A DNA stretch of 63,953 bases, filler included, from Reclinomonas americana ATCC 50394 (Eukaryota), in NCBI GenBank assembly GCA_048213135.1. It is 32 parts of 32 records of this genome, joined end to end, with 100 filler letters (N's around TTAATTAATTAA, not from the genome) between each part and the next. Parts side by side here need not be neighbours in the genome. Positions count along the whole stretch, not along the records: positions 37,341 to 39,615 come from AFZH01024962.1; 31 more parts are not named here. The stretch is one strand, 5' to 3'. Shown in pieces: positions 1 through 63,953 of the stretch. The notes below the pieces were generated by a model. It was given only the letters and a program-made list of their open reading frames with translations, did no database searches and was not told the DNA's origin. The translations under genes were made by a program, and so were the position numbers. Within the stretch, counting starts at the first letter, position 1, and each line of letters starts with the position of its first letter.

Positions 1-567
1 GTCGATCACCGCCTCGACATCACCGGCGACACGGCACTCGCATCGCTGGCGACGGCTGTCGGGCCTATCGACATCCTGATCAACTCCGCCGGCATCGTCG
101 GACCCGGCATCTCGCTGATCGAAAGCCGACGCGAGGACTGGCAGCGGGTGTTCGAGGTGAACGTGCTCGGCACCGTGGGGATGATGCGCACGTTCATCCC
201 CGGGATGGTCGAACGAGGCTGGGGCCGCGTCGTGAACTTCGCGAGCATGGCCGGAAAGGACGGCAACCCGAATCTCTCCATCTACTCGGCGTCGAAAGCG
301 GCGGTCATCGCGCTCACGAAGTCGGCCGGTAAGGAACTTGCGACGACGGGTGTGCTCGTCAACGCCATCGCCCCCGCTGTGATCGCGACACCGATGAACG
401 ACGAGACAGCACCCGAGGCCCTCGCGCACATCACGAGCCTGATTCCGATGAAGCGCATCGGCAGACCCGAAGAGGTGGCCGAGCTGGTCGCCTGGCTCTC
501 CTCGGACAAAGTCAGCTTCTCGACCGGAGCGGTGTACGACATCAGTGGCGGCCGCGCGACCTATTGA
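1..567 (+). CDS. SDR family NAD(P)-dependent oxidoreductase, 5' partial (actinobacterial)
   Basis: NSAG, YSASK (YxxxK), VNAIAP and DISGG motifs. Confidence 0.92.
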   Translation, partial: VDHRLDITGDTALASLATAVGPIDILINSAGIVGPGISLIESRREDWQRVFEVNVLGTVGMMRTFIPGMVERGWGRVVNFASMAGKDGNPNLSIYSASKAAVIALTKSAGKELATTGVLVNAIAPAVIATPMNDETAPEALAHITSLIPMKRIGRPEEVAELVAWLSSDKVSFSTGAVYDISGGRATY

Positions 568-573
568 GACGCT

Positions 574-1298
574 TCAGGGCGCGGCAGTCCCCGCGACGAT
601 CTCCCGGATCGTTCCTTCTTCCGCGACGAGTTCGGTCAACGGCATTCGGAAGGTCAGGGCACTCACACTGATCGCCCCCATCGGAGGCAGCTGCGGATCC
701 AGGTGATAGGGGACGGCGAGGCAGTTGATCCCCACCTCGTTCTCCTGGTCATCCAGGGCGTAGCCCCGTGCTTTGATCTCCTGCAGCTCGGTCCAGAGCC
801 GGTCGACGGAGGTGATCGTGTGATCAGTTCGGGCGCGAAGCGGTACGCCACCGAGGCGCTGCCTCAGCTCACCCTCGCTGGAGACCTCTCCGGCGAGAAG
901 CAGCTTGCCCACCCCTGTGCAGTACGCCGGGTTGCGTCCGCCGATCTCCGATGTCAGGCGTACGGAACCTCCGGGAGGGTCTACCTTGGCGTGGTACACG
1001 ACGTCGGCCCCGTCGAGGACCGCGAAATGGGCCGTCTCGCCGTATCGTTCGGCAAGCGCACGGAGGACAGGGGTCACGCGCGCGACGGTCGGTCGCTGGT
1101 TGTAGTTCAGGAAGGCCAGACGCAGGAACTCGTCACCCAGGACGTAGACGCCGCGAGAGACCTGCGCGGCCAGGCCGGCAGCCCGGAGAGCGGTGAGAGC
1201 GCGGTGCACCGTGGACTTCGATCCACCCAACCGTCCGGCGAGTTCGTCGAGGGCCGCGCCGGAGGGATGCTGCGCCAACTCCGTGAGCACGGCGAGCA
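574..1298 (-). CDS. IclR family transcriptional regulator, 5' partial
   Basis: HTH (SKSTVHRAL), GETAH, CTGVGK, GYALDDQE..G..CLAVP. Confidence 0.93.
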
Positions 1299-1398
1299 NN
1301 NNNNNNNNNNNNNNNNNNNNNNNNNNNNNNNNNNNNNNNNNNTTAATTAATTAANNNNNNNNNNNNNNNNNNNNNNNNNNNNNNNNNNNNNNNNNNNN
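1299..1398. other. Artificial contig-joining spacer (N44-TTAATTAATTAA-N44); first of 31 in the window
   Basis: The same ~100-nt spacer recurs 31 times; the core has stops in all frames; composition and taxonomy change abruptly across it. Confidence 0.98.
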
Positions 1399-3660
1399 CG
1401 CTTTTGTGTGTTGTGTCTGGCGGTCGTTGTCAGCCTGACGTGCTCGTGTCACTGCAGTACCTGAGCAGCAACGACTTTCTGAACGACTTGCCCGCCATTC
1501 GCGAAATGTCTGCCATGTTGGATTTCCGCATGCTGGACGACGACGGTGCCACGATGGCCGCGGCAACTGCCGCCGCTGCTGCTGCTGCTGCCGCTGGTGC
1601 GCCGGACGGTGGCAACGGGCACCGATTCCATCACAACCACCTCCACCACCATCATTTGCACGGTCGACCACCACCACCACCGTCAGCGCCAGCACCAGCA
1701 CCATCGAGCGGTGCGCAGGCAATGTTGAACGCCAATGGCGCACGATTGACTCGCGCCAGCAGCCACGATTCATTTCTGCAGTGCGAGTCTATTTCGCATT
1801 TTGCGTTTGGTGCCGGCGGGGAGCTGCCAGTTTCCACCGTCGCCGCCGCCGCAGTCGTACAGCGGCCAATGCCTGCTCCGCAGGGTACGTTGACGGCCGA
1901 CATGCGTCCGTCGCGTTATCATGCGGATTTCGTGGAGTTGCGCAAGCTGGGCACTGGAGGTTTCGGAGACGTGTTCGAGGTGGTGCACAAGGTTGACGGG
2001 CTGCATTACGCGGTGAAGAAGATCAAGTTTTCTTTCCGCTCGCTCGTCGACTTGGAGCAGTCGTACAAGCGAGTGACACGCGAGGTCAAGACGCTGGCGC
2101 GTATGGAGCACCCCAACATTGGTTTGTGTGTCTGTTTGCATTGATGTGTGTCTTGTTGTGTTGTGTTACGCTCACACGTGTATTTACCTAGTTCGCTACC
2201 AACATGCTTGGCTGGAGGCGGTAATGGATGGCGACGGAGACTCCACGCACTCTGGGTTGGACTCGCACGATTCGATGGACTCGAATCGCACGGACCAGTC
2301 GTACTCGCGACCCGCGCTGCGACGGCTGCCGTCGTTTGGCGCACCGCAAGCAATGCTGACGGCGGCGTTTGGCGGCAGCCGCGGCAGTCTCACCGGCGGC
2401 TTTGGGGGCGATGCTGTCGGCAGTGGAGCCGAGGACGACGCCAGCTCCACTGCGCGGAGCAGTGTGAGTACGCAAGCGACGCAGTCGTCGGCCACCTCAC
2501 CGTCGGTCTCGAGTTCGGTGACGCGCTCCAACAGCATCCTGGGCACTCGGCGCCTGGTTTCCTCACGCAAGTCACTGAAAGCTAGCACTCGCCGCCGTGC
2601 TGTGTCGTCGGCCGCCGCGGCTCCGACCGCCAGCGGCAGTGGCGATGCGCCGACTGCCACAGCTGCTGCACCGGCGTTGCCTCGAATTGCATCGGAGCAG
2701 GAGTGGTGGGAGGTCGGTGGGCAGGAGGAGGAAGCTGAGGACGATGACGACGACGATGATGATGATGATGATGATGATGATGAGGATGAGGAGGAGGAGG
2801 AGGAGGATGAGGAGGAGGAAGAGGATGGAGACGGAGAGCAGGAATCCAGTGAGGAGGAGGTGGGCGTCGAAGTCGAAAACGAAGACGATGATGCGGATGA
2901 TGAGGAGGAGGATGACGATGACGCTGGAGAGGAAGAGGAGGAAGACGACGACGACGAGGAGGAGGAGGAGGAGGAGGAGGACGTGAAGGAGGTCGTGGAT
3001 AGAATCGTCAGTGGCGACAAGCAGGAACAAGCTGTTGGCGTATCTGTGGGTACGCCCGGTGTGGTGTCGGCTCCGGCAAGCGACGTGGACAGCGGCAGTG
3101 TGCTCAACACCGCCCGGGTACTGTTTCCCGACTCGCGACCCATGTCGCTGATGGACACGGTGCCGAGTGTGCCCGTGTTTCTGTCGTCGGCGACGGCGAA
3201 GCCTGTGCAGGACAGTTTGGCGGTTCCCCTCGCTGCCGCGCACCGGCAACCGAGTCCGGCAGGCGACGATCGCAGTCTGTCGCCGTTCGACCCGCTCGAC
3301 GCCGGCTTCATGTACTCGGAGGATGGTGGCAAGAGTTCACCCAGCGAGGAGATGTTTGATCAGTTTCAGGAACTCATGCGTGACTTGCGGTCCTCGGCGG
3401 CGTCTTCCGCACCACCCAGTGCTGCTACCACACTGCCGGTTACAGCTTCCGCTGGCAACGGTGCGTCAGGTGCCGGCAGTCGCGGGCATGGTTTGCCGGG
3501 TGGAGCGTCGGATGGCAGTTCGCCATCTGCCCCCGTCGCCGTTCCATCCAGCTCCGGCAGTGCCCGTTCACAGCCCATCAACATTCTCGGCACCAGCGCG
3601 CGTTCCATGCTGTCGTCTTCCAGCTCGTCGGCGCCGTCCAGCCCATTCACTGCGGGTTTG
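1399..3660 (+). CDS. Eukaryotic eIF2-alpha kinase-like (GCN2/HRI/PERK family) protein, partial, spliced
   Basis: RYHADFVELRKLGTGGFGDV...YAVKKI...REVKTLARMEHPNI|VRYQHAWLE across intron 2122-2190, followed by a long acidic kinase insert. Confidence 0.85.
2723..2982 (+). repeat. (GAG/GAT/GAC)n trinucleotide tract encoding poly-Asp/Glu
   Basis: Directly visible. Confidence 0.9.
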
Positions 3661-3970
3661 TGATCCATCTTGCTCTCTCTCTCTCTCTCTGTAAGCCCAT
3701 GCTTCTGTCTNNNNNNNNNNNNNNNNNNNNNNNNNNNNNNNNNNNNNNNNNNNNTTAATTAATTAANNNNNNNNNNNNNNNNNNNNNNNNNNNNNNNNNN
3801 NNNNNNNNNNCAACCGTGTATACCACGCAACAAGCAACGATTTGAAGTATTTGCCTTGGGTTACCGCTGAGCGGGTCACCGGCGATTGGCGAACTGGCGG
3901 AAGCGTAACCCAAGCGAGTCGTTTTTCCTGCGCACACTCTCTCTCTCACACACACTCGCTCGCTCACACA

Positions 3971-6122
3971 ATGAGCGGCGGCGGCGGTGTTGACCTTGTC
4001 GCGCTCAAGGTTGGAGCGAGTGCGTGTTTGTCTGTGTGAAGATGTGTGTGTCTCTCTGAGCAGTTGCACGCAGGAGAAACTTGCGCGACAAAAGGAGAGC
4101 ACGATGGAGCTTCTGCAGCGAGCGCGAGACTTGGCACAGGCCCCGACTGCCACGTTTCTCGATGTTGTGAGGCGCGTTGTGTGTGTGCGTGCGCGCTACT
4201 TTGTGTGTGTTTCGTGACACTCACTCTCATGTCTGCGTGTGTACGTGTGTGTGTGAGCAGTCAGCAGCAGCAGCACCGACTGTCACCACGTAGTACCACG
4301 AGTGGAAGCAGTGTCCCTGCTCCTGCTCCAGCACGACAACAGCAGCAGCCGGCAGCAGCAAAGAAGGCAACGTCGACTGCGCCAGGTGAGTGATTGTTTG
4401 CACACTCGCGCACGTGCTCGTGCGCTCTCTGTGCTTGTGTGTGGGTGTGCGCGTGCAAGAGCTGAGTGTGAGTATGTGTTGCACTTGTCGCAGCGCCGAC
4501 TTTGTCGTCGACTGCGTCATCGGACATGAGGTTGCGCATGATGCAGCGGGCCCGGACGATTCAGCAAAAGGCCCCTCTATCGTCGTCCTCGTTCGATCAC
4601 TTGGGTCGCGCGTCGCTGTCGTCACTCAACTCGCATGATGTTCCGTTGGTCCACGCCGCTGTCGTCGCCACTGCTGCTGCTGCTGCGGGTTTCTGACTCG
4701 TGATTTCGCGCAGGATTTTGGCGATGATGATTCGCACTTGTTGCGCGGAGCGTCGCCGGTCATGTTTGAGGGCGAGGGTGCGTCGGCCATGTCGACGGCG
4801 TCGCCGGGGCAGCAGGCGGAGTCGTCGGCGTCGATGCGGGAGCGCTTGCTGTTCCGTGCGCGTGAGATTGCCATTTCACAACTGGGATCGCCCGAGCAGG
4901 GTCGTGGTGGCGCTTCGACAACGCACCACCACCATCCGGCCGTGCCACCACTGGCGCTGCCTGCTGTTCCACCCGCTCCACACGCCACACTGTCGTTGCC
5001 TCCGACGCAAACATCGCAGCCCACACGCAGCCACAATCACCACCACCATGGCCAGCAGCAACAGCAACAACAACAACAACAACAGCAAGCCTCACTGGGT
5101 GGTGCGTGCACGCATCTAGCTTGTTGCTTTGCTGTGAATATGTGCGCTTACCTCTTCTCAGGCTCCTTTAACGGAATTGTGCCGCCGCTTCCCATTCCCG
5201 TGCTCTCGCCTCGACCGTCGTCGACGAGTCGTGCCACATCACGGTCGCAGAGTCGTCCGCACAGCGTGGGCGGCGAGTCGACTCCCGAGGAAGCACGGTT
5301 TGTTGCGAAGTTCCTCTGTTTGTGAGAGCTGCTGCTTACTCGTCGGTCTCCGCAGGCGGAAAACGGCGCTGCGTGTCAAGGCCGAGCGTGATCGGCGACA
5401 GAATCGGCGGGAGCAGGAGGGACACCAGCATCGCATGGAGGAAATGCGAAAAAAGCACGAGGTTTGTATCGCGCACCCTGTTTCTCTGTGTTACTCCTTC
5501 TCGCTTGGCACTGATGTGATTCCTCCCACTCCAGCGCAAGGTACAACACATGGCCACGATGAGTGACAACCTGCGTGCCATGGGTCGTGGTTCTGTACAG
5601 AAGATCTGCCAGACGGCGGCAGACGAGGAGAGTGCACTGGATGCACGGCGACTGCGTTTCGAAAAGTGGAATGTGGACCAGAATGCAAAGATTGCACAGG
5701 CCGAGGTCTGCTCGCGTGGATTCTTTTCTTGATGGGAGTCATGTGTGTGCGCCAGTCTCACCGACCTCCCTTGTGTGTGTGTGCACAGTTGAACCGGGAC
5801 GCAGCTCAGGTGGCCACCGATCAGCACCAGGCGCGCATCGACGAGCTGAAGAGGAAGCGTGACGAACGCACGCAGTCGAATCAGTCGCGCATCAAGGAGC
5901 TGGAGGCGCGGCTTGACGAACTGCAGCAGATTTCGCAGACGCGTGGCACACAGGAGGCACAGTGTGGTGCCGAGTGGCAACGCGTCTCTGGTGAGCTCAA
6001 GACCGCCGAGGAAGCGCAGCAGCAGCACAGCAGGACGACTGAGAACTTGCGGCGTACGTTGGGAGAGCTGGAGGAGCGAGCAGAGCGCGAAATTCGGCAG
6101 TCCGAGTCGCGCATCACCGAGG
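3971..6122 (+). CDS. Eukaryotic multi-exon protein with low-complexity N-half and coiled-coil C-half, unknown function, 3' partial
   Basis: GT..AG introns with GT/CT-rich tracts; E/R/K/Q heptad-like exons at 5330-6122. Confidence 0.55.
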
Positions 6123-6222
6123 NNNNNNNNNNNNNNNNNNNNNNNNNNNNNNNNNNNNNNNNNNNNTTAATTAATTAANNNNNNNNNNNNNNNNNNNNNN
6201 NNNNNNNNNNNNNNNNNNNNNN

Positions 6223-7014
6223 GCGGTGATCGTGACGCTCGCCCTGGTGCGCGGTCATGCGCCGCGCAACGGCGGGGCGAAGATGGTCGTGTCGCCCGAT
6301 GCCGTGTTCGGAACGGTCGGCGGCGGCAACCTCGAGGCCACGGCGATCGAACGCGCCAGAGGGATGCTCCGAGCGGGCACGGCGGAGCCGGAGCTGCTGG
6401 TGCTCACGCTCAGCGACAAGGCCGTCACCGAGTACGGCGTGCAGTGCTGCGGAGGAGAGGTCACGATCATGCTCGAATCGGTGCGCGTCACGCCCAGCAT
6501 CGCGATCTTCGGCATGGGCCATGTGGGGCTGGAGCTGGCCCGCATCCTCGCGAGGCACGAGGTCGAGCTGCACCTGGTCGACTCGCGTCCGGAGATGCTC
6601 GCCGAGGAGCGGATCGGCACCCCCGGCGTTTCCGGTGTCTTCGCCGACAGCGTCGCACGGATCCACGCGACCCTCGCACCCGTGCCCGAAGCCGTGCTGG
6701 CCGGCCTTCCGGCCGGCTCCCACGTTCTGGTGATGACGCACGACCATGTCGAGGATCTCGCGGTCGTCGACATGTCTCTTCGCACTCCCGATCTCGCTTC
6801 GATCGGCCTGATCGGCTCGGCGTCGAAGTGGTCCCGGTTCCGCAAGAAACTCACCGAGCTCGGCCAGACCGAGAGCGACCTGGCGCGGGTCGTGACGCCG
6901 ATCGGCATCCCCGAGGTCGCGGGCAAGCAGCCCGCCGTGATCGCCGTCAGCGTCGCGGCCCGGCTGCTGCAGCTGATCGAGGAGGCGGCGCCGGAGGAGG
7001 GTGCGGGTTCCTGA
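6223..7014 (+). CDS. xdhC: Xanthine dehydrogenase accessory protein XdhC, 5' partial
   Basis: RGHAPRNGGAKM, GTVGGGNLE, QCCGG, FGMGHVG, MTHDH, IGLIGS..KW. Confidence 0.93.
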   Translation, partial: AVIVTLALVRGHAPRNGGAKMVVSPDAVFGTVGGGNLEATAIERARGMLRAGTAEPELLVLTLSDKAVTEYGVQCCGGEVTIMLESVRVTPSIAIFGMGHVGLELARILARHEVELHLVDSRPEMLAEERIGTPGVSGVFADSVARIHATLAPVPEAVLAGLPAGSHVLVMTHDHVEDLAVVDMSLRTPDLASIGLIGSASKWSRFRKKLTELGQTESDLARVVTPIGIPEVAGKQPAVIAVSVAARLLQLIEEAAPEEGAGS

Positions 7015-7079
7015 AGTCGGACGTGTACCGTCGGCTGGCGGCTGGCGTCTCGGACGCCGTGGCGTGCATAGTAAGGATC

Positions 7080-7544
7080 GTGAGTGACTTGCACATACGA
7101 AGGGCACAGCCCGAGGAGCACGAAGAGATTTCAGCGTTGGCTCTCCGCTCGAAGGGGTACTGGGGGTATTCAGCCGAGTTTCTCGAAGCATGCCGAGCTG
7201 AGCTGACCTTCGATGCGACGACCTGTGGGTCAGGACTGATGTGGGTCGTGGCGCAAGACGATACGGTTCTCGGCTTCAGCCTCTTGAGGGGTGAGTTGAA
7301 CGACGGCGAACTGTCGGCGTTGTTCGTTGATCCGTCCGCGATCGGCACCGGCTGCGGTCGAATGCTGCTTGAGCACACACTGCACGCTGCGCGGGCCGCA
7401 GGGTTCACGCACCTGGAACTCGACGCGGATCCAGGTGCGGAATCGTTCTATCTGCGCTTTGGGGCTCGACGGATCGGTACCTCGCCTAGTGGTTCCATTC
7501 CGGGCCGCGAGCTTCCCCGACTAGCAATCGCCCTCGCCGAATAG
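7080..7544 (+). CDS. GNAT family N-acetyltransferase
   Basis: RSKGYWGY, LFVDPSAIGTGCGR (motif A), DADPGAESFY; GTG start inferred. Confidence 0.85.
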   Translation: MSDLHIRRAQPEEHEEISALALRSKGYWGYSAEFLEACRAELTFDATTCGSGLMWVVAQDDTVLGFSLLRGELNDGELSALFVDPSAIGTGCGRMLLEHTLHAARAAGFTHLELDADPGAESFYLRFGARRIGTSPSGSIPGRELPRLAIALAE

Positions 7545-7744
7545 CTGGGAGCCGTGGTCCGAGGCACGACGATTTGGACGCCTTGAACGCCACCGNNNNN
7601 NNNNNNNNNNNNNNNNNNNNNNNNNNNNNNNNNNNNNNNTTAATTAATTAANNNNNNNNNNNNNNNNNNNNNNNNNNNNNNNNNNNNNNNNNNNNGGGCG
7701 ACGGTGGAAAACAGTCGCTCCACCCATATATGTGGCCATTGTTG

Positions 7745-7775
<31 letters not shown>

Positions 7776-8624
7776 TGATGGTGGAGGGGTGTTGTTGCAG
7801 ATGGTGACAGTTGATGGTGATGGTGATGGTGAAGAGGGGGGGGGTGACATGTCGGTGCGTGGAGCGTCACGCAACAATGCATCGAAGGTGTTGCTTGCCG
7901 TTGATGGTGGAGTTGATGTGCCGACAAGGGTGGCGACGTTGGTGGTGGCACGAGAGCGCAGTACTGCACAGCAGGTAGTACAGCAGGGGGTTGCCCCGAC
8001 ATCGGTGTAGCCGCAGCGCTGGTACAGACGTTGGTTGTGGTGGCAGACATCTGCCGACGAGCGTCACCGTTGATGCTGTTGTTGAATTCGGGGAGCGGGT
8101 GATGACGGCCAAGCGTGGGTGTTGGTGTCCGCGCTGGCGGTGGTGATTGGTGTCTGGCGTCGACATACGCCGCACCGTGTCGACAGCGTCGCCGATTGAC
8201 CAGGGGTGGGTGGTGATGAATTCGAAAGTTGCGCAGTCGTAGTTGGAGGGAGCGTGTATGCAGTTGGTGTCGGTGAGGGGGTGATGGAGTCGTTGTGGGT
8301 GTGGGCGGGAGGAGGCTGGTGATGGGCGAGGTGGTGGTGAACCGTAGGGGCATGGTACCATGGACGGCGAGAATGTATCTCCACATTGATGTTGTTCATG
8401 TGGTCGTCGGGTTGGGGGGTACTGTTGTTGTTGCTGACGAGGTGAGGGCGGAGGAGGTGTTGATGGCTGCTACTCGTCGGAAGTAGCCACTGGCAGTTGC
8501 AGTCATCATCGGTAATGAGATGTCGTGGTGGTGGAGGTCGTGGTGGTGGAGGTTGAAGGTGGATGTTGCTGATGCGGTTCCGTGAGGAGGAGGGTGAACA
8601 TGTCTGCTGACGCCATCGTTGATG

Positions 8625-8727
8625 TTGTTGCTGTTGATTGATTGATTGTTGTTGTTGTTGTTGGTGTTGTTGGTGTTGCTGTTGCTGTTATCGTCGTCGC
8701 TGCTGTTGTTGTTGTTGTTGTTGTTGC

Positions 8728-8760
<33 letters not shown>

Positions 8761-8775
8761 CTTTGTTGTTGTTGG
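8625..8775. repeat. (GTT/AAC)n microsatellite in a low-complexity eukaryotic contig
   Basis: Directly visible. Confidence 0.9.
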
Positions 8776-10012
8776 TAGTAGTGGCGGTGGCGGTGGTGTT
8801 GGCTCCATGTATGCTCAAGGCCCTCTACCGCTGACGGCGTCGCAGCACAAGCGTGTCTTCCGCTCGCATCGACAGTGAGGGAGGCATTGGTGTGGAGTAG
8901 AATAACAACAACAATGTTGCATTTTATTCACACCCGTTACCATCCGCCTCGTCTACCATCTCAGGGGCGGCACCGGCGGCCTCCTGGTGCTGCAGGCGGC
9001 GCTTGAGAGCATCTCGCAGTCTGTTGCGGAAATGCAAGGGAGTCGTTCGCCACGCCAGCGTGTGGTGGAGCATAAGTTCCTCCCGCGCTGGGATGACATG
9101 GCCGAACCAACTGGCGACGGCCTTGACAAGGTTGCTGTTGCAGTCAAGGGTNNNNNNNNNNNNNNNNNNNNNNNNNNNNNNNNNNNNNNNNNNNNTTAAT
9201 TAATTAANNNNNNNNNNNNNNNNNNNNNNNNNNNNNNNNNNNNNNNNNNNNACCCTTGACTCCTCCCATTGTCACCTCCCTGCACTCCACTGCCACGCCG
9301 CCACCGCCACCGCCGCCGCCACCAGCTGCAGCACCACCGGTCATTGCAGTTGGTGCTGCAGAGGCATCTGGTCGCGTCGAGGCCGGCCACGTGCCTGTCA
9401 CTGTTGCGCGGGCTCGTCGCCGCCGTCACCGCCAGTTGTCTCCTTCGCCGACGTCCAGCGATACGGGTAGTGGCGACAGTGACCTCGACGATTCCAGTGA
9501 TGTCGGGTCGGCGACTTCATCATCATCAACCGCAACAACGACAACAGCTGACAGCCGTGGCGATTCTACTTATGACGGTGACTCGTCGTCGTGGGAGAGC
9601 GGTGACCGCGAGAGCGATGCAGACTACGATCCGTCGTCTCGTCCTGCCCTACCTTTTTACTCGAGCTCGACTGCGTCCACGGCACATGGCCGGCCCAATC
9701 GCCGTGGTGGTGGTGGCCATTGTGGCGGTGGCAGTGGTTCGGCCGGTGCGCGTGGAGGTGTTGGCCGATTCCACACTCAACGACAACACCACGCCGGCCG
9801 TGGCAGGCACACAGTCGGCACTGTTAGATCTTTTGATTCCTACCCAACATTTTGTCGAAAAGGGGAGATATTGCCAGGCACTGCACGAAAAAGACAAGCA
9901 TTTGTCAGGACATTCCCAGGCAGTGCACGAGATTTTCGAGGCACTGCCTCAATTTCCACCCCTGTTTTTCATGCACTGCCTCGGATTTTACGTGCAGTGC
10001 ACGAGAACTAAT

Positions 10013-10200
10013 GAACATTTGTCTCACTTTTGCAAACATTTGTCGCCCTCTTGCCACACTCTGTCAAACATTTGTCACTCATTGCCAAACATTTGTCACT
10101 CATTGCCAAACATTTGTCACTCATTGCCAAACATTTGTCACGCATTGCCAAACATTTGTGACGAAATGCCAAACATTTGTCGCGCAATGTCAAACATTTG
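10013..10200. repeat. 21-bp minisatellite, unit CAAACATTTGTCACTCATTGC
   Basis: Core CAAACATTTG at 10065, 10086, 10107, 10128, 10149, 10170 and 10191, plus two degenerate upstream copies. Confidence 0.92.
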
Positions 10201-10884
10201 CCTCTACTAAACATACCACTGTTTTACTTCAAGCGCTCGAACACACATTGCATTTGTTCGATGCCTCTAAATGCGACCCCTTGTCGTCTCACAGGTGCTC
10301 GTTTTGTAGGATGTCAACCTCAACACCTCACTCTATTGTACACAAGTCAGCGCACGGTTGTTCATTTTTACGCACTGCCTTGTTCCTCATGGTGCTTGGA
10401 TGCACCAATGTTCAAAATATCACCACTGTGTCTTTTCACAATGTTCTCCTATTCTCCACCTTCCACCCATCAATGGAAACACTCGACCATAAGTGACACT
10501 TTGTCGTTTTTACATGACTGATTTTTGTGTCCATGTCGGCGCACCATGTGTTCGAGTTTGACAAGGTGTTCGGCCAACACCCCTAAAAAAAACACGATGT
10601 CACGAGAGGACACGAACTGCAACACTTCATGTCACAACTGAGGCTGCAAGTGCACGGCTGATGCTCACACTAGAGCATACGCGTGCTGCCGTGCATGGAT
10701 GGGAAGGGGATGGCGGTGCGTGAATTCATTTGCATTGGCGGGACAAGTGGGACACGGAAGTCGCTCGTTTTTGCGGCAGAAGTGACGATAGTCACCGCAG
10801 ATCACACAATCAATGTTGGTTGAGTGTGGTACTACCACCATTAGTCGTGGAACAGAGTGAGTGAGCCCTTAGTGAGTGGTGGTA

Positions 10885-11558
10885 CCATCAGCCACCATCC
10901 ACTGCACGACGGGGTGACCTTGGCGCGCCGACACACCACCACCACCACTGCCTGTCTCCACCACCTCAGTCGTCACTGTGATTCACAGGATCATTGTCGG
11001 TCGACAGCGCCATCAGCCACCATCTGCTGCATGCCGCATTGATCTTGGCGAGACAGCACACCGCCGCCACCAAGTCGTTGCGATCGCTGTGATTGACACA
11101 GTCAGTGTTGATCGACAGCTGCAGTGTCGCCATCAGCCACCACCCACAGTGACCTTGGCGCGACGGCACACCACCATCACCACCACTGCCTGTCTCCACC
11201 ACCTCAGTCGTCAATGTGATTCACTGAGTCAGGCCAGCAGGCCGTCGCGCCAAAGTCACTGTGGATGGCGGCTGATGGCGCCACTGTCGGCCACCACTGA
11301 CTGTACTGTGTCAATTACATCGACGACTTGGTGGCGGTGGTGTGCCGTCTCGCCAAGGTCAATGCGGCATGCAGCGGATGGTGGCAGATGGCGCTGTCGA
11401 CCGACAATACCACCACCACCACTGCTTGCCTCCACCACCTCAGCCGTCACTGTGATTCACAGAGTCAGTGTCAGTCGACAGTGGCGCCATCAGCCATCAG
11501 CCACCACCCACAGTGACCTTGGCGCGACGGCACACAAGCATCACCACTGCCTGCCCTA
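10885..11558. repeat. Degenerate ~120-bp satellite with an internal inverted segment
   Basis: CATCAGCCACC...GTGACCTTGGCG...CACCACTGCC...CTGTGATT recurs; ~11270-11408 is the reverse complement of ~10993-11130. Confidence 0.8.
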
Positions 11559-11658
11559 NNNNNNNNNNNNNNNNNNNNNNNNNNNNNNNNNNNNNNNNNN
11601 NNTTAATTAATTAANNNNNNNNNNNNNNNNNNNNNNNNNNNNNNNNNNNNNNNNNNNN

Positions 11659-12952
11659 CCTGCGAGACGTCATTGTGCATGCCTCCGAAGACAATGTCAT
11701 CTGTTGCGGCGTGTTGCTGTCCGCTTGTGTCAAGCAACCCCACCACTGACGCACTCGGCAGACATGGAGATTTTTGTGCGCCCCTACGCCCATGTTCGAC
11801 AGGGCATGACAGTGGACGACGTGGTCGAAACCCTCCTCGACGAACGCAAGACGCTGGAGGAGGAGTTGCCGCATGTAACCACCCGCATTGTGGTGCGTAT
11901 TTGTTGTTGATCACCCCTTCCTCTCCCTCCCTCCATTCCCACTGCCTTGGCGATGCGCAGTTGTACGTCAACACCACCGACGAGGACGCGCTGCAAGTCC
12001 ATCGCGTGGCGCAGCTGGCAGTCGGGCACCAGAAGGATGGCGTTGCTGGTTTCGGCCTGATGAAGGCCGAGCTGCCGTTGCATGGCACTCGGTTCCTCGA
12101 CTCCACCTTCCGCTTCCTCAAGGTGTGACGCACGCAGTGAGCTGCCGGCAAATAATTCTCGACTCACGATTTCCTCACAGGACCACAATGCCAACATTGT
12201 CATGTTTGCGGGCAAGGACGACCCGCACACCATTAGCGAAGCACTGGGCTGCGGCGCCACGCGCATCTCGGGTGCATATCTTGCGCATCAGGTGCCGGCT
12301 GTCATGAACTTCCTCGGTGTGTGCTGGCTGCTGTCCCTCGCTCCTCTCCTCTCTTCACCCCTTTTCTCACGTTACGTTGGAAAAAACGTGCAGCGGACAC
12401 GGGCAAGATTGTGGAGCTGGGCCGTTCGGTGGCGGCGCGCAAGTTCACGCGCGAAGTGATTGAGTTCGACAAGTGCCCCATCCGCATGTATATTGGTGCG
12501 GCGGCTGCACTCTTTTTTTCTCTGTGCCCATGGCCTGCCTGCTCGTCTCACTTGCTTGCATGTCGCCAGACAACGACATTCGAGTGGCCATTTGCACCTT
12601 CCATCGCAGTCTCGGCTGGTCGCTGAACAAGACGCTGTTCCTGTTGACGCAGGACTCCAACATGACGATTCAGGATCTGCTGAAGATTGTCGGCAACGGG
12701 TGAGTGATGCCCACTTCGACGCACTGCTTGTCCCACGTGTGATTCTGATGCACGAGCAGATTCCGCGGAGCATTCATCGGCTACGACGATCGCTTGGCGT
12801 TGTGGCGTCGCTTCTGGGACGAGAGCACCACCAAACTCAGCGCACTGGGCTTCCGCAATTTCCAAAAGAAGTGGTACGTCGTTCCGCCGGGAAGCAAGGG
12901 TGTCGCTACCGCCACCCTCCCGCCTACTACCGGTGGAAGCTCCTCGTCGTGA
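11659..12952 (+). CDS. Adenosine deaminase-fold protein/domain (catalytically degenerate), 5' partial, 6 introns
   Basis: Spliced product has DNVIYMEIFVRPYAH..GMTVDDVVE, GVAGFGL, GATRISG, PIRMYIDNDIRVAIC, GNGFRGAF, in ADA TIM-barrel order. Confidence 0.72.
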
Positions 12953-13035
12953 GCGCGCGCTCCGAATTGCCAACCACCGCCACCACCACCAATAAATGAA
13001 TCTGCCGCGTCAGCCGTCGAGAGGTGCTTCTTCAC

Positions 13036-13830
13036 TCACTCGCTAGCCAGTGACAGCACTTGCAACTGCGGTGCGTCGGGGTCCATGGAAATGCCACCAT
13101 AAATGAAATACTCGTATCGCGAGCCCTGCGCCTGGCCTTCGCCTGCTCCTGCCGCCTGTGCCGGCGCCGCCGCCACTGCCGCCTCGGCATCAATCGTCGC
13201 CGGAACCACCGTGCAAGTGTGCGCAAATCGAGAGGGAAGCTCAGGTGAGCACTGCACTTCCGCAATCGCGGCAGTGGCTGTACACGCCGAAACATCAGTC
13301 GACAGCAACGTAGCGCAAAAAGGACTCTCTCACACAAACCGACATCGAGTTCTCGGAGAGCACTCGAAATGGCAGCGCCATCAAAACCTCCATAGACGAG
13401 CAGACGACCGGAGAAGGAGCCGTCGGAGCGCAGCAGCGGCGAGCATGTATGTGCGCACAGCTCCACACCTGCGTCGCCCACTAGCCTCCATCGCTCGGAG
13501 CCTGTAACACGACCGGAAAGTCAACATGGCGAACCACTTCTCCCTCCTTATGGTTGCTCTCACTTGCTCCCACACTCTTCGTTCCTCCTGCCTCTCCTCC
13601 TTCTAACCCATCTTCTCCCCGCCTCCTTCTCCACCCAGCTCGCACCGAAATCAAACGCCCACACATCCGAGCAACACTTGCCACTCGCCGCTCGCCCGCC
13701 ATACACAATCATCTGCGCCCGTCCATCACCATCCTGCACCACACACGCTGTGTGCATCTCTCGTCCACACGGAGTCGCACCCTCATGGACAAGTCGCCGC
13801 CACTCGCACGTCTCTGTTCGATCATGAACA
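13036..13830 (-). CDS. Kelch-repeat protein, C-terminal exons
   Basis: Repeated R..H..C...(I/L)(V/F)YGG...DVW blades (MIVYGG, LLVYGG, YFIYGG). Confidence 0.8.
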
Positions 13831-13834
13831 ACCG

Positions 13835-13952
<118 letters not shown>

Positions 13953-14064
13953 CACGACGTACGANNNNNNNNNNNNNNNNNNNNNNNNNNNNNNNNNNNN
14001 NNNNNNNNTTAATTAATTAANNNNNNNNNNNNNNNNNNNNNNNNNNNNNNNNNNNNNNNNNNNN

Positions 14065-15136
14065 GCAGTTCATCGCCGCGCAGGCCGGGCCGCTGCTGGT
14101 GGCGCGGCGGATCAAGCGCGCCGCCATCTCCGGAATCGTGCTCGACGGGCTCGACATCAAACTCGGCCAGCGCGGCGGCCTGCTCAATGCCGACGAGGTA
14201 CTCGACTTCGCGCTGTCCGACTGCGAATTCGCCAATGCCGGCTCGGTCGGGCTGACGCTCAACCGCACAGCCGGCCGCATCGAGCGCAACCGCTTCCGCT
14301 CGATGCGGGAATCGGCGCTGTTCTCGCTCGATTCACGCGGACTCTCGATCGAGGCCAACACGGTCGAGGATTGCGGCAACAACGGCATCCAGCTCTGGCG
14401 CAGCCAAGCCGGAGACGAGCAGAGCCTGATCCGCGGCAACCGCATCAACCGCATCCGCAACGATGCCGGCGGTGACGGGCCGAACGGCAACGGCATCAGC
14501 CTTTTCCGCGCCGGCGGCGTCGTGATCGAGGGCAACACATTGCGTGACTGCGCGCTGACCTTCATCCGCAACAACTCCGGCTCGGCCGTGCAGATCCTCG
14601 GCAATCAGGGCAGGCGCTGCGGCGAGACCGCGCTCTACTCGGAATTCGCCTTCGAGGGCGCGATCATCGCCAACAATCTGGTCGAGGACTGCGCCCAGGG
14701 CGCCAACATCACCAATCTCGACCATGGCGGGCGGCTCTCGGTCTTCGCCAACAACATCGTCCGCAATGCGCAAAAGGGCTTGGCTCCGAAAGGCAAGGAG
14801 CTCGTCGGCGGCATCGGCGTGCATGTCGAGGCGGAAGCTGCGGTGACGGGCAACGTCATCGAGAACGCCAGCGAGATCGGCATCTCGCTCGGCTGGTCCT
14901 GGGCGATGCGCAATCTCGTCGCCACCGGCAATGTCGTCCGGCGCAGCGGGATCGGCATCTCGGTCTCGCTCGTCCCGAAGGAGCGCAACGCGCTGATCGC
15001 CAATAATGTGATCAGCGAGGCGAAGCTCGGCGCGGTCGTCGGCACGGAATACGGCAAGGTGGTGACCGGCGACTTGACCAAGGGCGACGACAAGCGTGCC
15101 GCCGGCATCCGGGTCGAAGCCAACTCGGTCGGCTGA
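14065..15136 (+). CDS. Right-handed beta-helix repeat protein (TIGR03808-like, Tat-exported repetitive protein of Rhizobiales), 5' partial
   Basis: GGDGPNGNGI, CGETALYSEFAFEGA, NITNLDHGGRL, VEAEAAVTGNVIEN. Confidence 0.85.
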
Positions 15137-15139
15137 CGG

Positions 15140-15757
15140 TCAATCGACCGGGCCACACCAGCCCGGCAGATGCTCGGCCTCGCGGGATCGGGCGAGGTCG
15201 AGCGCCTTGCGCAGCGCCTTGGGAAAGAAGCGCCCGACGAGGTCGGCTTTGACGCGCCGGCGCAGGAAATCCGCCCAGAGGAACTCGCTGAAGGGCGCCT
15301 CGATCTTGGCGTAGCCGCCGGCGAGCCGCAGCGCGCCTGCAAGGGAGCGATAGGGATCGTCGACGAGACCGGAGACCTTGCGTGGAATCTCCTCCCGGCT
15401 GCGGCGGCGCCCTTCGGCATCGAAGGGATGCATCCAGCTGCGATTGTCGAGGACGCTCCAGAACTCGTCCCTGTCGAGCCGCGAGAGGTCGGCGACCTCG
15501 GTGGTCAGGACCTGCTGTTCGCCCTCCAGATGCAGGGCGAGGGCGAGGTGATGGTGGTCGATCAGATAGAGGCGCTGCTTCGGGCCGACGACGACCGGGA
15601 CGGCGTGATGGCCAAGAAAGTCGGCGCCCTTCTGCTCGCGTTCGGCCCGCCAATGGATCCGCTTCATCTCGACTTCGCGCATGCCGACGCTGATCTGCGT
15701 CGGCCTGAGCTCCGTGATGGCGACCGGATGCAGGCGCGGTTCGACCGAATAGCTCAT
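15140..15757 (-). CDS. ParB-like putative nuclease (ParBc_2 type)
   Basis: LRPTQISVGMREV, PVVVGP..LYLIDHHHL, DDPYRSLAG, PFSEFLWADFLR; ATGA overlap with the upstream stop. Confidence 0.88.
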   Translation of the reverse strand: MSYSVEPRLHPVAITELRPTQISVGMREVEMKRIHWRAEREQKGADFLGHHAVPVVVGPKQRLYLIDHHHLALALHLEGEQQVLTTEVADLSRLDRDEFWSVLDNRSWMHPFDAEGRRRSREEIPRKVSGLVDDPYRSLAGALRLAGGYAKIEAPFSEFLWADFLRRRVKADLVGRFFPKALRKALDLARSREAEHLPGWCGPVD

Positions 15758-16367
15758 GATGCCTCCTTCGCGGTGGGTGCGAGCGCTCTCACCGCCTCCT
15801 CGACGCTGTGGAAGACATGCTCGGCGCCGATGTCTGCGATGACGCCGAAATCTTGCAGTGCCCGCAGCGCGCGCACGGATTCGGCCCGGGCGATGGCGAA
15901 GGTGCCGCCCTGCCTCCGGCAGACTTCCGCCACGGTCAGCAGGCCTTGCGCCGCCGTGTAGTCGATGGCGGGAATGCCGCCGGCATCGAGGACGAGCAAG
16001 ATCGGCCTGCGCTCCGCAAGCAGAGCCAGCACGCCGCGCCGGAATATCTCGGCATTGGCGAAGAGCAGCGGGGCCGGAAAGGCGATCACCAGCACGCCTT
16101 CGACCTGCTCGCCATGGCGGCCGGGTTCGGGCGGCCACCAGATCGTCGTGCCGGGGATGCGCAACTGCTCGATCGGCTCGCTGCGTGTCGTCATCCAGAC
16201 GCCGTGCAACAGCGACAGGCCAATCCCGACGGCGACGCCGGTCTCGACCGGCAGCCAGACGATCGCGACCGCAGTGAGCAGCACGAGCGCGAATTCGGAG
16301 CGCGACTGGCCGGCAATCTTGCGGATGATTTCGACGCGGACGATGCGCTGCGCCACGAAGAGCAGCA
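15754..16367 (-). CDS. SulP family anion transporter, C-terminal part with STAS domain
   Basis: GVAVGIGLSLL, RIPGTTIW, APLLFANA, LVLDAGGI..IDYTAA. Confidence 0.9.
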
Positions 16368-16604
16368 NNNNNNNNNNNNNNNNNNNNNNNNNNNNNNNNN
16401 NNNNNNNNNNNTTAATTAATTAANNNNNNNNNNNNNNNNNNNNNNNNNNNNNNNNNNNNNNNNNNNNTTCCTGTCTATCCCTCCTTTCGATCTTGCCTTT
16501 TTGCCACCGGGTGCCAGTGTACGTGGCTATTTTTTCTGTGCAGAAAATGTCGAAATTGCTCATGGGCGCACTTTTAATTGTCTATGTGGGGGGAATGCTG
16601 GCCA

Positions 16605-17614
16605 TTACTCCTCCTCCTCCGCGTCCTTGCCGTACGAGTTGAACTGCGACCAGTAGGCGTGCATGTCGAGTGCCACCACACAGCTCTCGGCGACAGGAGC
16701 CGCCGCGTCCTTCTCGTACTCGTGCAGCACATCGAGGGTGTCCGGATCGGCAATCGAGCCCAGCGCTGTGGGATGGCGATTGAGATCTTATTCTTCTTCT
16801 CCGACTCAACTGCCGTGTCCGCAGCACTCTCCCCCTTCTCCCCGCTTCCCTTCCCACCCTTCCCTTTTCACCCACCTTCCGCCGCCTCATGCCGCACCAT
16901 GTAGTGCTCATCCTTCTTGGCGAGCGCCTTGCGCAGCGCATCACACGACACCGGATGCTGCAACTGCCCCAGCACAAACGCACACTCGTGCCGGAACAGC
17001 GCCGACTCATCATTCAGCATCCCATCGCACAGCGCCAACACCGCCTCCTCCGCCCGCGCTCCCCCCTGCGAACCGCGATTGCGCAGCGAAAACATGGCGC
17101 GGTACCGCTCAAACAGCGGCAACGTGGCATCCAACAGCGTCGCCCGCAGCTCCTCCGTGCTCAGCTTGCGATCCTTTTGCTTGGGCGGCGCCGGGTCCAC
17201 CGACACCCACACAGATCGCTCCGCTTCGGCACCTTCAACTGCAGCAGAAGCTGCGACTGCCTTTTGCTGCTGTGCCCACTCGATGCGCTGCACGGCCAGC
17301 TCGCATGTCTCGCGCACCTCGCGCACATTCTCGACCTCCGCATCCGCGTATCTTCGCAGCAGTGGGAGCGAGTCGACGCAGCCAATTGCTCCCAGAGCCT
17401 CCGCGGCCTTTTTTTTGTTGTTGTTGTTGTTACGTGAGGTGAATAACAGAGAGACAGAGTACATAGTGAGAGCAGTGTACCTCGTGTCGGACCATGACAT
17501 CCTCGTCCACGGTCTCCACCAGTCGATTGAGAATGGGAATGGCGACCTCGTGCCCGATCTGACCCATGTTGTAGGCGATCTCGTGGCGCAGCAACGCAGA
17601 AGGGTCCGCGAGGC
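16605..17614 (-). CDS. DOHH: Deoxyhypusine hydroxylase, 5' partial, spliced
   Basis: SALLRHEIAY, MVRHE|AAEALGAIG, LFERYRAMFSLRN, SALFRHECAFVLGQ, MVRHEAAE|ALGSIA. Confidence 0.95.
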
Positions 17615-17831
17615 CTTTATGTGAAGAGGAGAGAGAAACTCCGTTTTCAATCTCCGGATGCAGCAAGGACTCACTCTGCAGTATCTCTCTCCCCTCTCTC
17701 ACTCACTCACTCACTCACTTGCACACTCTTTNNNNNNNNNNNNNNNNNNNNNNNNNNNNNNNNNNNNNNNNNNNNTTAATTAATTAANNNNNNNNNNNNN
17801 NNNNNNNNNNNNNNNNNNNNNNNNNNNNNNN

Positions 17832-19357
17832 GGTGTTTGCGGTGTGGACGCGCGCAGTGCTGGTGACGACGCCGTTGCTGTCGGCGGCGAAGCCAGTGGG
17901 GTTGTGTGCCACGCCAGCACCAGATGGGTGCCCTCGATCACGGCACCCTTGCGCGCCACCAACTCCGCCGAGCGGCGAGTGTCGAACTCCACCAGCGCCT
18001 TCTGCTCGCCTCCCTCCGGCTCCTCCATCAGCTGCACTTGCGTCACGGGCGCAATCGTAGAGAAATACGTTCGCAGTGCCTCGGGTGTGCGTGCGGCGGC
18101 CGAGAGTTTGCCGAGTCGTGCCACCTTGAGGACGCGCGGACGCGGATCGAAATGTGGTCCACCAAAGTAGCCGCCGCGTCCGCGTGGTGCCGTCGGGCCA
18201 CCGCGACCACGCGCCGGCCATCCACGTCCACGACCGCGGCCTCCACCCACTCCCGCTCCCGCTGCGGCGGCGGCCGCCGCAGCTGCAGCAGCCGCTGCCG
18301 GCGTGCTGATTCCGAGCGTTCGCGCCTCTGCTTGCAGTGCCGTCAATCTCAACAACATGGTCTCCCGCAAGTCGTCATCATTCGCGCCCGACAGATCGGC
18401 CTCGCCCGTGGCCGAAGGGTCGCTCCCCGCGGCAGCACCAGCGCCTCGTGACGCCTACGTGAGAAAGAGAACCAAGTCAGCACGACAGATGCACGCACTC
18501 GTCGTCGCCGTATACCCCCACGACGCAACTCCCTGTCGCAAAATGCCTTCGATGTTGCGAATGAGGCCCTGCACCTGCTTGAGGAATTGGCCCCGTAGTT
18601 TGGCGTCGATCTCCTTCTTCTGGCCCAGCATACTCAGAATCTCCTTGGCGTTGGTGATTTGCGACTGCACCATCTCCTCGCGCTTCTTCTGCAACTCGGC
18701 CAGTTCCTGCCGAAGCCCACCAGGCCCATCTTTGCGCACCAGTTGCAGAGTGCCACGTCCCAGAGAGGCGATTGGTGTCGGCGAGGGCGGCCGCTTGCCA
18801 CCCTGCGGAGTCGGCGTCGTCGTCGTTGTCGTTGCCGAGGATGGTGACGAAGGCTGGTCACCATCACCACCACCGCCAGCCGACGGCGAGTGCGGTGATG
18901 TTGCTGTGGTCTCGCCAGCTGCCGCCGACGCACCGGGTCCTTTCGCCTCATCAATGCCAAATTTGCCGCCTGTGATGCACAACCATCATTAGGGACACGA
19001 GAACATGCGACGGAGGGGAGATAGGAAGAGCCGCGAAGAAACCTTCAGCCTCTTCTGTCGCCCAAAACGTCTTGACGAATCGATTCGAGAAAATCGGTTC
19101 CGGTGAGCGGTACGCCGTCTCTGCCTCTGCGTGCGAGGCAAACTGTACGAGCGCTCGCTTCGCGTCGGCGTCGATCTGCGCACACGTACACACAAAAGTA
19201 TTGAGCCACACATCTCCTACGCCCTCCCCCCTCCCCTCTCTCTCTCTTGCACATCCGTACCTTGATGTTCACCACCTGACCGAACTGCTTGAAATGCCCA
19301 TTCAGCGCCTCAATGTTCAGCTGGTGACGAGGAACTCCAGTGACCACCAGCGACGAA
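17832..19357 (-). CDS. RBM26/RBM27-like RRM protein, internal fragment
   Basis: LNIEALNGHFKQFGQVVNI, ALVQFASHAEA...IFSNRFVKTFW, coiled coil, RGG box, FDPRPRVL and second RRM. Confidence 0.82.
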
Positions 19358-19457
19358 NNNNNNNNNNNNNNNNNNNNNNNNNNNNNNNNNNNNNNNNNNN
19401 NTTAATTAATTAANNNNNNNNNNNNNNNNNNNNNNNNNNNNNNNNNNNNNNNNNNNN

Positions 19458-21530
19458 GAACTTGACATTGGAGCCGTGAAGAATATGCCGTATGAGCCAT
19501 TTTCAGCAGCGATGAGAATTCCTGTCGCGTTGATGACGACATACGCTCGTGTGTTGGGCAGAACTCGAAAGCAGTACTGATACTGGGACCCAGAGTAAGG
19601 CATCGGAGTAGGTGCAACACCTGCCGTGTTCAGCTGAAGCTCCATTTGCAGCATTGAATAGCCGTTGGGCGTCAGACCTGGAACTGGTGGTGAAGACGAG
19701 ACTTGAAGACCAGGAACAGGCAAGCCAGTTGTGGTGTCACTGTATGCGCATAATTCAATGAGGACGAGTAAACAGAGGGAGAGATAGGAGAGAGAGAGAG
19801 AGAGACGATGATGATGATGACGATGATGAATGATGAATATGTACAAGGAGAGGAGAGGGAGTGGAGAGGTTGCACACGTGTACGAATGAGAGTGAGGATA
19901 TCTTGTCTGGGGACGTGAGGGAGTGAGTTAGGGTGATCAAGAGAGAGGACGGAGGGGAGGGCATAAGAAAGGTGAGAGAAGAGAGATCAGGGTCTCACCA
20001 TATTGTAAATCCTTGTGAATCTTTGTGCACGTCAATGAGACCTTGCCCGTACACAGTCATCTGCTGCGTCTGTGTCGAGACTGGAATTTGAAGTGCGACA
20101 TAAAACGTTGATGGGTTATAACAACCAGGTCCACAAGTGGGCAGCACCAACATCGGGATTGATATTGATCCCACATAGTTGAAGGACGTGGAAGTTGGCC
20201 ACTGCACACAGACGCTGAAGAATCCAGCATAGACTCCAGCCGGAATATATCCAAAGTTGAGGAGCAGGGAGCCGCTTGGCCCAGCCGTAATGCTCGAAAG
20301 GTTGCTCCACACGGCTCCTCCAGAGCACGATGTTGTTTGTTGCAAAGAGTACCCCACCACTGTAAACGTACTCAGTGGAATCTGTGAAGCCGCTGGAAAG
20401 TTCCCACCCACCAAAGTGATGGTTCCTTGGCTCGTCGAGATTGATGCCGGCCACATTCCCGTCACCGTTGGCACACCGACATTGCCAAAATTGATGCCAC
20501 CACCAGTGTTTCCCGAAAACACAGAGTCCACCACGCTCGTGGATGTGAAGGCTACCGAGCCAGAGGCCGTCGCCAGCACTGCAATAGCACCACTGCCTCC
20601 GACCGCAGAACCAATCGCCGAGTTGCCCGTAAACGTGGACCGCAAAATCGACAGCGAGGCCGGCAGAGTGGCGGTCGTCTGCGTGGTGAAGCCGACAAAG
20701 AATCCAGCTGCACCGGGGAACAAATTCGCCGTGCCAGTGAGAATGTTGGAGGTGACTGTGGTGTCCGTCACACTGACAGCAAACGCCCCCGGTGCTGCCG
20801 GCGTATTCTGCACCAGCATCAGGATGCCAGCAGCGGCACAAGTCACTGCTGCACAGGAACTGGAGTTGTTCGTAAATGTGCTCTGCTGCACACACAAGCC
20901 ATCCGCCTGTGCGGCCGTCACCGAAAACACCGGGCCTCCCTGGTTGCCAGAAGCCGTGACGCTGGCAAACGTAATCGTCTGTGGAGGCAAACTCGCACCC
21001 GTGGCAGACAGCGTGAGAGCAATGACAGGTCCGTTCGTCTGGTTGGAGGACACGGTTGTGCTCTGGAACAACACCGTGACGGCGACGGTACTCGCTGAAG
21101 ACACCGTGAGCAGTGGGTTGCTGTTGCCTTGTCCGCGTTGTGCAAATCCACTGACCGTCACTGACGCAAACTCGACCGGCACGATGGCGGGTGCGCCGGA
21201 AGCGCCAACAATGGACACAGAGCCGACACCAACAGCGGCGGCCACTGGAGGAAATGTGTTGGTGGCGGGATCTGCGCTCAAACTGAATACGACCTGCTGC
21301 ACGGTGACGCCCTTCGACGCTTGCACGACGAGCGGAAGCCAGTTGTCTCCGGCGGCGCCAGTGGTGCCGGCCGCCGTGGTGACCACACTGAACGAAATCC
21401 CGCGCACCGTCACCGCCCCGGCACCACTCACGGAGATACACGGGGCTTGTGTGGTGCTTTGCAGTGTCATGCTGAGCACAACCGCGCTGGTGGAGGTGCC
21501 AGATGCGATCGACACGTTGTTCTCGCTGGC
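19458..21530 (-). CDS. Large S/T/G/A-rich extracellular protein with parallel beta-helix-like repeats, partial
   Basis: 1.5-kb open exon with FTNNS, FTGNSA..GGSGAI, FSGNTGGGI motifs; further exon at 19458-19740. Confidence 0.65.
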
Positions 21531-21854
21531 TGAATACGTAGAGGGAGGGAGGGAGGGAGGAGAACGGGAGAGAGGGAGGAGAGGGAGGGAGAGAGAGTGA
21601 GAGAGAGAGAGAGAGAGCGAGAGATATTGACAAACGCACTATTCGGAAGCTCATCGATCAGCCACTCTGTGTGTGTATGTGCGTGCATTCACGACGAAAC
21701 TCATGACCAGGCTCCACCCCTCCGCGACGGTGAACGCTGATGACTGCAGGCTGANNNNNNNNNNNNNNNNNNNNNNNNNNNNNNNNNNNNNNNNNNNNTT
21801 AATTAATTAANNNNNNNNNNNNNNNNNNNNNNNNNNNNNNNNNNNNNNNNNNNN

Positions 21855-22047
21855 ACTGAAACAGAGGTGGTTGGTGACATGTTGCACACACACACACGCA
21901 ACGACGACGCATTGCGGCGGCGGCTGCGGCGGCGTGCGACATGGGTCGTGTTGCAGCACACAGTGCCCACATGGATGACAGAGGACGAGTTGACGTCGTC
22001 GATGAGGGGGAGAGCGAGGCAGCGAGACGGCCCAGGCGCAGCAGCAT
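21855..22047 (-). CDS. First exon of a gene with a mitochondrial-targeting-like N-terminus, divergent from RPL30
   Basis: MLLRLGRLAASLSPSSTTSTRPLSS (R/S/L-rich, no acidic residues), then a GTTGCG donor. Confidence 0.4.
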
Positions 22048-22158
22048 CTTTCGTGCGTGAATCAGATAGAAGCCGAAAAACCGGGCATGGACAGTGCGAG
22101 TGTGATTGGCCAGCACACTGTCCCTTCACTTCATTATTTTTCACTCCCCCACACTGGA

Positions 22159-23202
22159 ATGCCGCCTGCTCAGCAGAAGAAGTCGGTGCGTTGATGGTGG
22201 CGTAGTAGAGTGTGGTGCTGTGCGATGCTGTATGGGAGTCGTCAGCGTGTGAGGAAGAGGGGGAGAAGAAGGGGGCGTGCATGTCGATGGCGCATGTGCA
22301 CTTGCATGCCCCGCCACTCGGCCGTTCTTCAGCGATGCGTCAGTGTGTGTGTGTGTGTCTGCGTGTGCGTGATACGCGCTTGTGTGTTTCGTTGTGTGTT
22401 CTGTGACTGCTTGTGCTCGGAGAAGGACGAGACCGCAAGTGGTTCTTCGCTGTTCTCTCTTGTGCCGTTCTCTCTCTCTCTCTCTCCCTGTGTGTGTATG
22501 CGCTCCCCACGCACAGGCGCGCACAGCGTGATGTCGTAAAAGCCACAGTGGAGAGAGAACCATGAAAAGAGAGAGGGACTCCACCATGGCCGACATGGTC
22601 ACGCTCCTTTTCTCTCTCTCTCTCTCCTTGTCAGCACCACTTCCCTTCCATAGTCACACACGCATGTGTGTGTATGCGCACATTCTCCATCACCGTGGAC
22701 GTCTCTACTCACACCGGTTTATCATTTCTTTTTCGGCGAGCGCAGAAGAAGGCTCTTGAGGGCGTGAACGCCCGCCTCAACCTGGTCATGAAGTCCGGCA
22801 AGTACGTGCTCGGCGTCAAGGAGACCATCCGCAACATGCGCAACGGCAAGGCCAAGATGGTGATTGTGTCGGAGAACACACCACCTCTGCGCCGCTCCCA
22901 GATCGAGTACCTGGCGTACCTGGCACACGTCACTGTGTTGCACTATGCTGGCAGTTGCGCACACACTCTCCATCTTCTGTGTGCGCACCACTCTCTCCTT
23001 TGCTGTGCGCTCATCCACCCCGCAAACGCACAGACAACATTGACTTGGGAACTGCATGCGGCAAGTACTTCCGCGTGGGCGTGCTCGCCATCACCGATGC
23101 TGGTGCGTCGTCCCTTCCATTGTGCATGTGAGAAGCAAGCAGCGCATCGTTGGCTCACTTTGTGCTTTCACCACAGGTGACTCTGACATCCTCACGATGT
23201 AA
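22159..23202 (+). CDS. RPL30: 60S ribosomal protein L30 (eL30), 4 exons
   Basis: [32 protein letters not shown]...RRSQIEYLA...[32 protein letters not shown]. Confidence 0.96.
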
Positions 23203-24249
23203 ATCTTCCTCCGCCCATTGTCGTCTTGCCGGCTGCATGTTTTCGGAGGGTCTCGGCTTGTCGGCTTCTGCTTCCTGTCCTCTTTCCTCCTCCTCCTCCT
23301 CCTCCTCTTCAGTATCGGTCCAATCGTGCGATTGGCTGTCTCTCTTCCCGGGAGAACAGCTGGAAGGATGGGGATGGTGGTGGTGAGAGAATAGGGAGAA
23401 AAATGGTGGCTGAGAAGAAGTGGCTTTCTGCGAATGTGTGGCTGGCGGGCGGTTGTGAGTGTGTGCAAGTGTGTAGAGTCGACGAGTGGATGTGGTAGTG
23501 GTGGCGGTGGTGCGAGGAGTGAATGGGTTATCTGTGGTGCCAAGTCCATGTTGACACGCAGACAGAGAGAGTTGTAGTAGTAGACCCACGAGTCGATCCG
23601 AGTGGTGATCGTCGATGAAGTTGATCGGTGTTTCGCCCCTGCGCCCCTCATAAGCCAAGGTGCGTGCATTTGTATGACTCACACCACGCCGCAATTCTCC
23701 GATCTGAGGTGATGCACAACTGTGTGTGTGTTTGTCTCCGCCGCAGATCAAAGAGTAAGGAAACAGACTCTCGTGGATTGACCTCCCGAGTTTCCCTTGC
23801 GGGAAATAGTACCCAATTTTTGCGGGGGAGCAAAAGGCGGGCCTCGCTGGAAGCCCTTTGCCTTACACTCAGGCAGGGTGCCGCCTGGCTAGCCTCTCCC
23901 CCTCGACCCAAGTGGATGATGAAAGCGAAGAAAAAATGTGAGGGGAGTGAGTGAGGGGTGAGGTGGGGAAGAGCGCGTGTCGGCGGCCGCATCTCGCTTG
24001 CCTGTGCATCACCACGCGATGACGTGATTGCATTGGGCGATGGTGTGTAACGGTCATTGCAAAGCGCGCGCTCGACTTTGGTGTGCACTCTCTTTCTCCC
24101 GCGAGAACGACACGCGCACATGCGCGCATGCACGCTCACCAAGGAGCGTNNNNNNNNNNNNNNNNNNNNNNNNNNNNNNNNNNNNNNNNNNNNTTAATTA
24201 ATTAANNNNNNNNNNNNNNNNNNNNNNNNNNNNNNNNNNNNNNNNNNNN

Positions 24250-24657
24250 CTCGACGCCAACGGCCATCTCGCCGCTGCGACCTCGACCGGCGGCTACACC
24301 AACAAGCCGCCCGGCCGCGTCGGCGATTCCCCGATCATCGGCGCCGGCACCTATGCCCGCGACGGGCGCTGCGCCGTTTCGGGCACCGGCAAGGGCGAGT
24401 TCTTCATCCGCTACTGCATCGGCCACGAAATCGCGTCGCTGATCGGCTATGCCGGCCTCTCGTTGAAGGACGCATCCGACCGCGCCATCGCCGAACTGAC
24501 CGCGCACAAGATCGGGGCCGGCCTCGTCGCCGTCGGGGCCGATGGCGCGATCGTCGCGCCTTACAACTCCGAGGGCATGTATCGTGGCTGGGTGACGCCG
24601 GACGGGCTCGTCCATGTCGGCACCCATGCCGATGTCGAGGTGATGGGGCAGACGTGA
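24250..24657 (+). CDS. Isoaspartyl peptidase/L-asparaginase, 5' partial
   Basis: AATSTGGYTNKPPGRVGDSPIIGAG, SGTGKGEFF, YNSEGMYRG. Confidence 0.93.
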   Translation, partial: LDANGHLAAATSTGGYTNKPPGRVGDSPIIGAGTYARDGRCAVSGTGKGEFFIRYCIGHEIASLIGYAGLSLKDASDRAIAELTAHKIGAGLVAVGADGAIVAPYNSEGMYRGWVTPDGLVHVGTHADVEVMGQT

Positions 24658-25326
24658 GCAGCGATCCCATCCTGATCTGGGGCGCCGGCGCGATCGGCGG
24701 CACGCTCGGTGCCTATTGGGCGCGGACCGGGGTGCCGGTGCTGATGGTTGACATCGTGCCCGAGCATGTCGAGGCCTGCCGGACATCCGGACTGGCGATC
24801 ATCGGGCCGGTCGAGGAGTTCCGGCAAGTGGTGCCGGCGGTGACACCGCAGGAGCTGACAGGCAGCTATTCGCGCATCGTGCTGGCGGTGAAAGCCGGCG
24901 CGACGGAAGCCGCGCTTGCTGTCCTGAAACCGCGTCTCGCCGCCGACGGCTTCGTGCTCTCGGCTCAGAACGGGCTCAACGAGATCACCATCGCCAAGGC
25001 GGTCGGCGAGCAACGGACCATGGGCTGTTTCGTCAATTTCGGCGCCGACTGGCACGGGCCAGGTGAAATCCTCTACGGCAACCGCGGCGCCGTGGTCGTC
25101 GGCGAGCTCGATGGAGCGATGACGGAGCGGGTGCGCGAGATGCACCGGTTGCTCGCGATCTTCGAGCCAGACGCGATCCTGACCGACAATATCTACGGCT
25201 ATCTCTGGGGCAAGCTCGCCTATGGAGCGATGCTGTTCGGCACCGCGCTGACCAATGATTCGATGTCGGCGTAATTTGCCGATCCGCAGCGATTGCCGGT
25301 CTGGCTGGCGCTCGGGCGCGAGGTCG
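24654..25326 (+). CDS. Ketopantoate reductase family protein, 3' partial; in-frame TAA at 25272 is probably a read error
   Basis: WGAGAIGG, LAVK, SAQNGL, LWGKL; the frame continues FADPQRLPVWLALGREV after the TAA. Confidence 0.85.
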
Positions 25327-25426
25327 NNNNNNNNNNNNNNNNNNNNNNNNNNNNNNNNNNNNNNNNNNNNTTAATTAATTAANNNNNNNNNNNNNNNNNN
25401 NNNNNNNNNNNNNNNNNNNNNNNNNN

Positions 25427-27712
25427 TGGAAAGTGAGAAGAGAGAACGATTGACAATGCACACATCCACAAAGAAGCAGAGCATGCACGCACCCGCTCCA
25501 GTTTCTCCTGCTCCAGTTTCATGGCCGTGGCCTGGTACATACTGAGCTCCGACACTGTCGCCATCATCTTGCGCGTGGTGACCTTGAGGCGATGCTGATA
25601 CAGGTTCATCTCCTTGGCCGTATCCAGCGTCTCCTCACGCTCCTCCATGGCGCGCACACGAATCTTGTCCGACGCCCTAGTGAGCTGGTCCAGCAGCAAG
25701 TTCTTCTCCAGCACCTGCTCCTTCCTTGCATTCAACCGATCCTCCAGCACCGACATCTTCTTCTTCAGCTCGCCAGACTCCGGATCACGCCCCTCCAGCC
25801 GTCGCCATCTCTGTTTGTTCTCCGTCGACTCTGCGGCACAACAAAAAGATCAGCACTGAAGCGAAGATACTCCTCTCCCACTCTCTCTTTCCCTCCCTCG
25901 CTCGTACGCACCAAGCTGCAATGAATAAAATTCGGCCACTCTCCTCTCGAACTCGAGTTCCGCTTGCAGATCCAAAATCTCCAGCTGATGCTTCTCCACC
26001 TCTGGCAGCATGCGCTGGCATACGTCGATCTCGCGTCCCACATCCGTCAACTCAATCGTGAGCAAGCGAATCTCGTCCTCGCGCTTCCGCAGCGCCAACT
26101 CGCCCGTCTTCGCAATGCTCTCCTGCAAGTTGCTCTTCTCGTAGAGAATGCACAACTCGTCGTTGCGGTCAATGAGTTGAATGCCGGTGTAGTTGCGGTC
26201 CTCCACCGAGTGCTCGTACTGCTTCTTCAGCTTCAACATGTCCTCCTCCAGACGCGTGATCACGCCTGTTAGCCTGTCGACCTCGGCCTTGCTCTGGTTG
26301 ATGACCATATTCTTCTCCTTGATCTGCGCGCGCAGCTTGTCGACCTCGGACCGCGCCGCCTCCTTCTCCTTGATGACGCTGTTGTAGGCACGGCGCGACG
26401 TCTGCCGGTCCTTCTCCTTGGCAAACGACTCCTTGCTCAGCACATCCAACTCGTTCTCAATGATCTTGTTCTTCTCCTTGATCTCCGCCAGCCGCTGCTC
26501 GTTCATCTGAATTCCTTTTTGCTGCGCGATGGGTAGAGAAAGGTTGAGCAAGAGGCAATCGTACAAAGAGAGAAAACCACCACCCTCTCCTCCCGTGCAA
26601 CGACTCACGTAATTGTTCTTTTCGCGTCGCGCCTGCACAAACTTTTGATGCACACTGTCGGCGTAAATCTCAATCTGCTGCTGCTCGCGCAACAGCTCAG
26701 CAATCTCGGCCTCCTTCAGCACCACCTCCCGCTCCATCTCCTTCTTGCGGCTGAGGGCACGTGCCGCCTGTCGCGCCATCTGCTCGCGTTCTCTCGTCTT
26801 CTCCTCCAGCATCTTGTACACGGCCTTCTCCTCCTCCGACAGCTTCGCCACAATGTGCTCCAGCTTGCGCACATTGTCGAGCGTGTCGCGCAGCTGCGTG
26901 TGCGTGGCCTCGCTGCGATCGGCGTTCTCGAGCGTGTTGCGCATCTGAATCTCCACGTCCTTGTTCAACTCGCGCATTTCGCCGGCCGTGCGTTTCCGCT
27001 CACGGTCCACGGCCGCGATCTCATGCTGCACGGCGTCGAGCTGATTGCGCAACTCGATGCGATGTGCCGACGTGCTCTCAATCGCCGCCGTCAGCTTCTG
27101 GAAGCGCCGGGCCACGCGATCACGCTCGCGCTCAATCTTACCGAGGCGATCGCGTTCGCGGTTGTAGGTGAAGGCCTTGTCGGCCTGCTGCTCCTCCAAC
27201 TCGGCACGCTTCTCCTGCTCCGCTTCAATGTCGACCTTGAAGCGAGCTAGCTTGGCCTTCAGCTCCTCCTCCTGCTTCAGCAGCTTGACCAAGTCGGCGT
27301 CGTTGCCCTGGAAATCCAGTCGCAGCTCACATGACTCGTTCTCCAACCGCAATCTCTCCGCGTGTGCCTCCTGCAGCTGCCGCGCCGCCGTCTGATCGTC
27401 CTCCAACAGCTTTTGCAGCTCGCGTTTCCGCGACTCGACCGCACGCTGCACCACATCGGCCTTGCGTCGAATGACCTCCGGCTCGGCCTCCACCTTGGCC
27501 ACGCGAATACGCGCCTGCTTCTTGGTCTCCTCCAGCTCCTCCAGCGTCTTGGTCAGCTGCTCCACCTTGGCCTGCAGCGTCGTCTTCTCCGTCTCGTCTT
27601 TCAGGCGCGTCTGCAAAAAAAAACACACACACACAAACCAGAGTCAGAAGGAGGAGAGGAAAGGGGGGGCAAAGGGTGGTGGCGTTAGTTACCTCTTGCC
27701 CTTGTTCCAGTT
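25427..27712 (-). CDS. CCDC146: CCDC146/MBO2-like ciliary coiled-coil protein, haplotype A, partial
   Basis: DRNYTGIQLIDRNDELCILYEK, RWRRLEGRDP, TRKMMATVSELSMYQATA. Confidence 0.85.
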
Positions 27713-27822
27713 NNNNNNNNNNNNNNNNNNNNNNNNNNNNNNNNNNNNNNNNNNNNTTAATTAATTAANNNNNNNNNNNNNNNNNNNNNNNNNNNNNNNN
27801 NNNNNNNNNNNNTCCTCCTCGT

Positions 27823-27880
<58 letters not shown>

Positions 27881-28512
27881 TGCTGCTCTTTGTGTGCACG
27901 CAACTCGTTGCTACGTTTCTCCGCCTCCTCTCCTCCTCCTCTATCGTCATCGTCATCATTTGCTTGTGTTTTCCTCGCATTCTCCCGCACTCGGAACACC
28001 GCCAGTCGCACTCCGCCCGAGCCACGCACCACCAGTGCCTCCACACTCACCACACCATTCGCCTCATCTGCGCCACAGTACAGCCACTGTGCACTGCGGA
28101 GCGCGCGCATATGTGTGTCAGAGGAGAAATGAGAGTGAGTGAGGGAGGCAGAGAGAGAGAGAATGCAACTCGTCTTCGTCCTCGCGACCTGCAAACAGCA
28201 CTGTGCTTGCTGCTGCTGCTGCAGTGTCGTCGTTGTGTGTTGCGAGAGGCCACGCGCGCACACACAGGCCGACTGTGGTCGGTCGAGGTGGCATGCACAG
28301 ACAGAAGCGATTGGAGGGCGATAGAAGCAGAGTCTCGCCATTGGACGAGGAGGAGGAGTGGCGTAGAGCGCTCTCTGCCACGCGTACTGGCAGCATCCTC
28401 TCTTGCTCTCTCTCCCTTCGCCCTCTCTGTGATTGTTGGTTGATTGATTGATGGAAACATTTTGTGTACATTTTTCTGCGTCTTGGTTGTGTTCTTTTCT
28501 CTCTCTCTCCCC

Positions 28513-30097
28513 TCAATAGTCCTGTATGCGTGAGAGGAGAGAGTGAGTGAGTGCATGGCGAGCGTGAGCAGCAACAACAGCGATGCGACGAAACTGGTGC
28601 CAGCAGCAGAGCTGTGCCGCACAAGACCCACTTGATCGGCTTGTCGGTTGTTCTCAAACCGGCAGTGAACACGTACGTTGCGCCACGCCTGCATAGAAGC
28701 ACGTGTGTGTGTAAGAAACACGACAAAAAGGAGGAGGAGAGCGGGGCTGCGTCTCACGCAACATGGTGGTCACGTAGACTGGGCACTCGAAGACGCCCTT
28801 TTGCTCCTTCTTGTCGACAGTGACGGCCTTGACCCACATCACCGGCAACGTCGGGAACAGATCCTTCAGCGTGGCGTCCTTCAAGCTGTTCGATTGCTGC
28901 TCGCACACACAAGGAGGCATGAGTTCCGTGACGACGACGCCAGACAAACAAGCAAACAAACAAACCTTGTCCCAGCGAGCACCCTGCAGGAACAGACCAT
29001 GCACGTAGGCACCGTCACGCGGTCCGACGCCAATCTCCTCTGCCTCCTTCTTCAACACTTCGGTTTGCAAGCACATGCGATCCAGCGGCCACTCCTGCCG
29101 TCTGGCAGTGGTCTGCATGACGGCCGTCAAGAATCTGCGAGAAGAAAATGAGACACCGAATCACTGCCTCGCGACGGCAGGCGAAAAAAGAGAGTGGACG
29201 CACGACATGGGGTTGAAGAGGCCAGCGAGCCACACACTCTTGGGCATGTTGAGATCGGCGGCCCAGTCTTGGAGGAAGCGAATGCGCTCCAGCAAATCGG
29301 CGAACCACAGGCCGAGCGGCTTGAGACTGGGATACGCGAATTTGGCCCACGTGCCGGGCACTCTGTCCAGGAACAGCGCGTTGATGACCTCGTCCATGGC
29401 CTCGGAAATGGTGAGCTGACCGAGCAGACCCATCATCAGCTCCTTCAGCGACACCTTGATCGTGCTGAGCAGCAAGTTCATGCGTTCGCATTCCTGTCGC
29501 GCGCGCGCGAAGTGTGAGATGCAACGCTGGCAGCAACAATAACACCGCGTGTGATGATGCAAACACACCTGCAACAACACCAGCACGTACGGCGTGCGCT
29601 GCTCGACGCGATTGCCAATTTCCATCATGTCCAGTGGATTGTCGGGCAGGCGAGCCGTAATGTCCTCCACAATGGCCTTGACCTTGGACTCCTTTGTCTC
29701 TCCACCACCACCCGTCGAGCCACCACTCAACTCCATGATCGTACTGCGCAGCGAGAGAATTCAGTGAGCAGCTAAAACTCTCAGTGCGTCCACTCACTCG
29801 CCAACACGCCTCACCTATACACAAACTCAGACTCGGCAGTTAGGAAGACAATTTCGGCATTGGACGGCAAGCCGAACAACAGCGGCGACTCCGACGGGAG
29901 CTCCTGCTGAATGTACTGCGTGTAGTCCTCGTAGCTCACTGCGCGCAAGAGGGACGACCAGGGAGGGTGAGCACATCCACGTCACACACACTCCACAATT
30001 CATCACAACGAAACTCGGCGGCGGGCAAATGAAACCGTGTGCCAGCTCAAAGTTGCCGTCGACCAGCTGGTCGGTCATCAGGCCCTCCAGGTACGAC
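28513..30097 (-). CDS. Axonemal dynein heavy chain C-terminus (outer-arm beta, DNAH9/17-like), spliced
   Basis: ESPLLFGL..NAEI, QECERMNLL, AYPSLKPL, VWLAGLFNP.SFLTA, WPLD, GAYVHGLFLQGARWD, ECPVY, RGATYVF..KWVLCGTALLL. Confidence 0.95.
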
Positions 30098-30197
30098 NNN
30101 NNNNNNNNNNNNNNNNNNNNNNNNNNNNNNNNNNNNNNNNNTTAATTAATTAANNNNNNNNNNNNNNNNNNNNNNNNNNNNNNNNNNNNNNNNNNNN

Positions 30198-31277
30198 TCG
30201 GAGGGAGGGGAGAATGAGAAGGTCGCACCTGCACAGCAATGCGACCAATAATGTGCTCCTCGATCTTGCCACACGCGGTGATGAGGTCCTGCAGCGACCC
30301 TCGGTCCATGTACTCCAACGCCAACTGAATGGATCCCTCCTGGAAGAACGCACCAAAGAACTTGACGAGGTACGGCTGCACCCAGGAAACCGCAGTGGTG
30401 AGCTGCCAATCCCAATAAAAGCACACACATGTATGCATGCACACGCACCGAGTCAGAGCGGTAAAAGGCATCCAGCTCCTTGCCAATCTGCCGCCGCTTC
30501 TCCTCATCAAACACATGGATGAGCTGTGCGAATGCATGTCAGCTCGTGCATTCTTGTGAAGGAATGAAAGGCGGCGAACCTTGAGTGCCAACAGCTCGCC
30601 TGTTCTCTTGAGTTTTGCCTTCTTGACGACGCCAGAGCAGCCGTGGCCGAGCTCAGAGTCCGCCGGGTCAAAGGAGATGTCGGAGAACTGAATTCGCCCG
30701 CCCCTGTGCACACGCACCACAGAAGAGAGAGAGAGCGCGCATGAGAAAGATGTGTGGGACACACGGAGGGAGGGAGAGAGAGACATGGACGCAACGAATA
30801 CGCGTTGCTGCGTGACACAGTGTCGGTGGACATGCCGCTGGACGAGACCGCGTATCGTCCCTGACGGAAGGTGCCGCCCGGTGATCTGTTCCATGTGTGT
30901 GTGCGTGTGTGTATGTGAGTAAGAGAGGAAGAGACAAGAGCAGTTTGAGTGTGCGTGTGCGCGCGCGTGCGTGTGTGTGTGTGTGTCTGTGCGGGAGGAT
31001 GGCGGCCAAAATGACCCGCGCCCCTCTTGTGGCAGCAAGAGAGCGCGACACGCACGTGCTTGTCGTGGTGACATAGTGTGCCCGTGTGTGTGACAGGGGA
31101 GGAGGAGACAAGACGCATCATCACCACATGATCACGATGCAAACATGATAGGGATGATGAGCCTGGAACAAAACACACACACACGTGAGAGTGGAAACGC
31201 AACACTGGTCCCTCCTCTTGCTTCTCATCGTCGACGGCGATCTTGAGGCCGAGGTTGAGTGCCGGCTTCTTCGCCAT
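30198..31277 (-). CDS. MAP kinase kinase (STE7/MEK family), haplotype A, 3' partial
   Basis: N-terminal D-site-like KKPALNLGL, ELGHGCSGVV, LALK, YLVKFFGAF, LALEYMDRGSL. Confidence 0.88.
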
Positions 31278-31464
31278 TGTGAATGAATGCTGTGTTGTGT
31301 GTTGTCCCGCCAACCGAAGAAGAACTTCGACCTTCGAAAGCCAAGTCGAGCAAGTGAGCAAGTGGAAGTGATAGGTAGAGCGTGCATATGCAGCAAACCC
31401 GCAACGGCAAAGCAGCGGCTTACATTTCTACAACAAACATCATACAACTCTTTCGATTCTCTTC

Positions 31465-32479
31465 TCACTCGCCGAGGTACGGCCGAGCTGCCTCCCAGAT
31501 GCGGCCTTCGCGAATCAAGTCAGCGACAGTACCAATATCCCACGAGTGGACTCGATCACGCTCTGCAGGCACACCATACGTCAGCACATGTACATGGAAA
31601 GAGACAGACAGGCAGCAGCGATGAAATTCGAACCGTACGGTGCCACGTGCTGTCGCACGAGCAGGTACACAGCCTCCAGGGCCGGTGTCGACTTGAGTGG
31701 ACGCAGGAAATCAAAGGCCTGGCAGCCGCACAGCAGCTCAATGGCCAACACCGTCTCCACGTTCTTCACCACCTGCAGCGCCTTGCGAGCGGCCTTTCAT
31801 CAATCAAGAAAAACACTTGGGTGAGCCAACCGGCTTGCAACACGAGTCGCCACCACCTGCCAACGCAACCCAGGGGCCCATCGACACGTGGTCCTCCTTG
31901 CCAGCACTGGTGGAGATGCTGTCCGACGACGCCGGATGCACGAGCACCTTGTTCTCCGACGTCAATGCAGCCGCCGTGACATGGGCCACTGAATTTATTG
32001 GGTGCGGAGTGTGGGTGAGTGACTGTGAGATGTGGTGCGCGGTGTGGTGCGTACGACGCTCGCAACTCATGTAGCCCGAATTGATACCGCCCTCTCGGAC
32101 GAGGAACGCCGGCAGGTTGCTCTTTGTGTGATCGACAAGTCTGCACGACGCGAGGTGAGTGAGCACGCTGTCGCCACGCCCAAGCACACATACATACATA
32201 CACGGCTGACCTCTCAATACGCCGTTCGCTAATATTGGCCAGTTCGTGCACCGCAATCGCCACATAGTCGGCAGCCTTCGCCGGGTACTCGCCGTGGAAG
32301 TTGCCGGCCGACACAATGTCGCCACGTGGATTGCCGTGCTCGTCCACGCCCTCCTCAATCACAATCGGGTTATCCTACAGCAACAATGAGAAACAAGCCG
32401 GCAGCACAAATCAAATCGTGACACGTGACGCACCGTGGCCGAGTTCATCTCGGTCTCCAGCAGGTTGTGTGTAAAGGCC
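31465..32479 (-). CDS. HAL: Histidine ammonia-lyase, C-terminal exons, haplotype A
   Basis: [65 protein letters not shown]. Confidence 0.95.
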
Positions 32480-32579
32480 NNNNNNNNNNNNNNNNNNNNN
32501 NNNNNNNNNNNNNNNNNNNNNNNTTAATTAATTAANNNNNNNNNNNNNNNNNNNNNNNNNNNNNNNNNNNNNNNNNNNN

Positions 32580-33522
32580 CCGCCCTCGTCCCGTCCCACA
32601 AAGCGGCATGGTTTCGAAGGTGGTCGTCCGAATTCGAGATCGCCATGTTGAAGGCGATGCGTGTGAAGAGTTCCTCCGCAGTACCCTGTGGAGCTCGGTG
32701 AACACGCAAGGAGTCCAAGAAGTCCACGTAGCTCCCGCTGCGCGCCTGCAGCTCGTCGAGGCCTGTCATCGTCAACGCGCTGACTGCGAGCACGCGCTGG
32801 CTGCCGGCGATGCGGTCGAATCGCTCGACGAGCAGGACCCTGCGGCCGAGGACGAGTTCAACGCGAGTCGCGGCAACGTCTATGCCTACTCGCCCGGCGA
32901 GGAACATGCTGGCTGCTTCCGCGCCGACGACCGGGAAGTTGTCGTTGGACGCAGTGAACTTCGCGATGTACTCGCGGTCCCCGTCCTGGACGATGGCCTT
33001 CGGACGTGCACCGCCCATCGCAGTACCGCTCAGCAGCGCGCGCTCGAGCTCGTAGGGCAGATCTCCACCTGCCTCGACCGTGTCAGCTACGTTCAGAAGC
33101 TCCCCCAACGATGCAGGCGCAGCGTTGCGGGGTACGTACTCCGCCGACGACAACTGAAAGTCGATGGCGCCGAACCGGTTGGATCCCGAGTGGAGGAGAT
33201 AGGTGCGCTCATCCAGGGTGCCGGTGTCTGCGTCTGCGCCGCGGTCACCGGTCACCTGGTACTGCACGACGCGACGCCCCCACGCATCCGGCGAGGCGTC
33301 ACGGAGCGCCCCCGGCAAGCCCATCGAACCGGTAGGGCCGTAGGTGTCACCCGACAACGGAAGTGTCGGTGAGAGGGAGACGGCATTCTCTCGTTCCTGA
33401 TACAGCCGGCCGTAGTCGAACGAGAACTGGCCGGGAGCATTCTCGCGCAGTCGCCCCGCGGGGACAGGTGTGGTCTCGCCGGGCAGCCACGCCCAGACGT
33501 AGATGTCAGAAATCGAGACCAC
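32580..33522 (-). CDS. HipA-family kinase toxin, 3' partial
   Basis: YVWAWLPG..PVPAG, DASPDAWG, MGGARPKA, IAKF, LLVERFDR, NSDDHLRNH. Confidence 0.92.
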
Positions 33523-33868
33523 CGCTGTTGTCCCTTCGTGGCCGGTCGACGCGCGCAGGCAACAGAGCGAGGCGTTCTTCGCCCCGGCGGCGTAGGGCGA
33601 TGAGCTCGCTCGGGTCGTCGACGCCGAACAGTGGCACGCCGACGATGGTCGCGACGTTGAAAACCGTTCCGATGCTGGTGGTCGCGGCACCTCGCTCGAT
33701 GGAGTGCAACGTCGTCCTGGATATGCCGGCGGTGCCGGCAAGTTCATCGGCCGTCATGCCGCGCGCCGCGCGCGCCATACGGATCTGCTGGCCCAGTACG
33801 GCAATGGCGTCTTCGGCCGCTCGAGATGTTCCCACGCGCGTTCGTCCCATGTCCAATAGTCTAGGCAT
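33506..33868 (-). CDS. XRE-family HTH antitoxin (HipB-like)
   Basis: LGQQIRMARAARGMTADELAGTAGISRTTLHSIERG; overlaps the start of the HipA gene. Confidence 0.88.
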   Translation of the reverse strand: MPRLLDMGRTRVGTSRAAEDAIAVLGQQIRMARAARGMTADELAGTAGISRTTLHSIERGAATTSIGTVFNVATIVGVPLFGVDDPSELIALRRRGEERLALLPARVDRPRRDNSGGLDF

Positions 33869-34109
33869 AGATATAGTTTAAGTCCAGAATATTGAACAAT
33901 CGCCGCGCCACACATGCAACTGGAGACTCGAGCCCCTCTGGACTATTGAGAGAACTCACTCGCGCGGGGACTCGAGTCCCTCCGGCGCGCTCAACCCGCC
34001 GCCTCTCCCCCGACAACGGCGAACACAGGAGCGTCGGGCGGCGCACCGAGCCTCCTCGCCGGTGGGGCCTTGACCATCGAGGGGCCTCACTCGTGCCCGG
34101 ATACGAAAC

Positions 34110-34144
34110 GAGAGCCGGACCCAATGGGTCCGGCTCTCTTTTTT
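34110..34144. terminator. Intrinsic terminator hairpin downstream of tRNA-Leu
   Basis: GAGAGCCGGACCCA-A-TGGGTCCGGCTCTC followed by a T-run. Confidence 0.85.
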
Positions 34145-34151
34145 CGTCCTG

Positions 34152-34234
34152 TGCGCGAGGGGGGACTCGAACCCCCACATCCTTGCGAATACTGGCACCT
34201 GAAGCCAGCGCGTCTACCATTCCGCCACTCGCGC
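34152..34234 (-). tRNA. tRNA-Leu (anticodon CAG)
   Basis: GCGCGAG/CTCGCGC acceptor stem, CTGGC-TTCAGGT-GCCAG anticodon arm, long variable arm, GGGGGTTCGAGTCCCCC T-arm. Confidence 0.97.
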
Positions 34235-34379
34235 GAGTGGTCTCGTTCCGAAGAACTCAACTTCCCGAGGATATCACGCGATTTCGGCCTCCTCACACAC
34301 CCGGAAAGCGTCATCGGCGGCGTTCCCCCAGGTCACCTGGCTACGATGTCCCTACCGGTCGGCATGCCAGAGGAGCCCA

Positions 34380-34861
34380 GTGGGACTACTTGACAGCTTT
34401 GAGAAGGGTCTCGAACGCGCAGTCAACAGCGCGTTCGCGAAGACCTTCCGCAGCGGCATCCAGCCAGTGGAGATCGCTTCGGCGGTTCGTCGTGAAGCAG
34501 ACACGAAAGCCGCGGTCGTCAGCCGCGACCGCATCATCGCGCCCAACAGCTTCGTGGTGCGTCTGAGCACCGACGACGCCGAGCGGATGCGCGGGCTCGG
34601 AAACGCCCTGACCGAAGAGCTCCACGCACTCCTCACCAAGCACGCCAAGTCCCAGGGCTACAGCTTCTCGGGCCCGCTCTCGATCAGCCTCGAGGCCGAC
34701 GAGAAGGTCGCCACCGGCACGGTCCGCGTCGACTCCGGAACGGTCGAGGGCCGTGTCAGCTGGCAGGCCGTCGTCGACGTCGACGGTCGTCGGCACTCGA
34801 TCTCGCGCGCCCGCACCGTGATCGGACGCGGCTCCGACGCCGACATCACGATCGCGGATGC
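34380..34861 (+). CDS. fhaA: FhaA-like DUF3662 + FHA domain protein, 3' partial
   Basis: MGLLDSFEKGLERAVNSAFAKTFRSGIQPVEI, TVIGRGSDADI; the tRNA-Leu/fhaA arrangement is typical of Actinobacteria. Confidence 0.9.
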
Positions 34862-34961
34862 NNNNNNNNNNNNNNNNNNNNNNNNNNNNNNNNNNNNNNN
34901 NNNNNTTAATTAATTAANNNNNNNNNNNNNNNNNNNNNNNNNNNNNNNNNNNNNNNNNNNN

Positions 34962-35000
34962 GGCGGGAAGGCGTGAGAGCAGATCGCGAGAGCCTTGGTC

Positions 35001-35003
<3 letters not shown>
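34962..35003 (-). CDS. Start of third tandem F-box/Cys-rich paralog (truncated by contig end)
   Basis: MDQGSRDLLSRLPA matches the N-termini of the two upstream copies. Confidence 0.7.
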
Positions 35004-35049
<46 letters not shown>

Positions 35050-35213
35050 CTGTGTGTGTGCGCCCGTGCACGAGGTGCAGAATGAGTGAGTGTTGTCATG
35101 GCATTGTCCATGCAAACCCCGCCCTTGTTTTTGATGTTGGTTGCAATTAATATTAATTGGTTTCTGGGGAACACTTCACTCTCATCTCCTCCCCAACCGC
35201 CTAGACACCTGCA

Positions 35214-35828
35214 TCAGCGCGCCAAACACGCCACACAAATCGTGCCCCGTCGACAATTGGCGCATACGCTTTGGTCGCACGCGGTACATATGTCGATGCC
35301 CATGTCTAGATCTTCCGCGCAGCGCGTGCAGCATAAACCTACTGGGCACAGGGCACAGAAAGTCATCGTCTGCGAGCACGTCTCGCGGCACCACATCTTG
35401 TTGCACGCCCAGCATTCGTCGCGAAAGTGTTTGAAGCACAGTCCGACGCGGCAGTGACGCGTATGGCATTGAGCACACTCTCCCAGCCTATGGCTCGCCA
35501 GCAGACGGTCAGTGAGCTCGTCGCCGACCCCCTCGTGCTGCCGCTCAACGCACTGGCGACAAATGCGCAGGTGACAGGCCGGTCGATCAGCGCACTGGTG
35601 CGCCGACATGCCATCCACAAAGTCGCCTATCTTCTTGCCCGCTTGCTGGCCACAGTCGGCGCACGCGACAGGTGCGGGAATCACACTCGACTCCCACATG
35701 CGACAAAAGGAGGTGGAGACGCGCCAGAGGCCGTTCACGCCGACGCTCACGCCGAGGAATGGGAGCAGTGTGTGACGAAGGACGTCGGCGGGAAGGCGCG
35801 AGAGAAGGTCGTCTGGCTGCTGGTCCAT
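35214..35828 (-). CDS. F-box-like N-terminus + Cys-rich (CxxC) protein, paralog 2
   Basis: LLSRLPADVLRHTLLPFLG..LWRVSTSF, then many CxxC pairs; intronless. Confidence 0.75.
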   Translation of the reverse strand: MDQQPDDLLSRLPADVLRHTLLPFLGVSVGVNGLWRVSTSFCRMWESSVIPAPVACADCGQQAGKKIGDFVDGMSAHQCADRPACHLRICRQCVERQHEGVGDELTDRLLASHRLGECAQCHTRHCRVGLCFKHFRDECWACNKMWCRETCSQTMTFCALCPVGLCCTRCAEDLDMGIDICTACDQSVCANCRRGTICVACLAR

Positions 35829-36150
35829 GATGCGGGAGAGAGAGAGAGATGGTAGTAGCGGTGGTGCGTGGGTGAGCTGCACACCGGGACCTATGCGACT
35901 GAGCAGCGAAAGAGAGTTGTCAGTCAGTTTTCGACCGTTTTTGTCATGCTTCTCCTTGAACTTCACGCAATCACTTTTTTGCGCAAAAGAAAGGAAGTCT
36001 GTTTACTAACGCAGACGCTGCTGAAGAGCTTGCACAGGATGCCCGTGGTCTGCACGTGGAGGACGCTCACAGAGCACGAAAGACAGTGCGCGCCACTCAG
36101 AAGTCGTCTTCGCCACCCTCATCCTCACCCTCATCGCCGCACGACTCGCG

Positions 36151-36837
36151 CTAGCGCTGTAGCAGGCACCAAGGCCTACGGCACTGCGAACACACGAGCG
36201 CGCGCTTTCCTGAAGAGCGCTGCACCTTTGTGCAGCAATCGTCGCACACGATTCGAAAGCACCTGCGGCACTCGCCACCAATCCAATCGGCGCACTCGCT
36301 GGACTCACAGCATCGCCTCTTGCACATATCACACTCCAGCATCGACTCCGAACACTCCTCGCAGAACATGCGCCGGCAACTGTCACACTCGATCCAACGC
36401 AACTCGCAATACTCGGCGCAGTTACGAGCAAAACGGCAATCAGGGCACTCATTCAGATCCCCGGAGAACAGCAGATCATTAGCAAGCTCGTCGTCATCGA
36501 CCTCCGGATCCGACTTTTCCACACACTGGCGACACACACGCAGGTTGCAGCACGAACGTCCTCCTGTTCCTTGCAGTGACCAGTGATCGCGGCATCCCGC
36601 CGACACCGGTTCACCTTCCACCATATCGCGCACCGTCTTGCCCTCTCGCTCGCCACAACTGGCGCAAAAGATAGGCGATGGAATCGAGCTCAAAGTCGAC
36701 TCCCACATGCGGCAAAAGGAGGTGGAGACGCGCCAGAGACCGCGAGTACCTACGTCCAAGCCGAGGAATGGGAGCAGTGTGTGACGAAGGACGTCGGTGG
36801 GAAGGCGTGAGAGAAGATCGTTCGGCTGTTGATCCAT
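36151..36837 (-). CDS. F-box-like N-terminus + Cys-rich (CxxC) protein, paralog 1
   Basis: LLSRLPTDVLRHTLLPFLG..LWRVSTSF, then many CxxC pairs; intronless. Confidence 0.75.
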   Translation of the reverse strand: MDQQPNDLLSRLPTDVLRHTLLPFLGLDVGTRGLWRVSTSFCRMWESTLSSIPSPIFCASCGEREGKTVRDMVEGEPVSAGCRDHWSLQGTGGRSCCNLRVCRQCVEKSDPEVDDDELANDLLFSGDLNECPDCRFARNCAEYCELRWIECDSCRRMFCEECSESMLECDMCKRRCCESSECADWIGGECRRCFRIVCDDCCTKVQRSSGKRALVCSQCRRPWCLLQR

Positions 36838-37548
36838 AATGCGAGAGAGAGAGAGAGGAGGGAGGAGGGAGGAGGGAGGAGGGAGAGGGTGTGTGAGAGG
36901 TAAGCAGAGAGACGTGAGAGTGTGAGAAACGAAGGGTGTGCGGGATTGCGACGGATTGATCGACGGATTGGTCACACCGGGACCGATGGACTCCGACGAC
37001 GTTCACTCGTGTCGTTCAAGCTTCGCACAGAAAGGAACTAGCTCTCTTCACAAGTCTGTTTGTCAGCGTTTTCACCTTTATTTGATTGCCGCAAAGAACT
37101 GCCGGTCGTCTGCAAGTATGCACGACACGGTGTCAGAACACCATCACTGAACACGGCAAGGGAGTGCGCCATACCATGCACGCCTTGCAGCTCTCAGTAG
37201 TCGTCTTCGTCTTCGTCTTCGTCATCCTCGTCCTCATCGGNNNNNNNNNNNNNNNNNNNNNNNNNNNNNNNNNNNNNNNNNNNNTTAATTAATTAANNNN
37301 NNNNNNNNNNNNNNNNNNNNNNNNNNNNNNNNNNNNNNNNTGCCCAGCGGGGTTTTTTTTGCAAGGGAGCCGCAGAGGAGCGATGGAAGAGGAGACAGAT
37401 AGGGAGAGTGAGAGAAGGGATGGATGCTGCTGTAATGAGCGCTGTGTGTGTGTACTTCTTCGTCATGTGACTGCGATTGGTTCCATTTTGTTTCTGTTTC
37501 ATTCACACAATGGCAGTGGCGCGCCTCTCGCCACGCACCACCACCCAC

Positions 37549-38604
37549 TCAGTACGCCGACGTCTTCTTCATGAGACGCACAAAATCGTTGAGATCAATG
37601 AGCCCGTCGCCGTCGCGATCGGCCTCGTAAATCATTTCTTGCAGCTCGTAGTCTGGTGACAAAGGATGATGAACAGACAAGAGGGAAGCAAGCACACAGG
37701 ATGGTTGGGTACGCACCTTCCAGCTTCTCACCGAGGTCGGCGGCGACCTTGCGTAGCTCGGGAATGCCGACCTTGCCGGAGGCTGCAATGCAACGCAGTA
37801 ATGAGGAGGAAAGAAAAACGGGGCGACAACCACCACCGCTCCATTGCACTCAACGACCCGCAAAGAGCGTGTACGCCTGCTGCAACTCCTCCCGCGTGTC
37901 CTTCTGGCCCATCTTTGTGGCGATGAGCTCGAGGAACTCGGGAAAGTCAATCTGTCCGCTGCCGTCGCGATCGGCTTGCGCCATCATCTGCACGCACGAA
38001 TGAGTGGACGATGTGGAGGCAGGCAGACGAAGAAGTAGACACAACTCGCTTGATCTCATCGCGTCCCGAGTCAAAGCCAAGCGTCTGCATGGCCACCTTC
38101 AGCTCCTTGGCATCGATTTGACCTGCACGCGCGATGAGGAAAAATACAAGCGTGTGAGCGTGGCGAAACACACCTGAGCCCTGTGAGAGATTGCCGCGCG
38201 CGAGAGAGAAGCAAGGATGAGTGCGTGTCGTTAAGAGCGAAGAGCGGGCAGTCACACGGAACACTGTGCGCGCAAGGAGGAGTCAGACGAGTGTGATGCA
38301 TCGCGCGTGGGGATTCAACACAAGACGCAACTCTGTGTCGAACAAATCAAACGCCTGCACACGCACACGCATATACAGAAGAGGTGAGAGACACGCGGAG
38401 TTGCACTGTGACACAGACGCACCCACTCTCACCTCGCGGATCTCGACTTTTTGATCATCCGTCAGCTCCACCTTGCCGCGTCCGCGCGCTCTTGAAGTGC
38501 CCGTGTTGGTTCGTCGGTACTGTGCCTGTGTCACGCATGCGTGAGCAGTGCGCATGAGGAGCAGCGAGGAGGGGGGGGGGGGGGGGGGGGAAGACGCACA
38601 CCAT
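37549..38604 (-). CDS. CETN: Centrin (EF-hand protein), 9 exons including 1-nt and 7-nt exons
   Basis: [70 protein letters not shown]. Confidence 0.93.
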
Positions 38605-39261
38605 TCACGCTGTGAGCAGATTTCACGGCCGGTTCCGTCGACTGAGATCTTCACACTTTATCTCGCTCGCTTCTGCGCCTGCATTCTCTCGCTCAACAAA
38701 GGTTTGTCTCTTCCCGCTGTCTGTCGCTGCATTGTGCATTCGCTCTGTTTGCTTCGTGCGCGCGTCAGTTGTGTGTGTGCGCACTTGTTGCGTGTGAGAG
38801 ATGTCCATTGCAACCTTGCGCGACACACGCTCTCTCTCCCCTTCCCTCTCCCTCTCGCTCTCCGTGTGCGTATGCGTGCCGTTGTGAATGCGTCGTCTGC
38901 TGCGTGCGTGTGTGTCTTTTTGCGAGGTGATGCACGCTGATGCAGCTATTTCCTGTTGACTGTTTGATGGGGCACAGATCGCGCCCGTTCACTCCCTCTT
39001 TTTTCTCTGCATCAGAGCACTGCCTCAATCAAAATAGCTTTTGTTTGTGTGTGTGAGAGAGAGCACCAAGTACCTCATAAAGGAAGAGACTCACTTGACA
39101 GAGAAAGGTGCGCGGTGAGACAGAGTGTGCGTGTGTGTGTGCGCATCGCGCCAACATTTCCCTCGCTGTCTTCGTGCCTCCCCCCGTTCCATCCATGTCG
39201 TTCCCTGTGGCTGGCGTGCTCACTCTCCCGCTCCACTCTCGCGCACACGCGCAGACTTGCA

Positions 39262-39540
39262 ATGGAGATCGACAACCCCTGCCCCGTCTCTGCCGCCTTC
39301 TTCGGCATGATTGGCTCCGCTGCCGCCCTGGTGTTTGCCAGTTGCGTCTTTGACCTCCTTTGCATGCACACCAGCGTGGTGTCGTGTTGTCTCTTACCCT
39401 CTCCCCTTCTTAGACCTCGGCGCCGCCTACGGCACCGCCAAGTCTGGCGTCGGCATTGCCGCCTCTGGTGTGGTCAACCCCAATGGCATCATGAAGTCCA
39501 TTATCCCCGTCGTCATGGCTGGTATTCTGGGTATCTACGG
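39262..39540 (+). CDS. ATP6V0C: V-type ATPase 16-kDa proteolipid subunit c, 3' partial
   Basis: [48 protein letters not shown]. Confidence 0.95.
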
Positions 39541-39754
39541 TGCGTGTGTTGGCAGAGCAGCAGATGCCACACTAGCAGGCAACAGCAACTGGGGACAATG
39601 ATGAGACTCATATCGNNNNNNNNNNNNNNNNNNNNNNNNNNNNNNNNNNNNNNNNNNNNTTAATTAATTAANNNNNNNNNNNNNNNNNNNNNNNNNNNNN
39701 NNNNNNNNNNNNNNNGCGCGCGCGCTGCGCGTGTGCGTGTGCGTGTGTGCTCAC

Positions 39755-40014
39755 TTTCTTCCGACAGTCTTCGGCGTACTTGCGTGGATTGGTGTAGTAG
39801 GAGAATGCGCAGCCAAAGTACGGGATCCATCCGCCCACCACCGGAGGCCGCTTCCCTCGAGTCACCAGTGTCTGACACAAAAGAGTGAGATTATAACATG
39901 CATGCAAGGAGGGGTTGTCTTGCGGAGGAGGATATGCACCCAGTGGAACCAGGCCACCCATGTAAAGTAGGCCACACTGAGGCCAATGATCACGTCGACG
40001 ATCACGCCGAGCAT
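39755..40014 (-). CDS. Cytochrome P450 N-terminus (CYP51/CYP7-like), 3' partial
   Basis: TM anchor MLGVIVDVIIGLSVAYFTW, then PPVVGGWIPYFGCAFSY..NP..Y..DCRKK. Confidence 0.75.
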
Positions 40015-40996
40015 CTTCCTTTGCAGAGAATGAGAATGGCCGAGAATGATTCAACAATCCGTCGAGTGAGTTTCCACCACACTACAGTGACGAAAAAAAT
40101 GTCGTCGACAGTAACGTACGACAACAACAACTTTACTAATCCAAACAGCAGCAGCTGCATGATGATCACCATCTGAGGTTGTCGCGGAGGTTGAGCGAGC
40201 CACTGGTCGGAGGGTGCCAGCAGCGTGCCGCGCACGCCTTGAGAACTCGGCAGCGCTGTCGCGACTCGCCGGCTCTTTGCAGCTGGCGAGAAGCTCAGGG
40301 ACGGGCAGCCAGTACCCTCTCATGGCTTCACAAGTGTACACGGTGATGTTGAACGCTTTGCCTCTGGAGGGAGAAGAAGCCGAGGACGCCGACTTGTGGC
40401 GGAATGCTCAGCTGTGGGATCCAGAGGACATGGTGGCGTTATCGGCGAGTCCAGCACCGTGAGGGGATCCGCACGTGCACCGCCTGTCGCTACGTAACGG
40501 TGTCTGTTGATGAGTTGAAAAGTATTGAAAAAACAACGCTGCGTTGCGCATGCATCGAAGTTGCGCAAAAATTTTGTAACGACGCTGCGTGACCGGCGCA
40601 GTGTTTCACGTTTTGCTCTACCTACAGTCATCTCCTTGAGAGGCCGCCAGCGCCACTCTCCTCTCCACACGACGACACACACGCTCATACATGGACACAC
40701 ACAGGGGACTATCGTAATGCAATCCCTCCTTACCTCAAAAAATCTGACAGATCGACCAGCGCTGCAGATCAACTTTGCTTTTCATGGCGTCGCGACTGCT
40801 GATTCTCGATGCGCACGCTGTCGGCGGTGACGCACCCATCAAGGAGGTCGCATGGTTTGTCTCCTCACGTTGCTGCGTTTGCTTTGGGTGTTGTGTNNNN
40901 NNNNNNNNNNNNNNNNNNNNNNNNNNNNNNNNNNNNNNNNTTAATTAATTAANNNNNNNNNNNNNNNNNNNNNNNNNNNNNNNNNNNNNNNNNNNN

Positions 40997-42087
40997 GACA
41001 CCGTCGTCGTCGGCAGCTGCACCTGCCACTCGTCCAGGGGGGTCGATACTCGCGGCACCTGTACCGCTCCAGCACCACATGTCGCACCACCAGCCGCACC
41101 CACAGTCGTCCATCTTGGCGGCACCGCATGTCGCCGTGGCGGCTGTGGCCCCAGTGCCGAATCCGTACGGCTATGGTGTACCTGCAGCGGGGCCTTACAG
41201 TGGAGCAGAGGGTCCCAGAGGGGCACGATACACCACGAGTGGGAGGTCGGGTGCACGATCCTTGTTTCTCTGCGTGTGTGTTGTGTGTTGTGAGTGTGTT
41301 TTATGTGTCGGGCGCGCCGCGGTGGGTGACCGATGTTGGTGTGTTGCCATTGTGTTCACTCACTGGCAATTGTTGTTTTTTTTGTGTGCTTGTGTGCGCC
41401 ACCGCAGCACACCGTTTGTTGCGCGTCTGCGTGGCATTCCGTTCTATGCCACGGAGGAGGAGCTGCAAGAGTTTCTGCGCGGTATCAACATCATCCCCAA
41501 CGGCATTCATCGCATTCTTGACCAGACTGGTCGGTTCAGTGGACAAGGTGCGGCAGACCGCTGTCAGCTCACTCCCGTCAGCATTATGTGCTGACGCGTG
41601 TGTTGTCGTGCGTGCAGCGTACGTTGAGCTGCCGACATACGAGGACATGCGCGCCATCTTCAAGCTCGATCGTACCTACATGGGCAGTCGGTACATTGAG
41701 GTGTTGCAGGCCAAGGACGGCGAGTTGCGCGGTGCGCTGAACTGGCAGACCGGCGCGGCGCCACCGACTCAGTATGGTGGTGGCGATCGCAGTGCGTACA
41801 GAGCTCGTTGCGTTGCGCGCGTGTCCTACACGCCTCATTCATTCATTGTGTGTGTTTCACACTTTTTTGTTGCGTGCGCAGCGGATCCGTATGCGGCGGT
41901 GCAGCAGTACGACTACGCGCCCTCGTACGGAAGCAATGGTGGTGCTGGTGGCGGTTATGTGCCCGCACCCGCAGCTACTTCGTACGGCAGCAGTTCGTCG
42001 GCGTCGCCATACAGCACTGGCGTCTCGTCCAACCAGCAGTACGTGCCAATGGCCTCGCAGGCACCGTCGTCCTACGGTACCGCTCCG
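40997..42087 (+). CDS. hnRNP F/H / ESRP-like quasi-RRM protein, partial
   Basis: VARLRGIPFYATEEEL.EFL, GRFSGQ|AYVEL, YMGSRYIEV; G/Y/S-rich tail. Confidence 0.85.
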
Positions 42088-42261
42088 NNNNNNNNNNNNN
42101 NNNNNNNNNNNNNNNNNNNNNNNNNNNNNNNTTAATTAATTAANNNNNNNNNNNNNNNNNNNNNNNNNNNNNNNNNNNNNNNNNNNNCATGGTGGATGCG
42201 TTGGCGTCGAATTCGATGTATATTTCGATGAACCGCGAGCACGGACAAACACACACACTCA

Positions 42262-44365
42262 TCACTGCATAGAGCGCAGCATCACCAGCGAATGTGCACG
42301 TATGACATCAACAGCCAGTACTGTGCTCAAGCGACGCCGACAGAGTGCAATGAACTCGCGAAGTTCCTGCAGATACGTAGCTGAGCATGAGTGATTTTTT
42401 TTTTTGTTCTTCCTTGTTCAGACAACTCACCGCAGCAGTCGAGCCCGCTCGCACTTGCTCAAGCTCGCGAATGGTCAACTCGACGTTGCCCTTGACAAGC
42501 CAGTACCTCGCAGCTGCCAAACGAGCCTCCACGCTGTCACCGTTTGTGATGCCTGCAAGGACGACAGTGAGGGACGCGTTGTGGAGCCAACCACGCAATA
42601 TGCACCACAAACCACGCGGAGGAAGAATCAACGTGCTGAAAATATTGGCGTACGCATGTCCCCAGAATCCAGCATCCGGTGGTGTGTACAGAGCACATCG
42701 AGCACGTTCCGCAGTGGACTCAAACTGCGACTGCAATTCGAGCAGAGTGGGAATGCCACAATCAACAAACCCTGCTCGCCGGACTTCCTCGACGGCGGCC
42801 TGCAGAATCACGTCGTCCTTTGGCGGATACCACATTGAAAGTGAGAAAATCAAACTGGAAGCATTTCTCTGAAAGCGAACAGCACCTTGCCAACGCGCTC
42901 AATATGTGCCAGCTCGCGACCGAACGGACGCGGCGAGTCCATTACTTGCTGCAGGGAGGCAATCGACCCAGCAACATTGTGAACCTGCGAAGAGAAGTTT
43001 TGTCATCACCGGCGAGAGAGAGAAAGAGGTTCACAACAAATACGAATACACGACGAAACCAAGTTACTCCGACGCTCATACTCGCTGTGCTTCTGCATAA
43101 TCTGTCGCAGAGCCTCCACTCGTGACCGCAGAATGTCCACATCGGCAAACCTACCAGAAGCGCACAACATTTGAGTAAGTGCTCATGTGACATCTATTTG
43201 GTGCCGCCCAACTCACCACTTCTCGCGGTGGTCATTGAAGGCATCAAGAAGCGATTTCTCCTGATTCTCGAGCGCGTGCATCTGCGCTGCATCCCTCTTT
43301 TTCTCAACCTCCAGTAACTGCGACCTCAGCTGCACCTCGTACTCAGTGCGTGCTGCATTCAACGCAATCTGCAGCGACTCCAGGCTCTCCCGCTGCGGTG
43401 ATGACAGAATCACGGGTTCAGAGTGCGTGCAGCAGGGAGCGTGAGCAAGGCGCGAGAAGAACCTCCAACTGCCTAGCCCGGGTCTCCATCTCGCTCGCAT
43501 GTGTCTCAGTGAGACGCTTCTCCAGCGCGGCAAGCTCACGCTGGTGGATCTCTTCTTGCAACCCGATGAGCTCACCGAATACTTCGTTGTCCCGCTCCAG
43601 CTGGACAGCGAGCGCTTCTTGCAACACGACTCCCTCCGCCCTGCGCACCAGCGTAACTGTAAGAACTATAACTCAAAAAAACACCCCTCCGTTGGATACC
43701 GTTGTAGGGCGCGAAGTTCATGCACAAGTCCAGCAACACGGCGCTCAGCGGCAGCCAACCGCGACCGTAGATCACGGTTGACGTCATCAACTACAACGCG
43801 CGAGTGAATAAACGATTTTGGCAGGCCAAGGACTTCGCCAATCTGGCAGCACCTTCCAACGGCGCTTGCGAAGCATCGGGGATGACAACGGCCTTCTCGC
43901 TGCTACTAGGCAACTCCGACTGCTGAATTACAGCACCCTTCATCTCCTCCTGCGCGTCAACGTTGCCCGGCGCTTGCTCGGTGGCCGACATCTGGCCCGC
44001 ACTTACAACCAGTGAGCGCGAAATTGTGCCCACGCAGACCGAACAAATCCAACTCGCCTCTTGCGGACTGACAGAATGCTCGGCACCATCTTGCATTCCA
44101 GAATCCACAGCAACAGCTACCGCCTCGGAGGGATTCTCGAGGAGCACTGCATCTGCATCAATAGGACTCTGAAGACACCAAACACCAATAATGCATAAGA
44201 CAAACGCCGCCGATTTGTGTACACTCGTGCCGCAAAACTCGCACGCAACTGAAACGACTGCATGCTCGGCCGGCGCCGGAGTCGCTGGAACATCAGCAGC
44301 TTCACCAGGCACATAATCAATCGTCGGCACAGTATCGCCACTGGTGCCGACTTTAAATGCTACAG
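42262..44365 (-). CDS. MICOS subunit Mic60/mitofilin-like, 5' partial, spliced
   Basis: Coiled-coil exons, then GIPTLLELQSQF, GFWGHAYA, GDSVEARLAAARYWL..GNVEL.IREL, REFI...RRRL (mitofilin domain pattern). Confidence 0.78.
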
Positions 44366-44381
44366 TCAGCAAGTGCATTCC

Positions 44382-44428
<47 letters not shown>

Positions 44429-44556
44429 GGAGGGGAGGGAGAGAGACACACACTACNNNNNNNNNNNNNNNNNNNNNNNNNNNNNNNNNNNNNNNNNNNN
44501 TTAATTAATTAANNNNNNNNNNNNNNNNNNNNNNNNNNNNNNNNNNNNNNNNNNNN

Positions 44557-46821
44557 AGCTGGAGCAGGGGCAAGAGGTGACGAACGCCACCACCCTTTGC
44601 CCCCCCCTTTCCTCTCCTCCTTCTGACCCTGGTTTGTGTGTGTGTGTTTTTTTCGCAGACGCGTCTGAAAGACGAGACGGAGAAGACGACGCTGCAGGCC
44701 AAGGTGGAGCAGCTGACCAAGACGCTGGAGGAGCTGGAGGAGACCAAGAAGCAGGCGCGTATCCGCGTGGCCAAGGTGGAGGCCGAGCCGGAGGTCATTC
44801 GACGCAAGGCCGATGTGGTGCAGCGTGCGGTCGAGTCGCGGAAACGCGAGCTACAAAAGCTGTTGGAGGACGATCAGACGGCAGCGCGGCAGCTGCAAGA
44901 GGCGCACGCGGAGAGGCTGCGGTTGGAGAACGAGTCGTGTGAGCTGCGATTGGATTTCCAGGGCAACGACGCCGACTTGGTCAAGCTGCTGAAGCAGGAG
45001 GAGGAGCTGAAGGCCAAGCTAGCTCGCTTCAAGGTCGACATTGAGGCGGAGCAGGAGAAGCGTGCCGAGTTGGAGGAGCAGCAGGCCGACAAGGCCTTCA
45101 CCTACAACCGCGAGCGTGATCGCCTCGGTAAGATTGAGCGCGAGCGCGACCGTGTGGCCCGGCGCTTCCAGAAGCTGACGGCGGCGATTGAGAGCACATC
45201 GGCACATCGCATCGAGTTGCGCAATCAGCTCGACGCCGTGCAGCATGAGATCGCGGCCGTGGACCGTGAGCGGAAACGCACGGCCGGCGAAATGCGCGAG
45301 TTGAACAAGGACGTGGAGATTCAGATGCGCAACACGCTCGAGAACGCCGATCGCAGCGAGGCCACGCACACGCAGCTGCGCGACACGCTCGACAATGTGC
45401 GCAAGCTGGAGCACATTGTGGCGAAGCTGTCGGAGGAGGAGAAGGCCGTGTACAAGATGCTGGAGGAGAAGACGAGAGAACGCGAGCAGATGGCGCGACA
45501 GGCGGCGCGTGCCCTCAGCCGCAAGAAGGAGATGGAGCGGGAGGTGGTGCTGAAGGAGGCCGAGATTGCTGAGCTGTTGCGCGAGCAGCAGCAGATAGAG
45601 ATTTACGCCGACAGCGTGCATCAAAAGTTTGTGCAGGCGCGACGCGAAAAGAACAATTACGTGAGTCGTTGCACAGGAGCGTGTTTTTTTGTCCTCTTGC
45701 TCAACCTTTCTCTACCCATCGCACAGCAAAAAGGAATTCAGATGAACGAGCAGCGACTGGCGGAGATCAAGGAGAAGAATAAGATCATTGAGAACGAGTT
45801 GGATGTGCTGAGCAAGGAGTCGTTTGCCAAGGAGAAGGACCGGCAGACGTCGCGCCGTGCCTACAACAGCGTCATCAAGGAGAAGGAGGCGGCGCGGTCC
45901 GAGGTCGACAAGCTGCGCGCGCAGATCAAGGAGAAGAATATGGTCATCAACCAGAGCAAGGCCGAGGTCGACAGGCTAACAGGCGTGATCACGCGTCTGG
46001 AGGAGGACATGTTGAAGCTGAAGAAGCAGTACGAGCACTCGGTGGAGGACCGCAACTACACCGGCATTCAACTCATCGACCGCAACGACGAGTTGTGCAT
46101 TCTCTACGAGAAGAGCAACTTGCAGGAGAGCATTGCGAAGACGGGCGAGTTGGCGCTGCGGAAGCGCGAGGACGAGATTCGCTTGCTCACGATTGAGTTG
46201 ACGGATGTGGGACGCGAGATCGACGTATGCCAGCGCATGCTGCCAGAGGTGGAGAGGCATCAGCTGGAGATTTTGGATCTGCAGGCGGAACTCGAGTTTG
46301 AGAGGAGAGTGGCCGAATTTTATTCATTGCAGCTTGGTGCGTACGAGCGGGGGAGGGAAAGAGAGAGTGGGAGAGCGTTATTTTCGATTCAGTGCTGATC
46401 TTTTTGTTGTGCCGCAGAGTCGACGGAGAACAAGCAGAGATGGCGACGGCTGGAGGGGCGTGATCCGGAGTCTGGCGAGCTGAAGAAGAAGATGTCGGTG
46501 CTGGAGGATCGGTTGAATGCAAGGAAGGAGCAGGTGCTGGAGAAGAACTTGCTGCTGGACCAGCTCACCAGGGCGTCGGACAAGATTCGTGTGCGCGCCA
46601 TGGAGGAGCGTGAGGAGACGCTGGATACGGCCAAGGAGATGAACCTGTATCAGCATCGCCTCAAGGTCACCACGCGCAAGATGATGGCGACAGTGTCGGA
46701 GCTCAGTATGTACCAGGCCACGGCCATGAAACTGGAGCAGGAGAAACTGGAGCGGGTGCGTGCATGCTCTGCTTCTTTGTGGATGTGTGCATTGTCAATC
46801 GTTCTCTCTTCTCACTTTCCG
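44557..46821 (+). CDS. CCDC146: CCDC146/MBO2-like protein, haplotype B, partial
   Basis: Near-identical reverse complement of 25427-27712. Confidence 0.85.
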
Positions 46822-46921
46822 NNNNNNNNNNNNNNNNNNNNNNNNNNNNNNNNNNNNNNNNNNNNTTAATTAATTAANNNNNNNNNNNNNNNNNNNNNNN
46901 NNNNNNNNNNNNNNNNNNNNN

Positions 46922-47485
46922 ATGGCCGGGAGCCGCGGCATCCGCCGCCGCCAGCAGCGCGGAGATCCACTCGCCGGCCTCGTCCTGCGTGACCGGCCAG
47001 GGCGAAGGATGCGTGTGCGCCGAGAACTGGTTCGTCTCGTTCCCGAGGGTCAGGCCGAGGAAGTTCGGGGCCTCGCGCAGCGCCTGGCCGAGCCGGTCGA
47101 CGAGCGCGACCTGCCCCTCCAGCGCCTTCGAATCGGTGAACATGTTCTTGTCGTGCCAGGTGTACAGCCAGGACGGGACGAAGTCGAAGCTCGAGAGGTG
47201 CCCCTGGATCACGTCGACGCTGGCGTCCAGCCCGAACTCGCCGGCGATGTCGACCATCGCGCGCACGTCGTCGACGGCCTTCGTGCGGATGAGCGTGCGG
47301 TTCGGCTGGAGGACGTTCCACAGCGGGAAGACCCTGACGTGGTCGAGCCCCAGCTCGGCGAGCGCGGCGAAGTCGCGGCGCACGTCGTCCGGCGTGAAGT
47401 CGAGCCAGGAGTGCATCCAGTCCTTCGACGGCGTGTAGTTCGCCCCGAATCTCAGGGGAGCATCGAGAGCGCCACGCTGCGTCAT
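46922..47485 (-). CDS. Glycoside hydrolase family 5 (beta-mannosidase-like), 3' partial
   Basis: [39 protein letters not shown] (acid/base). Confidence 0.85.
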
Positions 47486-47533
47486 GTGTCCGGACCTTTC
47501 CGACGGCGCCCTCCGGTGAGGGCATGTCGGATC

Positions 47534-47649
47534 ACTATAACGCTTGAGCAACGAACATCCCACCGCTCGGAGCGGATTCCCGTGAGACCCTCCGCCAGCA
47601 CCTTGACAGGCGGAGAATCGGATGGTTTCATCTGCTAAAGCGTTGTAGT
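47534..47649. promoter_or_regulatory. Divergent promoter region with two LacI-type operator candidates
   Basis: GCTAAAGCGTTGTAGT (47634-47649) and an inverted copy GCTCAAGCGTTATAGT (47534-47549); TTGACA at 47603. Confidence 0.6.
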
Positions 47650-47701
47650 CCACTCTCGTGTGGACGTCACGCGGAATCGCCCGCCTCGAGGAAGAAGCAC
47701 G

Positions 47702-48567
47702 ATGAGAGTTCCGACACGCATTGCCGCTCTGGCAGCATTCAGCATCGGCGTCCTGGCGCTGACGAGTTGCACGGGAGGCGGCGGAGGCTCCGGCGACACC
47801 GGCCCCATCGACACCTCCGGCGAGCTGAGCGGAACGATCCAGTTCCAGACCTGGTCGCTCAAGAACGAGAAGTTCACGCCCTACTTCGAGGATCTGATCG
47901 ACGCGTTCGAGAAGGAGAACCCCGACGTCACGGTCGAGTGGCTCGACCAGCCGGGTGACGGCTACCAGGAGAAGATCCTCAGCCAGGCGAAACGCCGACA
48001 CCCTTCCCGACGTGCTGAACCTGCCGCCGGACATCGCCTACCCGCTCGTCGCCGCCGGCAAGCTCGTCGACATCGACACCGCCGACCCCGACCTGAAGTC
48101 CGTCTACAACGCCGGCGCCTGGGAGTCCTACAGCCAGTACCCCGAGGTCGAGGGCACCTACGGACTCCCCCTGGTACCTCTCCAGCGATGCGTCCTGGTG
48201 GAACCTCGCGCAGCTCGCCCCGTACGGGGTCACCGAGGACAACCTACCGACGACCGTCGACGAGCTCCTCACCCTCGCGAAGAAGGTCGCCACGGAGTCC
48301 GATGGCAAGGTGCAGCTGCTCTCGTCGATCCCCGCGCTCGACACCTTCACGGCCGCCGGCATGGAGGTCATCGACGACAAGGGCGAGTTCGACTTCAACA
48401 CCGACGAGGCCGCGAAGATCATCGAGGCCTACGCCGACGCCTACGCGGCGGGTGCGATGCCCGCCGAGGCTCTGACCGGCGACTACGGCGGGAACGCCGA
48501 GTCCTACATCCAGGAGAAGGTCGCGTTCACGACCGGAGGCACCGGCTTCACCACCGACCTGCAGAAG
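47702..48567 (+). CDS. Sugar ABC transporter substrate-binding lipoprotein, 3' partial, two apparent frameshifts (~47991, ~48170)
   Basis: LTSC lipobox, [25 protein letters not shown] reconstructed across homopolymer indels. Confidence 0.85.
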
Positions 48568-48950
48568 NNNNNNNNNNNNNNNNNNNNNNNNNNNNNNNNN
48601 NNNNNNNNNNNTTAATTAATTAANNNNNNNNNNNNNNNNNNNNNNNNNNNNNNNNNNNNNNNNNNNNCTAGCGCAGCTCGGCTACCCATCCAGCTCATAT
48701 GATCACTCGTTCAATAACGACGCGATCCGCCACAGGCCGTTGAAGCCGCTGGTGGATCGCGGCGCGGCGCCCGCCCGCCACCGCCGAACCTACGTGTCCT
48801 CGTCACGTTGATGCACAGGCTTGTGATCCGCGACTGCGGAGCCTTGCTCGCAACACAATGTTAAGATGAACGGCAGATGAACGAATGTGCGGCCGCCTCA
48901 CAGGCCGTGCGGGTGGATGCGGTGGTGACGTGAGCGGATTCTGGCGCCTG

Positions 48951-50114
48951 ATGCTGTTCGGAAAAGGGCCGCGCGTTGCGGCTTCGCCCGGCCGCGACCT
49001 GCGCATCGACGTGATCCGTGGCCTGATCCTGCTGGTGATCTTCGTCAACCACATGCCGGGCAACGTCGTCTCGGCCGCGATGCCCCATAATTACGGCTTC
49101 TCCGACGCCGCCGACATCTTCGTGCTGCTCGCGGGCATCTCCGCCACCTTCGCCTATGGAAGGCTGATCGACCAGCGCGGGCTCCTCGTCGGCTCGCTCA
49201 AGGTCGGCGCGCGGATCTGGACGCTCTACATCGCGCACCTGGCGCTTTTTGTGCTGGTCTGCGGCATCGTCGCGACCGCGGTGGTGCGCACCCAGAATGC
49301 GCTCTATGTCGAGGCGATCAACATCCAGCCCTTCTTCAGCGACACGCCGGCGGCGATCGTCAATGCGCTGGGGTTGGTCTACCAGCCCTATTATCTCGAC
49401 ATCCTGCCGCTCTACATCGTGCTGCTGGCGGCGTTCCCGCTGATCTACGTCACGGCGCGCACGAGCCCGCTTGCGGCGCTCGCCGTCTCCGTCGCGATCT
49501 GGCAGGGCGCTACCCATGCCGGCCTCAACCTGCCGAACTATCCGGGCGATGGCGGCTGGTTCTTCAATCCCTTCGCCTGGCAGATGCTGTTCACCTTTGG
49601 CGTCGTCATCGGCCGGCTTGGACTGGTTGGCGCCGGCGTGCCGAAGCTGCGCCTGCTCGATGCCGCGGCCGTCGTCGTTCTCGTCTTCGCGGCGATGGTG
49701 AAGCTGTCCTCGGGCAATCCGTTCGGCATCGCGCTGATGAACGACTGGATCGACAGCCTGCAGATCGGCATCGACAAGACCAATCTCGCCTGGCCGCGCG
49801 TCGCCCATCTAGCGGCGCTCGCCTGGCTGGTGCTCCGCTTCCTGCGGCCCGCTGCCGGTATCCTGATTGGGTTCTCCGGCCGGCGACTGGCCGCGCTCGG
49901 GCGGCATTCGCTCGAAGTTTTCTGTGCCGGGATCGTGCTGGCGATCGCCGGGCAGATCATCCTTGCGGAGACCTCCTTCACCCTTTGGGTCCAGTTGCTC
50001 GTGACGCTGGGCGGGATTACCATCCTGCTCGGGCTAGGAACGTTTCTGTCGTGGTACAAGACGCTTACGGCACGCGCCGCCAGCGCCCCGCGCGAGCAGG
50101 CCGCTACGGCCTGA
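48951..50114 (+). CDS. OpgC-domain membrane protein (periplasmic glucan succinyltransferase family)
   Basis: RDLRIDVIRG, NHMP, GFSDAA..FV, DILPLY, WFFNPFAWQ, DKTNL, LGRHSL.VF. Confidence 0.92.
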   Translation: MLFGKGPRVAASPGRDLRIDVIRGLILLVIFVNHMPGNVVSAAMPHNYGFSDAADIFVLLAGISATFAYGRLIDQRGLLVGSLKVGARIWTLYIAHLALFVLVCGIVATAVVRTQNALYVEAINIQPFFSDTPAAIVNALGLVYQPYYLDILPLYIVLLAAFPLIYVTARTSPLAALAVSVAIWQGATHAGLNLPNYPGDGGWFFNPFAWQMLFTFGVVIGRLGLVGAGVPKLRLLDAAAVVVLVFAAMVKLSSGNPFGIALMNDWIDSLQIGIDKTNLAWPRVAHLAALAWLVLRFLRPAAGILIGFSGRRLAALGRHSLEVFCAGIVLAIAGQIILAETSFTLWVQLLVTLGGITILLGLGTFLSWYKTLTARAASAPREQAATA

Positions 50115-50881
50115 GCGCCCTTCTTCTGCTCCTGGCGTCGGCTTTGCCGGCATTCGCCGGGCCCAAGCCGCTTGCTCAGATGGTGGACGGCCGCTGCCGG
50201 GCCGGCGCGGCCCAGCACCCGTTCAAGCCCGCTCTCGCAGCCGCCAAGCGCAATCTGGCCGAGACCAACCGGCTTAGCATCGTCGCGCTGGGATCGTCGA
50301 CGACGGCCGGGACGGGCGCCAACGACGCGGATCGCAGCTATCCCGCCGTGCTCGAGGCTGAATTGCGCCGGCGCCTGCCCGGGCGCGAGATCAAGGTGGT
50401 CAATCTCGGCGTCGGCGGCCAGTCGGCCTATGAGATGTATCTGCGGCTCGAGGCCGAGGTCATCCCGGAGAAGCCGGCCCTGGTGATCTGGCAGACGGCG
50501 GTCAACGATGCCATCCGCGACATCGGCGAGGAGAAGCTCGCCAAGATCCTGCGCAAGGGCGCCAACAAGCTGCAGGAAGCGGGGATCGACCTTGTGCTGA
50601 TGGACATGCCCTGGCTGCCGCGCGAGGGCCGCTATCCGAAATATGACGACTATCGCGCCGTGCTGGCGAAAACCGCGAGCGAGAGCGGCGTCCCGGTCTT
50701 CCCGCGCTACGCCATGATGAAGAACTGGTCGGGCTCGAAGCAGTTCAGCGAGGAGGAGATCGTCGGCATGGACGGGCTCCAGGTGGTCGAGGCCGGCTAT
50801 CGCTGCCTCGCCATCCGCCTCGCCGACGGCATCGTGGCCGAGCTCGGCGAGGGCGGCGGGCCGGTCAAGCCGACAAACTGA
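50051..50881 (+). CDS. SGNH/GDSL hydrolase-family protein, secreted
   Basis: IVALGSSTTAG, VVNLGVGG, LVIWQTAVND; start uncertain. Confidence 0.85.
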   Translation: MVQDAYGTRRQRPARAGRYGLSALLLLLASALPAFAGPKPLAQMVDGRCRAGAAQHPFKPALAAAKRNLAETNRLSIVALGSSTTAGTGANDADRSYPAVLEAELRRRLPGREIKVVNLGVGGQSAYEMYLRLEAEVIPEKPALVIWQTAVNDAIRDIGEEKLAKILRKGANKLQEAGIDLVLMDMPWLPREGRYPKYDDYRAVLAKTASESGVPVFPRYAMMKNWSGSKQFSEEEIVGMDGLQVVEAGYRCLAIRLADGIVAELGEGGGPVKPTN

Positions 50882-51026
50882 GCTGCCTCAGCGCGCGATT
50901 ACCTCGATATCGCGGTCGCGGCCGGCNNNNNNNNNNNNNNNNNNNNNNNNNNNNNNNNNNNNNNNNNNNNTTAATTAATTAANNNNNNNNNNNNNNNNNN
51001 NNNNNNNNNNNNNNNNNNNNNNNNNN

Positions 51027-52105
51027 AGGGAGAATGGTAGGGGAGAATGAGAAGGTCGCACCTGCACAGCAATGCGACCAATAATGTGCTCCTCGATCTT
51101 GCCACACGCGGTGATGAGGTCTTGCAGCGACCCTCGGTCCATGTACTCCAGCGCCAACTGAATGGATCCCTCCTGGAAGAACGCACCAAAGAACTTGACG
51201 AGGTACGGCTGCACACAGGAAACCGCAGTGGTGAGCTGCCAATCCCAATAAAAGCACACACGTGCGCACGCACCGAGTCAGAGCGGTAAAAGGCATCCAG
51301 CTCCTTGCCAATCTGCCGCCGCTTCTCCTCATCAAACACATGGATGAGCTGTGCGAATGCATGTCAGCTCGTGCATTCTTGTGAAGGAATGAAAGGCGGC
51401 GAACCTTGAGTGCCAACAGCTCGCCTGTTCTCTTGAGTTTTGCCTTCTTGACGACGCCAGAGCAGCCGTGGCCGAGCTCAGAGTCCGCCGGGTCAAAGGA
51501 GATGTCGGAGAACTGAATTCGCCCGCCCCTGTGCACACGCACCACAGACGAGAGAGAGCGCGCGTGAGGGACACAAGGCGGAGATGTGTGGAGCACACGG
51601 AGAGAGACATGGACGCAACGAATACGCGTTGCTGCGTGACACAGTGTCGGTGGACATGCCGCTGGACGAGACCGCGTATCGTCCCTGACGGAAGGTGCCG
51701 CCCGGTGATCTGTTCCATGTGTGTGTGCGTGTGTGTGCATGTGAGTAAGAGAGGAAGAGACAAGAGCAGTTTGAGTGTGCGTGTGCGCGCGCGTGCGTGT
51801 GTGTGTGTGTCTGTGCGGGAGGATGGCGGCCAAAATGACCCGCGCCCCTCTTGTGGCAGCAGAAGAGCGCGACACGCATGTGCTTGTCATAATGACACAG
51901 TGTGGCCCGTGTGTGTGACAGGGGAGGAGGAGACAAGACGCATCATCACCACATGATCACGATGCAAATATGATAGTGATAATGAGCCTGGAACAAAAAA
52001 ACACGCACACACGTGAGAGTGGAAACGCAACACTGGTCCCTCCTCTTGCTTCTCATCGTCGACGGCGATCTTGAGGCCGAGGTTGAGTGCCGGCTTCTTC
52101 GCCAT
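51027..52105 (-). CDS. MAP kinase kinase, haplotype B, 3' partial
   Basis: Near-identical to 30198-31277. Confidence 0.88.
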
Positions 52106-52285
52106 TGTGAATGCTGTGTGTTGTCCCGCCAACCGAAGTAGAACTTCGACCTTCGAAAGCCAAGTCAAGCAAGTGCACACAGAAGACAGTGACTTGAAGA
52201 GTCTGCATATGCAGCAAAGCCGCAACGGCAAAGCAGCGGCTTACATTTCTACAACAAACATCATACAATTCTTTCGATTCTCTTC

Positions 52286-53284
52286 TCACTCGCCGAGGTA
52301 CGGCCGAGCTGCCTCCCAGATGCGGCCTTCGCGAATCAAGTCGGCGACAGTACCAATATCCCACGAGTGGACTCGATCACGCTCTGCAGACGCACCATCC
52401 GTCAGCACATGCACATGGAAAGAGACAGACAGGCAGCAGCGATGAAATTCGAACCGTACGGTGCCACGTGCTGTCGCACGAGCTGGTACACAGCCTCCAG
52501 GGCCGGTGTCGACTTGAGTGGACGCAGGAAATCAAAGGCCTGGCAGCCGCACAGCAGCTCAATGGCCAACACCGTCTCCACGTTCTTCACCACCTGCAGT
52601 GCCTTGCGAGCGGCCTACATACCCAGAAAAGGGTGAGCCAACGGCTTGCAACACACAAGTCGCCACCACCTGTCAACGCAACCCAGGGGCCCATCGACAC
52701 GTGGTCCTCCTTGCCAGCACTGGTGGAGATGCTGTCCGACGACGCCGGATGCACCAGCACCTTGTTCTCCGACGTCAATGCAGCCGCCGTGACATGAGCC
52801 ACTGAATTTATTCGGTGCGGAGTGTTGGTCAGTGACTGTGAGCTGTGGTGCGCGGTGTGGTGCGTACGACGCTCGCAACTCATGTAGCCCGAATTGATAC
52901 CGCCCTCTCGGACGAGGAACGCCGGCAGGTTGCTCTTTGTGTGGTCGACAAGTCTGCACAACGAGGGGTGAGTGAGCACGCTGTCGCCACGCACATACAT
53001 ACATACACGGCCGACCTCTCAATACGCCGTTCGCTAATATTGGCCAGTTCGTGCACCGCAATCGCCACATAGTCGGCAGCCTTGGCCGGGTACTCGCCGT
53101 GGAAGTTGCCGGCCGACACAATGTCGCCACGCGGATTGCCGTGCTCGTCCACGCCCTCCTCAATCACAATCGGGTTATCCTACAGCAACAGTGAGAAACA
53201 AGCCGACAGCACAAATCAAATCGTGACACGTGACGCACCGTGGCCGAGTTCATCTCGGTCTCCAGCATGTTGTGTGTAAAGGCG
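52286..53284 (-). CDS. HAL: Histidine ammonia-lyase, haplotype B, 5' partial
   Basis: Near-identical to 31465-32479. Confidence 0.95.
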
Positions 53285-53450
53285 NNNNNNNNNNNNNNNN
53301 NNNNNNNNNNNNNNNNNNNNNNNNNNNNTTAATTAATTAANNNNNNNNNNNNNNNNNNNNNNNNNNNNNNNNNNNNNNNNNNNNCCACCACCACCACCAC
53401 CACCACCATAAGCGTCAGCAAATAACTCGCGCATACAGACGCAGACGCAC

Positions 53451-53845
53451 CTCTTCTGCGTCGACGCCAATCTTGCCACGATAGAGATCGGGGACAAGGG
53501 CACGGCAGCCGGCATTCTCGCTCAAGTACTGTGCATGCTTCAGGCACTGCAGGTTGACTCCCCACCACCTGCGCACAAGATTGAGAATCGACAACTCTAT
53601 CTCTCTCCACCGGTCTCACACAAGCAGCACGCGACGAAACTCCTGGATAACAATGACAGCCACGGGAGCGTGCACGTCGCCAAAGCTGAATCCAGGCACC
53701 TTGGTGCCTGCCGACGACACGCATGAACTCACACACACACGAAAGTGCACTGAACAGCACACACTCGCTCACCGTCTGAGCGAGACCACTCCACTCGGCG
53801 GTCACCATACTGCTGGTTGACAAGGTACTGCTGCTGCAACGCCAT
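53451..53845 (-). CDS. Dienelactone hydrolase family protein, 3' partial, spliced
   Basis: Spliced: AVIVIQE|WWGVN...ALVPDLYRGKIGVDAEE. Confidence 0.88.
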
Positions 53846-54414
53846 CGTACGTACGTCTGTGTGACAGGGGGAATGAGCTCTTGGGCGGAAAAATGCAAGG
53901 TATCTCTGCCACACACACTGAGAGACAGAGACAGACGCGCATGTGCAAGTACGTCAGGAACAACACAGGCGAGTGGTGGGGGGCGGTGGCGGGAGGCGAC
54001 GACGAGGGGGAAAGTCAAAACGAAGGCGCGCACGAGTGTGTGCGCAATGTCACACATACAGCGACAAGGACAAGTGCAGATGGTGTTCACGCCATCCTCG
54101 CTGTGGCTACCCACTGTGCAGGAAGTCGTGGGGGAGGCATGCAGCACGCACCTCTTGACTGCAGAACGCTTGGAAGTCGTCAAAATTTGGATCATCGGAG
54201 AGCGAGCGCTCCGAGAATCACATTGACTGCAGACAGACTGGTGAGAATCCCTCTCCTCTTCCCCCTGCTCCTCCTCCTCTTCCTCCTCCCTCCTCCTCTT
54301 CTCGACCTCTCTGCCTCTTGCCTGTCGTGCGTGTGCACAGATATTGCCTGTGTTTTTCCGCACGGACATGTCACTCACTCACTCACTCTCCATCACACAC
54401 GCGCGCAGTGAAGA

Positions 54415-55056
54415 ATGGCCACGGAACGAGTTGGAAAGTGCCTTTGCGGCGACTGCACGGTGACAGTGCCCACCAGTGCTCCTCTGTTGCGCTGCAGCAC
54501 AAAAGAAGAGATCATTTGAGAAGGAGGATTGCTGACCTGCGCGCAGGTTCAACGCGCTGTGCGCGTGCACATACTGCCGCCGCAACGCCGGCCTGACGGC
54601 ACCAGTGCAGGAAGTCGCCTTCCCGTTCTCGTCGGTCAAGGTGACGGGCGAGACGATTTCGTATGTGGCCGGTCGAGTGGCGGCGCGCCTGCACTGCGCA
54701 CGATGCGGGTCGGCGCTGTGCAGCAGGGCCGAGCCGGCCAACTTTGCCAGCGTGTACCCGGTGTTGTTCAACACGGAGGGCTCGGGCAAGCTGGACGTGG
54801 AGATCTTTGGTCCGCCCGAGCTGTGTGTGTTTTACGGAAGCCGAGGTGCGGGAGGGAGGAAGGAAGGAAGGGCACGGGAAAGGCAGAGTGGGGCTGTGTG
54901 AGGAGAACAGGATAATGAATGTGGAGAGGAGAGGAGAGGGAGAGAGAGAAGAAGAAGACGAAGAATAAGAAGATAGGGGAATGAAGGAGGACGAGAGGAA
55001 CGGTGTGAGGAGCATAAGCGAATGTATGTGGAGAGGAGAGAGAGTGAAGAGAAGGA

Positions 55057-55091
<35 letters not shown>

Positions 55092-55517
55092 GAGGCCAGA
55101 TGATGTTGAGGCTGAGCGGGAAGAGCAGAATGGATGAGCGTAGGAAACGCATTCGGTATCGAGTTGAAGTGAGATGAAAGTGCGAGTCGAGGAAATGTAG
55201 GAGAGTGGGAAGAGAGGCATGCGTAGCACAGCCTGTTCCCCGTCAGCTCAGTTGTTGTGTGCGTGCAGGCGAGGACTTCCCTGCGTCCAACAAGCTGCCG
55301 CTGTTCGCCGACTTGCCGACGCAGTTGCGTTGATCTTCACTCGCGCGCATGACGAGTGTTGCTCTGTGTGTGTGTCTGTCAGCTCGTACTTACGTGCCCA
55401 CTCTCGCCTCTCACGTACCGTCATGATGGCAGGTTTGGCGGCAGCGGCAAGATGTTGACCGTTGATGGCAAGGAGATTCCGGCTCCGGCTGGTGCTGCCG
55501 CCGCCCCAGCGTCGTAA
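54415..55517 (+). CDS. GFA/CENP-V (Mss4-like) zinc-binding protein, 4 exons
   Basis: GKCLCG, CACTYCRR, HCARCGS, LPLFADLPTQ|FGGSG. Confidence 0.85.
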
Positions 55518-55738
55518 ACCATGCACACACATGCACACGGGGGACTGGCGCACTCTCACCAGATAAAGTTCCAGGCGCGTGGCGTGCGTGTAATTGAAGT
55601 GAAAAGTGGTGGAGACAAATGATGATTTGCGGGAAGTTNNNNNNNNNNNNNNNNNNNNNNNNNNNNNNNNNNNNNNNNNNNNTTAATTAATTAANNNNNN
55701 NNNNNNNNNNNNNNNNNNNNNNNNNNNNNNNNNNNNNN

Positions 55739-56681
55739 GGAACCCGGCATTGCCCATGGAGGAGTCCGGGGTGTTCCGCGACCGCGCGGAGTTGCGGTAG
55801 CGGTTGCAGTACGAGTCATGGCAGAGATAGCTCCCTCCCCGCAGCACGCGCAGCGAACCCTTCGACGGCCCCGTCGGATCGACTCGGGGCGACTCCGCGT
55901 AGTAGCCGGCGTCGAACCAGTCGGAGCACCACTCCCAGACGTTGCCGACGGGCTGCCAGAGCCCATAGCCGTTCGGAGCAAAGGTGCGCGCAGGAGAGGT
56001 CGTCGCATATCCGTCCTGCGAGGTGTTAACCCGCGGGAACTCGCCCTGCCAGATGTTCGTGCGCCACCCACCGGCATCGGGGTCCTCATCTCCCCAGGGA
56101 TACCTGCGGGAATCGAGGCCGCCGCGTGCGGCATACTCCCACTGCGCTTCGGAAGGGAGAGCGCGTCCTGCCCAGCGACAGTACGCAAGGGCATCATGGA
56201 AGCTCAGATGAACGGCAGGGTGATCCATGATCTCGTCGACGGAAGATCTCCGCCCGCCGGGGTGACGCCAGTCAGCGCCCCGCACTCCGAGCCACCAGGG
56301 AGTCGTCGGTGACCGCCCGATCACATCGCCCGACGGCGCAGCGAGCGCGAGATGGAACACCGCGGAGAGGCCATATCTCTCCGCATCCGTCACGTACCCG
56401 GTGGCGTCGGCGAACTCGGCGAACACGGCGTTGGTCACACATGTCGCATCGATGAGGAACGCCGACAGCTGCACACGATGCACCGGAGTCTCCCCGTCTC
56501 CGGGATTCTCGTCTCCGGACGAATCTCCCATCATGAACTCACCCGCAGGGATGCGCACCTGCTCGATCGGATGATGTCCGCGCTCGATGGGTGCCATGTC
56601 GGGGCGGATGGATGGCAGCGGGAGGTAGCTCCCGCGACTCGGCGCTGCGCAGGAGCACTCGGAACCACAGGACTCCGTCAT
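55739..56681 (-). CDS. Formylglycine-generating enzyme family protein (SUMF1-like), 3' partial
   Basis: GEFMMG, GADWRHPGG, LPSEAQWEYAARGG, GNVWEW, RGGSYLCHDSYCNRYR. Confidence 0.95.
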
Positions 56682-56929
56682 GATGTGGAGCCCGCTCGCG
56701 ATCGAGGGCGACCTGCGGCGATCATGTGGCGGCTCGCGTTCCGGAGGCGATGACCCACCAGGCGGCACCGAACCCGCAGAGGGCGACGAGAACCGCGACT
56801 GCCAGCAGCAGTCCCCCGCCGGAGGAACGNNNNNNNNNNNNNNNNNNNNNNNNNNNNNNNNNNNNNNNNNNNNTTAATTAATTAANNNNNNNNNNNNNNN
56901 NNNNNNNNNNNNNNNNNNNNNNNNNNNNN

Positions 56930-57288
56930 GGGCCGAGGCAGAGGCCGAGTGCGATAAGGAGTGCCACGGCAGACAACGTCACTGAGAGCGGAAGCGCGAG
57001 CACCGAGGCAGGGAGCGGCGCCTCCCGCCGGAGTGCGCGCTCAGCGCGGCCCCACCCGATCCACGCGACGAGAGGAAGCGCGACGCCCACCACCAGCAGG
57101 AGGAGAGAGGCGATCATGCGCAGAACCGGGTGGAGCGGCAGAGCCAGCGCCTCGAGCGCGACGCCCGCCGCGATGAGCGCGATCGCGGTACGCATCCAAG
57201 CCAGAAAGGTGCGTTCGTTGGCGAGCGTGAAGCGCGGGTCCGGCTCGGTTCCCCTTCGGTAGACCCACCCCGAGCCCCAGGGACTCAT
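56930..57288 (-). CDS. DUF202/YidH family membrane protein
   Basis: GTEPDPRFTLANERTFLAWMRT. Confidence 0.92.
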
Positions 57289-58090
57289 GATGCGACTGCG
57301 GCAGCGAGAGCGGCCGCGGCGGAGTCCTGAGGCTCCCGGTTGGCCGCACGGAGTTCGGCACCGTCGCTCACCATCAGCTCCTGCACGATGCGCAGTTGAG
57401 CGGCCGCCATGGTCGCCAACGCGGCGGCGGGAACCTTCTCGACCGTGTCCTCCGGCGAGTGGTACCACGACGGAGCGAGCGTGACGTTGTAGCTGGGGAC
57501 CTCCGGCGGCAGGTGGCCGATCGTCGATGCCGGTCCGAGAAGCGGATGGATCGGGATGCCGGCGCTCTCGAGGTGTTCGACCACGTGCGATCGGAGCACG
57601 GCGTTCTCAGATGCGAGCACCCCGTGTGCGACGGTGTTCCCCGGCGCTGCTTCGGCGGCGTCTGCGGCCATGTGGTCGAGCCAGTTGAAGGCGACGGTTC
57701 GAGCCAGGATGTCCTCCCGGTGCCGCTCGACGAAGTGGTACAGGTCGAAGTCGCCCGTGTCGTGCGCTCCGCTGGCGAGGAACACGAGCGTCTTCGGACG
57801 ATCGCTGCGGTCCAGCGCGGCAAAGTGCCCCAGCAGGCCCAGCAGGACGGCGCATCCGGTCGCATTGTCGACGGCCCCGTCGAACGTGGAGTCGTAGTGA
57901 GCGGCGATCACGATGACCTCGTCCGAGCGTCCGGGAAGCACACCGATCACGTCGTCGACCGTCGCACGCAGCAGATGGGAGCCCGGGCCCAGCGCACCCC
58001 CGTCGACCAGGAGGTCTCCCCCCTTCGGCACCTCGCAGAGGGCGATGTTCAGCCGGATATCCGCGCCATCGGCAACCTTCTCGACGAGCC
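57285..58090 (-). CDS. M28 family peptidase-like protein, 5' partial
   Basis: IVIAAHYDS..GAVDNATG, YHSPEDT. Confidence 0.85.
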
Positions 58091-58190
58091 NNNNNNNNNN
58101 NNNNNNNNNNNNNNNNNNNNNNNNNNNNNNNNNNTTAATTAATTAANNNNNNNNNNNNNNNNNNNNNNNNNNNNNNNNNNNNNNNNNNNN

Positions 58191-59387
58191 TGAGAGCCGT
58201 GTCGAGATCGGAGCGCCCAGATCGATCCAGGCGGACAGCCCGCCGGGAGTGCGCGGCATCCGCAGGTCTCCGATGGCTTCCAGTCCGGCGCTCACAGCCG
58301 ACCGCCCCGCGTGCAGACGGGAGCGGACGTGCTCGGCGAGCGCGGGCATCTCGTCCAGCAGCTCGACCGCGATGCACTGGTCCAGCAGGGCGGTGCCGAG
58401 CTCGAACGACGGGCGGACCGCGAGCACGCGCGCGATGACCGGCTTCTCCGCCCTGATCCATCCGAGGCGCAGACCGCCCCAGGCGATCTTCGACATCGAG
58501 CCGACCGTGATCACCTGCGGGCTGAACGCGGCCATCGGAAGCGGCGACCACCCCCGATCGATATCGAGCTCGGTGGTGGTCTCGTCGGCGATCACGCTCG
58601 TGCCGACGTTCCGCGCGGTGGCAGCGACGCGATCCCGATCGGCATCCGTCATGGTCGCGCCCGTCGGGTTGTGGAAGTCCGGGATCAGATAGGCCACCCG
58701 CGGACGACTCCGTAGCAGCAGCTCGGTGAGGTGGCGGACATCCCAGCCGTCGATGCCGACCGGTGTGGGAGTCAGTCGATAGCCGTTCCGGTCCAACGCG
58801 TCGAGCGCGTGGGGGAACGACGGCTGCTCGACCACGGCGCGTTCACCGCGCCGCCCGATCGCGGCGAGAACCAGGTTGACGGCATTGAGCGCGCCGGACG
58901 TGATGATGATCTCCTCGGGCGATGTCGGGACTCCACGCTGGGTGAACCGACCCGCGACGGCGTCGCGGAGCTCGGGCAGGCCCTGCAGCGAGTATCCGCT
59001 CGTGCTGCGCAGTGCTGCTAGTCGCGGAAGCGATCGCACGGTGGCGTCGTAGAGTCCGGGCGTCGAGTCCATCGAGGCGATCGAGAGATCGATCGCGGAG
59101 GCATCGTCGGAGTCGAACGCCCTGTGCTCGATGTGCGGAAGAGCGACCCGCGTGCTGCCACCGTGCAGGCGGGTGACGTAGCCGTCACTCTCGAGCAGGC
59201 CGTACGCACGTGTCATCGTCGAACGCGAGCGCCGCAGCTCAAGGGCCAGTGCGCGCTCGCTGGGAAGCCGTTCGCCGTTGGTGAGTCGTCCGTCGAGAAT
59301 CAGCGCGCGGATCTGACCCGCGAGCTCGGCGGCCGTGGATCCCGCGGCGTTCTGCGCGCCCAACTGCTCCACGAGTCGTGATGTCAT
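58191..59387 (-). CDS. MocR/YczR-type GntR regulator with PLP-dependent aminotransferase domain, 3' partial
   Basis: RLPSERALA..TMTRAY, IPDFHNPTG, GSMSK..WGGLRLGW. Confidence 0.93.
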
Positions 59388-59404
59388 GGTTCCAGCATGC
59401 CGCA

Positions 59405-59431
59405 AAGTGGCCTCGTATCTGCAGGCCACTT
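59405..59431. promoter_or_regulatory. Inverted-repeat operator candidate for the MocR/YczR regulator
   Basis: AAGTGGCCT-N9-AGGCCACTT between the divergent regulator and YczE genes. Confidence 0.75.
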
Positions 59432-59482
59432 ATCGATGACTGGTCTCGCTTCGGTCGCGTTCGGGCCGTCCACGATGGAGAG

Positions 59483-60148
59483 ATGCAGCTGCGCTCCCTC
59501 TTCATCCCCGTCACCGCCACGAGCCGACGCGACTTCGTCGAGCGCTTCGTGCAATTGATCGCCGGACTCTTCCTCTACGGCGTCGCCCTCGGTCTGATGG
59601 TGCGCGGTGGCATCGGCGTCGCCCCCTGGGACGTGCTAGCCCTCGGTGTATCGGGGCAGTCCGGGATCGGCTACGGCACGGTCACCGTGCTCGTCTCGGT
59701 CGTCGTGCTGCTGCTGTGGATTCCGTTGCGCCAGCGAGTGGGCATCGGGACGCTGCTCAATGCGCTTCTGGTCGGGCCGAGCGCCGACGTCACTCTCGCC
59801 GTCGTGCCGGCGCCGCCGTCGATCTGGGTCGGCGCCCCGATGTTCGTCCTCGGGCTGGTGCTGCTCGCCTTCGCCACCGGCCTGTACATCGCCGCGAGCT
59901 TCGGACCCGGACCGCGCGACGGTCTCATGACGGGACTGGTCCGCGTCACCGGGTGGAAGGTCTGGATCGTCCGCACGCTCATCGAAGGCAGCGTGCTGCT
60001 CGTGGGCTTCCTGCTCGGCGGGCCCGTCGGCGTCGGCACCGTGCTCTTCGCGCTGGGAGTCGGGCCGCTGATCGGATGGTTCCTGCCGGCGATCACCCGT
60101 CTGCGTGAGGAGCGCTCTCTCCGGCTCGCACCCCTGCCGATGCGGTGA
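59483..60148 (+). CDS. YczE/YyaS family membrane protein
   Basis: GVAPWDVL..G, GIGTLLN, GPGPRDGLM, GGPVGVGT. Confidence 0.9.
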   Translation: MQLRSLFIPVTATSRRDFVERFVQLIAGLFLYGVALGLMVRGGIGVAPWDVLALGVSGQSGIGYGTVTVLVSVVVLLLWIPLRQRVGIGTLLNALLVGPSADVTLAVVPAPPSIWVGAPMFVLGLVLLAFATGLYIAASFGPGPRDGLMTGLVRVTGWKVWIVRTLIEGSVLLVGFLLGGPVGVGTVLFALGVGPLIGWFLPAITRLREERSLRLAPLPMR

Positions 60149-60161
60149 CACCGCACAGAGA

Positions 60162-60203
60162 CACGAAGAAGGCCCCGGGAGTGATCCCAGGGCCTTCTTC
60201 GTG
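60162..60203. terminator. Bidirectional terminator hairpin between convergent genes
   Basis: CACGAAGAAGGCCC...GGGCCTTCTTCGTG. Confidence 0.8.
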
Positions 60204-60217
60204 CGCTGCTCCGCGGG

Positions 60218-60443
60218 TCAGTAGTCGACGCCGGCGAACACCGCGACGGCGTTGTGGCCGCCGAAGCCGAACGAGTTGCTGATCGCGAACTGCGGACCGT
60301 CGCCGAGCGGCGTCGCGTCTCCGGAGAGGCGGAACGGCACGGCGGGGTCGGGCTCGGTCATGTTGATCGTCGGCGGGGCGACACGATCGCGCAGCGCGAG
60401 GAGGGAGAAGATCGCCTCCAGGGCGCCGGTGCCTCCCAGCAGG
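60218..60443 (-). CDS. fabF: Beta-ketoacyl-ACP synthase (FabF) C-terminus
   Basis: LLGGTGALE, APPTIN, ISNSFGFGGHNA. Confidence 0.92.
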
Positions 60444-60680
60444 NNNNNNNNNNNNNNNNNNNNNNNNNNNNNNNNNNNNNNNNNNNNTTAATTAATTAAN
60501 NNNNNNNNNNNNNNNNNNNNNNNNNNNNNNNNNNNNNNNNNNNGGAATCGCCGGCCTCACCCCGAAGCGGGCGGATGCCGTCGCCGCTGCCGCCGCGCCG
60601 CACGCCGCCGTCGGTGCTCACACGGCCACGGCGACAGATACCGATCAGAGCGCAGCCTCGGCCGAGCGCGGAGGAGAGCG

Positions 60681-61034
60681 ATGAGCGACGAGAAGCCGAC
60701 CCGCCGGGACATCCTGCGCCCGCTGCACCTGCTCGGCATCGCCCTCGGCTGCGGCGTCTTCGCGATGATCGTCACACTGGTCTCGACCGGAGCCTTCACC
60801 GCGCGCGTGAACGCCGCGATCGCCGAGGGAAGCTATGACGGCCTGACGCCGGTGGCGCTGGGCCTCGTGGTCGGCGGTGGTGCCTTCATCGTGACGCTGC
60901 TGATCCTCGCGATGCTGATCCTCGCCGTCGATCCGGCCGACGTCACCAAGACGATCGACCGGCCGGTGCTGTACGACGCGGAGCCCGACGAGGACTCCGG
61001 CGCCGAGAAGCCCGGACCGTCGCGCTCCTCCTGA
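60681..61034 (+). CDS. Small two-TM actinobacterial membrane protein
   Basis: GGAG RBS, two hydrophobic segments, GC3-biased codons. Confidence 0.7.
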   Translation: MSDEKPTRRDILRPLHLLGIALGCGVFAMIVTLVSTGAFTARVNAAIAEGSYDGLTPVALGLVVGGGAFIVTLLILAMLILAVDPADVTKTIDRPVLYDAEPDEDSGAEKPGPSRSS

Positions 61035-61093
61035 TCCCGCGTCGCCGTGCGCGGATCCGGAATAGTCGCGGGCGCTGAGGGCTTGTGCCTAGA

Positions 61094-62139
61094 GTGACTG
61101 CCTCCGTCGACCGCGCCTCCATCGGACTGCGGTCGGAGCGAGGCCCCATCCTCGGCGCGCTGATGCTCTCCACCGGACTCATCGCGATCGACGCCACGAT
61201 CCTGGCGACCGCGGTGCCCAGCATCGTCCGGGAGCTCGGCAGCTACCAGCAGTTCCCGTGGCTGTTCTCCGTCTACCTGTTGGCGCAGGCGGTGAGCGTG
61301 CCGATCTATTCGCGCTTCGCCGACACGGTGGGGCGCAAGCCGATCATCCTGCTCGGCATCGCCCTGTTCCTGCTCGGCTCGATCCTCTGCGGATTCGCGT
61401 GGAGCATGCCCGCCCTCATCGTGTTCCGCGTCATCCAGGGCCTCGGCGCCGGTGCCGTCGCGCCGATGTCGATGACGATCGTCGGCGACATCTACACGGT
61501 TGCCGAACGCGCCAAGGTGCAGGGCTACGTCGCGAGCGTCTGGGCGGTCTCGTCGGTCGTCGGGCCGGCGCTCGGCGGCATCTTCGCGCAGCTCGATGCG
61601 TGGCGGTGGATCTTCTGGGTCAACATCCCGCTCTGTCTGATCGCCGGGTGGATGCTGTTGCGCACGTATCACGAGAAGAAGCAGACGCAGCGGCACCGCA
61701 TCGACTACGCCGGAGCCGTGCTCCTCACGATCGGGCTCACCGGCATCATCCTCGGCATGCTCAGGGGGGCAACGCCTGGGCGTGGCTGTCGGTGCAGAGC
61801 GCCCTCTGCTTCGGCGTCGGCATCCTCGCGCTCGTCGCGTTCGTCTTCGTCGAACGGCGGGTCGCGGAGCCGATCGTCGATCTGCGCCTGGCGCGGCGGC
61901 GACTGATCCTCACGACCACCATCGTCTCGCTCGGCGTCGGCGCGCTGATGATCGGCGTGACGAGCTTCGCGCCCGCGTATCTCGAGGGATCGATCGGCAT
62001 CGCTCCGCTGCTCTCCGGGCTCGCGGTCGCCGCGCTGACCCTCGGATGGCCGCTCTCGGCGGCGAACGCCGGGCGCCTGTACTTGAGGATCGGCTTCCGC
62101 CGCACCACCCTCATCGGAATGAGCATCGCGACGATCGCC
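61094..62139 (+). CDS. MFS drug:H+ antiporter (DHA2-like), 3' partial, apparent frameshift ~61763
   Basis: DATILATAVP, RFADTVGRK, FRVIQGLG, WRWIFWVNIP, IDYAG. Confidence 0.9.
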
Positions 62140-62239
62140 NNNNNNNNNNNNNNNNNNNNNNNNNNNNNNNNNNNNNNNNNNNNTTAATTAATTAANNNNN
62201 NNNNNNNNNNNNNNNNNNNNNNNNNNNNNNNNNNNNNNN

Positions 62240-63888
62240 CGATCGGCGGCTCGGCAGGTGCAGCGGTCACGGCTGCGGCCACCGCCAGTCCGCCCGAATT
62301 CGCACCGCTTCCGACGCGCAAGGTCCCGGGATTCGATCACGTCGTCGTGGTCATGTTCGAGAACCGCAGCTTCGACAACATGCTCGGCCACCTCTACAGC
62401 GCCGAGGAGAAGTCGAAGGACGAGTTCGATGGGCTCGCCCAGGGCTCGTACTCCAACCCCGGCCCGGACGGCGAAGCGATCGAGGCGCACATCTACTCCG
62501 GGTCCACGGACCACATCATGCAGTCGCCCCAGCCGGATCCCGGGGAGCACTTCCCGCATGTGAACACCCAGCTCTTCGGAACAGTCGAGCCCACGGGAAA
62601 CGCCCACATCCGGAAGAACGGCCAGATGCCGCCGTTCAACACGCCGCCGACCGGGGCCACCCCCACGAACGACGGGTTCGTGCGCGACTACATCATCAAC
62701 TTCGAGCTCGACAAGGGCCGACCTCCGACGGCGGACGAGTACCGGGTGGCGATGGGCGGCTTCAGCCCCGAGATGATGCCCGTGCTCTCGACGCTCGCCC
62801 GCGAGTTCGCCGTCTACGACGCGTGGCACGCCGCCGTTCCGTCTCAGACCTTCTGCAACCGCCTCTTCTTCCACGCGTCGACTTCTCACGGGTACGTGAC
62901 GAACCACGGCGGGGACAGCTACTACAAGTGGATCGACGGGCCGCCCGCGCCGACGATCTTCAACCGCCTCGAGGAGGCGGGCATCCCCTGGCGGATCTAC
63001 TACGACGGCTCGCAGCTGGTCTCCCTCACGGGACTCCTCCACTCTCCCGTCCTGCAGCCCTACTGGAAGACCAACTTCCGGGAGATGAGCCAGTTCCACG
63101 AGGACGCGAAGAACGGCGACCTTCCCGCCTACAGCTTCATCGAACCCCGCATGGTCTTCAATCACAACGACATGCATCCGCCGTGGGGTGAGCATGTCCG
63201 AGAGACCGACGTCGAGATCGACGGCGAGACCGTGCCGGTCTACAACAGCGCCCTCTCCGACGTCCGCGCCGGCGATCGGCTCGTCCAGGAGATCTACGAC
63301 GCGATCCGCACGAGCAAGTCGCACAAGGGGTCGAACGCCATGAACACCGCGCTCGTCATCACCTTCGACGAGCACGGCGGGACGTACGATCACGTGGCCC
63401 CGCCGCAGACGACGCCGCCCGACCGCAGCGGTCCGGGCGAGATGGGCTTCGTCTTCGATCGGCTCGGCGTGCGGGTTCCCGCGATCGTGGTCAGCGCCTA
63501 CACCGCCAAAGAGACCGTGATCCACGACGAGATGCACCATGGCTCGATCATCAACACGCTCTGCCGTCAGCACGGGCTGTCACCTCTGACCCTGAGAGAT
63601 CAGACGGCCAACCCGATCTTCAATGCGGTCAACCTCACCGAGCCGCGGCAGCCCTACACCTGGCCGAAGCCGCGCGCGCTCTACGTCGGGCGCAACCCGG
63701 AGGAGGACGACGCGACCTCGTCCGCGACGAAGCACAAGCACCGTCCGCTCACGGCACCGGCGGTCGGCCTCACCGGTCTTCTCCTCGCCCGCTACAACCC
63801 CGGCTCGAAGCCTCCCAAGACCTACGGCGAGGCGTACGAGGCGGTCACCCGGTACGGGTCGGGGCTCTTCGGCGTCTACGACGAGTGA
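62240..63888 (+). CDS. Phosphoesterase / phospholipase C family protein, 5' partial
   Basis: DHVVVVMFENRSFDNMLG, SQTFCNR, DMHPP, ITFDEHGGTYDHV, RLGVRVP. Confidence 0.93.
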
Positions 63889-63953
63889 GCCTCGGCTCCC
63901 CTGCTCAGATCCGCCCTCGCACCGGCGTCCGTTCGACGGCGTCGCCGTCGTCC

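Follow-up and report, generated by a model that had tools for sequence, protein, structure and literature searches.

A single T at position 38263, on the minus strand in a centrin gene, is probably a genuine single-nucleotide exon of that gene, with a 7-nt exon following it directly. The arrangement of a 1-nt exon and then a 7-nt exon, as predicted from the DNA, is supported by the reading frame, the conserved protein motif, intron length, the donor class, the scores of the splice sites and the branch-like motifs. Inclusion of the T would yield an open frame for a centrin of 176 aa with the EF-hand 1 loop DTDGSGQID, and this is the sole reading tested that gives this loop, while skipping of the T shifts the frame and leads to a stop 11 codons later.

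Structure of the centrin gene

The window, by which we mean the whole stretch of 63,953 bases that was analyzed, consists of 32 contigs of 1.1 to 2.3 kb joined end to end, which are separated by 62 runs of 44 N, paired around the spacer TTAATTAATTAA. The centrin contig occupies 37341-39615 (2,275 nt) and carries the following features.

37549..38555, minus strand: centrin coding region, ATG to TGA; 8 exons, CDS of 531 nt, 176 aa, with no internal stop when spliced by coordinates
38433-38555, minus strand: exon 1, 123 nt
38332..38354, minus strand: exon 2, 23 nt, GCG TTT GAT TTG TTC GAC ACA GA
38264..38331, minus strand: intron 2, 68 nt; donor GTTGCGTC (GTTGCG), CTGAC at 38286-38282, acceptor GCGCACAG
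38263, minus strand: proposed single-nucleotide exon T; CDS nucleotide 147, third base of codon 49 (GA+T = Asp)
38181..38262, minus strand: intron 3, 82 nt; donor GTTCCGTG (GTTCCG), CTCAT at 38221-38217, acceptor CTCTCACAG
38174..38180, minus strand: 7-nt exon GGCTCAG; codons for Gly and Ser, then base 1 of a Gly codon
38123..38173, minus strand: intron 4, 51 nt; donor GTGTGTTT (GTGTGT), CTCAT, acceptor GCGTGCAG (GTGCAG)
38046..38122, minus strand: exon 5, 77 nt, GT CAA ATC GAT GCC AAG...; remainder of EF-hand 1 and linker
37858-37987, minus strand: exon 6, 130 nt
37717-37782, minus strand: exon 7, 66 nt
37549-37652, minus strand: exon 8, 104 nt

The anatomy described in the original prediction proved correct to the base on the minus strand, in every coordinate and every letter, and its claims that the T is needed for the centrin loop and that skipping it shifts the frame were borne out by translation. 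Exon 2 ends in phase 2, two bases into the codon for residue 3 of the EF-hand 1 loop. The eight coding bases that the T and the 7-nt exon would supply are scattered across 209 nt with three introns. In order, the introns of the gene measure 78, 68, 82, 51, 58, 75 and 64 nt, and all of them run from GT to CAG. Apart from the T, the gene shows no defect in its remaining seven exons or in any of its other splice sites.

Origin of the contigs and identity of the gene

The contigs of the window fall into two classes by GC content, those of 0.65-0.69 carrying bacterial genes (HipA, OpgC, GDSL lipase, FGE-sulfatase, GntR-aminotransferase and ParB-like nuclease) and those of 0.55-0.61 carrying eukaryotic genes. 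The latter class comprises 18 contigs with 36,962 nt in total, and these contigs derive from one eukaryote. Gene content was assigned by a Pfam scan of stop-to-stop ORFs of at least 70-74 aa, a cut-off that causes genes built solely of short exons to be missed. The eukaryotic contigs encode two copies of CFAP58, the C-terminus of a dynein heavy chain, RPL30, deoxyhypusine hydroxylase (DOHH) and histidine/phenylalanine ammonia-lyase (HAL), along with kinases, mitofilin, a Kelch protein and the centrin. Among these contigs are two pairs of 97% and 94% identity, and the assembly therefore contains diverged alleles or strains. The best matches of the DOHH exon are 45-55% identical and are spread over fish, oomycetes, chytrids, choanoflagellates and transcriptomes; RPL30 has two relatives at 80-84% identity (P0123 and P0124).

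Exon 5 (25 aa) places the gene with centrins and not calmodulins: of its 17 PDB matches (E<=1), 15 were centrin, caltractin or Cdc31, with caltractin/centrin in the first three places. The C-terminal exon matched calmodulins and centrins about equally in the PDB search. Centrins possess four EF-hands of helix-loop-helix form whose loops have 12 residues, a basic N-terminal extension and a C-terminal tail of the form KKTS-x-[YF]. The predicted protein has such an extension, with many R, K and T among its first 28 residues, and terminates in KKTSAY. Residues 3-176 are colinear with the intronless centrin of metagenome locus L016, with a sole gap of 2 residues in EF-hand 3, and the alignment is ungapped across the EF-hand 1 loop. 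The loops of EF1 (with the T included), EF2 and EF4 are of the canonical form D-x-D-x-[DS]-G. EF-hand 3, which is two residues shorter than in L016 and in calmodulin loci, is probably degenerate. A hidden micro-exon that would restore EF-hand 3 was ruled out, as intron 6 is 75 nt in length and read-through from exon 6 meets an immediate in-frame TGA.

Searches for relatives of this centrin gave no close one. Comparison of exon 6 with longer proteins yielded three candidates, none of them significant. Among 28 metagenome loci there was no close relative, the best showing 48% identity across a whole exon, and matches of up to 93% identity span only 14-19 residues. The genome contigs gave 380 pattern matches, none of which was confirmed. 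An exhaustive HMMER search of 1.84 billion representatives gave 4,921 matches at E<=0.001, of which the best 150 were all at or below 50% identity and were mostly multi-EF-hand proteins.

Splice signals around the T

Splice signals were assessed against a reference set of 18 introns (five from centrin, two from RPL30, four from dynein, five from HAL and two from DOHH), whose boundaries were placed by eye so as to fit protein homology and the reading frame. Intron lengths in this set run from 51 to 110 nt with a median of 73.5 nt, and 17 of the 18 introns are at most 80 nt. All 18 are GT-AG, as is the intron of an RRM gene at 41548-41617, and 15 end in CAG. The original prediction had held that the T splits one oversized intron into two of normal size and that the donors of both fit a shifted GTTNNG class; both points agree with the reference set. 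The 68 + 1 + 82 nt arrangement places both halves within the local range of intron sizes, and an undivided intron of 151 nt would be the longest seen, although this argument from length is suggestive only, because the first RPL30 intron may itself be ~148 nt (its donor is an uncertain guess). The reference donors form two groups, one resembling GTGCGT/GTGTGT and the other beginning with GTT (7 of 18), and GTTGCG itself, the donor of intron 2, occurs in four of the 18 (once each in RPL30 and dynein, twice in HAL). The reality of this class is illustrated by the GTTGCG junction of RPL30, which predicts the peptide HYAGNNIDLG; the full-length relative P0124, which is 80% identical, reads exactly HYAGNNIDLG. 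The donor of intron 4, GTGTGTTT, is the same as that of dynein intron 1 over 8 nt.

Donor and acceptor matrices were built from the same introns (n=18, five of them in this same centrin gene) and scored in bits, with leave-one-out medians for the reference sites of 4.39 bits for donors and 4.40 bits for acceptors. Intron 2 has a donor of 4.76 bits and an acceptor of 7.23 bits, and the donor of intron 3 scores 5.20 bits; thus the acceptor that precedes the T and the donor that follows it both outscore the median real site. Intron 3 has a weak acceptor, at 1.84 bits, which still exceeds four of the 18 reference acceptors. Branch-like motifs of the form CT[CGT]A[CTA], located 10-45 nt before the acceptor, are present in 17 of 18 reference introns versus 28% of shuffled introns, and in 16 of the 17 introns that possess one the motif lies 39-60 nt from the donor. 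Each half of the divided interval has its own such motif, CTGAC in intron 2 with its A at -20/+49 and CTCAT in intron 3 with its A at -38/+45.

Because a lone base between AG and GT might arise by coincidence, we compared the T site with 20,000 dinucleotide-preserving shuffles of the 151-nt interval in which the outer sites were held fixed. An AG-N-GT of any quality, flanked on either side by 45 nt or more, appeared in 659 shuffles; the number fell to 246 when both scores had to be at least 2 bits, to 25 when both had to equal or exceed the medians, and to 3 when they had to reach those of the T site. The T site exceeds chance. Both strands of the eukaryotic contigs, 73,924 nt, contain 289 AG-N-GT of any quality, of which 13 besides the T site have both scores at or above the medians; two of the 13 correspond to each other in the allelic CFAP58 contigs, where they fall within the long open frame, and one is the end of exon 2. 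This corresponds to ~0.03 chance sites of median quality per 151 nt, and to about half of that when only T or C is allowed as the base. One other site in the 73,924 nt reaches the observed scores, at 41618, where the true acceptor of the RRM gene is followed by a chance GTACGT in the exon.

Other readings of the junction

Alternative junction readings (ALTERNATIVES) were translated and compared at the EF-hand 1 loop. The loop becomes DTEGSG if one intron is excised at shifted non-canonical ends (TT-AG or GT-CA), and likewise if the GGG run at 38179-38181 contains one more G, the homopolymer error considered in the original prediction; a GA-AG intron preserves the frame and shortens the loop to DTGSGQ; and retention of either sub-intron (intron 2 or 3) breaks the frame. 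A T-less mRNA across exons 2-5 would read GACACAGAGGGCTCAG or GACACAGGCTCAG. Sixty tblastn alignments, drawn from 26 of the 28 metagenome loci, cover position 3 of the EF-hand 1 loop, with D in 43, N in 16, a gap in one and E in none.

These data bear first on the main rival, the idea that the real gene has one more base and a single intron of ~151 nt, the AG-T-GT being coincidental and the frame having been broken by a sequence or assembly error, or by a frameshift in an allele or pseudogene. The base rate of assembly indels is far above that of 1-nt exons, the short centrin contig comes from a fragmented mixed assembly, and the homopolymer in which a base could have been lost (three G, read as C on the plus strand) adjoins the acceptor of intron 3. 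However, the added G would place in the loop an E that none of the homologue alignments contains, the intron thus restored would measure 151 nt, against 80 nt or less in 17 of the 18 reference introns, and an internal acceptor and donor of above-median score, together with a branch motif, would be left unaccounted for (3-25 of 20,000 shuffles). The integrity of the other seven exons and the other splice sites of the gene also speaks against this idea. Assembly accuracy can be gauged indirectly from the allelic contigs. The HAL pair, 94% identical, differs by 63 substitutions and 20 indels, none of which falls within the 660 coding nt. In the CFAP58 pair, indels within the long frame near 26556-26592 sum to 21 nt, such that the frame is kept, and a further 1-nt indel at 27615 is located toward the upstream end of that frame, a stretch in which the actual start of coding is uncertain. 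This pattern in the two pairs indicates natural variation, not an assembly full of coding indel errors, and we consider an error or a broken copy at the T to be unlikely.

Use of one non-canonical intron, with the T left inside it, appears very unlikely. Such an intron would have TT-AG or GT-CA ends (38330-38181 or 38331-38182), producing DTEGSGQID, or GA-AG ends (38333-38181), producing an 11-residue loop, DTGSGQID. Both products are in frame, and a degenerate EF-hand 1 is conceivable because EF-hand 3 of this same centrin is already two residues short, which suggests that odd loops are tolerated in the protein. Nevertheless, every reference intron and the RRM-gene intron are GT-AG, the products carry at the critical loop position either the E that is absent from the 60 homologue alignments or a deletion (one gap in 60), an intron of 150-153 nt is required, and the strong internal site is again left without explanation.

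It is also highly improbable that the T is used in part, with its inclusion serving as a regulated unproductive-splicing switch for centrin in which excision of all 151 nt gives a frameshifted, prematurely stopped mRNA: the stop 11 codons on, the usable outer donor and outer acceptor, and the ease with which very short exons are reported to be skipped (PMC4674806) fit such a switch, whereas the local intron lengths suggest that a 151-nt excision is disfavored and the single-nucleotide exon of Arabidopsis is described in the same report as constitutive.

A possible route for splicing of the T

If the T is a genuine exon, introns of 68, 82 and 51 nt would constitute three complete units, none of which shares its GT donor, its branch motif of the CTSAY type or its CAG acceptor with another. 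In organisms with short introns, splice sites are paired across the intron (intron definition) and not across the exon. Each of the three centrin introns may be recognized in this way and excised separately, in which case the exon between them would need no length. The resulting mRNA would read GAC ACA GA-T-GGC TCA G-GT CAA, encoding a canonical calcium-binding loop.

The AG of the intron 2 acceptor and the GT of the intron 3 donor are 1 nt apart. Pairing of U1 at a 5′ splice site spans the last three exon positions, and its footprint at the intron 3 donor would therefore consist of the A and G of the intron 2 acceptor plus the T itself, making simultaneous recognition of the two sites implausible. 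Because the factors of the 3′ splice site and U1 cannot both fit there, introns 2 and 3 are most likely excised in succession. We infer that the T is present in the mRNA, that its recognition proceeds by intron definition and that removal of the flanking introns is sequential. Two orders can be envisaged. Removal of intron 2 first would recreate a 5′ splice site, GAT|GTTCCG, like the ratchet point of recursive splicing, and removal of intron 3 first would leave an 8-nt exon, CACAG|TGGCTCAG; in either order the remaining intron would be a normal substrate. The 7-nt exon would pose the same problem of overlap with intron 4.

An RNA structure that brings the sites together was sought in a 251-nt region and was not found, as folding of this region is no better than that of its shuffled versions (z = -0.24; 80 of 200 shuffles do equally well). 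The 12-mers across the donors of introns 2 and 3, ACAGAGTTGCGT and ACAGTGTTCCGT, are alike at 10 of 12 bases. An origin of the two introns by tandem duplication was rejected, since their similarity is not significant (102 of 1,000 shuffles score equally).

A broader proposal, which we put forward as speculative and more doubtful than not, is that splice sites in this flagellate are paired wholly inside the intron by a fixed ruler, with donors in two registers (GTGCGT and GT-TGCG) and with exons that contribute nothing to recognition and can be arbitrarily short. The 23-1-7-nt chain of the centrin gene might then represent one case of a genome-wide class of ultra-short exons, born by intron gain beside existing introns and removed in an obligate order.

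Comparison with known one-base exons

The original prediction had described 1-nt exons as documented but very rare, and two nuclear cases, in Arabidopsis APC11 and Fusarium CYP621A, agree with that description. In Arabidopsis thaliana APC11, according to Guo and Liu (2015, PMC4674806), a single A between AG and GT is constitutively spliced 333 nt into a 422-nt interval that was once annotated as one intron, and proof of the exon came from sequenced cDNA and from minigenes with substitutions and deletions, which rice also spliced correctly. The centrin T resembles that A, as described there, in being a lone base between AG and GT that is absolutely needed for the frame and has its own upstream branch-point candidate, and the GT-AG introns that flank it are of the kind spliced in APC11 by the ordinary GT-AG spliceosome. 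It differs from the published account of APC11 in that the base is a T, lies between introns of 68 and 82 nt, is followed by a 7-nt micro-exon, belongs to a protist and is predicted from genomic DNA.

In Fusarium CYP621A, as reported by Nelson and Syed (2026, PMC12940212), a single G (AGGGT) forms the middle base of a Gly codon in 24 genes, with 18 SRA reads, and the exon was deduced from a phase mismatch, an intron of 139 nt versus a median of 56 nt, a conserved motif and an intronless homologue used as a ruler; that paper calls its case the second example of a nuclear one-base exon. The centrin gene shares with the reported case the phase mismatch, an intron over twice the median, an AG-N-GT that restores a conserved motif, the intronless ruler and short introns of the fungal type that imply intron definition. 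Thus, the sequence-level features on which the CYP621A report relies recur in centrin, apart from orthologue conservation and reads, and the centrin case is known from one genomic locus. In contrast to CYP621A as reported, a 7-nt exon adjoins the T, the gene is a centrin and the host is a protist.

The centrin case would add to a very rare class of 1-nt exons and introduces no new principle. If confirmed, it would be the third nuclear one-base exon, the first from a protist, and the first to be located in a cytoskeletal calcium-binding gene and to adjoin another micro-exon directly. It would also mean that exon sequence is wholly dispensable for a spliceosome acting on introns of ~70 nt, and the region would offer a compact natural substrate (~250 nt) for the order of removal of neighboring introns with overlapping splice sites. 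Standard gene finders and spliced aligners would mis-annotate such genes as frameshifted or as pseudogenes.

Outside the nucleus, the mitochondrial cox1 of placozoans is reported to contain a single-base-pair exon (PMC5436844) that, like the centrin T, is required for the frame; the case described there involves organellar introns and trans-splicing, whereas the centrin T would be handled by the nuclear spliceosome. The zero-nucleotide ratchet points of recursive splicing in Drosophila are described as sites where an acceptor abuts a donor, with stepwise removal of the intron (bioRxiv 10.1101/006163, PMC8605326), and splicing to such an acceptor recreates a 5′ splice site for the second step, as may happen at the T. 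Unlike the ratchet points in those reports, which keep no base and lie in very long introns, the centrin gene would retain one coding base between introns of 68 and 82 nt. By this analogy, the centrin T is not itself a ratchet point, but it may work like one.

Splice signals of the eukaryotic genes

The 5′ splice sites occur in two registers, one GTGCGT/GTGTGT-like and the other GT-TGCG(T), the second appearing as if the TGCGT core of the GTGCGT class had been moved by one base. Among the 18 robust introns, whose boundaries are set by protein homology and reading frame, 4 have the donor GTTGCG and 7 begin with GTT. A branch-like motif, CT[CGT]A[CTA], lies 10-45 nt 5′ of the acceptor in 17 of the 18 (28% of shuffles). 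Because this motif is found 39-60 nt from the donor in 16 of the 17 introns that bear it, the arrangement suggests a donor-to-branch ruler in the introns of this eukaryote.

Donors of the GTT register and examples of the branch-like motif
22954, GTTGCG donor
28762, GTTGCG donor
32066, GTTGCG donor
31869, GTTGCG donor
38331, GTTGCG donor
38045, other GTT donor
28965, other GTT donor
31633, other GTT donor
38262, other GTT donor
38286-38282, branch-like motif
38221-38217, branch-like motif
23010-23014, branch-like motif

In the 73.9 kb of eukaryotic contig sequence (both strands), a single other site reaches the scores of the T site, the proposed 1-nt exon between introns 2 and 3 of the centrin gene. 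This is the acceptor of an intron in an RRM-domain gene, right after which a donor-like GTACGT stands by chance. To the eye this gene seems to resemble hnRNP F/H, and at the ORF length used it had no match in Pfam.

41548-41617, plus strand, 70-nt RRM-gene intron, GTGCGG...CTGAC...GTGCAG

Within the centrin locus, the minus-strand 12-mers across the intron 2 donor (ACAGAGTTGCGT, 38336-38325) and across the T exon (ACAGTGTTCCGT, 38267-38256) match at 10 of 12 bases. On matrices from the robust introns, the very end of exon 2 also qualifies as an acceptor-N-donor site, with scores of 6.2 and 4.8 bits. These features hint at an origin by local duplication, against which stands the lack of similarity between the bodies of introns 2 and 3. 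A run of 20 C (38571-38590, minus strand) precedes the centrin ATG at a distance of 16 nt.

Intron length and coding gaps

The first RPL30 intron (22598-22745, plus strand; ATG GCC GAC ATG/GTCACG ... GCGCAG/AAG) may be ~148 nt long, its donor being uncertain, and at that length it would be about twice the usual size. Such an intron might hide something itself, or it might show that longer introns exist.

EF-hand 3 of this centrin (LFAASGKVGIPEL; exon 6/7 junction, 37858-37782) is two residues shorter than in calmodulin loci and in L016, the intronless metagenome centrin used as an alignment ruler. Its acidic loop residues are absent, and it is probably a dead EF-hand. A micro-exon hidden at this junction is made impossible by the in-frame TGA that follows exon 6.

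Composition of the window

The window chains 32 contigs of 1.1-2.3 kb through spacers of the form N44-TTAATTAATTAA-N44 (e.g. 1299-1398, 37241-37340 and 39616-39715); these bound features, none of which is to be read across one. Contigs with a GC content of 0.65-0.69 are bacterial (genes for HipA, OpgC, GDSL lipase, FGE-sulfatase, GntR and a ParB-like nuclease), and interspersed with them are those of one eukaryote (GC 0.55-0.61), whose non-coding parts are rich in CA/GT and GA/CT microsatellites. Two pairs of eukaryotic contigs are nearly identical and presumably represent alleles or co-occurring strains.

25428-27710 and 46820-44559, CFAP58 contig pair, 97% identity
30203-32478 and 51036-53283, HAL and kinase contig pair, 94% identity

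None of the 20 indels between the two HAL contigs falls within the 660 coding nt, and substitutions in this pair amount to 1.5% in coding sequence versus 3.3% elsewhere.

Relatives in public assemblies

Two public proteins are identical to the RPL30 exon (22746-22952) at 84% (P0123) and 80% (P0124), so public assemblies contain relatives of this organism; no such relatives were found in them for centrin, unlike RPL30. The P0123 reading runs into an intron after HYAG, at the same position as in the RPL30 of the window, while P0124 is a full-length protein on a contig of 542 nt, which is therefore probably a transcript. Among the metagenome loci matching centrin, nine (L001-L008 and L011) have ~20-nt gaps between colinear HSPs (e.g. 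L001, 475 to 496). These gaps are unrelated to the proposed 1-nt exon; they look like the tiny introns of ciliates.
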